Below are positions 1 to 64,000 of a stretch of 64,000 nt of DNA, piece after piece. The first letter of the stretch is position 1. Each line of letters opens with the position of its first letter. The DNA comes from a virus, in IMG/VR virus record IMGVR_UViG_3300045988_164636, positions 1-64,000 of that record; one strand, 5' to 3'. Position numbers and translations under genes: made by a program. The notes beneath the pieces were generated by a model. The model worked only from the letters and a program-made list of their open reading frames with translations, had not been told where the DNA came from and did no database searches.

Positions 1-111
1 CAGTACAAGTTATATATAACTAACTTTAGCAAGTTAAAGTGCTAAAGTAAGCCCTATATATAATACCTATTTAAAAGAAAAAAGGCACTTTAACACTTTA
101 AAGTGTTAAAA

Positions 112-180
112 AAAAATCCCAATGAAAAAATTTTTAAAAACCTATTGACAAACAAAAAAATCTGTGATAGAATATAGACA
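112..180 (+). repeat. 69-nt promoter cassette, copy 1 of a tandem duplication
   Basis: String AAAAATCCCAATGAAAAAATTTTTAAAAACCTATTGACAAACAAAAAAATCTGTGATAGAATATAGACA occurs identically at 112-180 and 199-267. Confidence 0.9.
145..173 (+). promoter_or_regulatory. early promoter TTGACA-17-TGaTAGAAT
   Basis: -35 at 145-150, TG at 165-166, -10 at 168-173, 17-nt spacer. Confidence 0.7.
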
Positions 181-198
181 GTCAATCAGGCGAACGGA

Positions 199-267
199 AA
201 AAATCCCAATGAAAAAATTTTTAAAAACCTATTGACAAACAAAAAAATCTGTGATAGAATATAGACA
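199..267 (+). repeat. 69-nt promoter cassette, copy 2
   Basis: Identical to 112-180; period 87 nt. Confidence 0.9.
232..260 (+). promoter_or_regulatory. early promoter (duplicate of 145-173)
   Basis: Same sequence inside repeat copy 2. Confidence 0.7.
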
Positions 268-330
268 AGCAAGAAAAACACGGTTAAGCCGAAACCACCG
301 AAAAGTGTTTCGGGGAAAAGGATATCTACA

Positions 331-672
331 ATGTATACGATAATCAATTCGTTAATCGCAAGCGTAAAGCCCATAACCGCTGAATACTCACCTGACGCTT
401 TAAGCCGTCTCGTAGACTTAGAAAAAATCGCTGACGATTATGCAAGCTATGACTATATCGACACACGCTATAGCGATATGTCGGAAATTGACGAAATAAT
501 GGATAGTCTTATAAGCGACCTTGAGAACGATTTTTACACCGATACCGGTATATATGACAAGTCAAACGCTGATAAAGTTATCAATACTGTATATGATATT
601 TTTACCGCATTTGCAAGTTGGACGGACGACATGTCAAGCAATAGCCATTCTGTAAGTTTTTGGAACGCATAA
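331..672 (+). CDS. hypothetical early protein, strongly acidic (D/E/Y-rich)
   Basis: 113-aa ORF directly downstream of the duplicated promoters; no recognisable family. Confidence 0.6.
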   Translation: MYTIINSLIASVKPITAEYSPDALSRLVDLEKIADDYASYDYIDTRYSDMSEIDEIMDSLISDLENDFYTDTGIYDKSNADKVINTVYDIFTAFASWTDDMSSNSHSVSFWNA

Positions 673-678
673 CGGTTA

Positions 679-783
679 ATAGGTTTTCTAAAGGGTTTTG
701 TACCTTAAACAAGCCCTATTCCATAGGCTTTATGCCTTATATCTAATAGCCGAAGGGCTTTGCACTGGAAGGACTTTACTATG
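679..783 (+). promoter_or_regulatory. structured 5' leader, copy 1 (three hairpins)
   Basis: About 105-nt leader repeated at 1079-1184; hairpins AGGGTT/AAGCCCT, AGGC/GCCT and AGCC-GAAG-GGCT, then RBS GGAAGGA. Confidence 0.55.
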
Positions 784-1065
784 ACAGTATACGAAAAAAT
801 GGACGTTATCGTCCGCACGCATGATGCTTATATCGATAGCGTCAACGAAAAAATCAACAGTCACGCTATCTTGACGGATGCCTTCCGTAAAGAAATTATC
901 AAGACTGTAAATGCCTTCGATAATGAGCTTAGACAGCAGGACAGGGAATTATCCCTGCTGGCTACAACGGAACAGGCGGAAAATATGGCTGACAGTTTTT
1001 CTTACAAGATTGTTGAGTATTACGCTGACAAGTACGAAAAATTCTTGAAATACCTTGACGATTAA
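781..1065 (+). CDS. hypothetical early protein (paralog of 1182-1472)
   Basis: Start moved to ATG 781 (MTVYEKM) after GGAAGGA; N-terminus aligns with MTIYEKM of the next gene. Confidence 0.65.
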   Translation: MTVYEKMDVIVRTHDAYIDSVNEKINSHAILTDAFRKEIIKTVNAFDNELRQQDRELSLLATTEQAENMADSFSYKIVEYYADKYEKFLKYLDD

Positions 1066-1078
1066 AATATAATATTCT

Positions 1079-1184
1079 ATAGGTTTTCTGAAGGTTTGTA
1101 CCTTAAAACAAGCCTATCCCATATGGGACTTATTCCCAAATATTTTATAGCCGAAGGGCTTTATACTGGAAGGACTTTACTATG
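1079..1184 (+). promoter_or_regulatory. structured 5' leader, copy 2
   Basis: Same architecture as 679-783; the second hairpin has a different sequence (TGGGA/TCCCA) but still pairs. Confidence 0.55.
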
Positions 1185-1472
1185 ACTATCTATGAGAAAA
1201 TGCATGCAATTGTTGCCTATTACAGCAATACGGTTTTACCGTATATCAATGAGCAGGTTGCAAAAGTAAGCACAATGACGGAACAGGATAAAGACGATAC
1301 TACAACGGATATAAATAATTTAATGTATCCCGTTGAGAACGCCTATAAAGATTTATTGCATTTATGCAATAATAACCGTGAAATCAATGTTGTTGACGCA
1401 TTCAAGGATGAAATGCTGTCATTACTGATTGATGATGCGTATGAGATAACAGAACGTTATTTCACGGAATGA
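1182..1472 (+). CDS. hypothetical early protein (paralog of 781-1065)
   Basis: 96-aa ORF with the same leader and RBS as its paralog. Confidence 0.65.
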   Translation: MTIYEKMHAIVAYYSNTVLPYINEQVAKVSTMTEQDKDDTTTDINNLMYPVENAYKDLLHLCNNNREINVVDAFKDEMLSLLIDDAYEITERYFTE

Positions 1473-1488
1473 CTTAAACGGTAAATAT

Positions 1489-1527
1489 ACCGCCCTTGAA
1501 ATAAAATACAAGGGCGGTTATTTTTTT
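1489..1527 (+). terminator. rho-independent terminator
   Basis: ACCGCCCTTG / CAAGGGCGGT stem followed by a T7 run. Confidence 0.85.
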
Positions 1528-1539
1528 GTAATACCATAT

Positions 1540-2060
1540 AAGACAGGATATTATACTAACTATAATACTATACAATCTAAGGTGCTATACTGATTATAAT
1601 ACTATACTGTCATAATATTATGATTAGTATAGTATTTTTTATTATTATATGGTCATATCAAATATTTAAAAATAGTTATATTATACATTGTATAATACTA
1701 TATCGAGTATATGTTATGCGGCGGGGTGTATACTATAGTATACCTAATATTCCTTTCCGCCGTCTTATATAAAGTTAATATATGTTTATATCACACCTTT
1801 TATGGTAAAAAGTCCTAAAACCCGATACTATATGAAATCAAATACTATATGAAATATATCATATATTAAAGTATGTAAAAATGCGTCGGCGCGAATACCT
1901 CTGATCAGCGCCGCTTTTTGCAATGCAATATTATACATAGCAAAATATTATATGGTTAAAGTTATAGGTTAAATATATATGAAAATCCTAGTACTTTGCT
2001 ATGTATAATATTACATTACAAAATATTATCATTTTAAAATATCTTACATGGTAATACATT
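1540..2060. repeat. AT-rich ORF-free region packed with AATACTATA boxes and dyad symmetries
   Basis: Boxes at 1564, 1598, 1625(rev), 1694, 1728-1743 (palindrome), 1824, 1841; inverted repeat AATATTATACATAGCAAA 1927-1944 / 1994-2011. Confidence 0.7.
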
Positions 2061-2234
2061 GCTCCAACCCGGTGCACTTCACCACGCTAAAGTGCTAAAG
2101 CATTTTTTGTGAAAAATTTAACAAAGTAAAAATCTCGCAAAAATCCCAAAACCATACTTTATTTTAAAAATATTGCGGAAGTAGGTTAGTGTAAACTAAT
2201 TTGGTTGACGTTTTGCAAGTTAGGGTAGGCTAAT

Positions 2235-2251
2235 CTTGCAAGCCTTGCAAG
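2235..2251. promoter_or_regulatory. two adjacent CTTGCAAG palindromes (operator-like)
   Basis: CTTGCAAG at 2235-2242 and 2244-2251, half-sites TTGCAAG at 2213 and CTTGCAA at 2266, just upstream of the -35 at 2282. Confidence 0.45.
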
Positions 2252-2281
2252 AAAATTTTTTAAAACTTGCAAAAAAAAAGC

Positions 2282-2310
2282 TTGACTTTTAAGCTCGGAT
2301 GTGTTATAAT
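2282..2310 (+). promoter_or_regulatory. early promoter TTGACT-17-TGtTATAAT
   Basis: -35 at 2282-2287, -10 at 2305-2310, TG at 2302-2303. Confidence 0.75.
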
Positions 2311-2368
2311 ATAATCAAGGAGTTAAGGCAACACCAAATTAACCGCCTTAACAAGAAAGGATTTAGTA

Positions 2369-2617
2369 ATGGATGAAAGAATTAAGGTTGAACAGAACTT
2401 ATTAAAGTATCTTGAATGGTATCACGATATAGATACAGAAAATGGTTATACTATATCAATCACACCTATAAGAGAATATTTGGATAAGGTTCTTTTTACA
2501 GGCTGGGAAGAAGTGGAAAAATTCATGGCAGCAATGACTGATTGCAATATGCCTTATGAAAATCAGGTTGAAATGATGAAAGCAATGGCAAAAGGTATTG
2601 AACTCTGGAATATCTAA
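2369..2617 (+). CDS. hypothetical early protein
   Basis: 82-aa ORF, RBS AAAGGA, behind promoter 2282. Confidence 0.6.
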   Translation: MDERIKVEQNLLKYLEWYHDIDTENGYTISITPIREYLDKVLFTGWEEVEKFMAAMTDCNMPYENQVEMMKAMAKGIELWNI

Positions 2618-2662
2618 GCAAAATGCACAAAAGCGGAATTGAATATTTAGTGAATATGACTA

Positions 2663-2691
2663 TTGACAATTCCGCTTGAATGTGCTATAAT
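2663..2691 (+). promoter_or_regulatory. early promoter TTGACA-17-TGcTATAAT
   Basis: -35 at 2663-2668, -10 at 2686-2691. Confidence 0.75.
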
Positions 2692-2723
2692 ATAGGTACA
2701 GTAAATGAAAGGAATTAATTCAT

Positions 2724-3032
2724 ATGATTAATGTAAGAACTTTAAAGAACCTTAAGGAAAATGACGGGCTGACACTTAAAAAAGGCAAGAGAATAACCTA
2801 TAAAACAGGTTGGCAGGTTGCCACAGAAGGAATTGAAACTACAGACCCATATGTAGCAATAAAAGCTGTAAAAGAATATGGCGGAGATTGTGGTATTTGG
2901 TTTTCAAATGGTATTTACTATATAGACAAGAGCCACAGAGAAAGTACAAAAACTAAAGCAATGGAAATTGGTAGGGCTTGTAAACAGATTTCAATTTTAA
3001 AGTGGGCGAATATGAGTTTGGCATATTGCTAA
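2724..3032 (+). CDS. hypothetical early protein
   Basis: 102-aa ORF, RBS AAAGGA. Confidence 0.6.
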   Translation: MINVRTLKNLKENDGLTLKKGKRITYKTGWQVATEGIETTDPYVAIKAVKEYGGDCGIWFSNGIYYIDKSHRESTKTKAMEIGRACKQISILKWANMSLAYC

Positions 3033-3039
3033 ACAGGCA

Positions 3040-3070
3040 GGGCGGTGAAAAATCCGCCCCCCCCTTTTTG
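3040..3070 (+). terminator. rho-independent terminator
   Basis: GGGCGG-TGAAAAAT-CCGCCC hairpin followed by a T run. Confidence 0.75.
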
Positions 3071-3227
3071 TCCGGACGTGCCGTTACCTCCAGCAATGGC
3101 ACGTTCAAGCCTTCCAATATATTGATAAGGCAAATATTTTATTTTAAAAGTATTATAGTCAAAATAGCAAAAAAATCCCGAAAAAGTCGAAAATTTTTGT
3201 GCAAAGTGACAAAAATGCTTAAACCTA

Positions 3228-3256
3228 TTGACTTTCACCTATAGATGTGATATAAT
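3228..3256 (+). promoter_or_regulatory. early promoter TTGACT-17-TGaTATAAT
   Basis: -35 at 3228-3233, -10 at 3251-3256; AAAAATCCCGAAAAA box at about 3172. Confidence 0.75.
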
Positions 3257-3292
3257 ATAAGAATAGTCAAGAGATACTACAGAGAGGAAAAT

Positions 3293-3574
3293 TTGAATAT
3301 GTTAAATTTTGATTTTAATGCTATTGTAGGTTATAACAGCTATGATAAGGAAAAGCTCGCAGTTGAACAGCTTGCCTGCTATATATTCTCTCTTGCGGAT
3401 GTTATTGTCAATGATACATATACAGAAGATGAATATTTAAAGATGAATGAATGGGAACGGAATTCCGCCGTTTGTCAAATTCGACAGGATATATTAGATA
3501 ATATCCTTGATGGAAAAGATGAAAACAAGATAACAGATAAAAAAACTTTTATGAAATTTTGGGAAAATGCTTGA
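3293..3574 (+). CDS. hypothetical early protein
   Basis: 93-aa ORF (TTG 3293 or ATG 3299), RBS AGAGGAAA; its stop codon lies inside the next -35 box. Confidence 0.55.
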   Translation: MNMLNFDFNAIVGYNSYDKEKLAVEQLACYIFSLADVIVNDTYTEDEYLKMNEWERNSAVCQIRQDILDNILDGKDENKITDKKTFMKFWENA

Positions 3575-3599
3575 CAAATTGAAAAAAATATGTTATAAT
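3571..3599 (+). promoter_or_regulatory. early promoter TTGACA-17-TGtTATAAT
   Basis: -35 at 3571-3576, -10 at 3594-3599. Confidence 0.75.
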
Positions 3600-3654
3600 A
3601 TAAATACAGTAAGAGAGATGGTAAACTCTTAAAAACATAGAAAAGGATTTATTT

Positions 3655-3843
3655 ATGGAACAGAGAATAATGACAGTAGTATTAACAAATGGTGAAAAGA
3701 GAACAAGCGTAGATACTAATATTATGGTTCTCATTAATAAGTATTTTGATATGTTATATTGTGAAAAGCATATTATCGGCTGCACAATTAAAACGCCTAC
3801 AGGATTTACACTTGCAGCATTTCGTGGTACACATAAGATATAA
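3655..3843 (+). CDS. hypothetical early protein
   Basis: 62-aa ORF, RBS AAAAGGA. Confidence 0.5.
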   Translation: MEQRIMTVVLTNGEKRTSVDTNIMVLINKYFDMLYCEKHIIGCTIKTPTGFTLAAFRGTHKI

Positions 3844-3856
3844 AGGGGGATTTAAA

Positions 3857-4015
3857 ATGAGAGAAACAATGCTTGATAACTTAATCAAAAGATATGGATT
3901 TGAAAATGATAAGGTAATAGAGTTTGCTCAGGTAATTGAGCGAACCCCACATAATTGGTTGTGGGATAAGATAGTATTAACTATCTATAAAGAATATATG
4001 AGTACATCGGAATAA
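3857..4015 (+). CDS. hypothetical early protein (52 aa)
   Basis: Start moved from 3746 to ATG 3857, which follows RBS AAAGGGGGA. Confidence 0.5.
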   Translation: MRETMLDNLIKRYGFENDKVIEFAQVIERTPHNWLWDKIVLTIYKEYMSTSE

Positions 4016-4029
4016 ATCCTTTCAGTAGG

Positions 4030-4058
4030 ACGGCGGAATAAAATCCGCCGTTCTTTTA
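4030..4058 (+). terminator. rho-independent terminator
   Basis: ACGGCGGA / TCCGCCGT stem followed by a T run. Confidence 0.75.
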
Positions 4059-4241
4059 TATTATCAATACTATACAAAGTCAATAATAGACAAACTTCTC
4101 GACGTGCGGATTTCTATTAAATCCGCACGTTTTCCTCTCCAAAATAATAGACGAGCCAATATTTTTATTTGAAAATATCTTAGGTTGCATAGTATGCAAA
4201 ATCCCAAAAAAGGCGACCGCATTTTTGTGCAATTTTTCTTC

Positions 4242-4270
4242 TTGACAATTTAAAATTTTTGTGGTATAAT
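4242..4270 (+). promoter_or_regulatory. early promoter TTGACA-17-TGgTATAAT (no ORF before the next promoter)
   Basis: -35 at 4242-4247, -10 at 4265-4270. Confidence 0.7.
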
Positions 4271-4339
4271 ATAGATACAGAAAAGGGAAAGAGAGAAAAA
4301 AGAAAAAATAAAAATCCCGAAAAAAATTCTCAAAATCCC

Positions 4340-4368
4340 TTGACAATATCACTTAAATGTGATATAAT
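4340..4368 (+). promoter_or_regulatory. early promoter TTGACA-17-TGaTATAAT
   Basis: -35 at 4340-4345, -10 at 4363-4368. Confidence 0.75.
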
Positions 4369-4438
4369 ATAAGAGTACCAAAAAGGTACAGAAAAATTTT
4401 AACCGCCTTTAAAGGCAGAAATGGAGTTGTTACACATT

Positions 4439-4798
4439 ATGGCAGAATTAAAGATTACTAAGAAGGATATGTTCGCAGAATTGAAGGCAATGGCTGAAAC
4501 TGCGGGTAGAGATGACCTTGTCAAGTTTATCAATCACGAACTGGAATTACTTGCCAAGAAGTCAAGCAAGAGAGTTAAGCCTGAGAATGAGGAAATGTAC
4601 AAGGAAGTAATTACTACACTTGCTACTTTTGATAAGCCTGTTACAGTAAGTGAAATCCTTGCAAGCGGAATGCTTGACATTGCAAAGTATTCAAATCAGC
4701 GTATTGCCGCATTATTAAAGAAGGGTATTGAAAATGACGAGGTAGTCAAGGTTACAGATAAGAAGAAGTCGCTGTTTTCTATCAAGAGCGAGGAATAA
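4439..4798 (+). CDS. winged-helix-like early protein, family copy 1
   Basis: Start at MAELK (GGAG 10 nt upstream); paralogs at 10182, 19678 and (C-terminal part) 62885; acidic tail. Confidence 0.65.
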   Translation: MAELKITKKDMFAELKAMAETAGRDDLVKFINHELELLAKKSSKRVKPENEEMYKEVITTLATFDKPVTVSEILASGMLDIAKYSNQRIAALLKKGIENDEVVKVTDKKKSLFSIKSEE

Positions 4799-4848
4799 TT
4801 CTCACAGGGTGGGCGAAATTCCCACCCCCTATTTAAAGGGGGTATTTA

Positions 4849-5307
4849 ATGATTAGTGCAGAAGAAAAAGAAAAATCAATTCTTAACTATATGCAAACTT
4901 TATCTTTAACAAGAGAAGAAGCAGAACAGTTATGGAATGATGATAATTCAGATGAACTTTTACCAGAACAACAAGAACTGGAAGAAAAAGCAAAAAAGAA
5001 TTTAAAGCGACAGTATGAAATCAATCCCGATAAAGTGCGGAAAAAGGTTGAAAAGGAAAGAAAAGTCAATCTCACCAAAAAAATGTTGCTTGAGAATTTT
5101 GCAGAAACCCTTGAATGTTTAAACATTACAGAGTATACAACATTTACTGAAACTGAAATTGATTTTAAGTATAATGATAAAATATATACTTTAAAATTAA
5201 CAGAACATAAAAAGGGGTGGAACAGAGAAGAAGTTTTAAAGAAACAGATGAAACTTGATAAGTCTAAATTTGCAAATGAAAATAAAGAAAGGAAAATAGA
5301 AATATGA
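4849..5307 (+). CDS. hypothetical protein (paralog of 10609-11010)
   Basis: Shared LTR[ED]EA-x3-W-x-DDN motif and the same position after the wHTH gene. Confidence 0.6.
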   Translation: MISAEEKEKSILNYMQTLSLTREEAEQLWNDDNSDELLPEQQELEEKAKKNLKRQYEINPDKVRKKVEKERKVNLTKKMLLENFAETLECLNITEYTTFTETEIDFKYNDKIYTLKLTEHKKGWNREEVLKKQMKLDKSKFANENKERKIEI

Positions 5308-5510
5308 CTGTTTGGGTATTATATGATGAAATAACTAATTCAGACGGTTTTTCCATAGAAGTTTTTTCAACAAAAGAAAAAGCCTACGCTCGTATAATAT
5401 CACGTTTAAATTATGAAGATTACCCCGAAACCTCAAAAGAAGAATTGATAAATTATATACTAGCTGATGATTTTGAAGGACTGGCTGTCCTTGAAAAGGA
5501 GATAATATGA
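5304..5510 (+). CDS. hypothetical small protein (paralog of 5507-5716)
   Basis: ATGA overlap; both paralogs end in EKEII. Confidence 0.55.
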   Translation: MTVWVLYDEITNSDGFSIEVFSTKEKAYARIISRLNYEDYPETSKEELINYILADDFEGLAVLEKEII

Positions 5511-5716
5511 AAATATATATAGTGGTAGATGACGAAGAAGAACTTGAAGATATGAAAGTATTTTCAAATAAAACTGAAGCAGAAGATTATATGGTAGATT
5601 ACATCTTCAAATGTTATGATACAGAAGTAATACCTTCAAGAGAAGATGTAAGAACATATATACGGGATTATGGATTTTTTGAGGCGATATATTTAATAGA
5701 AAAGGAGATAATATAA
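5507..5716 (+). CDS. hypothetical small protein
   Basis: 69-aa ORF translationally coupled to the previous gene. Confidence 0.55.
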   Translation: MKIYIVVDDEEELEDMKVFSNKTEAEDYMVDYIFKCYDTEVIPSREDVRTYIRDYGFFEAIYLIEKEII

Positions 5717-5717
5717 T

Positions 5718-5915
5718 ATGTATGCTTTAGTTATAGACGGTTGTGATAGTGTAGATATTGCGGAAGATATTGATACTTTACTTGCACAGTATACCGATAA
5801 AGAAGTAAAAGCAGTATTAAAATATGGTATATACTATGAAGTATATGCAAAAGATGAATATAGTGACAATTTTATTTCTACTGGAGATTATATACTTAAA
5901 GCAATAATGAGATAA
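5718..5915 (+). CDS. hypothetical small protein
   Basis: 65-aa ORF, RBS AAGGAGA. Confidence 0.55.
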   Translation: MYALVIDGCDSVDIAEDIDTLLAQYTDKEVKAVLKYGIYYEVYAKDEYSDNFISTGDYILKAIMR

Positions 5916-5922
5916 TACATAT

Positions 5923-5955
5923 AAGGCGGAAATACCTAATCCGCCTTTATATTTT
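5923..5955 (+). terminator. rho-independent terminator
   Basis: AAGGCGGA / TCCGCCTT stem followed by a T-rich tail. Confidence 0.75.
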
Positions 5956-6118
5956 ATTTTCAATACTATACAAAGTCAATGATTGCCCGGTCGCAGCATT
6001 TTCTACGGCAATGCTGCGTTTTCACGTCCGCAATCATTGACTCAACAAATATTTTATAAAAAAAGTATTATATAAAAAATAGTAAAAAATCCCGCAACAG
6101 ATTTGTGCAATTTGACTA

Positions 6119-6147
6119 TTGATTTCTTTTTCATCTTGTGATATAAT
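6119..6147 (+). promoter_or_regulatory. early promoter TTGATT-17-TGaTATAAT (no ORF before the next promoter)
   Basis: -35 at 6119-6124, -10 at 6142-6147. Confidence 0.65.
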
Positions 6148-6214
6148 ATAAGAGTAGTCAAGAGAGATAAGAATTAAAAGAACAAATAAAAGTTTGAAAA
6201 ATTCAAAAAACCTC

Positions 6215-6243
6215 TTGACAAATGATATAAAATGTGTTATAAT
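6215..6243 (+). promoter_or_regulatory. early promoter TTGACA-17-TGtTATAAT
   Basis: -35 at 6215-6220, -10 at 6238-6243. Confidence 0.75.
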
Positions 6244-6296
6244 ATAATCAAGATAAAGAGCTGATAAACTTTAAAAACAGAGAAAAGGATTTAAAT

Positions 6297-6401
6297 ATGA
6301 AAAAATTTTTTGATGAAGTTACTCTTGTTGATATAATCTATGCTACTGTACTATTAATAATAACAGGGGTAGTTTTCTATTTATATTTTATATCTTTTTA
6401 A
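6297..6401 (+). CDS. 34-aa single-TM peptide
   Basis: ATG after AAAAGGA; hydrophobic core IIYATVLLIITGVVFYLYF; too short for the ORF track. Confidence 0.45.
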   Translation: MKKFFDEVTLVDIIYATVLLIITGVVFYLYFISF

Positions 6402-6424
6402 TTAAAGTACAAGTAAATGAAATA

Positions 6425-6676
6425 ATGGGAGTTTTAATCATAATGAAGAATGAAAAATTTTGGGAATTTATTAATTACCTTTGTCTTGCTGGATTAATTA
6501 TAGGTCAAATCACCATTGGTTTTATGTTTTATGTAGGACAAATAATATACTTTATAACAGATATACTTATCTTAATAAGAGTATTTGCTTGTAAGTACCC
6601 TTTAAGTGAAAAAATTAAGAATATAGCACTTACCGCAATTTGTTTAGGTGTTTTAATAGTAAAAATATTTTATTAA
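6425..6676 (+). CDS. small membrane protein (2-3 TM)
   Basis: 83-aa hydrophobic ORF; alternative start ATG 6443 after GGGAG. Confidence 0.55.
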   Translation: MGVLIIMKNEKFWEFINYLCLAGLIIGQITIGFMFYVGQIIYFITDILILIRVFACKYPLSEKIKNIALTAICLGVLIVKIFY

Positions 6677-6691
6677 AAGGAGTTTGATTTT

Positions 6692-6796
6692 ATGATAAAA
6701 GTAAATGGTAGAGAAATGACAAAAGAACAGTTCCGTAATTATATTCTTGCGGAGATGAAGAAAATACGGGAAGAAAAAAAGGAGAAAAAAATATGA
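6692..6796 (+). CDS. 34-aa basic peptide
   Basis: RBS AAAGGAG; ATGA overlap with the next gene. Confidence 0.4.
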   Translation: MIKVNGREMTKEQFRNYILAEMKKIREEKKEKKI

Positions 6797-7026
6797 GAGA
6801 AATAAAAAAGTTTATATCTGTTGATAATAAAGAGTTCGATACTGAAAAGGAATGTGCAGATTATGAACAGAAAATGTTAGATTACATAAACAGTAATCTT
6901 GTATTTACCGAATGTTCGTCTTGTCAATATCATGCTCTTTGCAATTATTTATTTGAAAAGAAGATATGTTATGTAAGTCTTTGTGATTTTATAAAGGAAA
7001 AAACAATGGGGGAATTTAATAAATGA
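6793..7026 (+). CDS. hypothetical Cys-rich small protein
   Basis: 77-aa ORF, RBS AAGGAGA. Confidence 0.55.
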   Translation: MREIKKFISVDNKEFDTEKECADYEQKMLDYINSNLVFTECSSCQYHALCNYLFEKKICYVSLCDFIKEKTMGEFNK

Positions 7027-7247
7027 AAGAAATATATATTGTATTTGGCGAAGATGATTGTGCATTTTGTTGTTCAAATAGAGATACTTTATGGCAAAAA
7101 TTATCTGAATTATTTGGTGGAGCAAGAGTTAGGCTAAATCCGACCGCCATAGATGATTACATTGATTTTTTTGATGAATATACTCACGAGTGGTGTTCAT
7201 CAAATGTACATTATGAAGTAATACGTTGTTACGGGTGCGATGAATAG
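7023..7247 (+). CDS. hypothetical small protein
   Basis: 74-aa ORF, ATGA overlap. Confidence 0.55.
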   Translation: MKEIYIVFGEDDCAFCCSNRDTLWQKLSELFGGARVRLNPTAIDDYIDFFDEYTHEWCSSNVHYEVIRCYGCDE

Positions 7248-7409
7248 TCGCACTTTTATTTTTACTTTAACACTTTAACACTTTAGCGTGGTGAAGTTGC
7301 GGGCGGTTTAGATTAGTGTCCGCCCGATTTGTGCAATCTGCACAAAAACACGCACTTTTTTCACTGAAATTTTGGTCATTTTGACAACAAGCAAATTTCC
7401 TAAAACCTA

Positions 7410-7438
7410 TTGACAAATTTAATTTTTTGTGTTATAAT
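7410..7438 (+). promoter_or_regulatory. early promoter TTGACA-17-TGtTATAAT
   Basis: -35 at 7410-7415, -10 at 7433-7438. Confidence 0.75.
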
Positions 7439-7470
7439 ATAAGTACAGTAAAGGAAAGGAATAAAACGAA

Positions 7471-7626
7471 ATGGTTAAATGCAATTACTGTGGAAGTACC
7501 GCTCAGGTAAAATTTGTAAAAGAAGAAGAAAAAAAGGATTATATTGTAAAATATTACAAGTGCGGTTGCGGAAATAAAATTTCAATTACTTTTAAAAAAA
7601 CACTTGACAAATCCACAAAAGTATGA
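7471..7626 (+). CDS. 51-aa zinc-ribbon protein
   Basis: CxxC at the N-terminus and CGC near residue 31; RBS AAAGGAAAGGA; the next promoter lies inside its 3' end. Confidence 0.5.
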   Translation: MVKCNYCGSTAQVKFVKEEEKKDYIVKYYKCGCGNKISITFKKTLDKSTKV

Positions 7627-7632
7627 TATAAT
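7604..7632 (+). promoter_or_regulatory. early promoter TTGACA-17-TGaTATAAT
   Basis: -35 at 7604-7609, -10 at 7627-7632. Confidence 0.75.
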
Positions 7633-7686
7633 ATAATCAAGATAAGGGAGCTGATAAACCGACAGAACAGAGAAAAGGAACTAAAT

Positions 7687-7938
7687 ATGATGAAGAATAA
7701 GAATTTATGGGTAGTTTCTATAAGCCGTTGTCCGAAATATGTAACTACAACAAAAGAAAAGGCTCTTGAATTGTTAAAAAACTATCTTGAAGAACATATT
7801 GAAGAAATTGAAGAAAAATATTATGGTAAAGAAGATATAGAAATGATTATGACCGAAGTTGAAAAATATAATGACTTCATAGAAAATGTATGTCAAGATT
7901 ATTCTTGTGCAATAGACGAAGTTCTTTATGAAGATTAA
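7687..7938 (+). CDS. hypothetical acidic small protein
   Basis: 83-aa ORF behind the shared leader ATAAGGGAGCTGATAAACCGACA. Confidence 0.55.
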   Translation: MMKNKNLWVVSISRCPKYVTTTKEKALELLKNYLEEHIEEIEEKYYGKEDIEMIMTEVEKYNDFIENVCQDYSCAIDEVLYED

Positions 7939-7952
7939 GGAGGAATAATTAT

Positions 7953-8393
7953 ATGAATGCAATTTATTTAGATATGGACGGAACAATAGCTGATTTATAC
8001 GCAGTACCGAACTGGTTAAAAATGTTGAGGGCGGAAAACCCAGCCCCCTATATACAGGCTGAACCGCTTGTACGATTATCCGCATTAGCAAGACATTTAA
8101 ACAGACTTCAGCGGAAGGGATATATTATAGGTATTATATCGTGGGGAAGTAAACACGCTACCCCCGAATATGATGAAGCAGTAGCAAAGGCAAAAAACTT
8201 TTGGCTCAATAAACATTTACCGAGCGTAAAGTTTGATGAAATACACATTGTGCCCTATGGTACACCAAAAAGTACAGTAGCAAAAGAAAAGAATGGTTAT
8301 TTATTTGATGATGAAGAAAATAACCGTACAGAATGGGGCATAAATGCTTTTGATGTAATTAATATGCTTGATATACTCGGTGAACTTGAATAA
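7953..8393 (+). CDS. HAD-superfamily hydrolase (nucleotidase-like)
   Basis: N-terminal DMDGT (DxDxT) motif; RBS AAGGAGGA. Confidence 0.6.
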   Translation: MNAIYLDMDGTIADLYAVPNWLKMLRAENPAPYIQAEPLVRLSALARHLNRLQRKGYIIGIISWGSKHATPEYDEAVAKAKNFWLNKHLPSVKFDEIHIVPYGTPKSTVAKEKNGYLFDDEENNRTEWGINAFDVINMLDILGELE

Positions 8394-8411
8394 TTAAGGA
8401 GGAACATTTAT

Positions 8412-8609
8412 ATGACAGTAAAGGAATTTTATAATCTTTGTACAAATAATCATTGGGAAGATAAGGAATTAGTTATTGCAGCTCGGGGTGAAGAAATAGA
8501 TAATTATCAGGAATTAACATTTTCTAATGTGTTAATGATAAGTGATTTTTATAGTTGTACTAAAGATGACCATTTAGAGCCAAATACAAGAATAACTTTA
8601 GTAGTATAA
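8412..8609 (+). CDS. hypothetical small protein
   Basis: 65-aa ORF, RBS AAGGAGGA. Confidence 0.55.
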   Translation: MTVKEFYNLCTNNHWEDKELVIAARGEEIDNYQELTFSNVLMISDFYSCTKDDHLEPNTRITLVV

Positions 8610-8634
8610 TGTAAGATATAAAGGATAAATAATT

Positions 8635-8733
8635 ATGATTAACGAAATAATAGCTGATTTAATTTTTGGCGGAATAATACTGGTTTGTCCAGTATCCGCC
8701 TTAATAATGCAAAAGATAAAAGATAAAAAATAA
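8635..8733 (+). CDS. 32-aa single-TM peptide
   Basis: RBS AAAGGA; sequence MINEIIADLIFGGIILVCPVSALIMQKIKDKK. Confidence 0.4.
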   Translation: MINEIIADLIFGGIILVCPVSALIMQKIKDKK

Positions 8734-9045
8734 TAGGCAAGGCGGGCAACCGCCTTCCTTTTCTATCTTCAATACTATACATAATAATATATTGACAGTG
8801 CCAATATTTGCCGGCGGCGCGAATACCACTGAATAGCGCCGCAATTTTGTATAATATTGACAATGTATAGTATTTTATTTTGAAAATATATAAAAAATAA
8901 ATCATTACAAAAATCCCGAAAAATGCAAGGTTAGCCTTATCTAACTTGCAAAAATGGGGGCAATCATTTATTAGGCAAGGTATTCCAAAAAAGTATTGCT
9001 TTTGTTGAAATTTTTTGTGCAAAACGCCGAATTTACGAAAACCTA

Positions 9046-9074
9046 TTGACTTTCCGCCCCAGTTGTGATATAAT
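9046..9074 (+). promoter_or_regulatory. early promoter TTGACT-17-TGaTATAAT (1st of 3 in tandem)
   Basis: -35 at 9046-9051, -10 at 9069-9074. Confidence 0.7.
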
Positions 9075-9145
9075 ATAAGAGTAGTCAGGAGAGATAAGAA
9101 ATTAAAAGAAGCTGACCGCATTCGAAAAAAATTTCTTGAAACCTC

Positions 9146-9174
9146 TTGACAAACAACTGAAAATGTGCTATAAT
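9146..9174 (+). promoter_or_regulatory. early promoter TTGACA-17-TGcTATAAT (2nd of 3)
   Basis: -35 at 9146-9151, -10 at 9169-9174. Confidence 0.7.
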
Positions 9175-9239
9175 AATAGTACAGTCAAGAGAGAGCGGAA
9201 ACCGCTCAAAGAAAATTTTAAAAAAATTCAAAAAACCTC

Positions 9240-9268
9240 TTGACAAATGACACAAAATATGTTATAAT
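9240..9268 (+). promoter_or_regulatory. early promoter TTGACA-17-TGtTATAAT (3rd of 3)
   Basis: -35 at 9240-9245, -10 at 9263-9268. Confidence 0.75.
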
Positions 9269-9324
9269 AATAACAGAAATAAGGGAGCTGATAAACCGAC
9301 AAAACAGAAAAAGGAATTCACTTT

Positions 9325-10080
9325 ATGAATATTGTAGTATTTGACACAGAAACTATAGGTCTGAACAAGCCGTGGGCATATAACATAGGGTATGTTATAT
9401 ATGATACCGAAACTGGCGAAATTTTGGAACAAAAGGATTTTATTGTAGAGCAGATATGGCATAATATACCATTATTTGAAACTGCATACTATGCGGACAA
9501 AAGACCTTTATATGTTAGCCGTATGCGTGGAAAAAAGTGCGTAATGAAGAAATTCGGTCATATCACGCAGGAAATGTATAGAGATTTCAAGAAGTATAAT
9601 ATTGAACTTGCTTACGCTTATAATTCATCTTTTGATAATAGAGTATTTACCTTTAATTGTGAGAGGTTTATGTGTATAAACCCTTTTGATAATATCAATA
9701 TACTTGATATAAGAGGAAACGTTCATAACAAGATAGCTTTTACAGAAGATTTTCAGAATTTTTGCGAACTGAATAATCAGTTTACAGAGAGCGGAAACTA
9801 TTCCACAACAGCGGAAACTGTATATAGATATATAAGTAAAAATATGGAATATATAGAAGAACATACCGCATTAAGTGATAGTCTTGACGAATTAAGAATA
9901 CTTGAAGAAACAATTCATTTAGGCTGTGAATATGGTAAAGAATATAAGACTTATTCAAGCATACCGAGAAATGTAGAGCGAGACCTTGTAATAATAGATA
10001 ATAATTTAGGTGAGACTTGGAAATTCCCTTATACAAAGAGGAAAAATAAGGAAAAGGGAAATTACATTATCCTTAATTAA
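9325..10080 (+). CDS. DEDDh (DnaQ-like) 3'-5' exonuclease
   Basis: Exo I FDTET, Exo II NSSFD, Exo III HTALSD motifs in the canonical order. Confidence 0.8.
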   Translation: MNIVVFDTETIGLNKPWAYNIGYVIYDTETGEILEQKDFIVEQIWHNIPLFETAYYADKRPLYVSRMRGKKCVMKKFGHITQEMYRDFKKYNIELAYAYNSSFDNRVFTFNCERFMCINPFDNINILDIRGNVHNKIAFTEDFQNFCELNNQFTESGNYSTTAETVYRYISKNMEYIEEHTALSDSLDELRILEETIHLGCEYGKEYKTYSSIPRNVERDLVIIDNNLGETWKFPYTKRKNKEKGNYIILN

Positions 10081-10084
10081 TCAC

Positions 10085-10113
10085 TTGACAATAGCACAAA
10101 AATGTGTTATAAT
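10085..10113 (+). promoter_or_regulatory. early promoter TTGACA-17-TGtTATAAT
   Basis: -35 at 10085-10090, -10 at 10108-10113. Confidence 0.75.
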
Positions 10114-10181
10114 ATAAGAGTAGTCAAAAGACTACATAAACAAATTTATCGCCTTTAAGGCAGAAATGGAGTTGTCACGTT

Positions 10182-10553
10182 ATGGCAGAAAAGAAGATTA
10201 CAAAGAGAGAACAGTTTGAGAAGGTCATTGCTATCCTTACAGAGCAGGAGCAGACAGAACTTGTAACATTTATCCAGCACGAAATTGAACTGCTTGATAA
10301 GAAGAAGTCAAGCAAGAAGAAGTCAGATAATACAGAATTACTTGATGAGGTATATGGTTATCTTGTCGGCATGGATAAGCCTTGCAAGGTGAGCGAAATT
10401 ATTACAAGATATAACCTGCTTCCGCCTATGTCAAGTGCAAAGATTACTTCACTTTTAACCGAGCTTGTAAAGCAGGGCAGAGCTACAAAGGAACTTGTTA
10501 AGGGTACGAACTCTTACAAGGCGGTAGAAGAAACAGAAACAGAAGAAGCCTAA
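10182..10553 (+). CDS. winged-helix-like early protein, family copy 2
   Basis: MAEKKITKREQF aligns with MAELKITKKDMF of 4439; same leader and same gene order. Confidence 0.65.
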   Translation: MAEKKITKREQFEKVIAILTEQEQTELVTFIQHEIELLDKKKSSKKKSDNTELLDEVYGYLVGMDKPCKVSEIITRYNLLPPMSSAKITSLLTELVKQGRATKELVKGTNSYKAVEETETEEA

Positions 10554-10608
10554 ATAAAATGGGCAAGGTGAAATTCCTTGCCCCCTTCTTAAGGGGGAGT
10601 GGTAAATT

Positions 10609-11010
10609 TTGGTATATAATTTTAATGGTAAAAAGTTAAGAATAGATGAGAGCGAACTGGAAAAAATTTCCAAAGCCCTTGACTTAACAAGAGATGAAGC
10701 AATTGAAGTATGGCTTGATGATAACGGTTATACCGACAATGAAGAACAAATTGCCCTTGATAATAAAGCAAGTGCTGTAAAAATCAACCATTACGCCAAA
10801 GCAATAGATACCAAACCAAAAGAAAAGAAGCCCAGAAATTACAAGGAGGATTTTGAAAAAATTTCCATAATTAACAATATTTCCGCATTTTTAAGCGGAA
10901 AAGGTTATGAAAATGTAAATATTGAGAATAAAGCCAAGATAATTACATTCAAATGCGGAGCAGATACCTATAAAATAGACTTAATCCGCACAAGATTAAA
11001 TAAAAAATAA
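10609..11010 (+). CDS. hypothetical protein (paralog of 4849-5307)
   Basis: TTG start after GGGGGAG; LTRDEAIEVWLDDN motif. Confidence 0.55.
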   Translation: MVYNFNGKKLRIDESELEKISKALDLTRDEAIEVWLDDNGYTDNEEQIALDNKASAVKINHYAKAIDTKPKEKKPRNYKEDFEKISIINNISAFLSGKGYENVNIENKAKIITFKCGADTYKIDLIRTRLNKK

Positions 11011-11017
11011 TATTTTT

Positions 11018-11049
11018 AAGCAAGATTTGAATAAAATCTTGCTTTTTTT
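11018..11049 (+). terminator. rho-independent terminator
   Basis: AAGCAAGATTT / AAATCTTGCTT stem followed by a T7 run. Confidence 0.8.
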
Positions 11050-11771
11050 ATATATTTTCCGCCAAAAATATTGATATATACATAATATTTAGTCATTATT
11101 TGGCGGAAAATATTATTTTTTACTTACTGTTGTTAGCTATGATAAAATGATAATATTGCGGAACGAGTATATATTCGCACCAAAGTATTGTACTTAAAAA
11201 AATTAGCAAATTTTACTTAATGCCCTCAATACCTTGCCGCATAAATCATTGATAAGCTCCGGGCAGAGCGCGAGAGTCACGCTCTGTTATTCTCTTTTCC
11301 CTAGCCCTATATGCAAAATTTTGATGAAAAAAGTTAAGTCGAAATTAATCTTCGTCTTTCCCAAAACTTTATTTTATTTTCTTGAAATTTAAGGCTACAA
11401 TCTTAAATTAATCTTATAAACGAATATGAGTTCGTATCAAGATTTTCATTTTAAAAAAAGTAAGCAAATTCTTCTTGCGGCAGTTCTTAGGATTCTATAC
11501 AGCCGCACTCCACATTTTTAAAGAACAGCCCGCCAAAAATTCATAGATTTTCATCTTCTTTTGTGAGCAACAGCACAGCAAATAAATGGTTTGTGATTAT
11601 GAGTTTGTTTCGTAGAAAATAATATATAATTTTTTCTACAAATGATTAATATTCCTTATTCTTGCGGGCGGATTGCAAAGGTGTAAGCCCATAACCTCAC
11701 CAAAATTTTCCATATATGCAAATTTTTTATAAATAAAGTTATATCTGGAAAAAATGGAAAAATTCCCGCAA

Positions 11772-11800
11772 TTGACTTTGTTTAAAATTTATGTTATAAT
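11772..11800 (+). promoter_or_regulatory. promoter TTGACT-17-TGtTATAAT
   Basis: -35 at 11772-11777, -10 at 11795-11800. Confidence 0.65.
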
Positions 11801-11827
11801 ATTTAAAAAAGGATTCTTTAAATTCAC

Positions 11828-11856
11828 TTGACTTTTACTAAAAATTATGTTATAAT
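11828..11856 (+). promoter_or_regulatory. promoter TTGACT-17-TGtTATAAT
   Basis: -35 at 11828-11833, -10 at 11851-11856; near-identical copy at 12945-12973. Confidence 0.7.
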
Positions 11857-11890
11857 AAAAATGAGAAAATAAAAGAAAGGAGTGAAATAA

Positions 11891-12295
11891 ATGGAAGTAG
11901 CTTGTAACCAAAAGATAGTCATAGTTGATAAATCTCCCGCCGATAAAAATCATAAATATTCTACTATTAATTTAGAAGCTTGGAAAAATGCTATGAGCAA
12001 ACTTAATAATACTACCTATAAATTATGGGATTATATTATGTTTAATCAGAATAAATATAAATTTGCATTATCCGCAGTTGACTTTTGCAATGTAAGTGGA
12101 GCCAGTCGTTCTACTTATAAAAGAGCGGTAAATGAATTAATTGAAAAAGGCTTTCTAGTATTAACTAACGAAGCTCGCAATGAATATACATTCTATGACT
12201 ATCCTAATCGAGATACAATGCCCGCAACAGAAGATGATATTAATATATCAATAGCAAATGATAATTGCATTAATGCGGAAGGCTTTGTATTTTAA
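11891..12295 (+). CDS. wHTH DNA-binding protein (replication-organizer-like N-terminal fold), paralog A
   Basis: YKLWDYI...FALS..DFC..SGASRSTYKRAVNELIEKGFL aligns with 12573-12869; RBS AAAGGAG. Confidence 0.6.
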   Translation: MEVACNQKIVIVDKSPADKNHKYSTINLEAWKNAMSKLNNTTYKLWDYIMFNQNKYKFALSAVDFCNVSGASRSTYKRAVNELIEKGFLVLTNEARNEYTFYDYPNRDTMPATEDDINISIANDNCINAEGFVF

Positions 12296-12500
12296 ATAGA
12301 TGGCTCATTGATGAGCCATTTTCAATAATTTGAATCACGAATGGGCTAGCTGGCTCATTGATGAGCAATTTTTATCTTAACATGGCTCACTGATGATCAG
12401 AGTTAGCCCATTCGTGATCAATTTTTATCTTATTTTTAATCACGGATGGGCTACAAATATTACAAATAATACATATATTACAATTGTAATATTACAGGGG
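12296..12500. repeat. iteron/operator field
   Basis: TGGCTCATTGATGAGCCA-type dyads at 12301, 12351, 12383; AATCACGRATGGGCTA at 12333, 12404(rev), 12437; CAATTTTTATCTTA twice; ATTACAATTGTAAT palindrome at 12476. Confidence 0.8.
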
Positions 12501-12520
12501 AAATATTACCCGCAGTTGCA

Positions 12521-12549
12521 TTGACTTTTATAAAAATTTATGTTATAAT
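12521..12549 (+). promoter_or_regulatory. promoter TTGACT-17-TGtTATAAT
   Basis: -35 at 12521-12526, -10 at 12544-12549. Confidence 0.7.
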
Positions 12550-12572
12550 TAAAATAAAAAGGAGTAAAATAA

Positions 12573-12869
12573 ATGGAACAGAAGACAATTACTATTGACC
12601 GTACTTTAATTAAAGAAGAAATATCTATTGTATGTCTTTATGCTGCAATGAATAAACTTGATGATACAGTTTTTAAATTATGGACATATATTTTAATTCA
12701 AGAGGAAGCCCAATTTGCCCTATCTATAACCGACTTTTGTAAAATAAGCGGCGAATCTCAATCCACAGTTGAAAGAGCAGTTGTAGAATTAATAGAGAAG
12801 GGGTATCTCCGCTTAATTAATAAAGAAAAAAATACTTATATATTTGAACTTTATCCTTCAAATACATAA
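12573..12869 (+). CDS. wHTH DNA-binding protein, paralog B
   Basis: FKLWTYI...FALSITDFCKISGESQSTVERAVVELIEKGYL; RBS AAAGGAG. Confidence 0.6.
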   Translation: MEQKTITIDRTLIKEEISIVCLYAAMNKLDDTVFKLWTYILIQEEAQFALSITDFCKISGESQSTVERAVVELIEKGYLRLINKEKNTYIFELYPSNT

Positions 12870-12944
12870 TCTTAAGAAGTTATCCTAAACTTCTTTTACA
12901 TCTATATATTAAGTTGTAAAGAGTTTTAAGGATAACTACTTTAT

Positions 12945-12973
12945 TTGACTTTTATTAAAAATTATGTTATAAT
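12945..12973 (+). promoter_or_regulatory. plus-strand promoter firing antisense into minus-strand gene 12986-13723
   Basis: TTGACT 12945-12950, TATAAT 12968-12973; copy of promoter 11828 including the first transcribed bases AAAATGAGAA. Confidence 0.6.
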
Positions 12974-12985
12974 AAAAATGAGAAC

Positions 12986-13723
12986 TCAATTTTCATTCGC
13001 CCAATCTTTCTCATCTATTAATTGAGTTCTTTTCTTGGGATAATAGCCTAATTTATTAATTACTAAATCAACAAATAAATCATAAGAATCCGCAGTTTCT
13101 ATAGCACCAACAGCCGCATCTCTTTCTTCTTTTGTTAAAATACCATTTTTATAATCATCATCTATTGCGGCAATCAGAACATCTACGTTACCATAAGCAG
13201 TAGCCGCACATTCTTTTAATATTTTTAATTCTTCTTCATTAAGTGGGGCAGTTCCTCGTTCATTAGTCCAGATATATTCACTTCTACCTAAATCGCCACG
13301 GTCCGCCAGATGATTGTGTCCATAGTGTTTTACTTTTGAATTATTAGTATAAACTTTAGCAGTATTTAGAGATATTTGAGTATGAACTTCTTTTATATTT
13401 CTCCATATATCTTCTCCAACTCTTGCACAAGTATCTATTCTTTCTTTATATAATACTTCATTAATTTGTCCATTCTTATCTTTGATTTTGCCCCATCTCT
13501 TCGGCATTTCTTTATCAATAATTTCAAATGCTTTTGTATACTCAGGATAAAATACTCTATCAATGTATAATTTTTTACCCTCAAAATGATATTCTGCATA
13601 AGTTTTTAAAAGCTCAAATTTTTTAGCTCTTGTAGTAGATGAACTTCTGCTAATTGAATCTGGTTTTAATCCAAACCAAACCGATAATTCTCTTAAGGTT
13701 ATATAGCCTTCTTTTAATTCCAT
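12986..13723 (-). CDS. hypothetical protein with N-terminal HTH-like segment (paralog of 14274-14987)
   Basis: MELKEGYITLRELSVWFGLKPDSI vs MELQENKIYTSAELAEWFKITPKTF; RBS AAAGGAGA. Confidence 0.65.
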   Translation of the reverse strand: MELKEGYITLRELSVWFGLKPDSISRSSSTTRAKKFELLKTYAEYHFEGKKLYIDRVFYPEYTKAFEIIDKEMPKRWGKIKDKNGQINEVLYKERIDTCARVGEDIWRNIKEVHTQISLNTAKVYTNNSKVKHYGHNHLADRGDLGRSEYIWTNERGTAPLNEEELKILKECAATAYGNVDVLIAAIDDDYKNGILTKEERDAAVGAIETADSYDLFVDLVINKLGYYPKKRTQLIDEKDWANEN

Positions 13724-13770
13724 AATATTTGTCTCCTTTTAAAAAATTTTTATTCTTGATTTTTATTTTA

Positions 13771-13846
13771 GTAAGATAAAGTATCTATAATTTTTAAGCT
13801 ATATATATATTTCTATAGCTTAAAAATTATAGATACTTTATCTTAC
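13771..13846. repeat. perfect 33-bp inverted repeat with 10-nt spacer
   Basis: Arms 13771-13803 and 13814-13846 are exact reverse complements (GTAAGATAAAGTATCTATAATTTTTAAGCTATA). Confidence 0.95.
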
Positions 13847-14009
13847 CATAGATTATTGAAAAAAGATTTCAATAGTTTAATCTATAACGTCCAAAAAATC
13901 AAAGAATAATAATCTAAAATTTAAGATAGAAAGCCTACCAAAAGATAAAAGTTCTACAAAAATAAGATAAAATTAACATAACTAAAAAAATGTTGAACTT
14001 TATCTTAAG

Positions 14010-14038
14010 TTGACTTTTATAAAAAATTATGTTATTTA
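14010..14038 (+). promoter_or_regulatory. weaker plus-strand promoter TTGACT-17-TGtTATTTA, antisense to 14274-14987
   Basis: -35 at 14010-14015, -10 at 14033-14038. Confidence 0.4.
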
Positions 14039-14094
14039 AAACGGTAAACGAGGAAAGGGTAGAGTGATGATAGATGAGGTAGAATGGGCACATT

Positions 14095-14250
14095 CCACTC
14101 AGAGTAAACATCTTAAAATATAATATGAAATATAATATAAAATATAATATATAATATAAAAATAATAACCTCATTCAAGACAAGTATCTTATAATATAAA
14201 ATATATAATATAAAATATAAATAACCCCACTCAGAATAAACATCTTAAAA
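14095..14250. repeat. three roughly 65-nt direct repeat units with TAATATAAAAT microsatellite
   Basis: CCACTCAGAGTAAACATCTTA at 14095, CCTCATTCAAGACAAGTATCTTA at 14169, CCCACTCAGAATAAACATCTTA at 14225, each followed by (ATAATATAAAAT)n. Confidence 0.75.
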
Positions 14251-14273
14251 AAATTTAAAAAAGAAAGAGCAGA

Positions 14274-14987
14274 TTAAAAATCTACTCTCCAATCTTCTTC
14301 TCTCTTCTCAACCTGAACACCAAAACCTACAAAACTTTCAATATTATGAGCAACTTCCGCACAATATTCATCCCACTTATCTTTTTCATAATTTTCAGTA
14401 TAATCAGCCCATTCTTCTTGAGTAATTTCTCCTGATTGATAAGCTTCTCTAAACGCTTGATATTCTTCCGTTTCTTCTCCAAAATTATATTTTTTTCTTA
14501 TATCTTTAATAATCTTCATTTCTAAATTATTAAAATGCAGCATTTCTCCGGAAGGGGTTATTTTACAAAAAATAAAACGACAAGATCCATCTTTTCCACT
14601 TTCTTGCGGATGTTTTTTACTACTTATTTTACCATATCTTCTTTTTCTTTCTTGATTAACATAGTTTTTTAAAGTAGATAATTTAATGTCAAATTTTTCT
14701 TGTCTAAACATTTTTTCTGCAACTTTTGTACCTCTGTCAATATTCTCGCCTTGATACCCCCACATTTCATCAAATAATTGTTTTACTCTCGCAGAAGCTT
14801 TTCCTTTATATTCAAAAATATAAACATCTTTAATCAAGATACCTTTTCTTCCTAAATCTTCGAAAGAACAATAATCCTTTAATATTTCTAATCTTTTAAT
14901 TCTTGTATTAGAAAATGTTTTAGGGGTAATTTTAAACCATTCTGCTAATTCCGCAGATGTATAAATTTTATTTTCTTGTAATTCCAT
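14274..14987 (-). CDS. hypothetical protein with N-terminal HTH-like segment (paralog of 12986-13723)
   Basis: 237-aa ORF, RBS GGAGGAAAAAA. Confidence 0.65.
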   Translation of the reverse strand: MELQENKIYTSAELAEWFKITPKTFSNTRIKRLEILKDYCSFEDLGRKGILIKDVYIFEYKGKASARVKQLFDEMWGYQGENIDRGTKVAEKMFRQEKFDIKLSTLKNYVNQERKRRYGKISSKKHPQESGKDGSCRFIFCKITPSGEMLHFNNLEMKIIKDIRKKYNFGEETEEYQAFREAYQSGEITQEEWADYTENYEKDKWDEYCAEVAHNIESFVGFGVQVEKREEDWRVDF

Positions 14988-15023
14988 ATTTTTTCCTCCA
15001 TTATTCTTAAAGTATCGGCGACA

Positions 15024-15075
15024 ATTCCCGATTTTGTTTCGCTATAATAATATATAGCGAAACAAAATCGGGAAT
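15024..15075. repeat. perfect 23-bp inverted repeat with 6-nt spacer
   Basis: ATTCCCGATTTTGTTTCGCTATA 15024-15046 and its exact reverse complement at 15053-15075, in the leader/promoter region of 14274-14987. Confidence 0.95.
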
Positions 15076-15283
15076 AACTATTTAAATTACGGAATATATT
15101 GTTTTTATTCCATACATTATTAAAAAATAAAATTATCAAGTTATACAAAGTTGACCAAGAGATGCAGAGAATATAAATCTTCTTCTTCCTTAATATAATT
15201 ATCAAAACTTTCTTAAAAGTCCATCAATTATAAAAAGAGCAGATTTTCAATCTGCTCTTAAAAAACAAAAGGAGAAAAGAAAA

Positions 15284-15811
15284 ATGATTTATATAGGTTA
15301 TCCTTGTATAGGTAAAACAACTTTAGCAAAAGAAAAAAATAATTTTATTGATTTAGAATCTTCATATTTCAATTCTAATTCTAAACTTAATCCTTCTGTC
15401 TTAGTTATTACAGCGGATGCGGCATCTACAAATTATAATAAATACGAAAATTATTGTAATTTAGCAATAGACTTAAATAATCAGAATTTTAATGTATTTG
15501 TAAGTTCTCATAAACAAGTTACAGATTATTTAATAAATTATTATAAAAATATAGGACAAACAAGCAAACTCTGTATAATATATCCAGCGGAAGATTTATA
15601 TGCAGACTGGAGTAGAAGAGCTTTTGAAAGATATTTGAAAGATAAATCAGATAAAAACAAAAGAGCATTAGATAGAATATTGGAATATTATACGGAGGAT
15701 ATTAAATATTTAAAAAACTTATGTTTTACAAAAAATATTAATTCTATAGAAATTACGGAAATAGATTATAAATTAACTAATTATATAAATAATAATCCTT
15801 TCAACTCCTGA
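15284..15811 (+). CDS. P-loop NTPase/kinase-like protein
   Basis: Walker A GYPCIGKTT at residues 5-13; RBS AAGGAGAAAAG. Confidence 0.5.
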   Translation: MIYIGYPCIGKTTLAKEKNNFIDLESSYFNSNSKLNPSVLVITADAASTNYNKYENYCNLAIDLNNQNFNVFVSSHKQVTDYLINYYKNIGQTSKLCIIYPAEDLYADWSRRAFERYLKDKSDKNKRALDRILEYYTEDIKYLKNLCFTKNINSIEITEIDYKLTNYINNNPFNS

Positions 15812-15956
15812 GGGCGGATGCGACAAAAAGACTTCCAAGCAAGCAAGCTTGCTTTACAGCCATTTTGTCTTTCCTTGCCCTTAGCAATGCTCTTCCCCCA
15901 AGGGGGAAATTCGCATTGCTGTAAGTTATTGTTCATTTGTTTTTAAAAAAATTTTT

Positions 15957-15965
15957 TGTTATAAT
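15957..15965 (+). promoter_or_regulatory. class II promoter (A/T tract + TGTTATAAT)
   Basis: TTTTTAAAAAAATTTTTTGTTATAATAATTATAGTAAAAAAG. Confidence 0.6.
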
Positions 15966-15999
15966 AATTATAGTAAAAAAGAAAAAGGAGTTAATAATA

Positions 16000-16419
16000 A
16001 TGACAAAAGAAGAAATTTATATTGCGGCATTAGATAATTGTTCAAAGAAAGAAAACTGTTTCAATTGTCCTTATTTGGGGATAAATTGTTGGCAAAAATT
16101 AAGAAAAGACATAAAAAAGAATATAAACCCAGATAATTTTATTGCAGTAGGTTTAATTAAAAAGGGATACGTTAAGTCTGATTATTATCCAATGTGTGCG
16201 GCAATTAATTATAAAGATGTATATTTAAAACCTTTTGAAGATTATACTCAAGAAGTAGAATGGTTTGGAGATATTTATTTTGTAATCCCGCAAAAAGAAA
16301 TATCATATGATGTATACGATGAAAATAGTAATATAATATATAGTGCTTCTACTATTGAAGAAGCAAAAGAATATGTTAATAATTTAACTATCAAAAAGAC
16401 AGAAAAGGAGAAAATATGA
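16000..16419 (+). CDS. Cys-rich protein, tandem paralog 1 of 3
   Basis: Start at MTKEEIYIAALDNC after AAGGAG; C-x-CxxCPY-x-C then FIAVGLIKKGY. Confidence 0.65.
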   Translation: MTKEEIYIAALDNCSKKENCFNCPYLGINCWQKLRKDIKKNINPDNFIAVGLIKKGYVKSDYYPMCAAINYKDVYLKPFEDYTQEVEWFGDIYFVIPQKEISYDVYDENSNIIYSASTIEEAKEYVNNLTIKKTEKEKI

Positions 16420-16850
16420 CAAGAGAAGAAATTTATATTGCGGCATTAGATAACTGTTTAGGCAGAAAGAATGATAATTTAACGTGGGAGAATTGTCAAA
16501 AATGTCCTTACTTTGGAAGAGGCTATTGTCAAAATGAATTAAGAGAAGGTATTGCTTGTAATACTAATCCAGATGCTTTTATTGCGGTTGGGTTAATTAA
16601 AGAAGGATATATTAAGCCATATAAGAATTTCGTATCTGTTGCAATTCCCTATTCGGAAGTAAGTTTGAAGCCTACGAAAGAAAAAAATCAAAAAGTAAAA
16701 TGGCTTAATGATACATATTTTACAATTCCAGAAAAAGAAACAAAATATGATATATATGACAAATATAATAATATAGTATATAGCACTTCATTTATTGAAG
16801 AGGCGACAGATTATATTAAGAACTTAGTTATTAAAGTCGTTACTGATTGA
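16416..16850 (+). CDS. Cys-rich protein, tandem paralog 2 of 3
   Basis: MTREEIYIAALDNC..CQKCPYFGRGYC..FIAVGLIKEGY; ATGA overlap. Confidence 0.65.
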   Translation: MTREEIYIAALDNCLGRKNDNLTWENCQKCPYFGRGYCQNELREGIACNTNPDAFIAVGLIKEGYIKPYKNFVSVAIPYSEVSLKPTKEKNQKVKWLNDTYFTIPEKETKYDIYDKYNNIVYSTSFIEEATDYIKNLVIKVVTD

Positions 16851-16894
16851 AAAGCGGAAATTAAATACAGTTTTTGCGGAAAAGGGTGTTTTTA

Positions 16895-17422
16895 ATGACA
16901 AGAAAAGAAATATATACAGCCGCACTTGTGAATTGCTGCATGGGAGAAGGACTAAATTGCAGAAATTGTCCTTATGACGGCTACAAAAACTGCATATCTG
17001 ATCTTATGACGGATATACGGTATAACGAAATAGATCCAGAAGAATTTATTGCGACAGGTCTTATTAAAAAAGGATATGTATCAAAATCGAATAAAAACGA
17101 ACTTCATTACTATGAAGATGTAGCTATAGAACCTTCTGAAAAAAACAACATTGAAGTAACATGGTTTAAAAACGGATATTATGTAGAAGATAAAAATATT
17201 AAATCATTTCATTTTTTAAGAGATGTAAATGATAAAATTCTTTGTGCTTCCGTCAATTTTGAAAAAGTACGGTGGTATTTTTATCATATAGATATAAAAA
17301 AGAATAATGCGGAATATGAGGTAGTAGATGCATATGGTCAAGTTTTATTTACTTCTACTGATTATGATGCCGTATATAAATATTATCATAACCTATATTT
17401 AGACGAAATAACAAAAGACTAA
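16895..17422 (+). CDS. Cys-rich protein, tandem paralog 3 of 3
   Basis: Start at MTRKEIYTAALVNC; CRNCPY..C..FIATGLIKKGY. Confidence 0.6.
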   Translation: MTRKEIYTAALVNCCMGEGLNCRNCPYDGYKNCISDLMTDIRYNEIDPEEFIATGLIKKGYVSKSNKNELHYYEDVAIEPSEKNNIEVTWFKNGYYVEDKNIKSFHFLRDVNDKILCASVNFEKVRWYFYHIDIKKNNAEYEVVDAYGQVLFTSTDYDAVYKYYHNLYLDEITKD

Positions 17423-17514
17423 TAGTTTATTTGTTTTTATTAAAAAATTATTATATAATATATTTAAAGAAAGTGGAAAATGAATTTCCGCATATAATAG
17501 AGGAGAATAATATA

Positions 17515-17868
17515 ATGAAGAATGCAATGACAGATATGATTTATAACAGACTTAAGACAACCAATGAAAGATGTTTAAGAGAAGATTTTGAAAAGGCTGT
17601 TAATGAAGCTCTTGAACAGATTGCCGCAGAAAAGAAGGCGGAACAGGAGAAGAAGCGGGCAGAGGAGATTGCTGCAGCAAAGGCTAAGGCTGACGAGGAG
17701 AACAAGAGAAAGGCAATTGGCACTATTGCTAAGGCATGGCAGACTCTTGTACCTGAGGTAGACACTAATATAATTAAGAAGTATTTAGAGTATACTTATA
17801 TTATTAAAAAGAATGCTTTTGACCCAAATGAATACTTTACTATTTTTGATAAGTATTTTAACTGTTAA
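17515..17868 (+). CDS. hypothetical coiled-coil protein (A/E/K-rich)
   Basis: Start moved to ATG 17515 after AGAGGAGA; contains AAEKKAEQEKKRAEEIAAAKAKADEENKRKA. Confidence 0.55.
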   Translation: MKNAMTDMIYNRLKTTNERCLREDFEKAVNEALEQIAAEKKAEQEKKRAEEIAAAKAKADEENKRKAIGTIAKAWQTLVPEVDTNIIKKYLEYTYIIKKNAFDPNEYFTIFDKYFNC

Positions 17869-17879
17869 TAAGAAAGAAT

Positions 17880-17910
17880 AAGGCGGCGTGTAGTCCGCCT
17901 TTATTTTTTT
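17880..17910 (+). terminator. rho-independent terminator
   Basis: AAGGCGG-CGTGTAGT-CCGCCTT followed by a T run. Confidence 0.8.
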
Positions 17911-17970
17911 TAAAAATTTTGTTATAATTATTATAGAAAAAAGAGAAAAGAGAAAAAGGCGGTTTCTATA

Positions 17971-18579
17971 ATGGATATGATAACAGATTTTGATAAGAAT
18001 ATATTAAAGAAATGGGCATTAAATTACTTTCCGCAAAAGCAAAGAGAAAATAGTTATATGTCTATTGAAGATATATGGTATATGTGGGAAAATGATGCGG
18101 CGGATATTGATAATGTAAGATTTACTAATGGAGTATCAAGAGGTGTCTTTATATTTGATGATAGTGATTATGTTGTAAAATTTTCACTTATAGAAGAATA
18201 TGATTCGTTTATTAATGAACAAGAATTGTACATTGAAGCAGAAATGTGTGGCGTAGAGAAATTTTTTGCTCCAATTACATATTTATGTACTATTGGTGGA
18301 TTCAAATTTTATGCTCAAAAGAAAGTGAAAAGCGGTACCCGCATAGATACAGATGGAGAAAATCTATCAGAAGCATCTATATCACTTTTAAATGAGTGTA
18401 ATGATACCAGTTTTTGTCAGAATGATTTATTTGATGATTTTTATGACTGTTACGAAGAAAAAGAATTATGTAAACTTATAGATTTTATTAATGATTATAA
18501 CATCAATGACATACATTATAAAAATGTAGGGTTTTTAAATAATTTGCCTATTATTATTGACTATGCGGGTTGTTGCTAA
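17971..18579 (+). CDS. protein-kinase-like fold protein, paralog 1
   Basis: VVKF (Lys), catalytic-loop-like NDIHYKNVGF, IIIDYAG (DFG-like); aligns with 18690-19397. Confidence 0.45.
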   Translation: MDMITDFDKNILKKWALNYFPQKQRENSYMSIEDIWYMWENDAADIDNVRFTNGVSRGVFIFDDSDYVVKFSLIEEYDSFINEQELYIEAEMCGVEKFFAPITYLCTIGGFKFYAQKKVKSGTRIDTDGENLSEASISLLNECNDTSFCQNDLFDDFYDCYEEKELCKLIDFINDYNINDIHYKNVGFLNNLPIIIDYAGCC

Positions 18580-18689
18580 GCAAATTTAGCAAATTGTATT
18601 TACAAAAAAGCAGAAACGTGCATTCCCTTTCATTTTTTAAAAATTTTTGTTATAATTATTATAGTGAAAAGGAAAAGGAGCTAATAGTT

Positions 18690-19397
18690 ATGAATATTAA
18701 TTATACAACAGATGAAATACTGGCAGCAATTGATGAATTTCTGCCGCTTGAAAAAGGTATGCGTCTTACAGAGGATACTTTTGAAGATTTTATAAATGAC
18801 CACGATTCTGGAATAATAGAAGATTATGCTCATGGTGCTTCTAAATTGGTAGTATTTCTTAAAGATGCCAATTTTGTAGTAAAGATACCTTTTACGGGAT
18901 ATATGTTTGATGATGAATATTCAGAATACTGTGATAATTATTGTACTTTTGAGGGTGCGGAAGAAGATAGTTCTGGAGAGTGTTGGGATTATTGTAGAAC
19001 AGAAGTAACAATATATCATAAAGCACTTGCCGCAGGTGTTGAAAAATATCTCCTTGAAACTGAAAAAATAGGTGAAATTAATGGCTACCCCATCTATGTA
19101 CAGGAAAAATGTGTAAGTTTTTTTAGTTCATCTACTGTTATCCCAACTAATAATGAGAAACTTGTTTCAAGGAACGATTTTGAAGATAATAATATTTATA
19201 CGACGGTTCTTTCCTCAGTCTTTTGTTTTTATTGCTATCTTGATATTATCAATGGAGAAGATACTTATGAATCTTTTGGTAGATTTAATAATTTTGCAGA
19301 AGAATATTTGAGTGATATTCACAATGGTAATATAGGCTTCAACGTATGCGGAAAACCTGTTATCTTAGATTATAGTGGATACCATGAGTCTTGTTAA
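18690..19397 (+). CDS. protein-kinase-like fold protein, paralog 2
   Basis: Start at MNINYTT after AAGGAG; VVKIPF, SDIHNGNIGF, VILDYSG. Confidence 0.45.
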   Translation: MNINYTTDEILAAIDEFLPLEKGMRLTEDTFEDFINDHDSGIIEDYAHGASKLVVFLKDANFVVKIPFTGYMFDDEYSEYCDNYCTFEGAEEDSSGECWDYCRTEVTIYHKALAAGVEKYLLETEKIGEINGYPIYVQEKCVSFFSSSTVIPTNNEKLVSRNDFEDNNIYTTVLSSVFCFYCYLDIINGEDTYESFGRFNNFAEEYLSDIHNGNIGFNVCGKPVILDYSGYHESC

Positions 19398-19476
19398 AAG
19401 GTTGGTCAAAACAAGATAAACTAATTTATATATTTTTTATTATAAATATATAGCTTAAAAACAGGAGGGGATTAAA

Positions 19477-19608
19477 ATGCAGAAAATTAAGGAATTCATT
19501 TGCCGCCATTTTGGGCATAAGTATAAGATTTTAGCTATTGAAGATAATGGTACATTATATTTATGTAGTAGGTGCAATAAAACGCTATTTGTGAAGAATA
19601 AGCACTAA
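19477..19608 (+). CDS. 43-aa zinc-ribbon-like peptide
   Basis: RBS AGGAGGGG; C-x-H-x3-H ... CxxC. Confidence 0.45.
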   Translation: MQKIKEFICRHFGHKYKILAIEDNGTLYLCSRCNKTLFVKNKH

Positions 19609-19677
19609 TTTGTTTTTATAAAAAATTTTTGTTAAAATAATAATACAATAAAGAAAGAGTTCAAAGGAGAAAAAGAT

Positions 19678-20100
19678 ATGGCTGATAAGAAGTTTACAAA
19701 GATTGATATGTTCAACACAATTATTAATGTTATCAATGAGGTTGAGATTGCGGCAGATGAGAACACTCCCTCAACAGATGAAGTTATTGACTGGTGCAAG
19801 GGTCAAATTGAGGTAGTAGAAAAGAAGGCAAGCAAGGCAAGAGAAACTGCCGCAAAGAAGAAGGCAGAAAATGATGTATACAAGGAAAGAGTATATGATT
19901 TTATTACTAATTCAGAAGAGCCTGTAACTGCGGACGATATAGTTGCAAATATAGGTGAGGAAAGTTTTACGAAGGCTAAGGCAGTAGCAAGATGTACAGC
20001 TCTTGTTAAGGAAGGTCGTATCACTAAGGAAGAGATTAAAGTAAACAAGGTGCGTAAGATGACTTATCAGGTTGCTGAAACTGAGGAGGAAGAGGCGTAA
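19678..20100 (+). CDS. winged-helix-like protein, family copy 3
   Basis: MADKKFTKIDMF...; C-terminal EPVTADDIV...LVKEGRITKEE and acidic tail as in 4439 and 10182. Confidence 0.6.
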   Translation: MADKKFTKIDMFNTIINVINEVEIAADENTPSTDEVIDWCKGQIEVVEKKASKARETAAKKKAENDVYKERVYDFITNSEEPVTADDIVANIGEESFTKAKAVARCTALVKEGRITKEEIKVNKVRKMTYQVAETEEEEA

Positions 20101-20118
20101 GCCTCTTTTCTTTTTAAT

Positions 20119-20934
20119 ATGAAGAAATGTTTAGTATATTTCCGCAATAGTCAATATGATATGAGTGCGGAAGAATTAATTATTCAATTTAAAGAGTCAG
20201 ATAAATGGCAAGATTTTTTAAATTTACATTCAAATCAAAAGGTTATTGTGCCTGTTGATAACGCAAATAACTTTGAATATGTTTTAAAACAAGTTAATAA
20301 TCCATTTAATTTAGTATTTATGTTTAGTCCAGATATGGAATGTTTAAATGTAGTTACTAAGATATGTAAAGAAAGCGGCATCCCCTACTTTTATGATACC
20401 ATAGTCAAGGATTGGGAAACATTATATCAAATTATGAATGAAGGTGTATATAGTATTTACATAGGCGGAGATTTAGGATTTGATCTGCCGCTTATTAAGA
20501 AAATTTATTCATCTTTTGACACATCAATAAGAGTGATTGCAAATAGTAATATTAAAGACATTTATTCCTTTTTTATTAGACCAGAAGATTTAGAACTTTA
20601 TGCCCCTTATGTTGATATTGTTGAAATGCGGTTTCCGCATGATAAGCCTGAATTGCAAGATAACTTATTTAATGTATATTTTGAACAAAAGAAATGGAAT
20701 TATGATATTAGTTATCTTACTTTTGACGAAATTAAGTTTCCGAATCAATATATGGAAACAATATTTGGAATAAAAAGGTTGCATTGTCATCATAGATGTA
20801 TGAGGGGTAAACAGTGTGATTTGTGTGGGGCATTGGTAAATTTTTCCAATACGCTTAATGAACATAAGGAGGAATTATTAAATGGCAGCAAGAGGACAGA
20901 AGATAAAGACTCAGATAATGCAGAAGATACTTGA
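20119..20934 (+). CDS. hypothetical protein with C-terminal Cys/His cluster
   Basis: 271-aa ORF; HCHHRC-x5-C-x2-C near the C-terminus. Confidence 0.55.
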   Translation: MKKCLVYFRNSQYDMSAEELIIQFKESDKWQDFLNLHSNQKVIVPVDNANNFEYVLKQVNNPFNLVFMFSPDMECLNVVTKICKESGIPYFYDTIVKDWETLYQIMNEGVYSIYIGGDLGFDLPLIKKIYSSFDTSIRVIANSNIKDIYSFFIRPEDLELYAPYVDIVEMRFPHDKPELQDNLFNVYFEQKKWNYDISYLTFDEIKFPNQYMETIFGIKRLHCHHRCMRGKQCDLCGALVNFSNTLNEHKEELLNGSKRTEDKDSDNAEDT

Positions 20935-21169
20935 TACTTTTGAAGGTAGTTTTATAAATGATAAAGAAATACGAATATGCGGAGAAGAAGATGGGTATCC
21001 TATACAGATTAAGGTAGCATTAACTGCGGCAAAGGAAAATATTGACAATCCAAATGAGATAGGATATGAGCCGCCACAAGCCGCAGACTCCGCAGATACA
21101 GTAGAGGTAAGTATTACATCAGAAGAAAAGAAGACAGTAGCTCAGCTATTGGCAGGTTTAGGCTTATGA
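20882..21169 (+). CDS. hypothetical protein
   Basis: 95-aa ORF with strong RBS AAGGAGGA; overlaps the end of 20119-20934 in another frame. Confidence 0.55.
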   Translation: MAARGQKIKTQIMQKILDTFEGSFINDKEIRICGEEDGYPIQIKVALTAAKENIDNPNEIGYEPPQAADSADTVEVSITSEEKKTVAQLLAGLGL

Positions 21170-21852
21170 TGATTTCAAAGAATAAAATGGCTATTTTAAT
21201 AGCCACTTTTTCTTTTATCATTTTAATGTTTTCTTCTAAAAAAGAATATGTACCTTCTACTTTTGTATTAAATGCTCCAGAACCAGTTATTATGACAATA
21301 GACTTTAATTATCCGTGGCGGCAATATACTCCTTCAATTATTGAAGAAAAACCAGATATAATAAATATGGCTGTATATTTTGATCCTTTTGATATAACAC
21401 AACCTTCTAATCTCACATATGAACAATTGCATAAATATCTTGCCGCATATTGCAAGAACTGGGTTGGATTAGAAGATTATTTATTGTCAAAAGATAAAGA
21501 GATTAATCTTATATTTTTATTAAGTGTGGCTAAAACTGAAACAGGTGCAGGTATTATTACTCATGGTTGGTATAATTGTTTCAATATCCGCCAAGAAAAT
21601 AGCTATGCTTTTGTTAATTACAATAGTTATGAAGAAAGTATTGATGATTTTATTCATCTTATATTGAATGGATATGTTGCGGAAGATGGAATATGGTACG
21701 AAGAACCTTGGATAGATTATAATGGAGTAGAACATACAAGTAAGTCTGTTCATACTATTGGTTTGCATTATGCGAGTGAAATATGGGCGCCTTATATTGA
21801 AAATATCTGTTGGGAAATAAAATCATTTAGTGAAAAGATTGAGGAGTCTTAA
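21166..21852 (+). CDS. membrane-anchored glucosaminidase-domain protein (FlgJ/LytD-like)
   Basis: N-terminal TM; AKTETGAG...NCFNIR...NYNSYEESIDDFIHLI resembles the glucosaminidase motif pattern. Confidence 0.5.
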   Translation: MMISKNKMAILIATFSFIILMFSSKKEYVPSTFVLNAPEPVIMTIDFNYPWRQYTPSIIEEKPDIINMAVYFDPFDITQPSNLTYEQLHKYLAAYCKNWVGLEDYLLSKDKEINLIFLLSVAKTETGAGIITHGWYNCFNIRQENSYAFVNYNSYEESIDDFIHLILNGYVAEDGIWYEEPWIDYNGVEHTSKSVHTIGLHYASEIWAPYIENICWEIKSFSEKIEES

Positions 21853-21870
21853 GACTCCTCTTTATTTTTT
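21841..21870 (+). terminator. rho-independent terminator
   Basis: GAGGAGTCTTAAGACTCCTC followed by a T run; class II promoter follows (-10 at 21884-21889). Confidence 0.85.
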
Positions 21871-21923
21871 AAAAAATTTTTGTTATAATTATTATAGTAA
21901 AAAAGAGAAAAGGAGCTAATAAA

Positions 21924-22112
21924 ATGTTTGGTGATATGACTTATATGTTTATGGATTACGAAGAAAGAATTGAAAAGGCAAAAGAAGAAGTTGATAATGC
22001 GGTTGAATGCGGAGAATCTGTAGATATTCATCAAATTCTTGATGCTTATGATTTAAATCGGGCTTCCGCAAGTGATATAAGATATATTATGAGAAATGTG
22101 AGGAATTATTAA
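21924..22112 (+). CDS. hypothetical small protein
   Basis: 62-aa ORF, RBS AAAGGAG. Confidence 0.55.
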   Translation: MFGDMTYMFMDYEERIEKAKEEVDNAVECGESVDIHQILDAYDLNRASASDIRYIMRNVRNY

Positions 22113-22402
22113 TGAAGAAGAATAAATTTCAAAAGTTAGTTGAGCAAAATATTAAAAAGAATGTAAAAGAATTGGTAGAATCATTAAAGCCCGAACTTAA
22201 AGATTGTTCTAAAAACTATTTAATAATAAAATATCAAAATGTAGATTATGATTTTGTATATCAGAGCAATTGTCAACTCAAGAGATACCTCCCGAATAAG
22301 AAAATAATTTTTATTCCTGCAGAATTTGAAATAAACTCTTGGGGCAATAAAGAATTTTCTGAGTATATTGAGAATTTAATTAAAGCAAGAAAAGGTGAAT
22401 AA
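22112..22402 (+). CDS. hypothetical small protein
   Basis: 96-aa ORF, TAATG overlap. Confidence 0.55.
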   Translation: MKKNKFQKLVEQNIKKNVKELVESLKPELKDCSKNYLIIKYQNVDYDFVYQSNCQLKRYLPNKKIIFIPAEFEINSWGNKEFSEYIENLIKARKGE

Positions 22403-22403
22403 A

Positions 22404-22571
22404 ATGATAGAATGTAGTTTTGAAGGAAGAGATGGCTTTTGTCATTGTCCATATTGTCCCGCTGCAGAAGATCCTTGTCCAGTGTTTGAATACCAAAGTA
22501 TGTGTAAGTTTTATACTGTTGAGATACCAGAAGAAATGTTTACTGAGGAGGAGACAGAGGAAATTGATTAA
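22404..22571 (+). CDS. 55-aa Cys-rich protein (family with 22947 and 23290)
   Basis: MIECSFEGRDGFCHCPYCPAAEDPCPVFEYQSMCKFY...; RBS AAAAGGTGA; too short for the ORF track. Confidence 0.5.
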   Translation: MIECSFEGRDGFCHCPYCPAAEDPCPVFEYQSMCKFYTVEIPEEMFTEEETEEID

Positions 22572-22782
22572 AGAAATAGAAGTATGTGAATGCGATGTAT
22601 GCGGACGATTAATGAAGCCAGATATATTACACATAGATGGTAATATTTGTAATGATAGAAAATTTTTACCTACTGGTTGGATTAAAATTGGTGGTGATAC
22701 TGGGATGTTATTATGCAATATTTGTAATAAAGCATTTAAAGAATTACGAAAGAAATATCAAAAAGAGGAAGAAAATGTTTAA
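22564..22782 (+). CDS. zinc-ribbon protein (paralog of 22775-22960)
   Basis: Probable TTG start after GAGGAGGAGACAGAGG; CECDVCG ... CNICN. Confidence 0.45.
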   Translation: MIKEIEVCECDVCGRLMKPDILHIDGNICNDRKFLPTGWIKIGGDTGMLLCNICNKAFKELRKKYQKEEENV

Positions 22783-22960
22783 GTCAATGAATATATATGA
22801 GTGTGACATATGCGGAGCAATTAGCAAACCCAAAATTATCTTTACTCATATGAATGAAATAATTGAAGAACTACCCGATAATTGGGAACGAAGAGGAAGT
22901 ATAGTCATTTGTAAAAATTGTGCTGATAGATTAAAGGAGAACAATAATGGTAAAATGTGA
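22775..22960 (+). CDS. zinc-ribbon protein
   Basis: ATG 22775 after AGAGGAAGAAA; YECDICG ... CKNC. Confidence 0.5.
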   Translation: MFKSMNIYECDICGAISKPKIIFTHMNEIIEELPDNWERRGSIVICKNCADRLKENNNGKM

Positions 22961-23183
22961 TTGGGAAATTGAAGAAATATGTACTAATAGTATTTGCCCA
23001 AAGGCGGCAGATTATTGTCCAGTAATAGATTGTCCGCATATATGCAAATTTTATCTTCCTAAATATGAACAGGACTGGGAACAAGTAGCAGGAGGATATA
23101 AATGCACTAAGTGTGGCAGAATTTATAGCGAAGTTGAAACAGGAGATATATGTGCTTGTTGGTATGAGGAAGAGGAGGACTAA
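22947..23183 (+). CDS. Cys-rich small protein
   Basis: 78 aa, 9 Cys; RBS AAGGAGA. Confidence 0.55.
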   Translation: MVKCDWEIEEICTNSICPKAADYCPVIDCPHICKFYLPKYEQDWEQVAGGYKCTKCGRIYSEVETGDICACWYEEEED

Positions 23184-23200
23184 ACCCTCCTCTTTATTTT
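23172..23200 (+). terminator. rho-independent terminator
   Basis: GAGGAGG-ACTAAAC-CCTCCTC followed by a T run. Confidence 0.8.
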
Positions 23201-23289
23201 TACAAAAAATTTTTATATAATATAGATAAAGAAATAAAGATTATTTCTTAATAATAATAACAATAATAAGAGAGAATAAAGAAAAAAGA

Positions 23290-23538
23290 ATGAAAGTTAA
23301 GCAATGTAAGTGGAGTACAGATAATATTTGCACAAGAGTACCAGAGTATTTAGGCTGTACTTGCCCGCTTACAAAGAATCAAGAATTATGTAAAGAATAT
23401 CAACAGACAGAATTAGTTTATGTAAATTACGATAGGTTAATAGATGCTTTTGATAAAATCAAGGAAATGTCTACTGCAGCAGGCGTTGATATGATAGACC
23501 AGCTTGAATTTTATTTAAATAAATTAGCTGAGAGATAA
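23290..23538 (+). CDS. Cys-rich small protein
   Basis: 82 aa; CKWSTDNICT...CTCP...C pattern as in 22947. Confidence 0.55.
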   Translation: MKVKQCKWSTDNICTRVPEYLGCTCPLTKNQELCKEYQQTELVYVNYDRLIDAFDKIKEMSTAAGVDMIDQLEFYLNKLAER

Positions 23539-23628
23539 AGAAGCTTTTTAGCTTCTTTATTTTTTTAAAAAATTTTGTTATAATTATTATAGCAAGTAAG
23601 AAAGAAATAAAAATCAAAAGGAGTAGCT

Positions 23629-23820
23629 ATGAGAGATATTAACAGAATTGATGGTATATGTGATTCATTAAAACAGATATGGAAGACACTTCCTGACTGG
23701 CGGCTAATGCAGTTAATTGTAAATTTTCAAGATTATATAAGTAATGATGGATATTATCTTGAAGACAAAGATTTTATTAAGGTGCTTGCGGAGATGACAG
23801 GAGTAGATTTATATGAATGA
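23629..23820 (+). CDS. hypothetical small protein
   Basis: 63-aa ORF, RBS AAAGGAG. Confidence 0.55.
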   Translation: MRDINRIDGICDSLKQIWKTLPDWRLMQLIVNFQDYISNDGYYLEDKDFIKVLAEMTGVDLYE

Positions 23821-24073
23821 AGAATATCTTGAACGTGGGGCAGTTCTTAAAGAAATAAATAAATCATTATCTTTTATAGATTGTCCTCCTATTATAAGTA
23901 GCATAGTTAATTCAATTGTGCTTAATATGCCCGCAGAAAATGTCGAGTATAAAAAACAAGGATATTGGGAATTCTCTGATAATCCTAATTGTCAATATCA
24001 ATGTTCTGCTTGTGGTAAAGAAACAAATATGACATCTCATTATTGTCCTCGTTGTGGAGCTTGTTTAATTTAA
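23813..24073 (+). CDS. protein with C-terminal zinc ribbon
   Basis: CSACGK-x10-CPRCG at the C-terminus. Confidence 0.55.
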   Translation: MNEEYLERGAVLKEINKSLSFIDCPPIISSIVNSIVLNMPAENVEYKKQGYWEFSDNPNCQYQCSACGKETNMTSHYCPRCGACLI

Positions 24074-24087
24074 GGAGATGAATTTAT

Positions 24088-24579
24088 ATGACAGATAATT
24101 TTATAAAAAAGTCCAGTCTTTTTAGAGGTAAAAGAGTAGATAATGGTGAATGGGTTATAGGATATTATTGTGTAATTGAAGGTATAAGTTACCGCATATA
24201 CACAGGTTATGCAAAAACAGTTCATGGAGAATTTTGTCCAGATTGGTATGAAGTTATTCCTGAAACTGTAAGTCAATATACCGGATGGACAGATAAATAC
24301 AGAATAAAGATTTTTGAAGGAGATATAATTAATATAACTCCTAATCAAACTAATAGACTTATGGAAGTAAGATGGAATGATGAAACAGTTTCTTGGGAAC
24401 TGACAGATATAGGTACTCCAACATGGGAAGTAAATCATCTTATTAATACTATTAGTCTTGGAGAACTTGAACTTGAAGCTTGTTATGGTGAACCAATTTC
24501 TTTTATTGTTGGAAATATTTATGATAACCCAGAATTAATGGAGGATTTAAATGATAGACGAACGTATAAAATATGCTAA
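24088..24579 (+). CDS. YopX-family protein
   Basis: FRGKRVDNGEWVIGYY ... ETVSQYTGWTDKYRIKIFEGDII, the typical YopX pattern. Confidence 0.7.
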   Translation: MTDNFIKKSSLFRGKRVDNGEWVIGYYCVIEGISYRIYTGYAKTVHGEFCPDWYEVIPETVSQYTGWTDKYRIKIFEGDIINITPNQTNRLMEVRWNDETVSWELTDIGTPTWEVNHLINTISLGELELEACYGEPISFIVGNIYDNPELMEDLNDRRTYKIC

Positions 24580-24832
24580 TATGTTAGAAACTTTAGAAGA
24601 TATAGCTAGAGATGAAACTTGCCCTATGAATATTGCGGCAGATATTTATCAATGGATAGATGAATTATCTTATTTAGATGTAATGCCTATAAGACATGGG
24701 TATTGGGAAATAGGATATTTTCATGATAGGGTATGTAGTCGCTGTTTACATCCAGACAATGATCTCGATGATTATCCGCACACCTATTGTCCAAACTGTG
24801 GAGCAAAAATGGATAAAGAAAAGCCTTATTGA
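24551..24832 (+). CDS. protein with C-terminal zinc ribbon
   Basis: CSRC-x16-CPNCG. Confidence 0.55.
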   Translation: MIDERIKYANMLETLEDIARDETCPMNIAADIYQWIDELSYLDVMPIRHGYWEIGYFHDRVCSRCLHPDNDLDDYPHTYCPNCGAKMDKEKPY

Positions 24833-24859
24833 GAATAAAAATAGGAGAGTATAATATAA

Positions 24860-25207
24860 ATGCGAAAAATCATAAAGTTATTTTTACCTGTTTTAATTTT
24901 ATGCCTTTTAGCAGGGTGTTCGAAACTCATTAGTACTGAATATAAGGACGTTGAAGTTAAAATTATAGATTGTTATCATGAAGATAGTTATACTACATAT
25001 GTTCCTTATAATAAAAGTTTTATACCAGTAGTATATTTTGAAGTAAATAAAGTAACAGTTAGTTACAATAATAATCAATATGTAATTAAAGGAGAAGAAG
25101 TATATTATAAATATAAGGATAAGATTGGTGAAACAGTAACAGGAACATTAGAAATTGAAAATTATGAAGATGGAACTAAAAAATTCAATATTGTAAGTTT
25201 AAGTTAA
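24860..25207 (+). CDS. lipoprotein
   Basis: Signal peptide with lipobox LLAGC. Confidence 0.65.
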   Translation: MRKIIKLFLPVLILCLLAGCSKLISTEYKDVEVKIIDCYHEDSYTTYVPYNKSFIPVVYFEVNKVTVSYNNNQYVIKGEEVYYKYKDKIGETVTGTLEIENYEDGTKKFNIVSLS

Positions 25208-25217
25208 GGTATAAGAA

Positions 25218-25496
25218 ATGAAACTATTAATTAAAAATAAAAATACAGGAGAAACTATACATTCTTTAGATGTGAATCCTTGTTTAGACTGGTCTTCTGA
25301 GAATACTTATTGCTACACTAATAAAGGTTGTAAAATATTATCAGTACCTCGATTGTATTTAAAAGTACAAGGTAATAATATAGATTACAACTTTATTGTA
25401 AAAGAAGTTATTAGAAGAGGAAATATTATAATTATAATAGGTGAAAAGGAAAATGTAGAATATAAACTATCTTTTAAAATGGAGGAATATAATTGA
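25218..25496 (+). CDS. hypothetical protein
   Basis: 92-aa ORF. Confidence 0.5.
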   Translation: MKLLIKNKNTGETIHSLDVNPCLDWSSENTYCYTNKGCKILSVPRLYLKVQGNNIDYNFIVKEVIRRGNIIIIIGEKENVEYKLSFKMEEYN

Positions 25497-25702
25497 AGTT
25501 TTTAAATTTAATTACCATATCTTCTACACAGTATAAAGAAATATTAGATAGATTATATTTTCTTAGGAGAGTATTACTTAAATTATCTGACGATAACCCA
25601 GAAATAAATTCAACGCGTAAGACTGTTGAAGAAATAGGGTATATTTTTACATATAATAATTCTGAGGAGAAATTCAAAAATGAATATAAAGAAAAGGAAT
25701 AA
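25493..25702 (+). CDS. hypothetical protein
   Basis: 69-aa ORF, TTG start after GGAGGAA. Confidence 0.45.
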   Translation: MKFLNLITISSTQYKEILDRLYFLRRVLLKLSDDNPEINSTRKTVEEIGYIFTYNNSEEKFKNEYKEKE

Positions 25703-25814
25703 AATATTAGGAATAATTGGAGTTATTTCTCTTTGTATTATAGGAATAACTTGTTTAGCAATGTTTTGTTTTGAAATTTATTTAACTTTTTTAATGGTTA
25801 GGAGTGTCTTATAA
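25680..25814 (+). CDS. 44-aa single-TM peptide
   Basis: MNIKKRNKILGIIGVISLCIIGITCLAMFCF...; RBS GAGGAGA; TAATG junction with the next gene. Confidence 0.4.
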   Translation: MNIKKRNKILGIIGVISLCIIGITCLAMFCFEIYLTFLMVRSVL

Positions 25815-26032
25815 TGATTACTTATAGATGCGATTTCTGCGGAGAAGAAGGAGCCATTCATGGAATTATTCTGCCTAATAAGGATACTTCTGATGAATTT
25901 AGATTGTATGAATATGATCTATGTGAAAATTGTATAAGAGAACTTTGTCAACATACAAGAGAGGAATTGATGAAATATGAAGGTTCAAGTAAAGAAACAA
26001 GGGGAAGATTTGCAGGAGTATTTAAATTTTAA
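25814..26032 (+). CDS. zinc-ribbon protein
   Basis: CDFCG ... CENC; same family as 22564 and 22775. Confidence 0.55.
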   Translation: MITYRCDFCGEEGAIHGIILPNKDTSDEFRLYEYDLCENCIRELCQHTREELMKYEGSSKETRGRFAGVFKF

Positions 26033-26188
26033 GCGGAAGCATCATACTACCAAAATAAAGAAAGGTAGGGGCAGTTATGATAGAAAGAATTATAAAAAAA
26101 TTTCCGCAGAAGATTTTTAATCTTATTTCATTTTTCTAAAAATTTTTGTTATAATATATATACAGTAAAGAAAGAAAGGAAAAAAGAA

Positions 26189-26464
26189 ATGGCTAAAACT
26201 TCACCTGAGATGATTGAAAAAATCAATGAATTATATTATATGATAGGAGTAAAAAGTCAAGTCGCAAGACAGCTTGGAATATCTCCCGCCACAGTAGCTA
26301 AGTATATTGATTCAAACTATATACCTAAGCAGGTGAAGTTTGAAGATATACCGCTTCCAGAAGATTTATCTATTGAAATATTTCAGCAAGAGTGGGTAGA
26401 TATACTAAAAATAAGCGAAGCTGAAATGGCGGCAATTAATGAGTTCAGAAAGGAGTTAAACTAA
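26189..26464 (+). CDS. HTH DNA-binding protein
   Basis: SQVARQLGISPATVAKYI helix-turn-helix; RBS AAAGGAAAAAAG. Confidence 0.55.
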   Translation: MAKTSPEMIEKINELYYMIGVKSQVARQLGISPATVAKYIDSNYIPKQVKFEDIPLPEDLSIEIFQQEWVDILKISEAEMAAINEFRKELN

Positions 26465-26781
26465 TGAAGGCTTTTGAAAATGCTGAGAGTTTAATGAGTG
26501 CAAATTTAAGAAGAGTAGGAATTACATTTGCCGCATGGGAAAAGCAGCCAGATTTAAAGTGTAATAGTAATTATCATATTTTATGTGCAAGATTATTTAA
26601 TCTTGATTATATATCATATCTTAAATACATTACTAATAAATATGGAGCAATTATTGTAGATAGCCCTGTTCCTTACGCTTTATTTCCAGATAGTAAGAAA
26701 TGTGATGCTCTTGTAGATGAACTTAATAAGAGATGGGAAATTGTATGTAAATTTAGAGAGGAGAATAATATCAATGTTTGA
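26464..26781 (+). CDS. hypothetical protein
   Basis: 105-aa ORF, TAATG coupling. Confidence 0.5.
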   Translation: MKAFENAESLMSANLRRVGITFAAWEKQPDLKCNSNYHILCARLFNLDYISYLKYITNKYGAIIVDSPVPYALFPDSKKCDALVDELNKRWEIVCKFREENNINV

Positions 26782-26828
26782 TTCTTTTTTAACAGATACA
26801 CAGGTGGAAGATTTTATGGAGGAAGAGT

Positions 26829-27050
26829 ATGAAGAAGAATGATTTTGTTTTACTATGCATATGGATTATGTTATTAATAATTCAGGTTACAATTATCATT
26901 TATGGCATTGTTCAAAATCAACAGGAAAGAGTATATTTATATGGAAAACAGCAGATAGACATATCTTTTAATAATCAGAAGATAGATAATTATGAAATAG
27001 TAGAAAAAGAAAATGGAAATGACCTTATAATCCATTTTGAAAAAATATAA
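26829..27050 (+). CDS. small membrane protein
   Basis: N-terminal TM FVLLCIWIMLLIIQVTIIIYGIV. Confidence 0.5.
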   Translation: MKKNDFVLLCIWIMLLIIQVTIIIYGIVQNQQERVYLYGKQQIDISFNNQKIDNYEIVEKENGNDLIIHFEKI

Positions 27051-27097
27051 AATTTTTGTTATAATATATATACAGTAAGAAAAGGAGAAACAAAAAA

Positions 27098-27214
27098 ATG
27101 GGCAGAACAGGAGAAAGCATTGAGAATAGAATTCATATATTAACACAAAGAGATGCTATGCGGAATGCGGCAATTATTAAGAAGTTAAATAGGCAGCTCC
27201 GCAAGATGAAGTAA
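27098..27214 (+). CDS. 38-aa basic peptide
   Basis: RBS AAAGGAGA behind class II promoter (-10 at 27060-27065). Confidence 0.4.
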   Translation: MGRTGESIENRIHILTQRDAMRNAAIIKKLNRQLRKMK

Positions 27215-27240
27215 CTTTTGATTTTTATAAAAATTTTTGT

Positions 27241-27246
27241 TATAAT
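27241..27246 (+). promoter_or_regulatory. class II promoter -10 driving tRNA island A
   Basis: TTTTTATAAAAATTTTTGTTATAATATATATG, 30 nt upstream of the first tRNA. Confidence 0.6.
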
Positions 27247-27275
27247 ATATATGTGAGTTAATTCTCACATAATAT

Positions 27276-27349
27276 GTGGATGTCGGTTAATGGTAAGCCT
27301 CCAGATCTGGGTTCTGGGTACGAAGGTTCGATTCCTTTCATCCGCACCA
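27276..27349 (+). tRNA. tRNA-Pro (UGG) with C33
   Basis: Acceptor GTGGATG/CATCCGC, D GGTT/AGCC, anticodon stem CCAGA/TCTGG with loop UCUGGGU, T GAAGG-TTCGATT-CCTTT, A73, CCA. Confidence 0.75.
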
Positions 27350-27673
27350 GCCGCAGTTGGTTATTACGAATCTGCGATGAAAACAAAATTTGTAATAAAT
27401 ATAAGAATGGTAGTTTAATAAAAATTCTGTCATATGCGGAGATGCAGGTAAAGAATCCTGAACGTTCTTATTTTAAATGTAATTACATTTTTGTCTTTTG
27501 GGTTTATTTAGACAATAAAGAAAATAAAACAGCATAAGCTACGCTATAGGAGCTGTACTGTGAGTTCAGGTAAAAACTTCGACTTTATTAACTAAGACGT
27601 GAGGGAGTTAATCGGCTTATGAAATTTCGATGACGGGAAATTTTAGGGTTGCAACCTTGATAGCAGTATATAC
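27350..27673 (+). ncRNA. ORF-free 324-nt spacer, candidate structured RNA
   Basis: No credible ORF; starts with GCCGCAGTT as does the spacer at 33677; local hairpins. Confidence 0.3.
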
Positions 27674-27750
27674 AGGGGAGTATCCGAATTGGCATAGGAG
27701 TTAGTTTCAAACACTAAATTATAAGGGTTCAAATCCCTTCTTCCCTACCA
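27674..27750 (+). tRNA. class I tRNA with anticodon CAA (Leu codon UUG), short variable loop
   Basis: Acceptor AGGGGAG/CTTCCCT, anticodon stem TTAGT/ACTAA, loop UUCAAAC, variable ATTAT, T AAGGG-TTCAAAT-CCCTT, A73, CCA. Confidence 0.7.
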
Positions 27751-27755
27751 TTAGA

Positions 27756-27986
27756 AGAGCTGGTTAGTTTAATGGCTAAAACGAAATCGAGTCGTTAAAT
27801 GATAAATTCAAGTATTCTTTTGAAATTTAGTTCATTTCAACTGAATAAACTAAATTTATTGATTTAAATGTCAAACGGATCCAATTGAGGTGCACCAATT
27901 TTTTACTGACGGATTTAGAAGTTAGAACTAAGAACTTCATTGACACAACAAGATTTAATGCGGGTTCGATTCCCGTACTGGCTCTT
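27756..27986 (+). ncRNA. tRNA-like element with about 160-nt insertion
   Basis: 5' AGAGCTG + D-like TTAG/CTAA + hairpin AACGA-AATCGAG-TCGTT; 3' GCGGG-TTCGATT-CCCGT + TGGCTCT pairing with the 5' end (2 G-U pairs). Confidence 0.3.
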
Positions 27987-27991
27987 AATAT

Positions 27992-28116
27992 GTGGAGGTA
28001 GCCCAACGGCAGAGGCAATGGACTTGTGGAGTGATCGGTATCATTAATTGGTTCAACTCCAATACTTCGCACCAAAAATCCATTCAGTGTGGGTTCGAAT
28101 CCCATTCTCCGCACCA
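27992..28116 (+). tRNA. tRNA interrupted in the anticodon loop by a 49-nt tRNA-like minihelix (28026-28074)
   Basis: Outer acceptor GTGGAGG/TCTCCGC, anticodon stem ATGGA 28018-28022 / TCCAT 28079-28083, T GTGGG-TTCGAAT-CCCAT, A73, CCA. Insert has its own acceptor GTGGAGT/ACTTCGC, T arm ATTGG-TTCAACT-CCAAT and A-CCA. Confidence 0.6.
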
Positions 28117-28147
28117 AAAGAAAAAGAAAAAAGAAAAGGAGAAAAAT

Positions 28148-28966
28148 ATGAGTTCTTATTATAGAGTATCTATTGATGATAATGAAGAAGTAGAAAAATA
28201 TTCAAATTTAATTGATTTAATTAGTGATCATGGATTTGTGAATAGTAAAGGAACAAATAAATTTTGTAGAATATCAGATGATAATTTAAAAGAAACTGAT
28301 TTTTTTACTATAAATAAAATTAAAAATCTTGCATTTGATGAAATCCTCTTAAAAAGAAAAAGTATGCAAGAAACAGATTTTAATGTAGATAATATAGTTT
28401 CCAATTCTCATATTTATAATTTAATGGAAAATAGAAATTCTTGTAGAACTATATTTGCTGATTTTGGTAATGAAAAATCTATTATTAAAAATGATTTCGG
28501 AGAAAATTCAATTAATGCTTCTACGAGTTCTAATACAATTATTCAGAATGAAAAGGCGGCATATAATATAACTGCTTCTACTGGTTTAGCCTCTATTGAT
28601 ATAGATATTAATAGTTCTAATTCTATTATAGCTAATACTGGAGATAATAGTTTAATTTCTATTGATAGTTCCAATTCAATTGCAGCAAATACTGGAGATG
28701 GCAGCTTAGTATGTGCAAAAGGAATTGGAACTGCCGCAATTTCATCTGGTGATTATTCTATTGTAAGTGCTGAAGGTAAAGACAGTTTTGCTATAGGCAT
28801 AGGTCATAATTGTATTGCTAAAGGTAAATTAAATAGTTATCTTATTCTTGCAGATTGGAAAGATAATAAATTAATTGATTTAAAAATGCACATAGTCGAT
28901 AATATAAAAATAAAAGAAGACGTTTATTATACGTTAAAAGATGGAGAATTTGTTGAGGTTAATTAA
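28148..28966 (+). CDS. beta-solenoid-like repeat protein (N[TI]G-x2-S repeats), paralog of 29232-30218
   Basis: Start moved to ATG 28148 after AAAAGGAGAAAAA (upstream part overlaps tRNAs); shared C-terminus AEGK[DN]SFAI...IKEDVYYTLKDGEFVEVN. Confidence 0.65.
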   Translation: MSSYYRVSIDDNEEVEKYSNLIDLISDHGFVNSKGTNKFCRISDDNLKETDFFTINKIKNLAFDEILLKRKSMQETDFNVDNIVSNSHIYNLMENRNSCRTIFADFGNEKSIIKNDFGENSINASTSSNTIIQNEKAAYNITASTGLASIDIDINSSNSIIANTGDNSLISIDSSNSIAANTGDGSLVCAKGIGTAAISSGDYSIVSAEGKDSFAIGIGHNCIAKGKLNSYLILADWKDNKLIDLKMHIVDNIKIKEDVYYTLKDGEFVEVN

Positions 28967-29028
28967 ATGGGAGTCAATGATTGTTTTTGTTTAAGAGTTT
29001 TATTGATTGAGAAGGAGTAAAATATTGC

Positions 29029-29235
29029 ATGATTATTAAAAACCAAGTATATGTACTCTCAAATTATGCAACAAGTGAATTACAAAAGATTTTAGACTGC
29101 CACGCAAAAGCTGGATATAAATTAGTTTCAACAGAAATGGCGAAAAACAGATACGATGTCGATGTGATGTATCTTTTCTTTGCGGGTGAATTTGATGAGA
29201 ATAAAAAGTTAAGTTTGACAGGAGAAAATAAGTGA
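29029..29235 (+). CDS. hypothetical small protein (DUF4177-like?)
   Basis: 68-aa ORF; segment AGYKLVSTEM...VMYLFF. Confidence 0.4.
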   Translation: MIIKNQVYVLSNYATSELQKILDCHAKAGYKLVSTEMAKNRYDVDVMYLFFAGEFDENKKLSLTGENK

Positions 29236-30218
29236 AAGGTTTAAAAGGTTTTAAAGGCTTTAATAAGGATTTTACTTGTCAAGGAAAACAGTATGCTGAA
29301 AATACTATTTTTAAAGAAAAAGATGCTGAAATTAATAAAAGTGGTATACATTTCTGTGTAAATCCATTCGATGTATTAGAATATTATGGATTTGTTAATG
29401 AAAATGCTGAATTAAATGAATTCGCAGAGGTAGAAGCATTACATGACTGCAAGACAGACGATGACAAGGAATATGTCACAAAAAAATTGAAAATTGGTAC
29501 AAAAATAGGCATCGAAGGATTAATAAAAGCATTTGTTGATTTTACGTTAGCAAAAACAGAAAGTATAGTAACGAACATAAATTCTCGATCAATATCAACA
29601 AACACAGATCTTGAGTCAGTGACAATGAATACAGGTTTTTGTTCAGGAGCAATAAATACAGGACGTGATTCAATAGCAATGAACAAGAGTAGTTATTCAG
29701 TAGCAATGAACACAGGTAATCGTTCTGTATCAACGAGTATAGGTCTTCAATCAGCGGCAATGAATACTGGTATCTATTCTGCGGCAATGAATACAGGACT
29801 TAATTCAGCTTCTATTAATACTGGCAATTTTTCCGTATCCATGAATACAAGTTATCGTTCAGGAACATTGAACACAGGGGACAATTCAGCTTCTATAAAT
29901 ACTGGTGATTTTTCAGTTTCCACGAATACTGGTAATTGTTCGGTAGCGATGGGTAGTGGTGATTATTCGGTAGCAATAAACATCGGTGATTGTTCGATAG
30001 CAAACGCTGAAGGAAAAAATAGTTTTGCAATTGCGACAGGAATTAATAGCAAAGCAAAAGGAAAATTTGGATGTTATATTGCTATTGCAGAATGGAAGCA
30101 AAAAAATATCGGAGAATATGAATTCATTGATTTCAAATCACATAAAGTTGATGGAAAAATTATAAAAGAAGATGTTTATTATACATTAAAAGATGGAAAA
30201 TTTGTTGAGGTTAATTAA
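29232..30218 (+). CDS. repeat protein: KGFxKDFTCxGxQY N-terminal domain + about 15 NTG-x2-S-x-[AS] repeats
   Basis: GTG start after AGGAGAAAA; repeats SVAMNTGNRSVSTSIGLQSAAMNTGIYSAAMNTGLNSASINTG...; C-terminus matches 28148-28966. Confidence 0.7.
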   Translation: MKGLKGFKGFNKDFTCQGKQYAENTIFKEKDAEINKSGIHFCVNPFDVLEYYGFVNENAELNEFAEVEALHDCKTDDDKEYVTKKLKIGTKIGIEGLIKAFVDFTLAKTESIVTNINSRSISTNTDLESVTMNTGFCSGAINTGRDSIAMNKSSYSVAMNTGNRSVSTSIGLQSAAMNTGIYSAAMNTGLNSASINTGNFSVSMNTSYRSGTLNTGDNSASINTGDFSVSTNTGNCSVAMGSGDYSVAINIGDCSIANAEGKNSFAIATGINSKAKGKFGCYIAIAEWKQKNIGEYEFIDFKSHKVDGKIIKEDVYYTLKDGKFVEVN

Positions 30219-30433
30219 ATGGAAATAGAAAAAGCAGAAAAAATAGCAGAAAAAATAGACCGATTAAAAAAATGGAAAAAATTGAGCGGTGCTTATGTGA
30301 TTTAGGAGCAATAAAAGTAGATAACATAATTATTTCTTTTTATTTAGAGCCTGATTTAGGAAAAATAATAAAAAAATATTATGAAGAAAAAATATCCTCT
30401 TTAAAAAAAGAAATAGAGAGTTTTGAATAAAAA

Positions 30434-30606
30434 TCAACAGTGGCGAAATAGGTAGACGCTAGTATGGCTGTTGTAATGACAGCAATAAGTTTACTTGCAG
30501 AAACGGCATGAGATACAGAGCGAGATAATTCAAACCTATAGTAAATAGGCATTAAAAATAATGGGAACGAGATTATTATGTATGGTGCAAATCCATACCT
30601 GTTGAT
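30434..30606 (+). ncRNA. tRNA-Leu-like element with about 90 extra nt and no CCA
   Basis: Acceptor TCAACAG/CTGTTGA, classic Leu-type D arm TGGCGAAATAGGTAGACGC, T arm GTATGG-TGCAAAT-CCATAC; internal hairpin GCTGT-TGTAATG-ACAGC. Confidence 0.4.
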
Positions 30607-30705
30607 TATTAAGTCGAGTCTTCCGACTTTAAATGGAGTAGGTTATTAGGTTTGTATGTTTTTCGCCCGTAACTGCAATCACAACAGAAAAACATACTTT
30701 AATAT

Positions 30706-30782
30706 ACGAGTGTGGTGCAATTGGTAGACACAGAGGCTTCAAGTACCTCCATTTCTGGGTTCGAATCCCAGCACTTGTACCA
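30706..30782 (+). tRNA. class I tRNA with anticodon CAA and Leu-type D arm
   Basis: Acceptor ACGAGTG/CACTTGT, D GTG-CAATTGGTAGA-CAC, loop UUCAAGU, variable CATTT, T CTGGG-TTCGAAT-CCCAG, A73, CCA. Confidence 0.7.
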
Positions 30783-30787
30783 AATAT

Positions 30788-30864
30788 GCGGAGATGGCTT
30801 AGCTGGTTAAAGCATCTGACTGATATTCAGAAGATCTTGAGTTCGAATCTCAATCTCCGTACCA
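30788..30864 (+). tRNA. tRNA-Ile (GAU)
   Basis: Acceptor GCGGAGA/TCTCCGT, anticodon stem TCTGA/TCAGA with loop CUGAUAU, T TTGAG-TTCGAAT-CTCAA, CCA. Confidence 0.85.
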
Positions 30865-30869
30865 TATAT

Positions 30870-30964
30870 GGAGGCGTAACCCTAATTGGTAAGGGATCGG
30901 TTTGCTAAACCGAGAGTAATCAGTTTATACTGGTGTGATGGTTCAAATCCATCCGCCTCCGCCA
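30870..30964 (+). tRNA. tRNA-Ser (GCU), class II
   Basis: Acceptor GGAGGCG/CGCCTCC, loop UUGCUAA, long variable arm, T GATGG-TTCAAAT-CCATC, G73, CCA. Confidence 0.85.
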
Positions 30965-31230
30965 ATAATATTAAGAGCTGTGAATATAGGCGGGAAAGAG
31001 AGATTTTTAACAACATATCTCGTTAGTTGTGGACATGGAAACTGCTCCTATGGCTGAAGGTTTCTTCTTAATATTTTCAATAGAAAAAGGCTGATGACCT
31101 GCGGAAGATTGAAATGATATATATCTCCGCCGTGCTAAAACGTATTAGATGACTATTGAGAGGTTACTTATTATTCTGGATTGCTCGCATTGCGGAATAA
31201 GTAATCAAAAGACAATCCAGTTTTATATAT
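30965..31230 (+). ncRNA. ORF-free 266-nt spacer with group-I-intron-like core motifs
   Basis: GGCGGGAAAG 30989-30998 and CTCCGCCGTGCTAAAA 31125-31140 resemble the P4 pairing (ACGGGGAAACC / AATCCCGTGG) of the true intron at 56458/56489. Confidence 0.3.
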
Positions 31231-31320
31231 GCCGACCAAATCTGTACGGCTACAGAGCTCGTCTTGAAAACGATGCGTGGGTTAATAGCCCATGGGGATC
31301 GACACCTCTGGTCGGCGCCA
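31231..31320 (+). tRNA. tRNA-Ser (UGA), class II, atypical T loop
   Basis: Acceptor GCCGACC/GGTCGGC, D TCTG/CAGA, loop CUUGAAA, long variable arm, T loop AUCGACA (A54), G73, CCA. Confidence 0.6.
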
Positions 31321-31455
31321 AGTACGTCAATTCATATAATTAATTCCTTTTCTGTGATGAGGAGAGTCTATTTTAGACTCTCCTTTATCCTTTTTGGTTA
31401 AAGTTGTTCAATATTATTTCTTAACTTTTGATTAAATAAAAAGGAGTGAAGTTTT

Positions 31456-31659
31456 ATGGATATGGTATTATATGCTCTTTTAAACAAGAGAATAAAAACA
31501 ATGTCATCTTCAATAAAAACAATTACAATAGATGAAAACAATCATTTAATTGTTATTTTATCTAATGATACAAGAATAGATGCGGGAGCTTTGCCTACTG
31601 GTGACCAGACCGCCGCAATAACAAATGAAGCGATTGATAAAATTTTTTCAGAAATTTAA
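31456..31659 (+). CDS. 67-aa paralog of the tail-fibre N-terminus
   Basis: MDMVLYALLNKRIK...NNHLIVILSNDTRIDAG matches MDMTLYALLNKKIK...ANHLICTMSDNTIIDAG of 37372-39072; RBS AAAGGAG. Confidence 0.6.
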   Translation: MDMVLYALLNKRIKTMSSSIKTITIDENNHLIVILSNDTRIDAGALPTGDQTAAITNEAIDKIFSEI

Positions 31660-31738
31660 TATTCCTATTTCATTTTTCTAAAAAATTTTGTTATAATTAT
31701 TATAGTAAAAAAGAGGAGATTATAAATCTTCCTCTAAA

Positions 31739-31927
31739 ATGAGAAAGGAAATTAAAAATATGAAGAAAAATTATGAGTATAAAATAGATAAAAAAGAAAG
31801 AATATTAGCAATAGTTAAGAAAATAAAAATTGCCGCAGATTGTGGATTATTAATTCTGAATGCTATACTCTTGATAAATAAAATCTCAATATTATATATA
31901 AATTTTTTGAAGAAAAGAAAAACTTGA
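31739..31927 (+). CDS. small membrane protein
   Basis: 62-aa ORF (or ATG 31758) with C-terminal TM. Confidence 0.45.
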   Translation: MRKEIKNMKKNYEYKIDKKERILAIVKKIKIAADCGLLILNAILLINKISILYINFLKKRKT

Positions 31928-32021
31928 CAGCAAATTATCAAAGAAGATTAATTATTCAATTTCATTTTTTTAAAAATTTTTGTTATAATTATTATAGTAA
32001 AAGAGAAAGGAAATTAAAAAT

Positions 32022-32444
32022 ATGAGGTTATGGCATACGGATTTAATATCTGTTCTTCCAAAGGAACAGCTTGTAGGTCAATGGAGAGAACTTTCCGCAA
32101 TAGCAGGTTCAATTAAGCAGAAAGGTACTCCCAACCATCTTCTTGTTAATTTTGTAATGGATTATGATTTAGACCATTTTATTAATTATGCTCGTATGAT
32201 AAGAGCGGAAATGACAAAAAGAGGATACAGAACTGCTAATTCTGTTTGGGAAAAGATAGCTTCTCTAAAAGAAGATTATACTCTTATAAAAGACAAAGAA
32301 GTTTATCCTGATATTATGAATAGTCAATATCTTTCAATTTGTTATGAAAATCTTCTGGAAAAATTCATTAGAGGTGGCATATCAGAAGAGGATATGAACA
32401 ATATAGAAGAAGTTTTTAAAGAAGCATTTGAAGTAAATATGTAA
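32022..32444 (+). CDS. pyrimidine-dimer DNA glycosylase (T4 endonuclease V-like)
   Basis: MRLWHTDLISVLPKEQLVGQWRELSAI follows the endo V N-terminal pattern (L..L....L..E.REL). Confidence 0.6.
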   Translation: MRLWHTDLISVLPKEQLVGQWRELSAIAGSIKQKGTPNHLLVNFVMDYDLDHFINYARMIRAEMTKRGYRTANSVWEKIASLKEDYTLIKDKEVYPDIMNSQYLSICYENLLEKFIRGGISEEDMNNIEEVFKEAFEVNM

Positions 32445-32512
32445 AAAAAATCATTTGAAAAAATAAAAAATTTTTGTTATAATATATATACAATAAAGAA
32501 AGGAAATAAAAA

Positions 32513-32746
32513 ATGCAGACGATTTATAAGATGAAGTTAAATACAATTAATGATGTTAAGTCTTTTGTCGATGCGGCAAATGAATATAAGGGAAGAATTA
32601 CTGTCCGCAATATGCACTACGCTGTAGACGGAAAGTCAATCATGGGAATTTTTTCAATTGATTTGTCGGGTATTCTTGATGTAGAATTTGATAATGAACC
32701 CAGTAATGAAATACTTGATTTATTTAAGAGTTGGAGAGTTAAGTGA
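32513..32746 (+). CDS. HPr-like domain protein lacking the His15 site
   Basis: AVDGKSIMGIFSIDL resembles the HPr Ser46 region (KSIMG..SL); no HARPA motif. Confidence 0.45.
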   Translation: MQTIYKMKLNTINDVKSFVDAANEYKGRITVRNMHYAVDGKSIMGIFSIDLSGILDVEFDNEPSNEILDLFKSWRVK

Positions 32747-33198
32747 AGGAAGTTCATATTTTAATAGGAATCCCCGCAAGTGGTAAATCTACTTTTGCTA
32801 AAAATTTTGTTTTCTCTCATAAAGGGTACAAAATTGTATCAACAGATGATATAAGATGGAAGTTATTTGGAGATGCAAGTATACAGGGAAATCCTAAGAT
32901 GATTTTTGCTATTGCTCACAAAGAAATTATGTCTTATTTAGATAAAGGATATAATGTTATATTTGACGCAACAAATATATCAAGAAAAAATCGAGTAAAT
33001 CTTATTAATTTTTTAAAAGAATGTGAAGTAGAAAATGTTGTGGCGGATTATTTTCCTGTTACAATAGATGTTGCTCTTGAGAGAAATCAGCAAAGAAAAA
33101 GACACGTTCCAGAAAAAGTTATTCATAAGATGTTTGGCAAAATTGAGAAGCCTAAATATGAGGAAGGATTTTCAGAAATAAATTGCCACAACGATTAA
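32743..33198 (+). CDS. P-loop kinase (polynucleotide-kinase / AAA_33-like)
   Basis: GIPASGKST Walker A, STDDIR, FDATN. Confidence 0.6.
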   Translation: MKEVHILIGIPASGKSTFAKNFVFSHKGYKIVSTDDIRWKLFGDASIQGNPKMIFAIAHKEIMSYLDKGYNVIFDATNISRKNRVNLINFLKECEVENVVADYFPVTIDVALERNQQRKRHVPEKVIHKMFGKIEKPKYEEGFSEINCHND

Positions 33199-33222
33199 TT
33201 TGAAAAAATAAAAAATTTTTGT

Positions 33223-33228
33223 TATAAT
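33223..33228 (+). promoter_or_regulatory. class II promoter -10 driving tRNA island C
   Basis: AAAAATAAAAAATTTTTGTTATAATATATATACAG. Confidence 0.6.
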
Positions 33229-33281
33229 ATATATACAGTTTGAGAAAGAAATAAAAATTAAAAAATCTCAAACTTAGATAT

Positions 33282-33357
33282 TGCGGGATGATGCAGAGGT
33301 AACATGTTAGCTTAGTAAAACTAATTACAGAGGGTTCAAGTCCTTCTCCCGCCACCA
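33282..33357 (+). tRNA. tRNA-like gene with expanded (8-10 nt) anticodon loop and U1-C72 mismatch
   Basis: Acceptor TGCGGGA/TCCCGCC, D ATGC/ACAT, anticodon stem TTAG(C)/(A)CTAA with loop UUAGUAAA, T GAGGG-TTCAAGT-CCTTC, A73, CCA. Confidence 0.5.
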
Positions 33358-33597
33358 GTGGATTTTCATATTCCGCTTTCTACGAGCGATAGCTTGCATG
33401 AGAAGTAGACGGGACCGGTCATCAATGATTGCAAGGTTGAGAACTTCCGCTTCAATTCCTTTAAATAGTTATATCTCCTGCGGGAATATGACAGCCTTGA
33501 AATTGCGATAGAGAGGTAGGTTTTATGGGAAGATAGCATAAAAAATGCACTTGATTGCAATGAGGGATATTGGTTGAAATCCAATTCTTCTCACCAA
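33358..33597 (+). ncRNA. ORF-free spacer ending in a tRNA-like T arm + acceptor + CCA
   Basis: 3' end ATTGG-TTGAAAT-CCAAT TCTTCTC A CCA; candidate 5' partners GAGAAGT (33400) or GAGAGGT (33511), but no canonical D or anticodon arms. Confidence 0.3.
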
Positions 33598-33600
33598 TAT

Positions 33601-33676
33601 GGAGATGTAGCTCAGATGGTAGAGCAACGGGCTTTTAATCCGTGAGCCAAGGGTTCGAACCCCTTCATCTTCACCA
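33601..33676 (+). tRNA. tRNA-Lys (UUU)
   Basis: Acceptor GGAGATG/CATCTTC, D GCTC/GAGC, loop CUUUUAA, T AAGGG-TTCGAAC-CCCTT, A73, CCA. Confidence 0.9.
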
Positions 33677-34102
33677 GCCGCAGTTTCTTATATAATTAAT
33701 CTGAGGGACTAAATTAAAATTGATTATATAGAGAGAATAAACATGGATTTAGTAGATAAACTACCACCGATTGATTAATTCAAGTATGTGGCTCGTGGCT
33801 TAAACTCTCTACAAAAAATAAGGCAAAGTAATCTACAATATGGTATTATCTGTACCAAGGTCTTAACCTCGAGACCTTATAAATAAAGAAGGAGATAATT
33901 GCTCTACTCGTAGTCTCATTAGCTTTAAAAGCAACAGAACGAGGACTAACTAAGTGATTCATGAGTCACTGGTTAGGTTCAGTAGTAGATTTAGCCTGTA
34001 TCGGCTTGGTGTACGAGAAATTGCGTCATAGACGTGGTTTCTGAGGCACGCTGGAGAATTTAGACATCCAGAGGAAGTAGATCCTACTACTGAATTAAAT
34101 AT
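33677..34102 (+). ncRNA. 426-nt ORF-free, highly structured RNA candidate
   Basis: Helices TTCAGTAGTAG/CTACTACTGAA (11 bp, enclosing about 95 nt), AAGGTCT/AGACCTT, CTGGA/TCCAG, CGTG/CACG, TATATAAT/ATTATATA; contains TAAGGCAAAG...CAATATGG. Confidence 0.4.
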
Positions 34103-34179
34103 GGCACCATCTTCTAATAAGGTCAGGAAACCGGTCTTTCACATCGGTAATATGGGTTCAAATCCCGTTGGTGTCACCA
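34103..34179 (+). tRNA. tRNA-Glu (UUC)
   Basis: Acceptor GGCACCA/TGGTGTC, anticodon stem CCGGT/ATCGG, loop CUUUCAC, T ATGGG-TTCAAAT-CCCGT, A73, CCA. Confidence 0.8.
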
Positions 34180-34184
34180 AATTT

Positions 34185-34263
34185 ACGTCATTAGCTCAGC
34201 TGGATTAGTAGCAACCGCCTTCTAAGCGGTAGGTCATAGGTTCGAATCCTATATGGCGTGCCA
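34185..34263 (+). tRNA. tRNA-Arg (UCU)
   Basis: Acceptor ACGTCAT/ATGGCGT, anticodon stem ACCGC/GCGGT, loop CUUCUAA, T ATAGG-TTCGAAT-CCTAT, G73, CCA. Confidence 0.85.
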
Positions 34264-34303
34264 ATCAAAAGAATTTTAATAATTATGGTTATTGATTCTG
34301 TTT

Positions 34304-34379
34304 ACCGGTATAGCTTAGTCGGTAAAGCGTCGGACTGTTAATCCGTAGACCGTAGGTTCAAGTCCTACTACCGGTGCCA
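34304..34379 (+). tRNA. tRNA-Asn (GUU)
   Basis: Acceptor ACCGGTA/TACCGGT, loop CUGUUAA, T GTAGG-TTCAAGT-CCTAC, G73, CCA. Confidence 0.85.
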
Positions 34380-34560
34380 ATGTCGTAGTTTGTATGTTTA
34401 CAGCGACTTTAAATAAATTGATTAGACATTCTATCAGGCTCATGTTGTTAGCACCTTTTGTGAAATTAGCTAATCTAAGTTAGCCGCCATCCTGATAAAA
34501 ATAAAAACTTTGCGAACAAAAGAGTGTAAGCGGATAATGCTTAGACATTTCCGTGTATTA
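34380..34560 (+). ncRNA. ORF-free 181-nt spacer with nested hairpins
   Basis: ATCAGG...CCTGAT stem (34431/34489) enclosing GCTAA/TTAGC; no tRNA cloverleaf. Confidence 0.25.
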
Positions 34561-34636
34561 GCTGGAATAGCATAATTGGTGATGCAACGCTCTTGTAAAG
34601 CGGAGACTGTAGGTTCGAGTCCCACTTCCAGCACCA
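34561..34636 (+). tRNA. tRNA-Thr (UGU)
   Basis: Acceptor GCTGGAA/TTCCAGC, D GCAT/ATGC, loop CUUGUAA, T GTAGG-TTCGAGT-CCCAC, A73, CCA. Confidence 0.85.
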
Positions 34637-34641
34637 TTTAT

Positions 34642-34715
34642 GTGGATATAGTTCAATGGTAGAATGCTAGCCTTCCAAGCTAGATATGCGAGCTCAATTC
34701 TCGTTATCCACTCCA
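34642..34715 (+). tRNA. tRNA-Gly (UCC)
   Basis: Acceptor GTGGATA/TATCCAC, anticodon stem CTAGC/GCTAG, loop CUUCCAA, T GCGAG-CTCAATT-CTCGT, U73, CCA. Confidence 0.8.
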
Positions 34716-34918
34716 TCAAGAACACCTCTTTCACTCTAAAAAGTTAAATTCTTGGAATTAATGATCAAACAACATAAAATCCGATGTTTTGTATTGGTAG
34801 TTGAAAAATAAAAAGGAATAATATTAGCAACAATATTATTATACTTATATTTTTTGAGTGCCATAGTTTTAGGTTAATAGAGTGGAGAATAAAAGGTTGC
34901 TATTTTATTCTCCGATAT

Positions 34919-34992
34919 TGCACAGTCGCCAAGTGGCAAAAGGCAGTAGACCTTGACTCTACCATTCGCTAGTTCGAATCTAGCCTGTGCAG
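34919..34992 (+). tRNA. tRNA-Gln (UUG) with C33, no encoded CCA
   Basis: Acceptor TGCACAG/CTGTGCA (U1-A72), Gln-type D arm TCGCCAAGTGGCAAAAGGC, anticodon stem GTAGA/TCTAC with loop CCUUGAC, T GCTAG-TTCGAAT-CTAGC, G73. Confidence 0.75.
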
Positions 34993-35287
34993 GACCAACG
35001 TCTTTAGTAACCTCCCCGTGGTGTTGGTTGGGTAATTCTAATACTAAAGTTTCGATAGAGGACACTTCCTCATAAAGCGGCTACAGCAAATATTCTTATA
35101 AATTGGATTATGAAAAATTTTTTCCGCTTTGTTAATTTATTTAAGACGGACAAACAGCAACTTCAAATGATAAATTATTTTTATGTTAAGCCTCCTTCCA
35201 TCCGTCTTGAAAATAGAAAGAGCCTTACAGCAAATATTCTTATAATACTTTTTATTATATTAATTAGGCTCTTGTATTTACAAAAAA

Positions 35288-35327
35288 TGCGGAATGATAA
35301 TATAAAAATCATTCCGCATTTTTTAAT
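35288..35327. terminator. bidirectional terminator hairpin
   Basis: AAAAAATGCGGAATGAT-loop-ATCATTCCGCATTTTTT. Confidence 0.75.
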
Positions 35328-35344
35328 ATAGAAAGGAATTAACT

Positions 35345-35623
35345 ATGGTATCATTTGAATTAAAAGAAAATCAAACTGGATATGAAGTCATAGAAGATTA
35401 TTTTGTAAAAAAATTTAATTTTCGTTTAGGAATTTATGAACAATATCTTGTTGCTTTGGAAATATCATATGATAATGTTTATTGGACAAGAGTTACAGAT
35501 ATATTACAAACAGATTCAATGTATTTTGAATGGGGTATAGATTGGTATGAAGGTGAAAAATATATTCATCTTTTAGGTGTTAAAAATATAGAAGATATTG
35601 ACATTATTGGAGAAGGAGTTTAA
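35345..35623 (+). CDS. hypothetical protein
   Basis: 92-aa ORF, RBS AAAGGAA. Confidence 0.55.
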   Translation: MVSFELKENQTGYEVIEDYFVKKFNFRLGIYEQYLVALEISYDNVYWTRVTDILQTDSMYFEWGIDWYEGEKYIHLLGVKNIEDIDIIGEGV

Positions 35624-35624
35624 A

Positions 35625-37073
35625 ATGACAATTACTGAACAACTTACAGATATGTTATCAGAAAAAAGAACTGAAAATGGAGCAATCTCATGGAGTACAA
35701 CACAGTCTAGAATTATAGATATGTTTGCTTCAATAGGCGGCAAAAGAAATGCTTCAACAGAAGAAATAGAAAATATATATCTTGCCGCACGAACAGAAAA
35801 TGCGGATTTAGCTGACAAGATGATTTTCTATTGTAGAGATATTCTTGGGGGACTGGGAGAAAGACGTATTGGAAGAATATTGCTTCATAAATTAGCTTGT
35901 ATTGACCCTGATAAAATGAAAAGAAATTTTAACTTAATTGCAAAGTATGGTAGATGGGATGACTTTTATTGTTTAGAATATACTCCCTGTGAAATGGATA
36001 TGTGGGAATATTTATATGGACAACTTATATTCGATCATATGGAATATACGTTACGCACTGGAAATGTTTCATTACTTGCTAAATGGCTTAAGAGTGAAAA
36101 TGCTTCTTCTGCGGAAGCTAAAAGACTTGCCCGCAAGTTTTGTCAGATAAATAATATCTCTTATAAAAAGTATAGAAAGATACTTTCAGAATTAAGAAAA
36201 TATATAAATGTAATTGAAACTAAAATATCTAAAAATGAATGGAATACAATTGAATATTCAACTATTCCTTCAATAGCTCATCATAAATATTCAAGTGCTT
36301 TTGCAAAACATGATAGAGAAAGATATACAGAATATCTTGAAAAATTAAAATCAAATAGTCCAGAAGTAAAGATAAATGCAAAGACGATAACTCCCGCAAC
36401 AATTATTTCAAATATATCTAATCCAGCGGCAGAAGCTCAGTGGAATGCCTTACCTAACTATTTTACTGGTAACAAGAATATCATTTGTTGTGCAGATGTT
36501 AGTGGTTCAATGAGGTATAGTGGCTGTTGTTCGGGAACTCAACCAATAGATAATTCAATAGGATTAGCAATGTATTGTGCAATGCACAATAATGGAATTT
36601 ATAAAAATAAATATTTGACTTTTACTGATAAACCTACATTAATTGAATATGATTCAAAAAGAGATTTAGCATATAACGTTGGACGAGCAAAAACTCATAT
36701 AGGATATAACACTAATCTCGATGGAATGTTTGAAGCAATTTATGAGGCGGCATCCGCAGCACACAGGTCACCAGAAGGTCTTGTAATTGTTTCAGATATG
36801 GAAATAGATAGCTTTTTAGCAGAAAATAAAACAGATGGCATAGTTGATAAGTGGTCAAAAAAGTTCCATGCTGCTGAGCTTGCATTTTTCCCCGTTGTAT
36901 TTTGGAATGTTGATGCTCGTAATGACTTTACTATATTAAATAAAATTAAAAATCCTTATGTTAAATATGCAAGTGGCAATTCTCCTACAATATTTAGCAA
37001 TCTTGAAACAATTATGGATAAATCTCAGTATGATGCAATAGTAGAAATATTAAATAAGTATGAAGTGGTTTAA
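35625..37073 (+). CDS. DUF2828/Ro60(TROVE)-like helical domain + vWA domain protein
   Basis: Start at MTITEQL after GGAGAAGGAG; N-terminal TENGAISWSTT...RDILGGLGERR...YGRWDDF pattern; MIDAS motif DVSGSM. Confidence 0.5.
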   Translation: MTITEQLTDMLSEKRTENGAISWSTTQSRIIDMFASIGGKRNASTEEIENIYLAARTENADLADKMIFYCRDILGGLGERRIGRILLHKLACIDPDKMKRNFNLIAKYGRWDDFYCLEYTPCEMDMWEYLYGQLIFDHMEYTLRTGNVSLLAKWLKSENASSAEAKRLARKFCQINNISYKKYRKILSELRKYINVIETKISKNEWNTIEYSTIPSIAHHKYSSAFAKHDRERYTEYLEKLKSNSPEVKINAKTITPATIISNISNPAAEAQWNALPNYFTGNKNIICCADVSGSMRYSGCCSGTQPIDNSIGLAMYCAMHNNGIYKNKYLTFTDKPTLIEYDSKRDLAYNVGRAKTHIGYNTNLDGMFEAIYEAASAAHRSPEGLVIVSDMEIDSFLAENKTDGIVDKWSKKFHAAELAFFPVVFWNVDARNDFTILNKIKNPYVKYASGNSPTIFSNLETIMDKSQYDAIVEILNKYEVV

Positions 37074-37171
37074 TACCACTTCATTTTTTTATATGTATGG
37101 GTAAAATAAAAACATCTAATTGCTGTATTTTTTAATTATTATTGTAATATAAAGAAAGGAGCTAATGTCTT

Positions 37172-37333
37172 ATGATTAATATAATCGGACAAGGAGATAA
37201 AACAACAACTTATTTAATGTCTTATGTTGCTGATACAGAAGCAGATATTACTGCGGAAGAACCTTCTGATAATATAGCAATTGGTAGCACTTGCTTAGTT
37301 ATAGAAACTTCTAATGTATATATTGCTTGGTAG
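37172..37333 (+). CDS. 53-aa hypothetical protein upstream of the fibre gene
   Basis: RBS AAAGGAG; too short for the ORF track. Confidence 0.4.
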   Translation: MINIIGQGDKTTTYLMSYVADTEADITAEEPSDNIAIGSTCLVIETSNVYIAW

Positions 37334-37371
37334 TGATAGACAATGGCATTTATTATAAGGGGGTAATTTAA

Positions 37372-39072
37372 ATGGATATGACTTTATATGCCCTTTTAAA
37401 CAAAAAAATAAAAGGCGTTATTTCTGGAGTAGATTCTGTTCAAGTAAAAAATCAAAATTTAGTTTTTAATTTTACAGATGGGTCTACTCAAACAATGATA
37501 TTCCCTACTCCCGCAGATGGAAAAAATGGTACTAGCATTATAGATATAGATGTAGATGCGGCTAACCATTTAATTTGTACAATGTCAGATAACACTATTA
37601 TTGATGCAGGTATAGTCAATACTGTGCAAGGTGAGAGAGGTCCCGCAGGAAAAAATGGAAAAGATGGCAAAAATGGTATCAATGGACAAGATGGTATAGA
37701 TGGTATTTCGCCTACTGTTACAATAACTGAATCAACAGGCAGACATACTATATCTATTACAGATAAAGAAGGAGTAAAATCTTTTGTTGTTAAAGATGGT
37801 TCTGCTCTTGATGTAGAAGACTATTATACAAAAGATGAAGTTAATGCAGAATTAGATAAAAAAGCTAATGCGGCAGATTTACCTACTATACCTACCAATT
37901 TATCTGAATTTAATAATGATGAAAACTTCATCAAAAATACTGTTGATAATCTTATTCATTACTATAATAAAGCAGATACATATACACAGACAGAAGTTAA
38001 TAACTTAATTGCAAATATACAAAAATTAACTTCTCAAATTGTTACAGAATTACCCACTGAAAATATTGATACAAGTGTTATATATTTAATAAAGCAAGAA
38101 GAATCTAATTCTTATATGCAATATATGTATATCAATAATGCTTGGGCGGAATTAGGTACAACACAAGTAGATTTATCTAATTATTATAATAAAAGTGAAA
38201 TAGATAATAAACTTGCGGAAAAGGCTGATAAAACAGAATTACCTACAGTTCCAACTATGGTTTCCGCATTTATTAATGATGCAAAGTATATAAGTGATTA
38301 TACTGAAACAGACCCAACTGTTCCTACATGGGCTAAAGCTAAAACTAAACCTACATATACAGCTGCAGAAGTTGGAGCATTACCTGATGATACTGAGGTA
38401 CCTATTTTTACTAATAAGCAAGTGCTTGATAGCATTACTTCTGAAAAAGTTAATGGCTGGGATGAAGCTGCCGCAAATAAGCATACTCATGAAAATAAAA
38501 TTGTGATTGATAAATTCTCTGAAAATGATGAGGGGAAAGTTGTATATGATAACAAACCTTTAGCAAGTGATAATCTTTGGCATGGTACGCAGGCAGATTA
38601 TGATGCTCTTGGTGAATATGACGAGAATAAGACTTATGTTATTACTGACGGCGGCGAAGATGTTGATTTAAGCGAGGTCGTAATTGACGATAGTTCTACT
38701 ACATCTGAAAAAAAGTCTTGGTCTGTGAAGAAGATAAATGATACTATTGTTTTGAAAAATACTAGAATATTATATAAAAACGCTCCGACATCTTCAGGAA
38801 TGACAACCTTTACATTAAATATATCCTCTTTAGGATTGACCCATGGCATATATCATTTTAAATGTTATATAGTAGGTAATGGCAATGTCGCTCATTGTGC
38901 TGAAGGCAGTATTGGACAATATAATGGTAGTTATTACATATCTATTGATTATAAATCATCTCACATTTCCAGTATCGTTGTAAACGGAACAACAATTACA
39001 GTCACAACTTCTGCAGCTCATTATAATCTTAGTTTTTCTATTCAATCAATATATGATTGGGCAGAATCATAA
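37372..39072 (+). CDS. tail fibre with collagen-like triplets
   Basis: GERGPAGKNGKDGKNGINGQDGIDG G-X-Y run; duplicated YY[TN]K[DS]E[VI]...LPT[IV]PT..S.F.ND fibre repeats. Confidence 0.8.
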   Translation: MDMTLYALLNKKIKGVISGVDSVQVKNQNLVFNFTDGSTQTMIFPTPADGKNGTSIIDIDVDAANHLICTMSDNTIIDAGIVNTVQGERGPAGKNGKDGKNGINGQDGIDGISPTVTITESTGRHTISITDKEGVKSFVVKDGSALDVEDYYTKDEVNAELDKKANAADLPTIPTNLSEFNNDENFIKNTVDNLIHYYNKADTYTQTEVNNLIANIQKLTSQIVTELPTENIDTSVIYLIKQEESNSYMQYMYINNAWAELGTTQVDLSNYYNKSEIDNKLAEKADKTELPTVPTMVSAFINDAKYISDYTETDPTVPTWAKAKTKPTYTAAEVGALPDDTEVPIFTNKQVLDSITSEKVNGWDEAAANKHTHENKIVIDKFSENDEGKVVYDNKPLASDNLWHGTQADYDALGEYDENKTYVITDGGEDVDLSEVVIDDSSTTSEKKSWSVKKINDTIVLKNTRILYKNAPTSSGMTTFTLNISSLGLTHGIYHFKCYIVGNGNVAHCAEGSIGQYNGSYYISIDYKSSHISSIVVNGTTITVTTSAAHYNLSFSIQSIYDWAES

Positions 39073-39091
39073 AAAAGGAGAGTGAAACAAT

Positions 39092-39976
39092 ATGCCTATT
39101 ATGCAAGGTAACAAGCAAGTTGCAAATGTTTATAATATAAATAACAATTTTTATTCTATGCCTATTGGTTGCATCATTCCTTTTAGCAGTAATACAATTC
39201 CTGCAGGTTTTTTACTTTGTGATGGTTCAGAGGTATCAAAGGCGGATTATGCAGATTTGTTTGCTATTATTGGAAATATTTATGGAGCAGCAATAGATAC
39301 AAGTAAATTCAAGTTACCTGATTTAAGGGATGAATTTGTACAAGGTGCTAATAATAATTTGGGCACGGGTAAAGATGCTGGACTTCCGAATATCACCGGT
39401 ACGTTTTATCATGATACAAATGCAAAAGCTGGACTATCAGGTGCGTTTACATATAAAGGTACAGGTCGACAAAATTTAGCAAATGACACGCCAACAAATT
39501 CTGGTCTAGTAACATTTGACGCTTCAAAATCAAACTCAATATATGGTAACTCAAACACAGTCCAGCCGCCGGCGGTTTGTCTTAATTATATTATTAAGGC
39601 TACAAATGTATCTGATATACCCATAGATACGACAAATATTATTGATGATACAACAACTACCGCAACAGATAAAACTTATTCTGCTAATAAGATAAATAAT
39701 ATGATGGCTATATTCCCTTTTAAATGGGAATTAATAGGAACCTCTTCTTCAGAAGAAGTTACAACTTTTAAGCAAACAATGTCAAGCGGAAGTCCTTTCT
39801 GTGTATATCACAGTTCTGGAATATTCTGTTTCGGTAATGGCATTCCCGCCAATAGAGGAAAACTCTACGGAATGACTACTGGAGCAGTTGCTTCTGTTGA
39901 ATATACTACTGCAGGTTTACTTACAGTACAAGTAACTGCCGGAACAGCTTATATTTATGAAATGAAAACAATATAA
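39092..39976 (+). CDS. tail fibre protein with phage tail-collar domain
   Basis: PIGCIIPFSSNTIPAGFLLCDGSEVSKADYADLFAIIGNIYG...FKLPDLRDEF is the collar-domain signature. Confidence 0.8.
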   Translation: MPIMQGNKQVANVYNINNNFYSMPIGCIIPFSSNTIPAGFLLCDGSEVSKADYADLFAIIGNIYGAAIDTSKFKLPDLRDEFVQGANNNLGTGKDAGLPNITGTFYHDTNAKAGLSGAFTYKGTGRQNLANDTPTNSGLVTFDASKSNSIYGNSNTVQPPAVCLNYIIKATNVSDIPIDTTNIIDDTTTTATDKTYSANKINNMMAIFPFKWELIGTSSSEEVTTFKQTMSSGSPFCVYHSSGIFCFGNGIPANRGKLYGMTTGAVASVEYTTAGLLTVQVTAGTAYIYEMKTI

Positions 39977-39980
39977 CTAT

Positions 39981-40009
39981 TTGCAATTCCATAAAATTTT
40001 TGATATAAT
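39981..40009 (+). promoter_or_regulatory. promoter TTGCAA-17-TGaTATAAT with no downstream ORF
   Basis: -35 at 39981-39986, -10 at 40004-40009. Confidence 0.5.
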
Positions 40010-40015
40010 ATAAAT

Positions 40016-40100
40016 AGAAGATGAATTTAATATTCATTTTCTATCCCCTTTCTATTTACTCAGCAGTTAGATATGGAAATTATCTAGCTGCTGTTTTTTT
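40016..40100 (+). ncRNA. candidate 85-nt sRNA
   Basis: Lies between promoter 39981-40009 and the terminator; 13-bp stem 40061-40073/40081-40093 followed by a T7 run; extra hairpin ATGAAT/ATTCAT. Confidence 0.4.
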
Positions 40101-40102
40101 AT

Positions 40103-40137
40103 GCAAAAAAATAAAAGGGTACGATTGCTCGTACCCT
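40103..40137 (-). terminator. terminator of the minus-strand lysis operon
   Basis: AGGGTACG/CGTACCCT stem with a T run on the minus strand. Confidence 0.75.
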
Positions 40138-40180
40138 ACACAATAGTAAATCCAAAACCAAAAATATGGTTTAAGATTTT

Positions 40181-41425
40181 TTATTTCAAAATTAGGTTTT
40201 TCACATTTACTGCGGCAGTTACTTGATTATTAAGTCCAATTACCGCTCTATCTCCAACTAATTCAAGAACTGTAAATTTGGTACTATATACCCAAGAAGA
40301 TAATGTGCCACCATAATAATCTTTGGCATTTTTCTTTACCATTACAATTGAACCTTTATTTATTTTCGTTGACTTGTTTGTCTTTTTATTTGCTAAGTAC
40401 AGCTTTGAATCTAATAATATTGCAGTAACTTTTCCTTTTAATCCGATAGTAATATTTTTGCCATTTACCGCTAATACATCAAATACAGTATGATAAACCC
40501 AAAAAGCTAATTTAGCTCCATTGATAGCTGTTGCATTTTTTACAACTCTAACTTTATTACCCTTCTTAAATTTAGAAGTAGTAGTGGTGGTAGTAGTAGG
40601 TTTCTTTACTGTGGAAGTTTTTACAACAATCAGATCTTTTGAATTAACTGCGGCCGTTACCGCTCCATCAATCCCGATTACGACTCTATTTCCAGACACT
40701 TCCATTACATCAAAGACTGCATCATAAACCCAAGAGGCAAGATTTCCGCCGTCGTAAATTTTTGCTCCAGATTTAACTCTTACTTTATCGCCTTTTTTAA
40801 TGGTATTAGTTGTTGGTTTATTGTCGTTGGTTGACTTATATTCTTTATAACATAAATTAGAATCAACATCTTTGCCGCCAATTTTTTCAATACCCCATTG
40901 CCACATAACTTGATTATAATTATATTTACTTGGTATTTTTGGATCATATGTCCAGTTAGCTAACCAAATATCATATTTATTTACTAATCTTGCTTTATCA
41001 AAATAATTTTCAAGCCAAGAGGGATTGGCATAGATACCATAAGGAATACCAATCTCTTTCATTGTATTACAGAAAGTTACCGCCATATCTGTTCTTTGTT
41101 TGGTTGTAAGCATTTCAATTTGCTTTTGTTCTTCCATATCAAAGAAACAAGGATAAGTAGGATTTTGACCTTTTACAACAGAAACGCAAGCATTTAATTC
41201 TTTTTCAAAAGTCTTACCATCTGTTGCTTCAAAGTACCAGTAAAATCCATAAGGAATACCATATTTTCTGCAAGCGGCAAGATTTTTATCAAAATAGCTA
41301 TCCTTATCAGTTCTAATTCCAGCTCTAATGATGATGAATTTTACCCCTGCTTTTTTTGCAGCTTCAAAATCAAAGTTTTCTTGCGCCCTGCTTATATCAA
41401 TGCCTTTAATCTGCATTTGAATCAT
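40181..41425 (-). CDS. endolysin: GH25 muramidase + three SH3b-like repeats
   Basis: KGIDISRAQENFDFEAAKKAGVKFIIIRAG GH25 N-terminus; three repeats of about 90 aa, K[KG]x[KI]V[RM]VK...WVY...F.V...G....IG. Confidence 0.9.
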   Translation of the reverse strand: MIQMQIKGIDISRAQENFDFEAAKKAGVKFIIIRAGIRTDKDSYFDKNLAACRKYGIPYGFYWYFEATDGKTFEKELNACVSVVKGQNPTYPCFFDMEEQKQIEMLTTKQRTDMAVTFCNTMKEIGIPYGIYANPSWLENYFDKARLVNKYDIWLANWTYDPKIPSKYNYNQVMWQWGIEKIGGKDVDSNLCYKEYKSTNDNKPTTNTIKKGDKVRVKSGAKIYDGGNLASWVYDAVFDVMEVSGNRVVIGIDGAVTAAVNSKDLIVVKTSTVKKPTTTTTTTSKFKKGNKVRVVKNATAINGAKLAFWVYHTVFDVLAVNGKNITIGLKGKVTAILLDSKLYLANKKTNKSTKINKGSIVMVKKNAKDYYGGTLSSWVYSTKFTVLELVGDRAVIGLNNQVTAAVNVKNLILK

Positions 41426-41699
41426 CCTTTCCTTTTGTGAAAAGTTCTTTTATATTGCCTACTAATTCGTATGAACCAGTTGAAGCAAGTCCGCTTGCAA
41501 GTCCGCCTAAAAGTATTTCAGGTGTAAATCCCCAATTATTTACCCAGCAATTAAGAACTACACCGAGAACACCCATAATAAGAGGAATAAACTTATTTAT
41601 TTTATCAGAAGGAATTACATTTTTAATGATAAATCCTATAATAAGACAAATACCTACTACAACAAGTACAATGTAATCTTTTAAAAAGCTAATATCCAT
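41406..41699 (-). CDS. holin
   Basis: 97 aa, 2-3 TM, charged C-terminus, immediately upstream of and overlapping the endolysin. Confidence 0.75.
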   Translation of the reverse strand: MDISFLKDYIVLVVVGICLIIGFIIKNVIPSDKINKFIPLIMGVLGVVLNCWVNNWGFTPEILLGGLASGLASTGSYELVGNIKELFTKGKDDSNAD

Positions 41700-41715
41700 T
41701 TAAAACACTCCTTTA

Positions 41716-42141
41716 TTAAAAAATTTTATATTTAGGTAAAGGTTCTTTAAAAATTAAATACCTTAAACCATCATCAACAAAAATTGCTACAACAGATAAG
41801 CCTAACCATGCAAAACAAAATGGTAAACATATCTGTCCTAAAATATTAAGCGGAAGTCCGCTATAATCCCAAACATTCCAACCTAAGATAATATTAATTA
41901 CTACTCCAGATATAAATTCAAAAGTAGTAATAATTATCATTCCTAGGACTGCTTGAGTTAATAAATTTGGGCGGAAACGGGGATACTCATTGAGTAAGCC
42001 TATCCCCGTAAAGCAAAGCCCGCCGACAATTAGCATAGTCCAATGAGTATTACCTCTAAAAGCAATTTCTATCATTCCATAGATAATTCCGCCTATAATA
42101 AATAGAAAAAACTGCTTAAGAAATTGTTTCATTTTGCCCAC
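41716..42141 (-). CDS. 4-TM membrane protein (PF06541-like, WDYS motif)
   Basis: IEIAFRGNTHWTM ... GWNVWDYSGLP. Confidence 0.55.
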   Translation of the reverse strand: MGKMKQFLKQFFLFIIGGIIYGMIEIAFRGNTHWTMLIVGGLCFTGIGLLNEYPRFRPNLLTQAVLGMIIITTFEFISGVVINIILGWNVWDYSGLPLNILGQICLPFCFAWLGLSVVAIFVDDGLRYLIFKEPLPKYKIF

Positions 42142-42715
42142 CTAAAATAGTATTCATTATTTCTTGATATTTTTCATTTAATTTTGTAACTCCATAAACT
42201 ACAACTTTAACTTCTTCTGAATTGGTCATTTCATCTACTTGTTGTTTTAGTAAATTACAATAAGTAAGATTATAAGTCTTAAAAGAAGTAATTGCCGCAA
42301 CTAAACTTAGGAACTCTTCAGAAGTATATGTTCTACAAGGGTTACCAGAAGAATGATAAGGAACTGAATTTCCTTGTTGAGCTACTGAAGACCAAGCTAA
42401 CATATTAATTTGATCTTCATCAGATAAATCATAATGTTCTCCATTATAATCATATCCGGAATAAATTAATGACGAACAAGCTTGATTTATCTCTTGCTTT
42501 TTATTTTCTTTTAATTCTTCTATTGGATAGTATTCTTCTATAGAAAGAATTTTTCCAGTTTCATCTGTTTTTGTGATTTTAAAATGTCCATTTGAATTTA
42601 TTATAAAATTTGCAATTTTAGAATTATCTTCAACCCAGTATGGTGCATTGTCATCATATTTAGAACAAGGAAAATCAGGAACCATTGTCCACGATTTATT
42701 TTTAAAAACAACCAT
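42116..42715 (-). CDS. hypothetical structural-module protein
   Basis: Start moved to MVVFKNK after AAAGGAGGAAG. Confidence 0.55.
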   Translation of the reverse strand: MVVFKNKSWTMVPDFPCSKYDDNAPYWVEDNSKIANFIINSNGHFKITKTDETGKILSIEEYYPIEELKENKKQEINQACSSLIYSGYDYNGEHYDLSDEDQINMLAWSSVAQQGNSVPYHSSGNPCRTYTSEEFLSLVAAITSFKTYNLTYCNLLKQQVDEMTNSEEVKVVVYGVTKLNEKYQEIMNTILGGQNETIS

Positions 42716-42728
42716 CTTTCTTCCTCCT

Positions 42729-43379
42729 TTAAATATTGTACCAAAGTAAAGATACTCGGCCTGGAATTGTTTCGCATCCAATTCTTATTTTTTGATTTTC
42801 ATCAAAAGAATAAGTTACTACATTATTATTAAAAGACATAATATTTCCAGATGTATTTATTTGAGGAACGTCTAAGCTTATATACCCCATATAACTATTT
42901 CCTTCAATTGTAATCATTGTTAATATAATTACTCTATTTTTATTTCCATCTGCTGGATAAGGAAATTCTACATATTTTGGGTCTTCAGTTGTTGTCCATA
43001 TTCCATTATAATTTAGAGTATTTAATCCTAATGTTCCATTTATTTTTGGTAGAGTTAAAGTAACTGGTTGAGTTAAATCATTTGGACTACCAAACTGAAC
43101 ATAATTTGTATTATTTCCATATATACGGAAAATACCTTTTCTATGTTCATTTCCAGATAAGCTATTTCCTATTGCTAAATAATTTATTGAAGGGCTAGAA
43201 ATATTATAAGCTAAACCTTTGTGTATATAACGGTTATCTTTTTCTTTATCACTTATTATTGGATACACCCATCCACCATTATCACTAAATTGATCAATTG
43301 ATAAAATTTTTGTTTTATCATCAACATATTTTTTATTAACAATATCTTCATCTTTTTCAATAGGAGCAATTAATTTCAT
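42729..43379 (-). CDS. tail-fibre-like protein
   Basis: N-terminal ...DIVNKKYVDDK motif common in fibre proteins; RBS AAGGAGGAA. Confidence 0.5.
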   Translation of the reverse strand: MKLIAPIEKDEDIVNKKYVDDKTKILSIDQFSDNGGWVYPIISDKEKDNRYIHKGLAYNISSPSINYLAIGNSLSGNEHRKGIFRIYGNNTNYVQFGSPNDLTQPVTLTLPKINGTLGLNTLNYNGIWTTTEDPKYVEFPYPADGNKNRVIILTMITIEGNSYMGYISLDVPQINTSGNIMSFNNNVVTYSFDENQKIRIGCETIPGRVSLLWYNI

Positions 43380-43394
43380 TAGAATTCCTCCTTA

Positions 43395-44237
43395 TTAAGC
43401 TATATATCTTACTTCATACGTATTTTCCGCAAGAGTTCCTGTACCTACAATAGTAATAGTAATCACATTACCTGAAATTGATATATTAGGATAAACTTGT
43501 TCTCCAGTATCCACCTCAAAAACAGCGACTCCATTAATTGTCGCGGCAGCCGGACCTTCTGAAGTAACAGTCCATTTATAAGAGCCTCCTGAAGCTATAA
43601 TTGCACTATTTTTCTTTGTGTAGATCAATGTTTCTTTTTCATCACCTGAAGGAATATAGTCCCATGTAGGTGTTACTGCACTAGCAATAAACACATCTCC
43701 TACTTTTGCAGCTTGACCTGCATATGTACCAGCCTCTGCAACTTTATATGTATCTCCTACCTTAACATCCGTACTAGGTAATCCCGCAGTACTGGTAACT
43801 GTTCCCTTATAAGTCATTCCTTGAACTGTACTTATTTTAGTGTCTACATAATCATAAACTTCTTGTAAATCTGTAGTTAAAATATCTTTATCAAAAACGA
43901 CTGTGTTAACTGTTTCGCCAGTTTTTTCACCTAAATTATAAATATCTTTATGTTGTGTAATTTTTAAATGGAAGCCTCTTTTAGTTGTTGATTTGACTAA
44001 ATCAGTTTTTTCAAAAGTGTAAGTAAATTGTGTATCAGTATCTGTATCTGTGGATTCTCCGCCAAAAGCAATCCAATCCGTTCCATTATACACTTTTGGT
44101 TTATTATCTACAGTATCATAATACATCTGTCCTGCTTTTCCATTGTCTGGATGCGCCGCAAGATTTTGTAATATAACATTTCTTAATTCATTTCCATTTA
44201 AATTTAAATGTACTAAAATTTTATTTTCTGCTGACAT
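43395..44237 (-). CDS. tail-fibre-like protein
   Basis: N-terminal LNLNGNELRNVILQNLAAHPDNGKAGQMYYDT...YNGTDW fibre motif. Confidence 0.55.
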   Translation of the reverse strand: MSAENKILVHLNLNGNELRNVILQNLAAHPDNGKAGQMYYDTVDNKPKVYNGTDWIAFGGESTDTDTDTQFTYTFEKTDLVKSTTKRGFHLKITQHKDIYNLGEKTGETVNTVVFDKDILTTDLQEVYDYVDTKISTVQGMTYKGTVTSTAGLPSTDVKVGDTYKVAEAGTYAGQAAKVGDVFIASAVTPTWDYIPSGDEKETLIYTKKNSAIIASGGSYKWTVTSEGPAAATINGVAVFEVDTGEQVYPNISISGNVITITIVGTGTLAENTYEVRYIA

Positions 44238-44251
44238 TGTTCATTTCCTCC

Positions 44252-44518
44252 TTAATTTAAATAAGCTTTTCCGCCAAAAGCTCCATTGAAAGTTATTCTT
44301 AAATTATTATTATCTATATATTCAACTGCGCCCATTACTTCATTATTAGCACTATCTATAATGGTAACAGATGGATATTTTTTCATATTATGCTGAATCT
44401 CCCAAACACTTGCGGCAATTGCTTGCTCATATATAAAAGTATCTGTTAGTATTTTTATCTTTTGAAAGACGTGTTTTACGCCTTCTTCATCTAAATAATT
44501 TTTTGTACTATCTGCCAA
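44252..44518 (-). CDS. hypothetical structural-module protein
   Basis: 88-aa ORF, RBS AAGGGGGAA. Confidence 0.5.
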   Translation of the reverse strand: MADSTKNYLDEEGVKHVFQKIKILTDTFIYEQAIAASVWEIQHNMKKYPSVTIIDSANNEVMGAVEYIDNNNLRITFNGAFGGKAYLN

Positions 44519-44530
44519 GTTAATTCCCCC

Positions 44531-47272
44531 TTAAACAAAAACTTCATTCCAAATATTATCTAAAGCCTCATTTGATATTGATGAACCTAATAACACTCCA
44601 TCGCCATTGATGATGTTACCGGCTATAGTTAAATTACCTTGATAATCTAATTCAAGAGCATTAGATCTTTTTTCATCAGATATACCATTTCCCGCAATAA
44701 ACAAATGATATGACTCTTCATATAAGGTTTCATCAATAGTATCTCCTGTAAAAATTATTCTATCACCATCTTGATTATAATATTTTTTACCTTTAACCCA
44801 TTCTGTATCAGATGTTTTAACATATTCTCCAGATGAATTTAATTCATAATAATCTTTTGGAGAGCTTGGTTTATAAAACTCTATAATAATTTTATTCTTA
44901 CCTTTGGAATCAAAATAATATATTTTATCACTTTGAATAGTATTATCTGATGTTAAGAAAAAAGTTTTTGTATCTTGATTAAATTCACCTATGATAGTTG
45001 CAGATTTTTTAGATTGATTATGAATAAGATAATTACCTAAAAGATTTTGTAGACTACCTTTTATATTATTACCATTGCCTATTACAAAATTATTCGCTCC
45101 TTCAATACTGTTTAAACTATTAAAAGCAGTATTACAAGAGCCAGTTATCTTTTGCCCCGTGCCCGCAACAATATTATAATTTCCACTAATATTTGAATTT
45201 CCACCGCCAATTAAATTGTAGCTTCCAGAGCAATCTTGATCTCCACCCATTAATAAATTATAATCGCCAGAAAAAGAAGAAGTGCTGATAGTACTGGCTA
45301 TATTACCTATCCCAGAAGACATTTGCAATCCATTTGATAAAATTAAATTATAACGTCCAACTATTTCATTATCTTGACCAGATATAATTTGCCCACCACC
45401 ATCAACATCATTTCGTTCTCCACAAATGATATTTTCGTAAGAGCCACTATTAAATCCTACTCTATTTCTCATTCCAGAGATGATAGAACGATTATCATTT
45501 TGAATAGTATTTTCTAATCCAGATATAATACTATGAGAGCTACTACTTATTTCATTCGATTGTCCACTTACAAAAATATTATTAGAATTATTAATTTTAT
45601 TATAATAACCACTGGAATGACAAGCATTTCCACCAATAATTTCATTACCTTGATTTTCCACATGATGATAATGACCGCCTATAATTTTAGTATAAAAACC
45701 TTCTGCATGGCTAGTTTGTGCATTATCAATAGTTGCACCATGTCCTTCTACATGGCTCCCCATTCCTCCATTAAGCAAGGTATTAGAAAAACCTTCTGCG
45801 TGTCCAGAATTTGTATTTTCTAATCTATTTCCATGTCCTTCAACATGAGCCGCAGTATTTTTTAAATTACTATTATTAAAACCTTCCGTATGAGTAAATT
45901 CACCTTTAGCTTGGTTATTATATCCTTCAATATGGTTATATGCGTAACGTTCATTTCCTATTTTTTCATTAGAATTTTTTTTAACCCACTTTTGATTATC
46001 GCCTTGAAAAATATAAGATTCAATTCCTGCAGCATGATTTTTTTTATAGAATTCAGATTGAGTTAATATATTATTATCACTGATATATTCTTTATTTAAA
46101 TATATTGTAAATGAATCCCCATTTTCCGCATTTGCAATAGTAATACCATATTTAGATAAATCTACTTCATTATCATCTAAGTACCATTTTTGAGAAATAA
46201 TTGTACCTGTATTATTAATTTCTTCCACATAAGTAAAAAACATCTCATTTTTTGAATAATCAACAGTAGCATTAATTAATATTAAAGAATTAAATTCTAC
46301 AGTTAAAGATTCTGATTTAATTAATTCTATAGTATAATTATTTAAATATTCCCAATTTAAATTAGATTGATTATTATATTCTGCTATATTAGTAATATCA
46401 GTTCCATAAACTACGTTTTCTTTTGTTGCGGCAGACGGATGTGATAAATAAATTTTATTTATTAATTGGAAAGAACCGTCTTGATTTGTTAAATTTTCAA
46501 TAGTTAAAACATTTGCCGCATCATAGTGTATACAAAATAAATTATTTCCTATTTCTTCATCTTTTGTAAAACTATATCCAAAATTATTTTCATTATTTAA
46601 ATATATTGTAGTAATATAATTATTATCTTGTGCTTCAAGAGTATTGATTGATAATAATAAATTTACACTATCAATAGAAAGAGGAAATGTCTTAGCTAAA
46701 TAATATCCAGTATTATTATATATTGTTAAATTGTCTGGATTTTCTGGAATATTTGCGGAAGTGTATAATTTAATAGAATTGACATCTTCTTGAAAAATAT
46801 TTGTAAGCATTAAATTAATATCTTGATATAATGTTAAATCAATTTCATCTCTTACTATGGTATACCAGTTATTATTCTTTTGAATATAATTATAATTGAA
46901 AATATCTATATTAACTGAATAACTTTCAACTATAAAAGATTGCGGCAGATTAATATCTTGTAAACTAAAAATTAATTCTTCATTATTAATATGATAGTTA
47001 TTACTATTTTCAACTAAATTAATTAATTTAATATTAGAAGAAATATTTAAGATAGGATTACCTGCATAGGCGTAATATTTGTCAGTAGTATCTGCAATTA
47101 TATTCTTTCCGCCTTCAATGTGATTATAAGGTCCAAGAGCAAGATTACTCTCATAGTCATTAAATATCTCACTCGTATAATATCCTTCTTGATATTCACC
47201 AACATCTTTTTGTCTAAGCCAAGATGTAACTTGATATAATCCTTCTCCATCTAAATATCCATTCTCCGCCAT
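44531..47272 (-). CDS. large tail fibre / receptor-binding protein with SHAEG / G-x-x-N solenoid repeats
   Basis: 913 aa; repeats HVEGHGN..NTNSGHAEGFSN..., ISGQSNEISSSSHSIISGLEN..., YadA-head-like periodicity. Confidence 0.7.
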   Translation of the reverse strand: MAENGYLDGEGLYQVTSWLRQKDVGEYQEGYYTSEIFNDYESNLALGPYNHIEGGKNIIADTTDKYYAYAGNPILNISSNIKLINLVENSNNYHINNEELIFSLQDINLPQSFIVESYSVNIDIFNYNYIQKNNNWYTIVRDEIDLTLYQDINLMLTNIFQEDVNSIKLYTSANIPENPDNLTIYNNTGYYLAKTFPLSIDSVNLLLSINTLEAQDNNYITTIYLNNENNFGYSFTKDEEIGNNLFCIHYDAANVLTIENLTNQDGSFQLINKIYLSHPSAATKENVVYGTDITNIAEYNNQSNLNWEYLNNYTIELIKSESLTVEFNSLILINATVDYSKNEMFFTYVEEINNTGTIISQKWYLDDNEVDLSKYGITIANAENGDSFTIYLNKEYISDNNILTQSEFYKKNHAAGIESYIFQGDNQKWVKKNSNEKIGNERYAYNHIEGYNNQAKGEFTHTEGFNNSNLKNTAAHVEGHGNRLENTNSGHAEGFSNTLLNGGMGSHVEGHGATIDNAQTSHAEGFYTKIIGGHYHHVENQGNEIIGGNACHSSGYYNKINNSNNIFVSGQSNEISSSSHSIISGLENTIQNDNRSIISGMRNRVGFNSGSYENIICGERNDVDGGGQIISGQDNEIVGRYNLILSNGLQMSSGIGNIASTISTSSFSGDYNLLMGGDQDCSGSYNLIGGGNSNISGNYNIVAGTGQKITGSCNTAFNSLNSIEGANNFVIGNGNNIKGSLQNLLGNYLIHNQSKKSATIIGEFNQDTKTFFLTSDNTIQSDKIYYFDSKGKNKIIIEFYKPSSPKDYYELNSSGEYVKTSDTEWVKGKKYYNQDGDRIIFTGDTIDETLYEESYHLFIAGNGISDEKRSNALELDYQGNLTIAGNIINGDGVLLGSSISNEALDNIWNEVFV

Positions 47273-47300
47273 ATTTTTCCTCCTTTCTATCTTATTTTAT

Positions 47301-48056
47301 TTAATCATCAGCAACTTCCATTGCTAAAAAAACTACCGTACTATTTCCACGATCTGTAGTAAGACCTGTAAATTTAACTACATAAGAATATAATAATCTA
47401 TAATATTTTCCTTTTGAATTAATAACTTCATTTTTATTAAAAATTCTATTAGTAGCACAACTAGAAACTTCATATAAACTATTAAAATTTCCTTGTATTA
47501 CAAATAACGGTAATTGATTTAAAGTTATCGAAGGAAGTTCTGTTGATAACCATCTTGATGAAAAATTATAATTATATATTTGTTCTTTATAAATATTATT
47601 GTTTTGTATAAAAAGATGAGCCTTCGGATCTATATTGGATTGATAATGTAAATTGCCTAACCAAAATTCAAAATAGCCAATTTCTTTTTGATAACCTATC
47701 CCAAAGTCTAGAATTCCTTCAGTAAAACTGAAACTTATTATATCTTTATTTGCACTTATATTATAATATATTTTCTTACAATCATTTATCAAGTCATTAG
47801 TCCTGCTGCTGGTTAAATAATTGTAAATATATTGGTTATTATTTATTAGATATTTGATAGATAATAGAACTGAATTTACCTGAAATCCTATTCCATTCTT
47901 TTTTTCTAAATCGAAATATATCATTGAATTATCATTGTCAATAGAACTATTTAAAAATATTGATGTTATAATAGGATATATAGCTTCTATGATACAAGCA
48001 GATAAAACACTTGCAGATGAAGCATTTATGTTGATTGATTTATCTATTAAACTCAT
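47301..48056 (-). CDS. hypothetical structural-module protein
   Basis: 251-aa ORF in the fibre/baseplate operon. Confidence 0.5.
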   Translation of the reverse strand: MSLIDKSININASSASVLSACIIEAIYPIITSIFLNSSIDNDNSMIYFDLEKKNGIGFQVNSVLLSIKYLINNNQYIYNYLTSSRTNDLINDCKKIYYNISANKDIISFSFTEGILDFGIGYQKEIGYFEFWLGNLHYQSNIDPKAHLFIQNNNIYKEQIYNYNFSSRWLSTELPSITLNQLPLFVIQGNFNSLYEVSSCATNRIFNKNEVINSKGKYYRLLYSYVVKFTGLTTDRGNSTVVFLAMEVADD

Positions 48057-48058
48057 TG

Positions 48059-48256
48059 TTATTCCTCCTCAATATAAATACTTAAAGGAGTATTAACTAT
48101 ACCCAGAATACCTTGTTCAAAAGGATAACTGATAACTCTATCTTCATAGATTATCTTTTCAGTTTCTTTTTCTATAATTTGCATTCCGCTAATAGAAAGT
48201 CCTTTCATGGCTAAACCTAAAGCTAAACCTTTTTCAAATCCACTTTTTTCTGCCAT
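48059..48256 (-). CDS. hypothetical small structural-module protein
   Basis: Start moved to MAEKSG after GGGGTGA. Confidence 0.45.
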   Translation of the reverse strand: MAEKSGFEKGLALGLAMKGLSISGMQIIEKETEKIIYEDRVISYPFEQGILGIVNTPLSIYIEEE

Positions 48257-48260
48257 ATTA

Positions 48261-48680
48261 TCACCCCACTGAATTAAGTATATCATAAATTTCTTCTGAA
48301 GTCAAAGGGCGGCAACTATCATCGCTTATATCTAAGCCGCTTATATCTATATTTTCCCTAGTAGATTGATTAAATATACCAGTAATATATCCTTCTTCAT
48401 TTTTATTTATAATAAAATTATTTAGGATCGATTTATTATTTAACAAATAAGTTAAATCAAATCCTTCTTCATTAAAGTCAATAGCAGTAGTTTTGGGAAA
48501 AATATTTTCATCTTCCATATTAGTAACAAATAATATTCTTTTTAGTTCATTATCAATAGTACAATCTAAATAAATTTCTTGCGTATCTAAAACAAAAAAT
48601 AATTGTCCAGATATTAAAGGATAATTATCTAATTTATTAGATTTTAGTCTAATTGGTATAAATAAAGAATTTTTCTTCAT
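48261..48680 (-). CDS. hypothetical structural-module protein (first gene of the minus-strand operon in this window)
   Basis: 139-aa ORF, RBS AAAGGAG; divergent promoter region 48681-48831. Confidence 0.5.
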   Translation of the reverse strand: MKKNSLFIPIRLKSNKLDNYPLISGQLFFVLDTQEIYLDCTIDNELKRILFVTNMEDENIFPKTTAIDFNEEGFDLTYLLNNKSILNNFIINKNEEGYITGIFNQSTRENIDISGLDISDDSCRPLTSEEIYDILNSVG

Positions 48681-48769
48681 TTTATATCATACTCCTTTTA
48701 TCTCAATTCTATATTATAATAAAAAAATTTTTAATATAATCAATTTAAACTGCCCATTTGCTGCATTAG

Positions 48770-48798
48770 TTGACTTTTTTAAAAATTTTTGTTATAAT
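48770..48798 (+). promoter_or_regulatory. promoter TTGACT-17-TGtTATAAT
   Basis: -35 at 48770-48775, -10 at 48793-48798; a class II-type promoter on the opposite strand lies at about 48700-48735. Confidence 0.65.
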
Positions 48799-48831
48799 TA
48801 TTACAGTAAAAAGAAAGGAAATGATAAAAAG

Positions 48832-50022
48832 ATGTTAAACCCCAAAACTCAAGAAAGAGAACTTTGTTATGTAGTTGAAATTAATGATATTCAGCCTATT
48901 CCTAATTATGATAGAGTTGAATTAGCAACGGTAAATGGTTGGCATATCATCGTTCAGAAGAATCAGTTTAAGGTCGGAGATAAGGCTGTTTATTTTGAAG
49001 TAGATTCAAGAGCACCTGAAAGTGCGGAATTTGATTTTCTTGCCAAGAGAAAGTATAAAATTAAGACTTTAAAAATGTGCGGCTGCATTTCTCAAGGATT
49101 ACTTATGTCTTTTGCAGATTTTGGTTTTGCAGAAGATGAATATAATATAGGAGATTTTTTAACTAAGAAATTAAATGTTACTTATGCTGATGATGAAGAT
49201 AATGCAAGAAAGGCACCTTCCGCAGATAAGTATAAAAAGATGGAAATGCGTCATAAAAAACTTTTTAAAAATTCTTTTGTAAAGAAAGTTATGCAGTATG
49301 AAGTTGGACGTAAGATAATGTTTGTTTTCTTTGGTAAGAAGAAAGATAAGAAGTCAAGTTTCCCTAACTGGGTTGTGAAAACTGATGAAGAAAGAGCCGA
49401 AAACCTACCCTATCTATTTAATAGCAAGAATAGAGAATCTATGCATTGGATGGTTACAGAAAAGATTGATGGAACTTCTGCAACATTCACTTTGAAGAAG
49501 ATAGGTAAGCATAAGTACGATTATCGAGTATGTTCAAGAAATGTATGTTTTGATAAGCCTGATAAGAAATGCTTCTATGAAACAAATGTGTATACTGAAA
49601 TTGCAGAAAGATATAATATGGAGCAGAAACTTAAGCAGCTATTTGAAATAAGTGAAGATATAGTTTTTGTTACAATTCAAGGCGAAATATACGGGAAAAA
49701 AATCCAAAAGAGAGATTATAATATGGAAGGAACAGATCTTGCTATTTTTAATGTTATTTTTGGTTATAAAGATGGTTCAACAGAAAGGTTAAATCCTCGT
49801 GAAATGGAAGTCATTATGAAGATATATAATCTTCCTACTGTTCCAGTCCTTGATTATAACTTTACTTTACCTGTAACTTGTGATGAAATGTTAGAATATG
49901 CGGCAAGTGAAAAATCAAAAATAGACGGCGGTATGCGTGAAGGTGTTGTATTAAGAAGTTTTGATGGTAAGCAATCTTTTAAGGCTGTATCAAGAGATTT
50001 CTTACTCAAATATCATAGTTAA
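48832..50022 (+). CDS. ATP-dependent RNA ligase, Rnl5 (DraRnl/NgrRnl)-type
   Basis: N-terminal OB-like ...VVEINDIQPIPNYDRVELATVNGWHIIVQK; motif I KIDGTS; IQGEIYG; EGVVLR...FKAVS. Confidence 0.8.
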   Translation: MLNPKTQERELCYVVEINDIQPIPNYDRVELATVNGWHIIVQKNQFKVGDKAVYFEVDSRAPESAEFDFLAKRKYKIKTLKMCGCISQGLLMSFADFGFAEDEYNIGDFLTKKLNVTYADDEDNARKAPSADKYKKMEMRHKKLFKNSFVKKVMQYEVGRKIMFVFFGKKKDKKSSFPNWVVKTDEERAENLPYLFNSKNRESMHWMVTEKIDGTSATFTLKKIGKHKYDYRVCSRNVCFDKPDKKCFYETNVYTEIAERYNMEQKLKQLFEISEDIVFVTIQGEIYGKKIQKRDYNMEGTDLAIFNVIFGYKDGSTERLNPREMEVIMKIYNLPTVPVLDYNFTLPVTCDEMLEYAASEKSKIDGGMREGVVLRSFDGKQSFKAVSRDFLLKYHS

Positions 50023-50036
50023 TAGGAGTAACAATA

Positions 50037-50792
50037 ATGTCAATCTATATAACAGGAGATACTCATGGAGATTTCCGCAGATTTTCTGCGGATAATTTCC
50101 CTGAAGGTAAAACACTTACAAAAAAAGATTATGTTATTATATGCGGTGATTTTGGTGGAATATGGGATGTCAAAGAATCTTCTCCGCAAGAAAAATATTG
50201 GTTAGACTGGTTAAATGGAAAACCTTGGACTACATTGTTTGTTGATGGAAATCATGAGAATTTTGATAGACTAAACTCTTTACCTGTTGAATATTGGCAT
50301 GAAGGTTACGTTCATATTGTAAGACCAAGTATTTTACATCTTATGCGTGGTGAAAGATTTATTATTGATAATTGTCGTATACTTGCTTATGGCGGAGCAC
50401 CTAGCCATGATGTATATGATGGTATTCTTGATAGAGAAAATTATCAAACTGATGCAATATTCAAATTCAATGTTAAACGGTATCAAAAGCAACATAAAGC
50501 TTTTCGTATTAATCATATTTCTTGGTGGAAAGAAGAAGTTCCTAGCATACAAGAGTATGAGTATGCTTTAGATAATTTATGCTATCGGAGGACTAATAAT
50601 TTTTTAATTACACATGAAGCTCCCGCCCCAATTTTATCTACTTTTGGCTACCCTTATAATCAGACTTCTTTCGAAATATTTGACTTTTTGCAATATGGTT
50701 ATTTTGATAAACATTATTTTGGACATCATCATATTAATCAAGATTTTGGCAAAAGTGAATGTATATATAATATAATAAAGAAAATATGGTAA
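50037..50792 (+). CDS. calcineurin-like metallophosphoesterase
   Basis: GDTHGD, GDFGG, GNHEN motifs in order. Confidence 0.75.
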   Translation: MSIYITGDTHGDFRRFSADNFPEGKTLTKKDYVIICGDFGGIWDVKESSPQEKYWLDWLNGKPWTTLFVDGNHENFDRLNSLPVEYWHEGYVHIVRPSILHLMRGERFIIDNCRILAYGGAPSHDVYDGILDRENYQTDAIFKFNVKRYQKQHKAFRINHISWWKEEVPSIQEYEYALDNLCYRRTNNFLITHEAPAPILSTFGYPYNQTSFEIFDFLQYGYFDKHYFGHHHINQDFGKSECIYNIIKKIW

Positions 50793-50874
50793 AGTGGAGG
50801 TTTTTCTTCCACTTTATTTTTTAAAGAATTTTTGTTAAAATATTATTAGATTAAAAAGAAAGAGTTGATGAAAT

Positions 50875-51204
50875 ATGATAAGTAGATTTTTTTGTTGTGA
50901 ATGTGGTCAGGAAGGAATACCAATCTTCCGCAAACCAAGCTGTAAAAGAGAAAGAGGTCATTTAAAAAATTTATTTTGTGTACATTGTGGACGAGAAACT
51001 AATCATGTCGAGATAAAAGAAAATGACTTTGAATATACCTATGAAGATTTTGAAAAAGAATTTAAATTAGGTAGATTTATTAATGGAAAACGCATTCCAG
51101 TTAATGAATTGCAATACTGTAGCAATATTAATTGTAGTAGATATGTAAATGGCAAATGTTGGGATGCCGCAAATATTTCAAACTGTAAATATAAGGAGGG
51201 ATAA
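50875..51204 (+). CDS. zinc-ribbon protein
   Basis: CCECG ... CVHCG plus C-terminal Cys cluster. Confidence 0.55.
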   Translation: MISRFFCCECGQEGIPIFRKPSCKRERGHLKNLFCVHCGRETNHVEIKENDFEYTYEDFEKEFKLGRFINGKRIPVNELQYCSNINCSRYVNGKCWDAANISNCKYKEG

Positions 51205-51205
51205 A

Positions 51206-51760
51206 ATGTCTATCTTAATAACATCAGATCTTCACTTGAATCATGATAAAGATTTTATTTATGGCTCAAGAGGATATTCTACTGTAAAAGAAATGAATGA
51301 AGATATAGTAACGAAGTGGAACATGACTATTGATAATAAAGATACAATTTATGTTCTCGGTGACATTATGATGGGTAAGGACATAGAAACTGCCGCACAC
51401 TATTGGAATAAATTAAAGGGCGATAAAAAAATAATCTTAGGTAATCATGATTCTAAGAAAAAAATTGAATTGTATCAAACCTGCCCTAACACAGAAGTAA
51501 TTGGATATGGCGGAATTATTAAATATAAAGGGTATAGATTTTATTTATCTCATTATCCTGCTCTTTGCGGAAATGCAGATGATAGAGATTTAAAATCTTG
51601 TACAATTAATTTATGTGGACATAAACATACTAAAAATGCTTTTGAAGATTGGAATTTAGGAAAAATTTATCATATTGAATTAGATACTAATTTTATGTAT
51701 CCTTGTGACTTGGACTTAATTTTATTTAATATAAAGGAGAAAATGAGAAATGACTTTTAA
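51206..51760 (+). CDS. metallophosphoesterase (second copy, different family member)
   Basis: Start at MSILITSDLHLNHD after AAGGAGGGA; GDIMMG, GNHD, GHKH. Confidence 0.7.
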   Translation: MSILITSDLHLNHDKDFIYGSRGYSTVKEMNEDIVTKWNMTIDNKDTIYVLGDIMMGKDIETAAHYWNKLKGDKKIILGNHDSKKKIELYQTCPNTEVIGYGGIIKYKGYRFYLSHYPALCGNADDRDLKSCTINLCGHKHTKNAFEDWNLGKIYHIELDTNFMYPCDLDLILFNIKEKMRNDF

Positions 51761-52241
51761 ATTATATGCAGAATATTATAATGAAGAAATGGGTATGACT
51801 TTAGTTTTTAAAACAGATCGAGGATTCTTTACGGGTCATGCCAAACTTCACGAAGGAGAAGAAAGAGTTAGTAAGTTCATTGCAGGTGAGATTGCCGAAA
51901 TGAAGGCAAGACGAGATTATTACAATGATAAAAGGAAAGAATATAATGTTCAGAAGAAAACATATGAATATCTTATTAATGCTATTGAAAGTAAATCAAC
52001 TTTTTATCCTGATGATGTTGAATATAAGACTATTTTAAAAAACTATTATAATCTTTTATCTTTAATATGTACGAATGATAAAGAGATACAAAGATTAACT
52101 AGATGTATTAAAAATAGAGCTTCTGATGAAGAATATGCTATTAATTTAAATGAATTCTTAGAAAAACAGAAAACAAAAAGAGCAAAATCAAAGAAAGAAT
52201 TTGAAGAACTTTTAAAGAAGCAGAATAAACTTAAGGAGTGA
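51750..52241 (+). CDS. hypothetical protein
   Basis: 163-aa ORF, RBS AAGGAGAAAA. Confidence 0.5.
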   Translation: MTFKLYAEYYNEEMGMTLVFKTDRGFFTGHAKLHEGEERVSKFIAGEIAEMKARRDYYNDKRKEYNVQKKTYEYLINAIESKSTFYPDDVEYKTILKNYYNLLSLICTNDKEIQRLTRCIKNRASDEEYAINLNEFLEKQKTKRAKSKKEFEELLKKQNKLKE

Positions 52242-52489
52242 ATAGATTGGGACAAGAAAATACTCCAACAGTAACAGGTAGAATTGTTAATGAAACAAAT
52301 GATACTAAAGGAACCGGTATAGTAGCAAAATTCGTTGTTATTGAAAATGCAGAGTGGTCTGAAAATATGAAATGTGTAGAAGATGAATGCGGAGATTTTT
52401 ATTTTGGATATAGATGTTCAAATTGTAAGGCTATTATGAATAGAACAAAATTTTGCGGCAATTGCGGAGCAAGAATGATTAATTATTAA
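52238..52489 (+). CDS. protein with C-terminal zinc ribbon
   Basis: CSNC-x9-CGNCG; GTG start after AAGGAG. Confidence 0.5.
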   Translation: MNRLGQENTPTVTGRIVNETNDTKGTGIVAKFVVIENAEWSENMKCVEDECGDFYFGYRCSNCKAIMNRTKFCGNCGARMINY

Positions 52490-52565
52490 ATGGGTAATTT
52501 TAATTTATTTCTTTAAGATTACTTTTATATATAATTGTGAAATAAATTAAAAAAGGAGCTTTCCT

Positions 52566-53753
52566 ATGAAAAAATTTTATGATACCTGTAGTCTTTTAGA
52601 TCTACAGGAAAAGGCTTTTGAGGAAGATTTTTATATTAGTATTATTACTTTAAGAGAATTAGAAAATATAAAAACCTCTGCAAATAAAGATGCGGAAACC
52701 AAATACAAAGCCAGAAAATTGTCTAAACTTTTACAAAAATATGCAGATAAATATGAAGTAATTTTAGACCAAACTAATGATATAATTACCGCAGATGATA
52801 GAATAATATCTGCCGCACAGTCAGTGGAATGTCAATTTGTAACCAAAGATATGTGTTGTTGGAATTTAGCAAAAGCCAAACATTTAAATATGGATTTTAT
52901 AATTGATAACACTATTGATGGTTATACTGGTTTCAAAGAAATATTTGTTCCAACAGAAGAAAATTTAGCTTATTTTTATGAGCATATGAATGAAAACATT
53001 TTTGATTTATTACGGAATGAATATTTAATCATAAAAACTGCGGAAGATGGTAAGATTGGTCCATATATTTGGACAGGAACAGAATATCAAGAAATTGGGT
53101 ATCCTAATTTTTGTTCAGAACAGTTTGGAAAAATAAAACCAAAAGATGAATATCAACTTGCTGCGATGGATTGTCTTAGCCGCAATCAAATAAGTATGGT
53201 AAGAGGCGGCGCCGGAACAGGCAAATCATTTCTATCTTTAGCTTATTTATTTCATCTTTTAGAGGAAGGTCAAATAGATAAAATCATTGTCTTTTGTAAT
53301 ACTATAGCTACAATTGGATCCGCTAAGCTTGGATATTACCCCGGAAGCAAGGATGAGAAGCTTTTAGACTCTCAAATTGGTAATATCTTGACCAGTAAAT
53401 TAGGTGATAGTTTTGCTGTTGAACAAATGATTGAATCTGGAAAATTACTTTTATTACCATTTTCTGATTTAAGAGGTTTTGATACAACAGGTATGAGAGC
53501 AGGAGTTTATATAACAGAAGCTCAGAATCTTGATATTAATCTTATGAAGCTGGCATTACAAAGAATTGGTGATGATTGTATTTGTATTTTAGATGGTGAT
53601 TCAGATACTCAGGTTGATGATTCTAATTATGCAGGTATTAATAATGGTATGAGAAGAACTTCTGAAATTTTCAGAGGTCATGATATATATGGAGAAGTTA
53701 CACTTCAAAGAGTTTATCGAAGCAAAATTGCGGAAATAGCTGAGCAAATGTAG
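52566..53753 (+). CDS. phoH: PIN-domain + PhoH-like ATPase
   Basis: N-terminal PIN-like domain; Walker A GGAGTGKS; PhoH C-terminal pattern. Confidence 0.8.
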   Translation: MKKFYDTCSLLDLQEKAFEEDFYISIITLRELENIKTSANKDAETKYKARKLSKLLQKYADKYEVILDQTNDIITADDRIISAAQSVECQFVTKDMCCWNLAKAKHLNMDFIIDNTIDGYTGFKEIFVPTEENLAYFYEHMNENIFDLLRNEYLIIKTAEDGKIGPYIWTGTEYQEIGYPNFCSEQFGKIKPKDEYQLAAMDCLSRNQISMVRGGAGTGKSFLSLAYLFHLLEEGQIDKIIVFCNTIATIGSAKLGYYPGSKDEKLLDSQIGNILTSKLGDSFAVEQMIESGKLLLLPFSDLRGFDTTGMRAGVYITEAQNLDINLMKLALQRIGDDCICILDGDSDTQVDDSNYAGINNGMRRTSEIFRGHDIYGEVTLQRVYRSKIAEIAEQM

Positions 53754-53764
53754 GAAAGGAAAAA

Positions 53765-54241
53765 ATGTTAAAACCAGCAATTTTATATAAAAAAGAAATT
53801 GAACAGAATATCTTAAATTTAGCTTATAGTGATGAAATGTTTCTATTTACTGGAACTTTAAAATATATTATCCCCGATTTTGAAGATAATAATGGATCTT
53901 TATATCAATATGCAATTCTTGATAAAGATAAAATTATAGGATATTTTACTTATTATATTGACTGGTATATTTCAAGTGTTAGTAATTTTGGACTAATTGC
54001 TTTTGAAAAAGATAACTCGAATATAGGTATAAATATTTATAGAGAAATCAAGAGGATAATTAATGAATATCATATTCATCGGATAGAATGGCGTATGGTA
54101 GGAAATAATCCAGTTGAAAAACATTATAATAAATTTTGTAAAAAATACAATGGAAATAAATATATTTTGAAAGATGCGTTAAGAGATAAACAAGGGCTTT
54201 ATCATGATGATGTAATTTATGAAATAGTTTTTAATAATTAA
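53765..54241 (+). CDS. GNAT-like acetyltransferase
   Basis: 158 aa; ...IGINIYREIKRIINEYHIHRIEWRMVGNNPVEKHYNKF... fits the GNAT core pattern. Confidence 0.45.
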   Translation: MLKPAILYKKEIEQNILNLAYSDEMFLFTGTLKYIIPDFEDNNGSLYQYAILDKDKIIGYFTYYIDWYISSVSNFGLIAFEKDNSNIGINIYREIKRIINEYHIHRIEWRMVGNNPVEKHYNKFCKKYNGNKYILKDALRDKQGLYHDDVIYEIVFNN

Positions 54242-54311
54242 AGGGAGAATTAAATTCTCCCTTTATTTTTTTTGAATTTTATTATATAATAAAATAAAAA
54301 AGGAGAAAAAT

Positions 54312-54776
54312 ATGATAGAAATTTATACAGATGGTAGTTCAGCAAAAATTGGAAGTGGCTATGGCACAATAGTTATGTTAGATAGTCCTTATATTATATC
54401 AGAATATTTTGAAGAGGGAACTAATAATCAGATGGAACTAAAGGCAATAATTGCCGCACTAGAGTTTGCAAAAGAACATAAAGAAGATAAATTTATTATC
54501 TATTCGGATTCAGCTTATTGCGTAAATATGTGTAATGACTGGATTTTTAATTGGGCTGCGGCAGGCTGGAGGAGAGGAAAAAATAAGGAAATTTTAAATT
54601 TAGATTTAGTAAAAAAAATATATTCTTTATTAGATACCACTTTTAACCGTAATTATACTATTGAAAAGGTTGATGGACATAGCGGTAATATTGGTAATGA
54701 GATAGCTGATGCTGTTGCTACAAGAAATAAAGTAAAATTGAACAAATTTTTAGAAAAGTATGAGAGAGAAGTTTGA
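54312..54776 (+). CDS. rnhA: ribonuclease HI
   Basis: IYTDGS, ELKAII, YSDSAY, GHSGNIGNEIAD catalytic pattern. Confidence 0.85.
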   Translation: MIEIYTDGSSAKIGSGYGTIVMLDSPYIISEYFEEGTNNQMELKAIIAALEFAKEHKEDKFIIYSDSAYCVNMCNDWIFNWAAAGWRRGKNKEILNLDLVKKIYSLLDTTFNRNYTIEKVDGHSGNIGNEIADAVATRNKVKLNKFLEKYEREV

Positions 54777-54830
54777 AATTTATAAAAAAATTTGCTATAA
54801 TAATAAAAGATAAAAAGAAAGGAGAAAAAG

Positions 54831-56342
54831 ATGAAAAATAATATTAATTATTCTGCTGATTCAGTCCAGACGTTGATTGGACTGGAGCCTTTTAGAAAAT
54901 CTCCCGGTATGTATATTGGTGATACTGGAGAATATGGACTTCATCATATAGTTAAAGAGATTATTAATAATTCGGTAGATGAAGCTTTAAATGCCAATTG
55001 TACACATATTAATATAACATTGTTAAAAGATGGCGGAGTTCAGATTGAAGATGATGGACGAGGTTTCCCGCATGGAATGTTAGACGATACATTTTCTATT
55101 TTAGGAGGATGTTTCGGAAAGGAACATACCGGAGGAAAGTTTAACAATAATGGTGAATCAGGATATAATACTTCTGGTGGTATGCATGGTATAGGATGTA
55201 AATGTGCTGCAGCTCTTGGTATTAAAACTATAGCTATTTCGCATAGAGATGGTATTGAAGAAATAGTTGAATTTTCAAGAGGTAAAATGATTAAGCAGAT
55301 AACTGATAATAAATGTGATTCTAATTTGCATGGAACTTTAGTTATTTGGTATCCAGATCCAGAAATATTTAAGACAACAATTACATTCAATAGAGAAAAG
55401 ATTGAAAAAGAATTCTGTCAAGAATACAGTTTTTTAAATAGCGGATTATATTTTACCATTAAAGATGAGAGAACAAATTATTATAAAGAATATTATTCAA
55501 AAAATGGTATTGAAGATTACTTAAATTATTTAAATAAAGATAAGACTTATATTTTACATCCAGTGTGTTTTTCTGCGGAAGAAGGAAATTATAGTATTGA
55601 ACTTGGAATTGCTTATAATACGGAATATTCTAATTCAATAAGATTATATACTAATAGTATCCCTCAAACAAAAGGAACTCACTTAACTGGATTTAAAACA
55701 GCTTGGACTTCCGCAATTAATAAGTTTGCAAAAGAAAATAAATGGTTAAAAGCAAATGATAGTAATTTATCTGGTGATGATTTATTAGAAGGTCAGCTTT
55801 TGATAATAAACTTTAAAATGGTTGACCCTATTTTTGAAGGACAGACAAAAGAAAATTTAACCTCGGCGGAAGGTAGAACTTATACTCAGAAATTGATTTC
55901 TTCTTCTTTTGAAGAAATATTCAATAGCCGCAAAAACGAAATTAAAACAGTAGTTGATAAGGCAACAAGTGCAAGAAAAGCAAGAGATGCCGCAAAAAAG
56001 GCAAGAGAAAGAATAAGAGAAGGAAATAAAAAAGGATTAAAGGCAAAAATGGCAATCAGTAAAAAATTTGTTGATTGCATATCTAAAAATCCTGCGGAAA
56101 GAAATCTTCTCTTGGTTGAAGGAAATAGTGCGGCAAGTAGTGCAATTGAAGCAAGAAACGCAAAGACTGATTGTATTTATATGTTAAGAGGTAAAGTTGT
56201 AAGTCCGCTAAAAACTCCAATTGATAAACTTTTAGCTAATCAAGAAATTTCAGATATAGTTAAGGTAATTGGAGCTGGATTTGGTAACGACTTCGATGTG
56301 AATAAGATGAACTTTGATAAAATCGTTATAACCTCGGATGCT
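54831..56342 (+). CDS. gyrB: type II topoisomerase B subunit (GyrB/ParE-like), exon 1
   Basis: GLHHIVKEIINNSVDEA ATPase motif; Toprim EGNSAASSA; ends ...KIVITSDA just before the DxD motif. Confidence 0.85.
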
Positions 56343-57394
56343 AAGAGAATGAAATTGGCTGTGTAATACCTTTCAAGTTTACCACTTGGGTAACTTTATA
56401 TAAACCATCTTAGTCATTTTTGAATGAGATATAGATGGAATTAATATAAAGTTGCTAACGGGGAAACCTGACCAGATAGTGCTGAAGGTAATCCCGTGGC
56501 AAACATTATTTAATTCCTTATTATTATTAAAAGGAGAAAACATATAATGATAGGAATTTATAAAATCACTAACAAAAATACAGGTAAAGTTTATATCGGG
56601 CAATCTGATAATATTGAAAGAAGATTAAACGAACACAAACAAAAAAGAACTCAAACAATAGATAATTATATCAATGTTTTGGGTGTAGAAAATTTTGATT
56701 TTGAAATTTTGGAAGAATGTAAGAAAGAAGATTTAGATTTAAAAGAAAAGGAATATATTAAAAAATATAATTCTCAAATTAAAGGATATAATATTCAACA
56801 AGGTGGGTATAATAATTCTCAAGGTGAAGGTAATGGAAGAGCTCTTTTAACGGAGGCAGATGTTATCTTTATCAGAACAGCTTATCAAAATCATGAATCG
56901 CCAAAAGAAATTTTTGAAAAATATTTTTCAGACAAAATAACAAAAAATAATTTTCAAAGTGTTTGGCAAGGAAGAACTTGGATAAATATTATGCCAGAAG
57001 TTTATACTGAAGAAAATAAGAAATATTATATTTCTGGACAACAAAAAGCAAAATCTTCTCTTTCAAAAGAAGAAGTTCTCTTATATAGACAATATTATGT
57101 TGATCATACAAGAGAAGAAGTTTATCAAAAGATGTTATCTGATAAAGGCGATATTTTAAAAAAAGCTACTTTTTTTAAAATATTAATAGGTGATGTCAGA
57201 GATAATAGTATTTATAAAGAAATTCCAATTTATAAAAAATCAAAAAAGTGTTGGGAATTAAATAATGAGGCTGTATCGACTATCCCCGAATCGGGGGAGT
57301 AGAGCTATTATTGGTACATAGTTCGAAATGGTATCCTTAGTTTTATAGACTAAGTAAGAGATAGTCAGGGCTTATAGAAATATAAGAATAACCG
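56343..57394 (+). mobile_element. group I intron carrying a GIY-YIG homing endonuclease
   Basis: Follows exon T 56342 and ends in G 57394; P4-like ACGGGGAAACC / AATCCCGTGG; AAGAGATAGTCAGGG S-like element; joining the exons restores ITSDA-DSDG-LDIELLLVTFFFTYMRPL. Confidence 0.8.
56547..57302 (+). CDS. GIY-YIG homing endonuclease (intron-encoded)
   Basis: GIYKITNKNTGKVYIGQSDNIERRLNEH. Confidence 0.85.
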   Translation: MIGIYKITNKNTGKVYIGQSDNIERRLNEHKQKRTQTIDNYINVLGVENFDFEILEECKKEDLDLKEKEYIKKYNSQIKGYNIQQGGYNNSQGEGNGRALLTEADVIFIRTAYQNHESPKEIFEKYFSDKITKNNFQSVWQGRTWINIMPEVYTEENKKYYISGQQKAKSSLSKEEVLLYRQYYVDHTREEVYQKMLSDKGDILKKATFFKILIGDVRDNSIYKEIPIYKKSKKCWELNNEAVSTIPESGE

Positions 57395-57793
57395 GATTCA
57401 GATGGGCTAGATATTGAACTTCTTCTAGTTACATTCTTCTTTACCTACATGAGACCACTTGTAGAAGCTGGTAAATTATATAGAGCGGTAACCCCTCTTT
57501 ATATAATCAAAAATGGTAAAGAAAAAGTATATATATATTCAGAAGATGAGTTTACAGATTGGAAGACCAGACATGGTAACCCTACCGAGATATTACGAGC
57601 GAAGGGTCTAGGAGAGTTAGACGCAACCGTACTTCACGAGGTATGTTTCGAGAACCAAAGATTTAGGCGAATTACGATTTCAGATGTAGACCAAGCGGCC
57701 GCACTTCTTGATACATTACAGGGTAAAGCAGTTGAACCTCGTAAAAAGTATATTTATGAAAATGCGGAACATTTAGGATTTAATTTTGATTAA
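57395..57793 (+). CDS. gyrB: type II topoisomerase B subunit, exon 2
   Basis: In-frame DSDGLDIELLLVTFFFTYMRPLVEAGKLYRAVTPLY..., the GyrB C-terminal Toprim/tail pattern. Confidence 0.8.
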   Translation, partial: DSDGLDIELLLVTFFFTYMRPLVEAGKLYRAVTPLYIIKNGKEKVYIYSEDEFTDWKTRHGNPTEILRAKGLGELDATVLHEVCFENQRFRRITISDVDQAAALLDTLQGKAVEPRKKYIYENAEHLGFNFD

Positions 57794-57806
57794 TGGAGGC
57801 GTATAA

Positions 57807-60176
57807 ATGAGTTTAATTACAGAAAATGATATATTAAATGAAGCAAAAGATTGTTTCTTAGGATACGCTTCAGAAGTTTTAACAGATAGAGCAATTCCTG
57901 CGGCGGAAGATGGATTACTTTCCGCACAAAGGAAAATTATATGGACTCTTGAAGATTATCTTAAAATGAATAGTAAGAGTAAGACAAAGAAGTGTCAAGC
58001 TATTGTTGGGTCAACTCTAGCTACATCATATTATCACGGTGATGCCGCTTGTTATGGAGTTTTATGCAAAATGTCTCAACCTTACCTTATGAGGTACCCC
58101 CTCATTGATGGACAAGGTTCATTAGGTACACAGGAGGATAATGACCTCGTTGCTTCTTCAAGATATACGGAGGCTAGACCCTCTAAATATTCTGACCTAA
58201 TGATGAAAGATTTTAAGAAAAAAGTTGTTCCATTAAAAGAAACATATAATGGAGAATTTATGGAGCCTGTAGTTCTTCCATCTTTATTTCCTAATGCTAT
58301 ATGTAATGGTAGACAGGCTATCGGCATCTCAATGTCTCATACATCGGCTCCACACAATCTCGGAGAAGTATGCGATGCTATCATAACTTATCTTAAACAA
58401 AATAAGTCTATAACTTTAGATGAACTGTTAGATATAATGCCCGGACCAGATTTCCCACTTCCTAATACTATTATAAATAAGAAGGACATTCGTACAGCTT
58501 ATGCAACAGGGCATTCCGCAGTTTCTCTTAAAATAAGAGGTCATTATGAAATTAAAGGTCAGAATTTAATTTTTACAACTATTCCATATAGAACTTATAG
58601 AAATAAGATAAAAGAACAAATTGAAAAGAATGTTGATGAATTAGATAAATATATTGATGATTTTGATGATGAATCTGCTCTTGGAGAAAATAAATTAGTA
58701 TTTAGATGTAAGAAGAATGTTGACCCAGAAGCAGTTGCACAAAAATTATTTGCATTAACAGATTTACAAACAACTTTATCTTACAATATGAACTTTATTG
58801 TAGATGGAACACCTAAAATGTGTTCAATGATAGATTTAATTAAATCTTATGTAAAGCATCAAGAAAATATTATAATTAAGATTGCGGAAGATGATAAAAG
58901 TAAAGCAGAATTAAAAAAGCATACTACAGAAGGGCTTATTATAATTTTAAATGATATTGACAATGCTATTCAGATAATAAAAAATTCAGAAAATAGGAAC
59001 ACCGCAAAAATTTCTTTAATGAATCATTATAAATTAACAGATGTTCAGGCGGATGCTGTTCTTGATATGAAGTTAGTAAAACTTACTAAATTAGATAAAG
59101 ATGAATTATTAAATTTATTAAAAGAATTAGAAGTTATAATTGCGGAATGTAATAAACTTATTTCTGATGAAGAATACAGAGCAAATCATTTAATTGAAAA
59201 AGTGCGGGAAATGAAAAGTAAATATGCAGACCCCCGCAGAACTATACTTACACAAATTGATGTATCAAAAGAAGAAAAAGAAGTTGCAGAAATTATACCT
59301 GAAGATTGTGTAGTTATTATTACAAGAAATGGTATGATAAAGAGGATTCCTTCACAATCATTTAAAGTACAAAAGAAAAATGGTAAGGGAGTAAAAAATG
59401 CGGAAGATACTTTATTAACTACTATATCAACTAATACTATTGATACTTTAATGCTTTTTACTGATAAAGGAAAGATGTATAGAGTTTCAATTAATGAGAT
59501 CCCAGAAGGAACAAACACTGGAAAAGGTAGTTTAATTAGTTCTATTGTATCAACAGAACAAGATGAAAAGGTTATTGCCGCAACATCCTTATACCATAAA
59601 AGTAAAGCTAAGTATGTTATCTTTATAACAAAAAATGGTATGATAAAGAAAACCGCCTTAAGTGAATATGAAGGTGGAAAAAAGAAAACTGGTATAGTGG
59701 CAATTAAATTTAAAGATAATGATACTCTTGCTAATGTTACTTTTGCGGAAGAAGAAGATTTTATTGTTATTACTAAAAATGGCATGGGCATAAGAATAGA
59801 AAGTAAGAGTATTTCTCCAATAGGTAGAGTATCTATGGGAGTGAAGGCAATTAAGCTCAATGATAATGATGAAGTTTTATGCGGACTTCCTATTCATAAA
59901 AATAGTGATAAATTAGCTCTTTTTACTATTGACGGATTAGGCAAAAAAATAGCCTTAAATGAACTTTATACACAAGGTAGAGGCGGAAAAGGTATCATCC
60001 TTTCGAAGGAACATCTTGCTGGAGCATTATTAATTGATAATAAAGATATTATATTAATTAATGGTAAGCCTAATTTAATATGTATAGCGGCAGAAGATAT
60101 ACCTGAATGTTCACGAATTGCCGCAGGCAATAAGATTATTAAAGGTAGTATAATTGAGTCTGTTGTTAAATTATAA
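57807..60176 (+). CDS. gyrA: type II topoisomerase A subunit (GyrA/ParC-like)
   Basis: AIPAAEDGLLSAQRKIIW; active site SSRYTEAR; beta-pinwheel C-terminal repeats; QGRGGKG GyrA-box-like motif. Confidence 0.85.
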   Translation: MSLITENDILNEAKDCFLGYASEVLTDRAIPAAEDGLLSAQRKIIWTLEDYLKMNSKSKTKKCQAIVGSTLATSYYHGDAACYGVLCKMSQPYLMRYPLIDGQGSLGTQEDNDLVASSRYTEARPSKYSDLMMKDFKKKVVPLKETYNGEFMEPVVLPSLFPNAICNGRQAIGISMSHTSAPHNLGEVCDAIITYLKQNKSITLDELLDIMPGPDFPLPNTIINKKDIRTAYATGHSAVSLKIRGHYEIKGQNLIFTTIPYRTYRNKIKEQIEKNVDELDKYIDDFDDESALGENKLVFRCKKNVDPEAVAQKLFALTDLQTTLSYNMNFIVDGTPKMCSMIDLIKSYVKHQENIIIKIAEDDKSKAELKKHTTEGLIIILNDIDNAIQIIKNSENRNTAKISLMNHYKLTDVQADAVLDMKLVKLTKLDKDELLNLLKELEVIIAECNKLISDEEYRANHLIEKVREMKSKYADPRRTILTQIDVSKEEKEVAEIIPEDCVVIITRNGMIKRIPSQSFKVQKKNGKGVKNAEDTLLTTISTNTIDTLMLFTDKGKMYRVSINEIPEGTNTGKGSLISSIVSTEQDEKVIAATSLYHKSKAKYVIFITKNGMIKKTALSEYEGGKKKTGIVAIKFKDNDTLANVTFAEEEDFIVITKNGMGIRIESKSISPIGRVSMGVKAIKLNDNDEVLCGLPIHKNSDKLALFTIDGLGKKIALNELYTQGRGGKGIILSKEHLAGALLIDNKDIILINGKPNLICIAAEDIPECSRIAAGNKIIKGSIIESVVKL

Positions 60177-60259
60177 GAGATAAAGGAGAGTTGATCTCTT
60201 CTTTATTTTTATATAAATTTTTGTTATAATATAATTACAGTAAAAAAGGAGAAATAAAT

Positions 60260-60616
60260 ATGAGAATTGATTTTAAATATAATGTGAGAAAGATAAAATG
60301 GTTTTTTCAGAAATATAAAAGAGGATATTCTGATAGAGATTTATGGAATTTAGATAACTGGATATTAGATATGCTTGAAAAAGTAATAAATGATTTTAAA
60401 ATTCAAAATAATCATAGTTATCCCGCCACTTTTGATTCAATGGACGATTGGACGGCTGAATTAGAATACGCTCATTCACTGTTGAAACATCTCAATGAAA
60501 TTAAGGAAAATGATAGTGGATATTCTTCTTATGAAGAATATTATGAAGATTTAAATTATACAAAAGATAAGCTCTTTGATTGGCTAAAAGAATATTTGTT
60601 TAATTTATGGGACTAA
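60260..60616 (+). CDS. hypothetical protein
   Basis: 118-aa ORF behind class II promoter (-10 at 60225-60230). Confidence 0.5.
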   Translation: MRIDFKYNVRKIKWFFQKYKRGYSDRDLWNLDNWILDMLEKVINDFKIQNNHSYPATFDSMDDWTAELEYAHSLLKHLNEIKENDSGYSSYEEYYEDLNYTKDKLFDWLKEYLFNLWD

Positions 60617-60674
60617 TTGATTTTCTTAAAAATTTATTATAAAATAATTATAGTAAAAAGAAAGAGGAAAAAAT

Positions 60675-62621
60675 ATGAGTAGATTAGAATCATTAATCGA
60701 AGAATTAAATACTGCATCATATAATTATTATAATGGGTTGCCACTTTTAATGTCAGATGAAGAATATGATAAGAAGTATGATGAATTAAAAGAAATTGAA
60801 AAGTCAACTGGACTTATATTATCTAATTCTCCGACCCAAAAAATTGGAGCTTCAATTCTTCCTAATTTGAACAAAATTACTATTACTGATAGACCAATGT
60901 TATCATTAGATAAATGTCACACAATAGAAGAATTAGAAAAATTTTCTAAAAATCAGCTTATGTGTGCAACTTGTAAATGTGATGGTTTATCTGTAAGAAT
61001 TATCTATGAAAACGGAAAAATTGTTTCCGCAAATACAAGAGGAAATGGATTTGAAGGACAGGACATAACTGAGCATATTAAGCATTTTCTTAATGTTCCT
61101 CTCGTAATTCCGACAAGAGATAGGGTAATTGTTGATGGTGAAGCAATAATCTTCATTAAAGATTTTGAAGAAATAAATATAAACAAGGAATTTAAAAATC
61201 CTCGTAATCTTGCGGCAGGTACTTTAGCTAGTCTTGATACTTCACTATGCACTTCTCGAAGAATGAGATTCATAGCTTGGGATTTAATTCAATATGGAAA
61301 TATACAATTTGAAGAATATAATGAAAAATTTGATATTTTATATGATTTAGGTTTTGAATTTGTTATAGGTAATCTAGCTATGGCAGAAGAGTTTGATTAT
61401 ATGAATGATTTATTAAAAGCACAAGCTGCACGATATGCAAGAAAAGGATTACCAATTGATGGTATTGTTTGGCGATTTAATGATGAAAATTTCGATACAA
61501 CTCGTACAGCTAAATTCTTTAATAATGCTATAGCATTTAAGTTTAAAGATGAGGAAGCAGTAAGTACATTATTGGATATAGAGTGGAGCATGGGTAAAAC
61601 TGGAGTTCTTACCCCCGTAGCAATTTTTGAACCCGTAGAACTAGAAGGAACAGAAGTATCTAGGTCTAGTATTCATAATGTAAATATTATGAATGATTTA
61701 GCTCCTAATGGGTGGTATAAGGGATCAAGAGTAACAATTGTTAAATCTAATCAAATAATTCCGCAAATTATAAAAGTAGAACCTCCGAAATTTATTGATA
61801 GTGATGAAATACTTGAACCACCTTTAATGTGTCCGATTTGCGGAAAACCCACATTGATAGAAGATACTGGAAACAGTTTGGTTCTCGTATGCAAAAATCC
61901 AGATTGTGAAGGACAATTATTAAATAGAATTGACCATTTTGTTGGAAAAAAAGGACTAGATATAAAAGGATTATCAAAAGCAACTATTTCTAAATTAATT
62001 TCTTGGAATTGGTTAAATAATATTGATGATGTATTTAATTTGAAAGAATACCGGCAGGAATGGATAAAAAAATCTGGTTTTGGAACTGCTTCTGTTGATA
62101 AAATTTTAAATAAAATAGAAGAAAGAAGAAATGATTGTGAATTATGGCAATTTATTTCTGGGTTAAGTATACCTTTAATTGGTTCAACTTATGCAAAACA
62201 ACTTGCCGCATATTTTAAAACTTGGGATAATTTTTTAAATGCAATAAATCATCATTTTGATTTTTCTTCTCTTGAAGGATTTGGTGATGAGATGCATCGT
62301 TCATTGACAACTTATAATTATACAATAGCATCAAAAATTGCTTCCTTGTTAATTTTTAAAGAAAAGAAAGAAGAATTATCAGATGAATGCAAAGGTTCTA
62401 CTTTCTGTATTACAGGTAAATTATCTCATTTTAAAAATAGAGATGAACTTAAAACTTTGATTGAAAAATGCGGCGGCAAGGTTACTGGAAGTGTAACAGC
62501 TAAAACATCTTTTTTAATTAATAATGATGTTAATAGCAATTCAGCAAAAAATGTTGCCGCACAAAGATTGAATATTCCAATTCTTACAGAAGAAGAATTT
62601 TTAAATATGGTGGGCAAATGA
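60675..62621 (+). CDS. ligA: NAD-dependent DNA ligase
   Basis: Ia domain YYN...MSDEEYD; KCDGLS; TRGNG; Zn finger CPICG...CKNPDC; HhH region; C-terminal BRCT. Confidence 0.95.
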   Translation: MSRLESLIEELNTASYNYYNGLPLLMSDEEYDKKYDELKEIEKSTGLILSNSPTQKIGASILPNLNKITITDRPMLSLDKCHTIEELEKFSKNQLMCATCKCDGLSVRIIYENGKIVSANTRGNGFEGQDITEHIKHFLNVPLVIPTRDRVIVDGEAIIFIKDFEEININKEFKNPRNLAAGTLASLDTSLCTSRRMRFIAWDLIQYGNIQFEEYNEKFDILYDLGFEFVIGNLAMAEEFDYMNDLLKAQAARYARKGLPIDGIVWRFNDENFDTTRTAKFFNNAIAFKFKDEEAVSTLLDIEWSMGKTGVLTPVAIFEPVELEGTEVSRSSIHNVNIMNDLAPNGWYKGSRVTIVKSNQIIPQIIKVEPPKFIDSDEILEPPLMCPICGKPTLIEDTGNSLVLVCKNPDCEGQLLNRIDHFVGKKGLDIKGLSKATISKLISWNWLNNIDDVFNLKEYRQEWIKKSGFGTASVDKILNKIEERRNDCELWQFISGLSIPLIGSTYAKQLAAYFKTWDNFLNAINHHFDFSSLEGFGDEMHRSLTTYNYTIASKIASLLIFKEKKEELSDECKGSTFCITGKLSHFKNRDELKTLIEKCGGKVTGSVTAKTSFLINNDVNSNSAKNVAAQRLNIPILTEEEFLNMVGK

Positions 62622-62806
62622 GAAAAAACCAATTAAAGAATTTATCAAATAAAATTGCAGCACTTGAAAATGAAATAAGATTAGGTAATAATATAGAAAA
62701 AAATGAAAAAGAAATTACTATATTGATGTCAAGACTATCTTTTCAAGAGCTGATACAACTTGAGGAATATTTATCAAATATTTTTGACAATAGCGAAAAT
62801 TTTTGA
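62618..62806 (+). CDS. hypothetical coiled-coil small protein
   Basis: 62-aa ORF, ATGA overlap with ligA. Confidence 0.45.
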   Translation: MRKNQLKNLSNKIAALENEIRLGNNIEKNEKEITILMSRLSFQELIQLEEYLSNIFDNSENF

Positions 62807-62812
62807 TATAAT
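62784..62812 (+). promoter_or_regulatory. early-type promoter TTGACA-17-TGaTATAAT
   Basis: -35 at 62784-62789, -10 at 62807-62812; AAAAATCCCAAAAA box downstream at 62836. Confidence 0.7.
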
Positions 62813-62884
62813 ATATAAGTAATAAGGGAAAAGAAAAATCCCAAAAACAAAAATATTTTTTAGATTTAAAGGAGAAAAAAGGTT

Positions 62885-63163
62885 ATGACAGATAACGCTA
62901 TTAAGGTATTTAACTACATCAAGGAAAACGAAGATAAGAACATTACAGCAGCAGATATTGCTGAAGCAACTGGACTTAATAAGAAGTCAGTAGATGGTAC
63001 AATTACAATGTCGCTTTACAGACATAAGGATGCAGATAAGAATGAAATTCCCCTTGCAGTTCGTGTAGAAGGCGGAGTTGAAGTTGTAAATGGTAAGCCC
63101 AAGGTAATTAAGTATATTAAGCTTACAGATGCAGGTAGAGAATTCGTTCCTACAGAAGACTAA
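62885..63163 (+). CDS. small winged-helix protein (family copy 4)
   Basis: ITAADIAEATGLNKKSVDGTI...; resembles the C-terminal domains of 4439, 10182 and 19678. Confidence 0.55.
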   Translation: MTDNAIKVFNYIKENEDKNITAADIAEATGLNKKSVDGTITMSLYRHKDADKNEIPLAVRVEGGVEVVNGKPKVIKYIKLTDAGREFVPTED

Positions 63164-63227
63164 TTCTATAAATAAAATAAGGAGAAGTAATTTTTGCTTC
63201 TCCTTTTTCTTATTATAAGGAGAAATA

Positions 63228-64000
63228 ATGATCTGGATAATTTTATGTGTTATAATATGCGGCGGCATCATAGTGGCAGCCGCAATTATAAGTAGTAAAT
63301 TAATAAAGAAGATAAAAAAACAATATAATGAACATTTTGAATTATCTAAAGATTTAGAAAAGTTAAAAAATGAAATCTCAAAATGGGATAAAGAAAGAGA
63401 ACAACTTTTCATTTCTAAATTTAAATTGATAACAGAAGTAAATAATTTAAATGAAAAAAGAAACAATTATGTAAATGATATTATAAAAGTAAAAGACGAA
63501 ATCCTTGCGGGCTATCAATCTTATGAAGATAATTTAAATAAGCAATATTTATCTATTGAAGATGATTTTGATAAAAAAATAAGTAATTTACAAGAACGAT
63601 ATGAAAATACTTGTAGTCAGTATTTCTGTGAATTAGAAAAAGCAAAGTTGGAATTAGACAATATAAAAGAAAAAAGAAAAAGAACAGTAGAAGTTTTAAA
63701 TAGAGAACAAACAGAATTAGAAGATGAAGAAAATCATCGTTTAAAAATTACAGCGGCAGATATTGCAGATATAAATACATTAGAAAAAATCCGTCCACAA
63801 CTTTCTAAACCAAGAGTATTAAGTATGTTAATATGGAGTACTTGGTTCCAAAAACCTATGACAGAACTATGCAATAAATTAATTGGTACTTCTGTAAAAA
63901 GTGGGGTTTATAAGATTACTAATATTTTGACTAATGAATGTTATATAGGTCAGGCGACCGATCTAGCTAAAAGACTAAAGGAACACGCTAAATGCGGCTT
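63228..64000 (+). CDS. TM + coiled-coil (DUF4041-like) protein with C-terminal GIY-YIG/T5orf172-type motif; 3' end outside the window
   Basis: Open frame from ATG 63228 (RBS AAGGAGAAA) to the window end; N-terminal TM IWIILCVIICGGIIVAAAII; ...SGVYKITNILTNECYIGQATDLAKRLKEH. Confidence 0.6.
   Translation, partial: MIWIILCVIICGGIIVAAAIISSKLIKKIKKQYNEHFELSKDLEKLKNEISKWDKEREQLFISKFKLITEVNNLNEKRNNYVNDIIKVKDEILAGYQSYEDNLNKQYLSIEDDFDKKISNLQERYENTCSQYFCELEKAKLELDNIKEKRKRTVEVLNREQTELEDEENHRLKITAADIADINTLEKIRPQLSKPRVLSMLIWSTWFQKPMTELCNKLIGTSVKSGVYKITNILTNECYIGQATDLAKRLKEHAKCG

What the first reader, a model, noticed from the sequence alone, without database searches (positions are those of the whole stretch)
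33677..34102. 426-nt highly structured non-coding RNA candidate between tRNA-Lys and tRNA-Glu
This stretch has no ORF with an RBS, yet many helices can be drawn by eye. TTCAGTAGTAG (33978) pairs with CTACTACTGAA (34084), enclosing the sub-hairpins CTGGA/TCCAG and CGTG/CACG. AAGGTCT pairs with AGACCTT (33857/33872), and TATATAAT pairs with ATTATATA near the 5' end. The segment AATAAGGCAAAGTAATCTACAATATGG recalls the TAAGGCAAAC...TATGG 3' region of IC3 group I introns found in bacterial tRNA genes. I could not identify flanking tRNA exon halves, so its class is open. It could be a free-standing ribozyme remnant, a large phage ncRNA or a processing scaffold.
Basis: seen in the sequence. Interest (0 to 1): 0.65.

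Follow-up and report, generated by a model that had tools for sequence, protein, structure and literature searches.

The report
Two fused phage tRNA-array RNA modules
The 426-base gap between two tRNA genes of this uncultured gut phage is two separate conserved non-coding RNA cassettes that happen to be fused here: a well-supported, previously undescribed ~245-nt structured RNA, and a 166-nt cassette that opens with a recurring pseudoknot sitting directly after tRNA ends. Their functions are unknown.

Summary
It is not one RNA and not a group I intron. Related gut-phage contigs show two independent cassettes. Module A (33677-33842) occurs without B in five relatives. Module B (33857-34102) occurs without A in others. 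Only this window joins them directly, with a 15-nt direct repeat on either side of B.

Nearly all the folding signal comes from B (z -5.3; A -1.3). Twelve distinct B sequences keep 98% of 62 predicted pairs, with 5 compensatory pairs, 11 G-U pairs and hairpins of variable length on a fixed scaffold.

A is strongly conserved in sequence (A2 plus tail 99% identical to a phage whose genes are ~65% identical), but its fold is unproven. It begins with an H-type pseudoknot that recurs immediately after tRNA 3' CCA ends in four paralogous versions. Stem 1 is conserved; stem 2 differs completely yet always pairs.

Both modules lie on the tRNA strand, downstream of a strong promoter, with no terminator. 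They are therefore probably released by tRNA-processing enzymes, like T4 RNAC/RNAD or ROOL/GOLLD. Function is unknown, and transcript data could not be obtained.

The parts
33200..33228 (+). Sigma-70-type promoter (TTGAAA-17-TATAAT with a TG extension) that drives this block of the tRNA array
   Evidence: 11/12 match, best in the region. No terminator-like site in 32700-35700. The same promoter plus hairpin is repeated at ~27220 and twice in L006.
33601..33676 (+). tRNA-Lys(UUU) with encoded CCA; upstream boundary of the interval
   Evidence: 70.1 bits.
33677..33731 (+). H-type pseudoknot (PK) starting at +1 after the CCA. Stem H1 is 33678-33683/33701-33706 (CCGCAG/CTGAGG, with a G.A mismatch in this copy; CTGCGG in relatives). 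Stem H2 is 33688-33700/33719-33731. The A-rich linker is 33707-33718.
   Evidence: The same architecture follows tRNA-Pro (27350-27398) and tRNA-Asn (34382-34429) in the window, and L006 11147-11200. H2 sequences are unrelated but complementary (13, 11, 10, 7 bp; shuffle P 0.001, 0.003, 0.018, 0.125). There is one compensatory A-U to G-C change within the A-type copies (pair 23-44).
33729..33811 (+). Module A, second domain (A2): proposed three-way junction. Closing helix TAGAGAG/CTCTCTA 33729-35/33805-11; CATGG/TCGTG 33742-46/33793-97; two inner hairpins.
   Evidence: 98.9% of cells are paired, and all substitutions are G-U-compatible. Covariation is not significant (156/500 shuffles), so the fold is unproven.
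33812..33842 (+). A-rich 3' tail of module A (CAAAAAATAAGGCAAAGTAATCTACAATATG); nearly invariant in 9 distinct copies
   Evidence: Together with A2 it is 110/111 identical between the window and L006.
33843..33856 (+). Junction GGTATTATCTGTAC, found only in this window. It is part of a 15-nt direct repeat (33837-33851 and 34098-34112, 80% identical) that flanks module B. It looks like a diverged copy of the 5' end of tRNA-Glu.
   Evidence: D3. In relatives a complete tRNA-Glu follows module A at this point.
33857..34102 (+). Module B: ~245-nt structured RNA. P1 33857-64/33871-78. P2 33891-94/33902-05. P3 33907-11/33939-43. P4 33946-59/33964-76. P5 clamp 33977-88/34084-95, closing a multi-branch with P6 34007-25/34033-50 and P7 34051-55/34067-71. 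Invariant single strands include AAGGAGA (33889-33895) and CAGAGGAA.
   Evidence: 12 distinct sequences, 62 pairs, 98.2% paired, 5 compensatory pairs, covariation score 0.126 versus <=0.043 for slid partners. 11/62 pairs are G-U.
34103..34179 (+). tRNA-Glu(UUC). Its 5' end (RNase P site) lies 7 nt after the last P5 pair (34095), immediately after B's short AU-rich tail.
   Evidence: In every other copy B is followed after 2-3 nt by tRNA-Leu(CAA).

Best explanation
The interval is a fusion of two independent accessory non-coding cassettes of a gut-phage tRNA array. Both are on the tRNA strand inside a promoter-driven, terminator-free polycistronic tRNA transcript. They are therefore made as RNA and cut out by the enzymes that mature the flanking tRNAs (inferred). 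RNase P cleavage at G34103 would set the 3' end, and cleavage at the CCA|G33677 junction would set the 5' end. In relatives B has its own 5' processing signal: a CCA-less, anticodon-arm-less tRNA-like element, which would be an RNase Z substrate. This window has lost that signal, so here A and B probably stay joined as one ~426-nt chimeric RNA. Module B is a self-contained folded RNA under selection for its base pairs (shown). It most likely acts in trans as a stable phage RNA, in the manner of T4 RNAC/RNAD or ROOL/GOLLD (inferred; target unknown). Module A opens with a pseudoknot that this phage group places directly after CCA-encoding tRNAs (shown). I think the pseudoknot most likely marks or creates the tRNA 3' end, for example as an acceptor/T-minihelix mimic cleaved by RNase P, which would leave CCA-3'OH in one cut. 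It would thus parallel the HDV-like ribozyme that abuts the CCA-less tRNA-Gln in the same array (inferred, untested).
For: Modularity: A occurs without B in L001, L006, L007, L046, L047. B occurs without A in L005, L029, L045 and others. Both occur with a tRNA-Glu between them in L002, L003, L010, L012. L007 is 98-100% identical to the window in the flanks but lacks B. B structure: z -5.3 versus -2.8 on the reverse strand. 98.2% of cells are paired, there are 5 compensatory pairs (2/500 shuffles reach this), and covariation is 0.126 versus <=0.043 for slid partners. 11 G-U pairs fit only the + strand. Hairpins are deleted or swapped at fixed sites in L003, L005-type and L098. Context: B sits 2-3 nt upstream of a tRNA in all 17+ copies and directly after a tRNA-like element in all copies except the window's. 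There is a promoter and no terminator. PK: four paralogous types, all starting 0-2 nt after CCA, with conserved H1 and fully different but complementary H2. HDV-like ribozyme at 34993-35049, with P1 and P2 covarying between the window and L006. Phage tRNA islands are known homes of stable ncRNAs of unknown role (PMC3014915; PMC12286853), and of ribozymes that process tRNA 3' ends (PMC10879173).
Against: The B copies are only 10-15% diverged and come from one phage clade, and the structure was derived from the same sequences. Module A has no significant covariation and an ordinary folding energy. Its near-identity across distant phages could reflect recent cassette exchange, because the tRNA Leu-Ile-Ser trio is also 97-99% identical. 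B is absent from a near-identical phage, so it is dispensable. Short stretches of B resemble tRNA junctions (D2), so it may have arisen from decayed tRNAs. The role proposed for the pseudoknot is pure inference. H1 shows almost no covariation, and the D-type H2 (7 bp) is not significant on its own.
Confidence: 0.6

Rival explanations
1. It is one 426-nt RNA gene, possibly a free-standing remnant of a group I (IC3-type) tRNA intron.
For: A local string resembles an intron 3' end. Relatives do carry endonuclease-bearing inserts in tRNA genes of this array: an HNH ORF in the tRNA-Glu anticodon loop of L001 and L006, and a GIY-YIG ORF in L007.
Against: No Intron_gpI or any other Rfam hit at E<=10. 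The two halves occur separately in relatives. Module A lies between complete tRNAs. The 'GG' of 'TATGG' belongs to the next tRNA. B shows no similarity to the HNH or GIY-YIG inserts.
Confidence: 0.04
2. It is non-functional debris. The spacers are decayed tRNA genes and recombination scars. The helices are leftover tRNA stems, and the conservation reflects recent common ancestry or cassette exchange.
For: The array is highly mosaic. A 15-nt repeat flanks B (D3). B 34006-34029 resembles the tRNA-Glu/tRNA-Arg junction, 71% over 24 nt (D2). A truncated tRNA-like element precedes B in relatives. Modules A, C and D have ordinary folding energy. B is dispensable (L007).
Against: Substitutions in B stems preserve pairing far more often than neutral drift would allow: 98.2% paired, 24 extra pair types, 5 compensatory pairs, few disruptions. 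The strand asymmetry and G-U pairs point to RNA-level selection. A2 plus tail is 110/111 identical where the adjacent HNH ORF is 80% and the tRNA-Glu exon is much more diverged. PK stem H2 is maintained in four unrelated sequences.
Confidence: 0.17
3. Module B is a cis-acting 5' leader of the downstream tRNA. It would regulate or time RNase P processing or tRNA release rather than act as a free RNA.
For: B lies 2-3 nt upstream of a tRNA in every copy. Its 12-bp clamp ends 7-8 nt before the tRNA 5' end.
Against: The downstream tRNA differs (Glu in the window, Leu-CAA elsewhere). Relatives have the same tRNAs without B. No complementarity to the tRNA was seen. No T-box or other cis-regulatory model matches.
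Confidence: 0.12
4. The pseudoknot is not a processing signal. It is either a protective cap that blocks exonucleases at the 5' end of the downstream RNA (or at the 3' side of the tRNA precursor), or a new small self-cleaving ribozyme that cuts at its own 5' end.
For: It is a compact H-type fold with an A-rich loop 3, like exonuclease-resistant or triplex pseudoknots. It starts exactly at +1 after CCA, as HDV-like ribozymes start at their cleavage site. Its H1/H2 topology equals P1/P2 of HDV-like ribozymes.
Against: In L006 (11147-11200) and after tRNA-Pro (27350-27398) no cargo RNA follows, only the next tRNA or tRNA-like element, which argues against a cap for cargo. There is no room for P3/L3/P1.1 or a catalytic J4/2 (0-1 nt between H2 5' and H1 3'), and no ribozyme model matches.
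Confidence: 0.07

Closest known systems
T4 RNAC/RNAD (species 1 and 2), small stable RNAs of the T4 tRNA gene cluster
   Same: They are non-coding RNAs of unknown role encoded among phage tRNA genes on the same strand, and transcribed from the tRNA region (PMC3014915).
   Different: No sequence or structural relationship was tested or is expected. The T4 RNAs are shorter than B (from memory). The host and phage lineage differ. Accumulation of A and B as RNA is not shown.
ROOL and GOLLD large ornate phage RNAs
   Same: They are structured ncRNAs of phages and prophages, often next to tRNA islands, with unknown function and variable peripheral hairpins on a conserved scaffold (PMC12286853).
   Different: B is ~245 nt, against roughly 500-800+ nt. 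No Rfam ROOL or GOLLD hit even at E<=10. Oligomerisation is unknown. B is confined to one clade of uncultured gut phages.
HDV-like theta ribozymes next to gut-phage tRNAs
   Same: One is present in this same array (34993-35049). The PK motif shares its position (first base directly after the tRNA 3' end) and the nested P1/P2 pseudoknot topology (PMC10879173).
   Different: The PK lacks P3, L3, P1.1 and the catalytic strand. It follows CCA-encoding tRNAs, whereas theta ribozymes mostly follow CCA-less tRNAs (4.5% have CCA; PMC10879173).
tRNA-like elements as processing signals (MALAT1-mascRNA; mitochondrial tRNA punctuation)
   Same: In relatives, an anticodon-arm-less, CCA-less tRNA-like element directly precedes B and a tRNA directly follows it. 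RNase Z and RNase P would therefore define both ends.
   Different: This is an analogy drawn from my own knowledge. Nothing was tested, and the window copy has lost the upstream tRNA-like element.
Group I IC3 introns in bacterial tRNA genes
   Same: There is a short string similarity near 33816-33842, and the general setting is a tRNA locus.
   Different: It is not inside a tRNA, has no covariance-model match, has no exon halves, and its two parts are separable.

Membership tests
Group I intron (IC3, tRNA-inserted) | Interrupts a tRNA gene, with the exon halves flanking it | tested here: not met
   The interval lies between complete tRNA-Lys and tRNA-Glu. In 9 relatives module A is followed by a whole tRNA-Glu, or by one interrupted separately.
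Group I intron (IC3, tRNA-inserted) | Conserved P3-P9 core detectable by the Rfam Intron_gpI covariance model | tested here: not met
   No hit at E<=10 in 33200-35100. None in L001 6800-10000 or L006 10400-13400.
Group I intron (IC3, tRNA-inserted) | Terminal omega-G at the 3' splice site | tested here: not met
   The G's of 'ATATGG' are positions 1-2 of the tRNA-Glu acceptor stem in L001, L006, L007, L010 and L012.
HDV-like / theta ribozyme (for the PK motif) | First nucleotide (G1 of P1) directly follows the tRNA 3' end | tested here: met
   CCA|G in three PK types and CCA-AT|G in the fourth.
HDV-like / theta ribozyme (for the PK motif) | P3 hairpin with L3, P1.1 and a catalytic C in J4/2 | tested here: not met
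   Only 0-1 nt separate the H2 5' strand from the H1 3' strand. There is no HDV-family hit at the PK sites, whereas the true HDV-like element at 34993-35049 scores 30.6 bits.
ROOL / GOLLD | Match to the family covariance model | tested here: not met
   No hit at the gathering threshold or at E<=10.
ROOL / GOLLD | Phage or prophage location near tRNA islands | tested here: met
   The interval lies inside a 12-15-gene tRNA array of a ~124-kb tailed phage.
tRNA / tmRNA | Cloverleaf or tRNA-like domain detected by ARAGORN or Rfam | tested here: not met
   Nothing is called inside 33677-34102.
RNase P RNA | Covariance-model match, with CR-I before CR-V forming P4 | tested here: not met
   No Rfam hit. 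The strings ACAGAAC and GAGGAAA in B occur in the reverse order, which I judge a chance resemblance (sequence).
H-type pseudoknot riboswitch aptamers (SAM-II, preQ1) | Covariance-model match and a position in a 5' UTR | tested here: not met
   Only a noise-level SAM_alpha hit at the D-type PK (34381-34420; 14.7 bits against a gathering score of 36; E 3.5). The PK copies lie between tRNAs, not upstream of ORFs.
Stable RNAs of phage tRNA clusters (a kind, e.g. T4 RNAC/RNAD) | Encoded within the tRNA cluster on the tRNA strand, in one transcription unit | tested here: met
   Promoter at 33200-33228, no terminator-like site, same strand as all 12 tRNAs.
Stable RNAs of phage tRNA clusters (a kind, e.g. 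T4 RNAC/RNAD) | Accumulates as a discrete stable RNA during infection | not testable with these tools

The most novel reading that the evidence does not exclude
The pseudoknot that abuts CCA ends would be a new class of tRNA 3'-end-forming element. It would act either as a minimal self-cleaving RNA or as an RNase P-recruiting minihelix mimic that yields CCA-3'OH in one cut. This would complement the theta ribozymes that serve CCA-less tRNAs in the same arrays. Module B would be a new ornate phage RNA with a function of its own in infection, for example binding ribosomes or a host factor through its invariant AAGGAGA and CAGAGGAA strands.
Probability: 0.2. Interest if true: 0.8.

Novelty: new variant of a known kind. 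Interest (0 to 1): 0.55.

Why it matters
Phage tRNA islands keep yielding RNAs whose roles are unknown, such as T4 RNAC/RNAD, ROOL, GOLLD and theta ribozymes. This array carries at least three different RNA devices next to its tRNAs: an HDV-like ribozyme, a recurring CCA-abutting pseudoknot, and tRNA-like punctuation around a 245-nt folded RNA. That makes it a compact system for asking how phages mature their own tRNAs without relying on host 3' processing, and what the cargo RNAs do. Module B is small enough for probing, cryo-EM or crystallography. The pseudoknot hypothesis can be tested in a one-day in vitro assay.

Tried and rejected
- Rfam at gathering and at E<=10 found only tRNAs and a sub-threshold HDV-like hit outside the interval (window, L001, L006).
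- blastn of the 426 nt against GenBank phages and PLSDB plasmids gave no match. The wider query 33200-35100 matched only tRNAs.
- The genome contigs pattern scan for B returned 13 hits, all chance: the nhmmer profile of B found nothing in them. Most of the 15-mer and 19-mer pattern hits in IMG/VR and the metagenomes were also chance, and were filtered with the B profile.
- No small ORF is conserved. The 11-codon ORF in A2 has a stop in most relatives. The TTG-ORF after AAGGAG in B varies from 4 to 21 codons and is absent in L003.
- Y-RNA/Ro idea: the neighbouring DUF2828+DUF7788 protein has no PDB relative by sequence. It occurs in 701 phage records of many kinds, so it is not specifically linked to A or B, and no YrlA hit was found. 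Not pursued.
- RNase P RNA idea for B: two short strings resemble CR-I and CR-V, but in the wrong order and with no model hit.
- I did not build a covariance model. Public collections cannot be searched with one here, and nhmmer on all 106 loci found no diverged copies.
- Transcript mapping was not available.

Full report
**Setting.** The window is an AT-rich tailed phage. It encodes gyrase A/B, NAD ligase, PhoH, tail proteins and a GH25 lysin. A tRNA array runs from ~27.2 to 35.0 kb, with 12 ARAGORN tRNAs and 3 more found only by Rfam. Close relatives are ~120-kb contigs from gut metagenomes. No cultured phage or plasmid matches the interval. The finding lies between tRNA-Lys(UUU) 33601-33676 and tRNA-Glu(UUC) 34103-34179.

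**Observation.** The interval has no credible ORF and folds better than shuffled sequence (z -4.1). When I split the interval, the signal belongs to 33857-34102. That stretch scores z -5.3 on the + strand and -2.8 on the reverse strand. 33677-33842 scores -1.3, no better than random 200-nt windows of this genome (mean -1.1, sd 1.75). No Rfam family matches any part of it, even at E<=10.

**It is two cassettes, not one RNA.** blastn and nhmmer against contigs fetched from IMG/VR, JGI/ENA metagenomes and NCBI give these arrangements:
- Module A (33677-33842) without B: L001, L006, L007, L046, L047.
- Module B (33857-34102) without A: L005, L029, L045 and others.
- Both present, separated by a complete tRNA-Glu, a GNRA hairpin and a truncated tRNA-like element: L002, L003, L010, L012.
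- L007 is 98-100% identical to the window in the flanks, yet runs A, tRNA-Glu, tRNA-Gly with no B. B is therefore accessory.

Only the window joins A to B, through 14 unique bases. A 15-nt direct repeat (33837-51 and 34098-112, 80% identical) flanks B. This points to a recombination between copies of the A/tRNA-Glu junction.

**Module B.** I recovered 20 copies (12 distinct sequences, 85-90% identical). In every copy but the window's, the order is:
- a tRNA ending in CCA;
- the hairpin GCCCGAAAGGG;
- a linker;
- a tRNA-like element with acceptor, D and T arms but no anticodon arm and no CCA;
- module B;
- 2-3 nt;
- tRNA-Leu(CAA).

RNAalifold gives seven to nine helices. These include a 12-bp clamp (33977-88/34084-95) that closes a multi-branch domain. 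On the 12-sequence alignment:
- 98.2% of pair cells are standard pairs, and 0/500 shuffles reach this.
- 5 pairs carry changes on both sides (2/500 shuffles). One of them comes from the poorly aligned L098 insert.
- There are 24 further pair types.
- The covariation score is 0.126, against <=0.043 when partners are slid by 1-3 columns.

Eleven of the 62 pairs are G-U in the window copy, so the fold exists only in the tRNA-sense RNA. Whole hairpins are deleted (L003), absent (L005 type) or replaced by a longer insert (L098) at fixed points, while the scaffold is kept. Two caveats apply. The structure was derived from these same sequences, and all of them come from one clade. I conclude that B is a real structured RNA family that does not match any described family I could test.

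**Module A.** Nine distinct copies are 97% identical on average. A proposed pseudoknot plus three-way junction fits them (98.9% paired), but covariation within A is not significant (156/500). A has sharp boundaries. It follows tRNA-Lys in most phages and tRNA-Tyr in L006. Except in the window, it is always followed by tRNA-Glu.

Between the window and L006, identities are as follows:

| Segment | Identity |
|---|---|
| A2 plus tail | 110/111 |
| Kinase and DUF2828 genes | ~65% (nt) |
| tRNA-Gly, -Gln, -Asn | 66-71% |
| HNH ORF beside A (L001 vs L006) | 80% |
| tRNA Leu-Ile-Ser trio | 97-99% |

Because the tRNA trio is also near-identical, recent cassette exchange cannot be separated from strong constraint.

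**The pseudoknot.** The first 55 nt of A have this layout:
- G-Y-CGYAG (H1 5' strand);
- UUK;
- H2 5' strand;
- CWGCG (H1 3' strand);
- an A-rich linker (..AAAUWAA..);
- H2 3' strand.

The same layout follows tRNA-Pro (27350-27398) and tRNA-Asn (34382-34429) in the window. It also forms the whole 54-nt spacer between tRNA-Asn and tRNA-Trp in L006. H1 is conserved in sequence. H2 is unrelated between the four types yet complementary:
- 13 bp: TTATATAATTAAT / ATTGATTATATAG
- 11 bp: TTATTACGAAT / ATTTGTAATAA
- 10 bp: TGGTATTCGT / ACGAATACCA
- 7 bp: ATGTTTA / TAGACAT

An anchored-helix shuffle test gives P = 0.001, 0.003, 0.018 and 0.125. I combined these by Fisher's method to about 1e-5; that combination is my own arithmetic. 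Within the A type there is also one A-U to G-C compensation. All real instances start 0-2 nt after an encoded CCA. Pattern hits elsewhere lack this context and have only chance-level H2. A pattern scan of IMG/VR found the motif only in this phage clade. No Rfam model matches it apart from a noise-level SAM-II hit.

**How it probably works.**
- Shown: same strand as the tRNAs; a strong promoter at 33200-33228; no terminator-like site through 35700; tRNA or tRNA-like elements abutting the modules.
- Inferred: the modules are co-transcribed with the tRNAs and released by RNase P (3' ends) and, in relatives, by RNase Z after the CCA-less tRNA-like element (5' end of B). In the window that element is missing, so a ~426-nt A-B chimera is the likely product.
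- B would then be a stable trans-acting RNA like T4 RNAC/RNAD (PMC3014915) or ROOL/GOLLD (PMC12286853). Its target is unknown.
- For the pseudoknot I favour a role in forming the 3' end of CCA-encoding tRNAs. A compact structure right after CCA would otherwise block exonucleolytic trimming. The same array uses an HDV-like, P4-less ribozyme directly after the CCA-less tRNA-Gln (34993-49), with P1 and P2 fully covarying between the window and L006. That matches the published theta ribozymes (PMC10879173).
- Coaxial H1+H2, with the 5' end at G1, could mimic an acceptor/T minihelix for RNase P. This is untested.

**Rivals.**
- Group I remnant: rejected. There is no model hit, the element is not inside a tRNA, its halves are separable, and the 'GG' belongs to the next tRNA.
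- Neutral debris: still possible for A. It is unlikely for B, given how well pairing is preserved.
- Cis leader for the downstream tRNA: possible, but the tRNA differs between copies.
- DNA-level site: disfavoured by the G-U pairs and by H2 covariation.

**Verdict.** B is a new structured RNA family of the phage-tRNA-island kind. The CCA-abutting pseudoknot is the more surprising element. Function is unresolved and transcript evidence is missing, so interest is moderate (0.55).

Noticed in passing
window 34993-35049 (+): An HDV-like, P4-less (theta-type) ribozyme lies directly after the discriminator base of the CCA-less tRNA-Gln. P1 GACCAAC/GTTGGTT, P2 CTTTAGTA/TACTAAAG, P3 ACC/GGT, L3 TCCCCGT, P1.1 GG. 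Rfam scores are sub-threshold (drz-agam-1 30.6 bits against 37). P1 and P2 covary fully with L006 13084-13140.
   Followed up: partly
window 27350-27398 and 34382-34429 (+); L006 11147-11200; L001 3466-3520: Further copies of the CCA-abutting H-type pseudoknot, after tRNA-Pro and tRNA-Asn, and as a whole tRNA-tRNA spacer in L006.
   Followed up: yes
window ~27752-27990 (+): A tRNA-like 5' part (acceptor plus D arm, AGAGCTGGTTAGTTTAATGGCTAAAAC) and a 3' part (GCGGGTTCGATTCCCGTACTGGCTCTT) are separated by ~190 nt. Rfam gives only a weak partial tmRNA 3'-end hit at 27961-27975 (13.6 bits). It could be an intron-bearing tRNA or a small tmRNA-like RNA. Its 5' part resembles the start of the HNH-bearing insert in L001 (7857-7920).
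   Followed up: no
window 27992-28113 (+): Rfam tRNA hit of 122 nt (40 bits), with a ~50-nt hairpin-like insertion in the anticodon loop. ARAGORN misses it. It is overlapped by a mechanical 324-aa ORF.
   Followed up: no
L001 7857-8724; L006 ~11649-12503; L007 5611-6489; L046 893-1534: tRNA genes of this array are interrupted in relatives by ~870-nt inserts that carry homing-endonuclease ORFs. An HNH ORF sits between anticodon positions 35/36 of tRNA-Glu. A GIY-YIG ORF sits in the homolog of window 33282-33354. No group I model hit was found, and the tRNA-Glu insert does not end in G, so its nature (intron or disruptive insertion) is open.
   Followed up: partly
window 33355-33526, 34430-34560, 34716-34917, 35050-35344 (+): Other long spacers of the array are also conserved cassettes in relatives (79-99% identity). 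34716-34917 (z -3.1) and 34994-35344 (z -5.5) fold unusually well. 33355-33526 and 34380-34560 do not.
   Followed up: partly
L010 323-381, L002 1041-1099 (-), L005 4256-4313 and others: The truncated tRNA-like element directly upstream of module B in relatives has acceptor, D and T arms but no anticodon arm and no CCA. Its 5' and 3' parts match complete tRNA(UAU) genes of other phages (L086-L106).
   Followed up: partly
window 32743-33198 and 35598-37073 (+): The tRNA block is bracketed by an AAA_33/KTI12-like P-loop kinase and a DUF2828+DUF7788 protein with a DxSGS motif. The latter has homologs in 701 GenBank phage records of many host groups, one of them annotated 'RNA-binding protein'. 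The synteny is kept in L006.
   Followed up: partly
window 27220-27275 and 33200-33281 (+); L006 10430-10500 and 11290-11355: A promoter cassette (AAAATTTTTGTTATAATATATAT) followed by a hairpin is repeated in front of separate tRNA blocks.
   Followed up: partly
window 30706-30964 vs L006 8903-9161: The tRNA Leu(CAA)-Ile(GAU)-Ser(GCU) trio is 97-99% identical between phages whose protein genes are ~65% identical at the nucleotide level. This indicates mosaic exchange of tRNA-array cassettes.
   Followed up: partly
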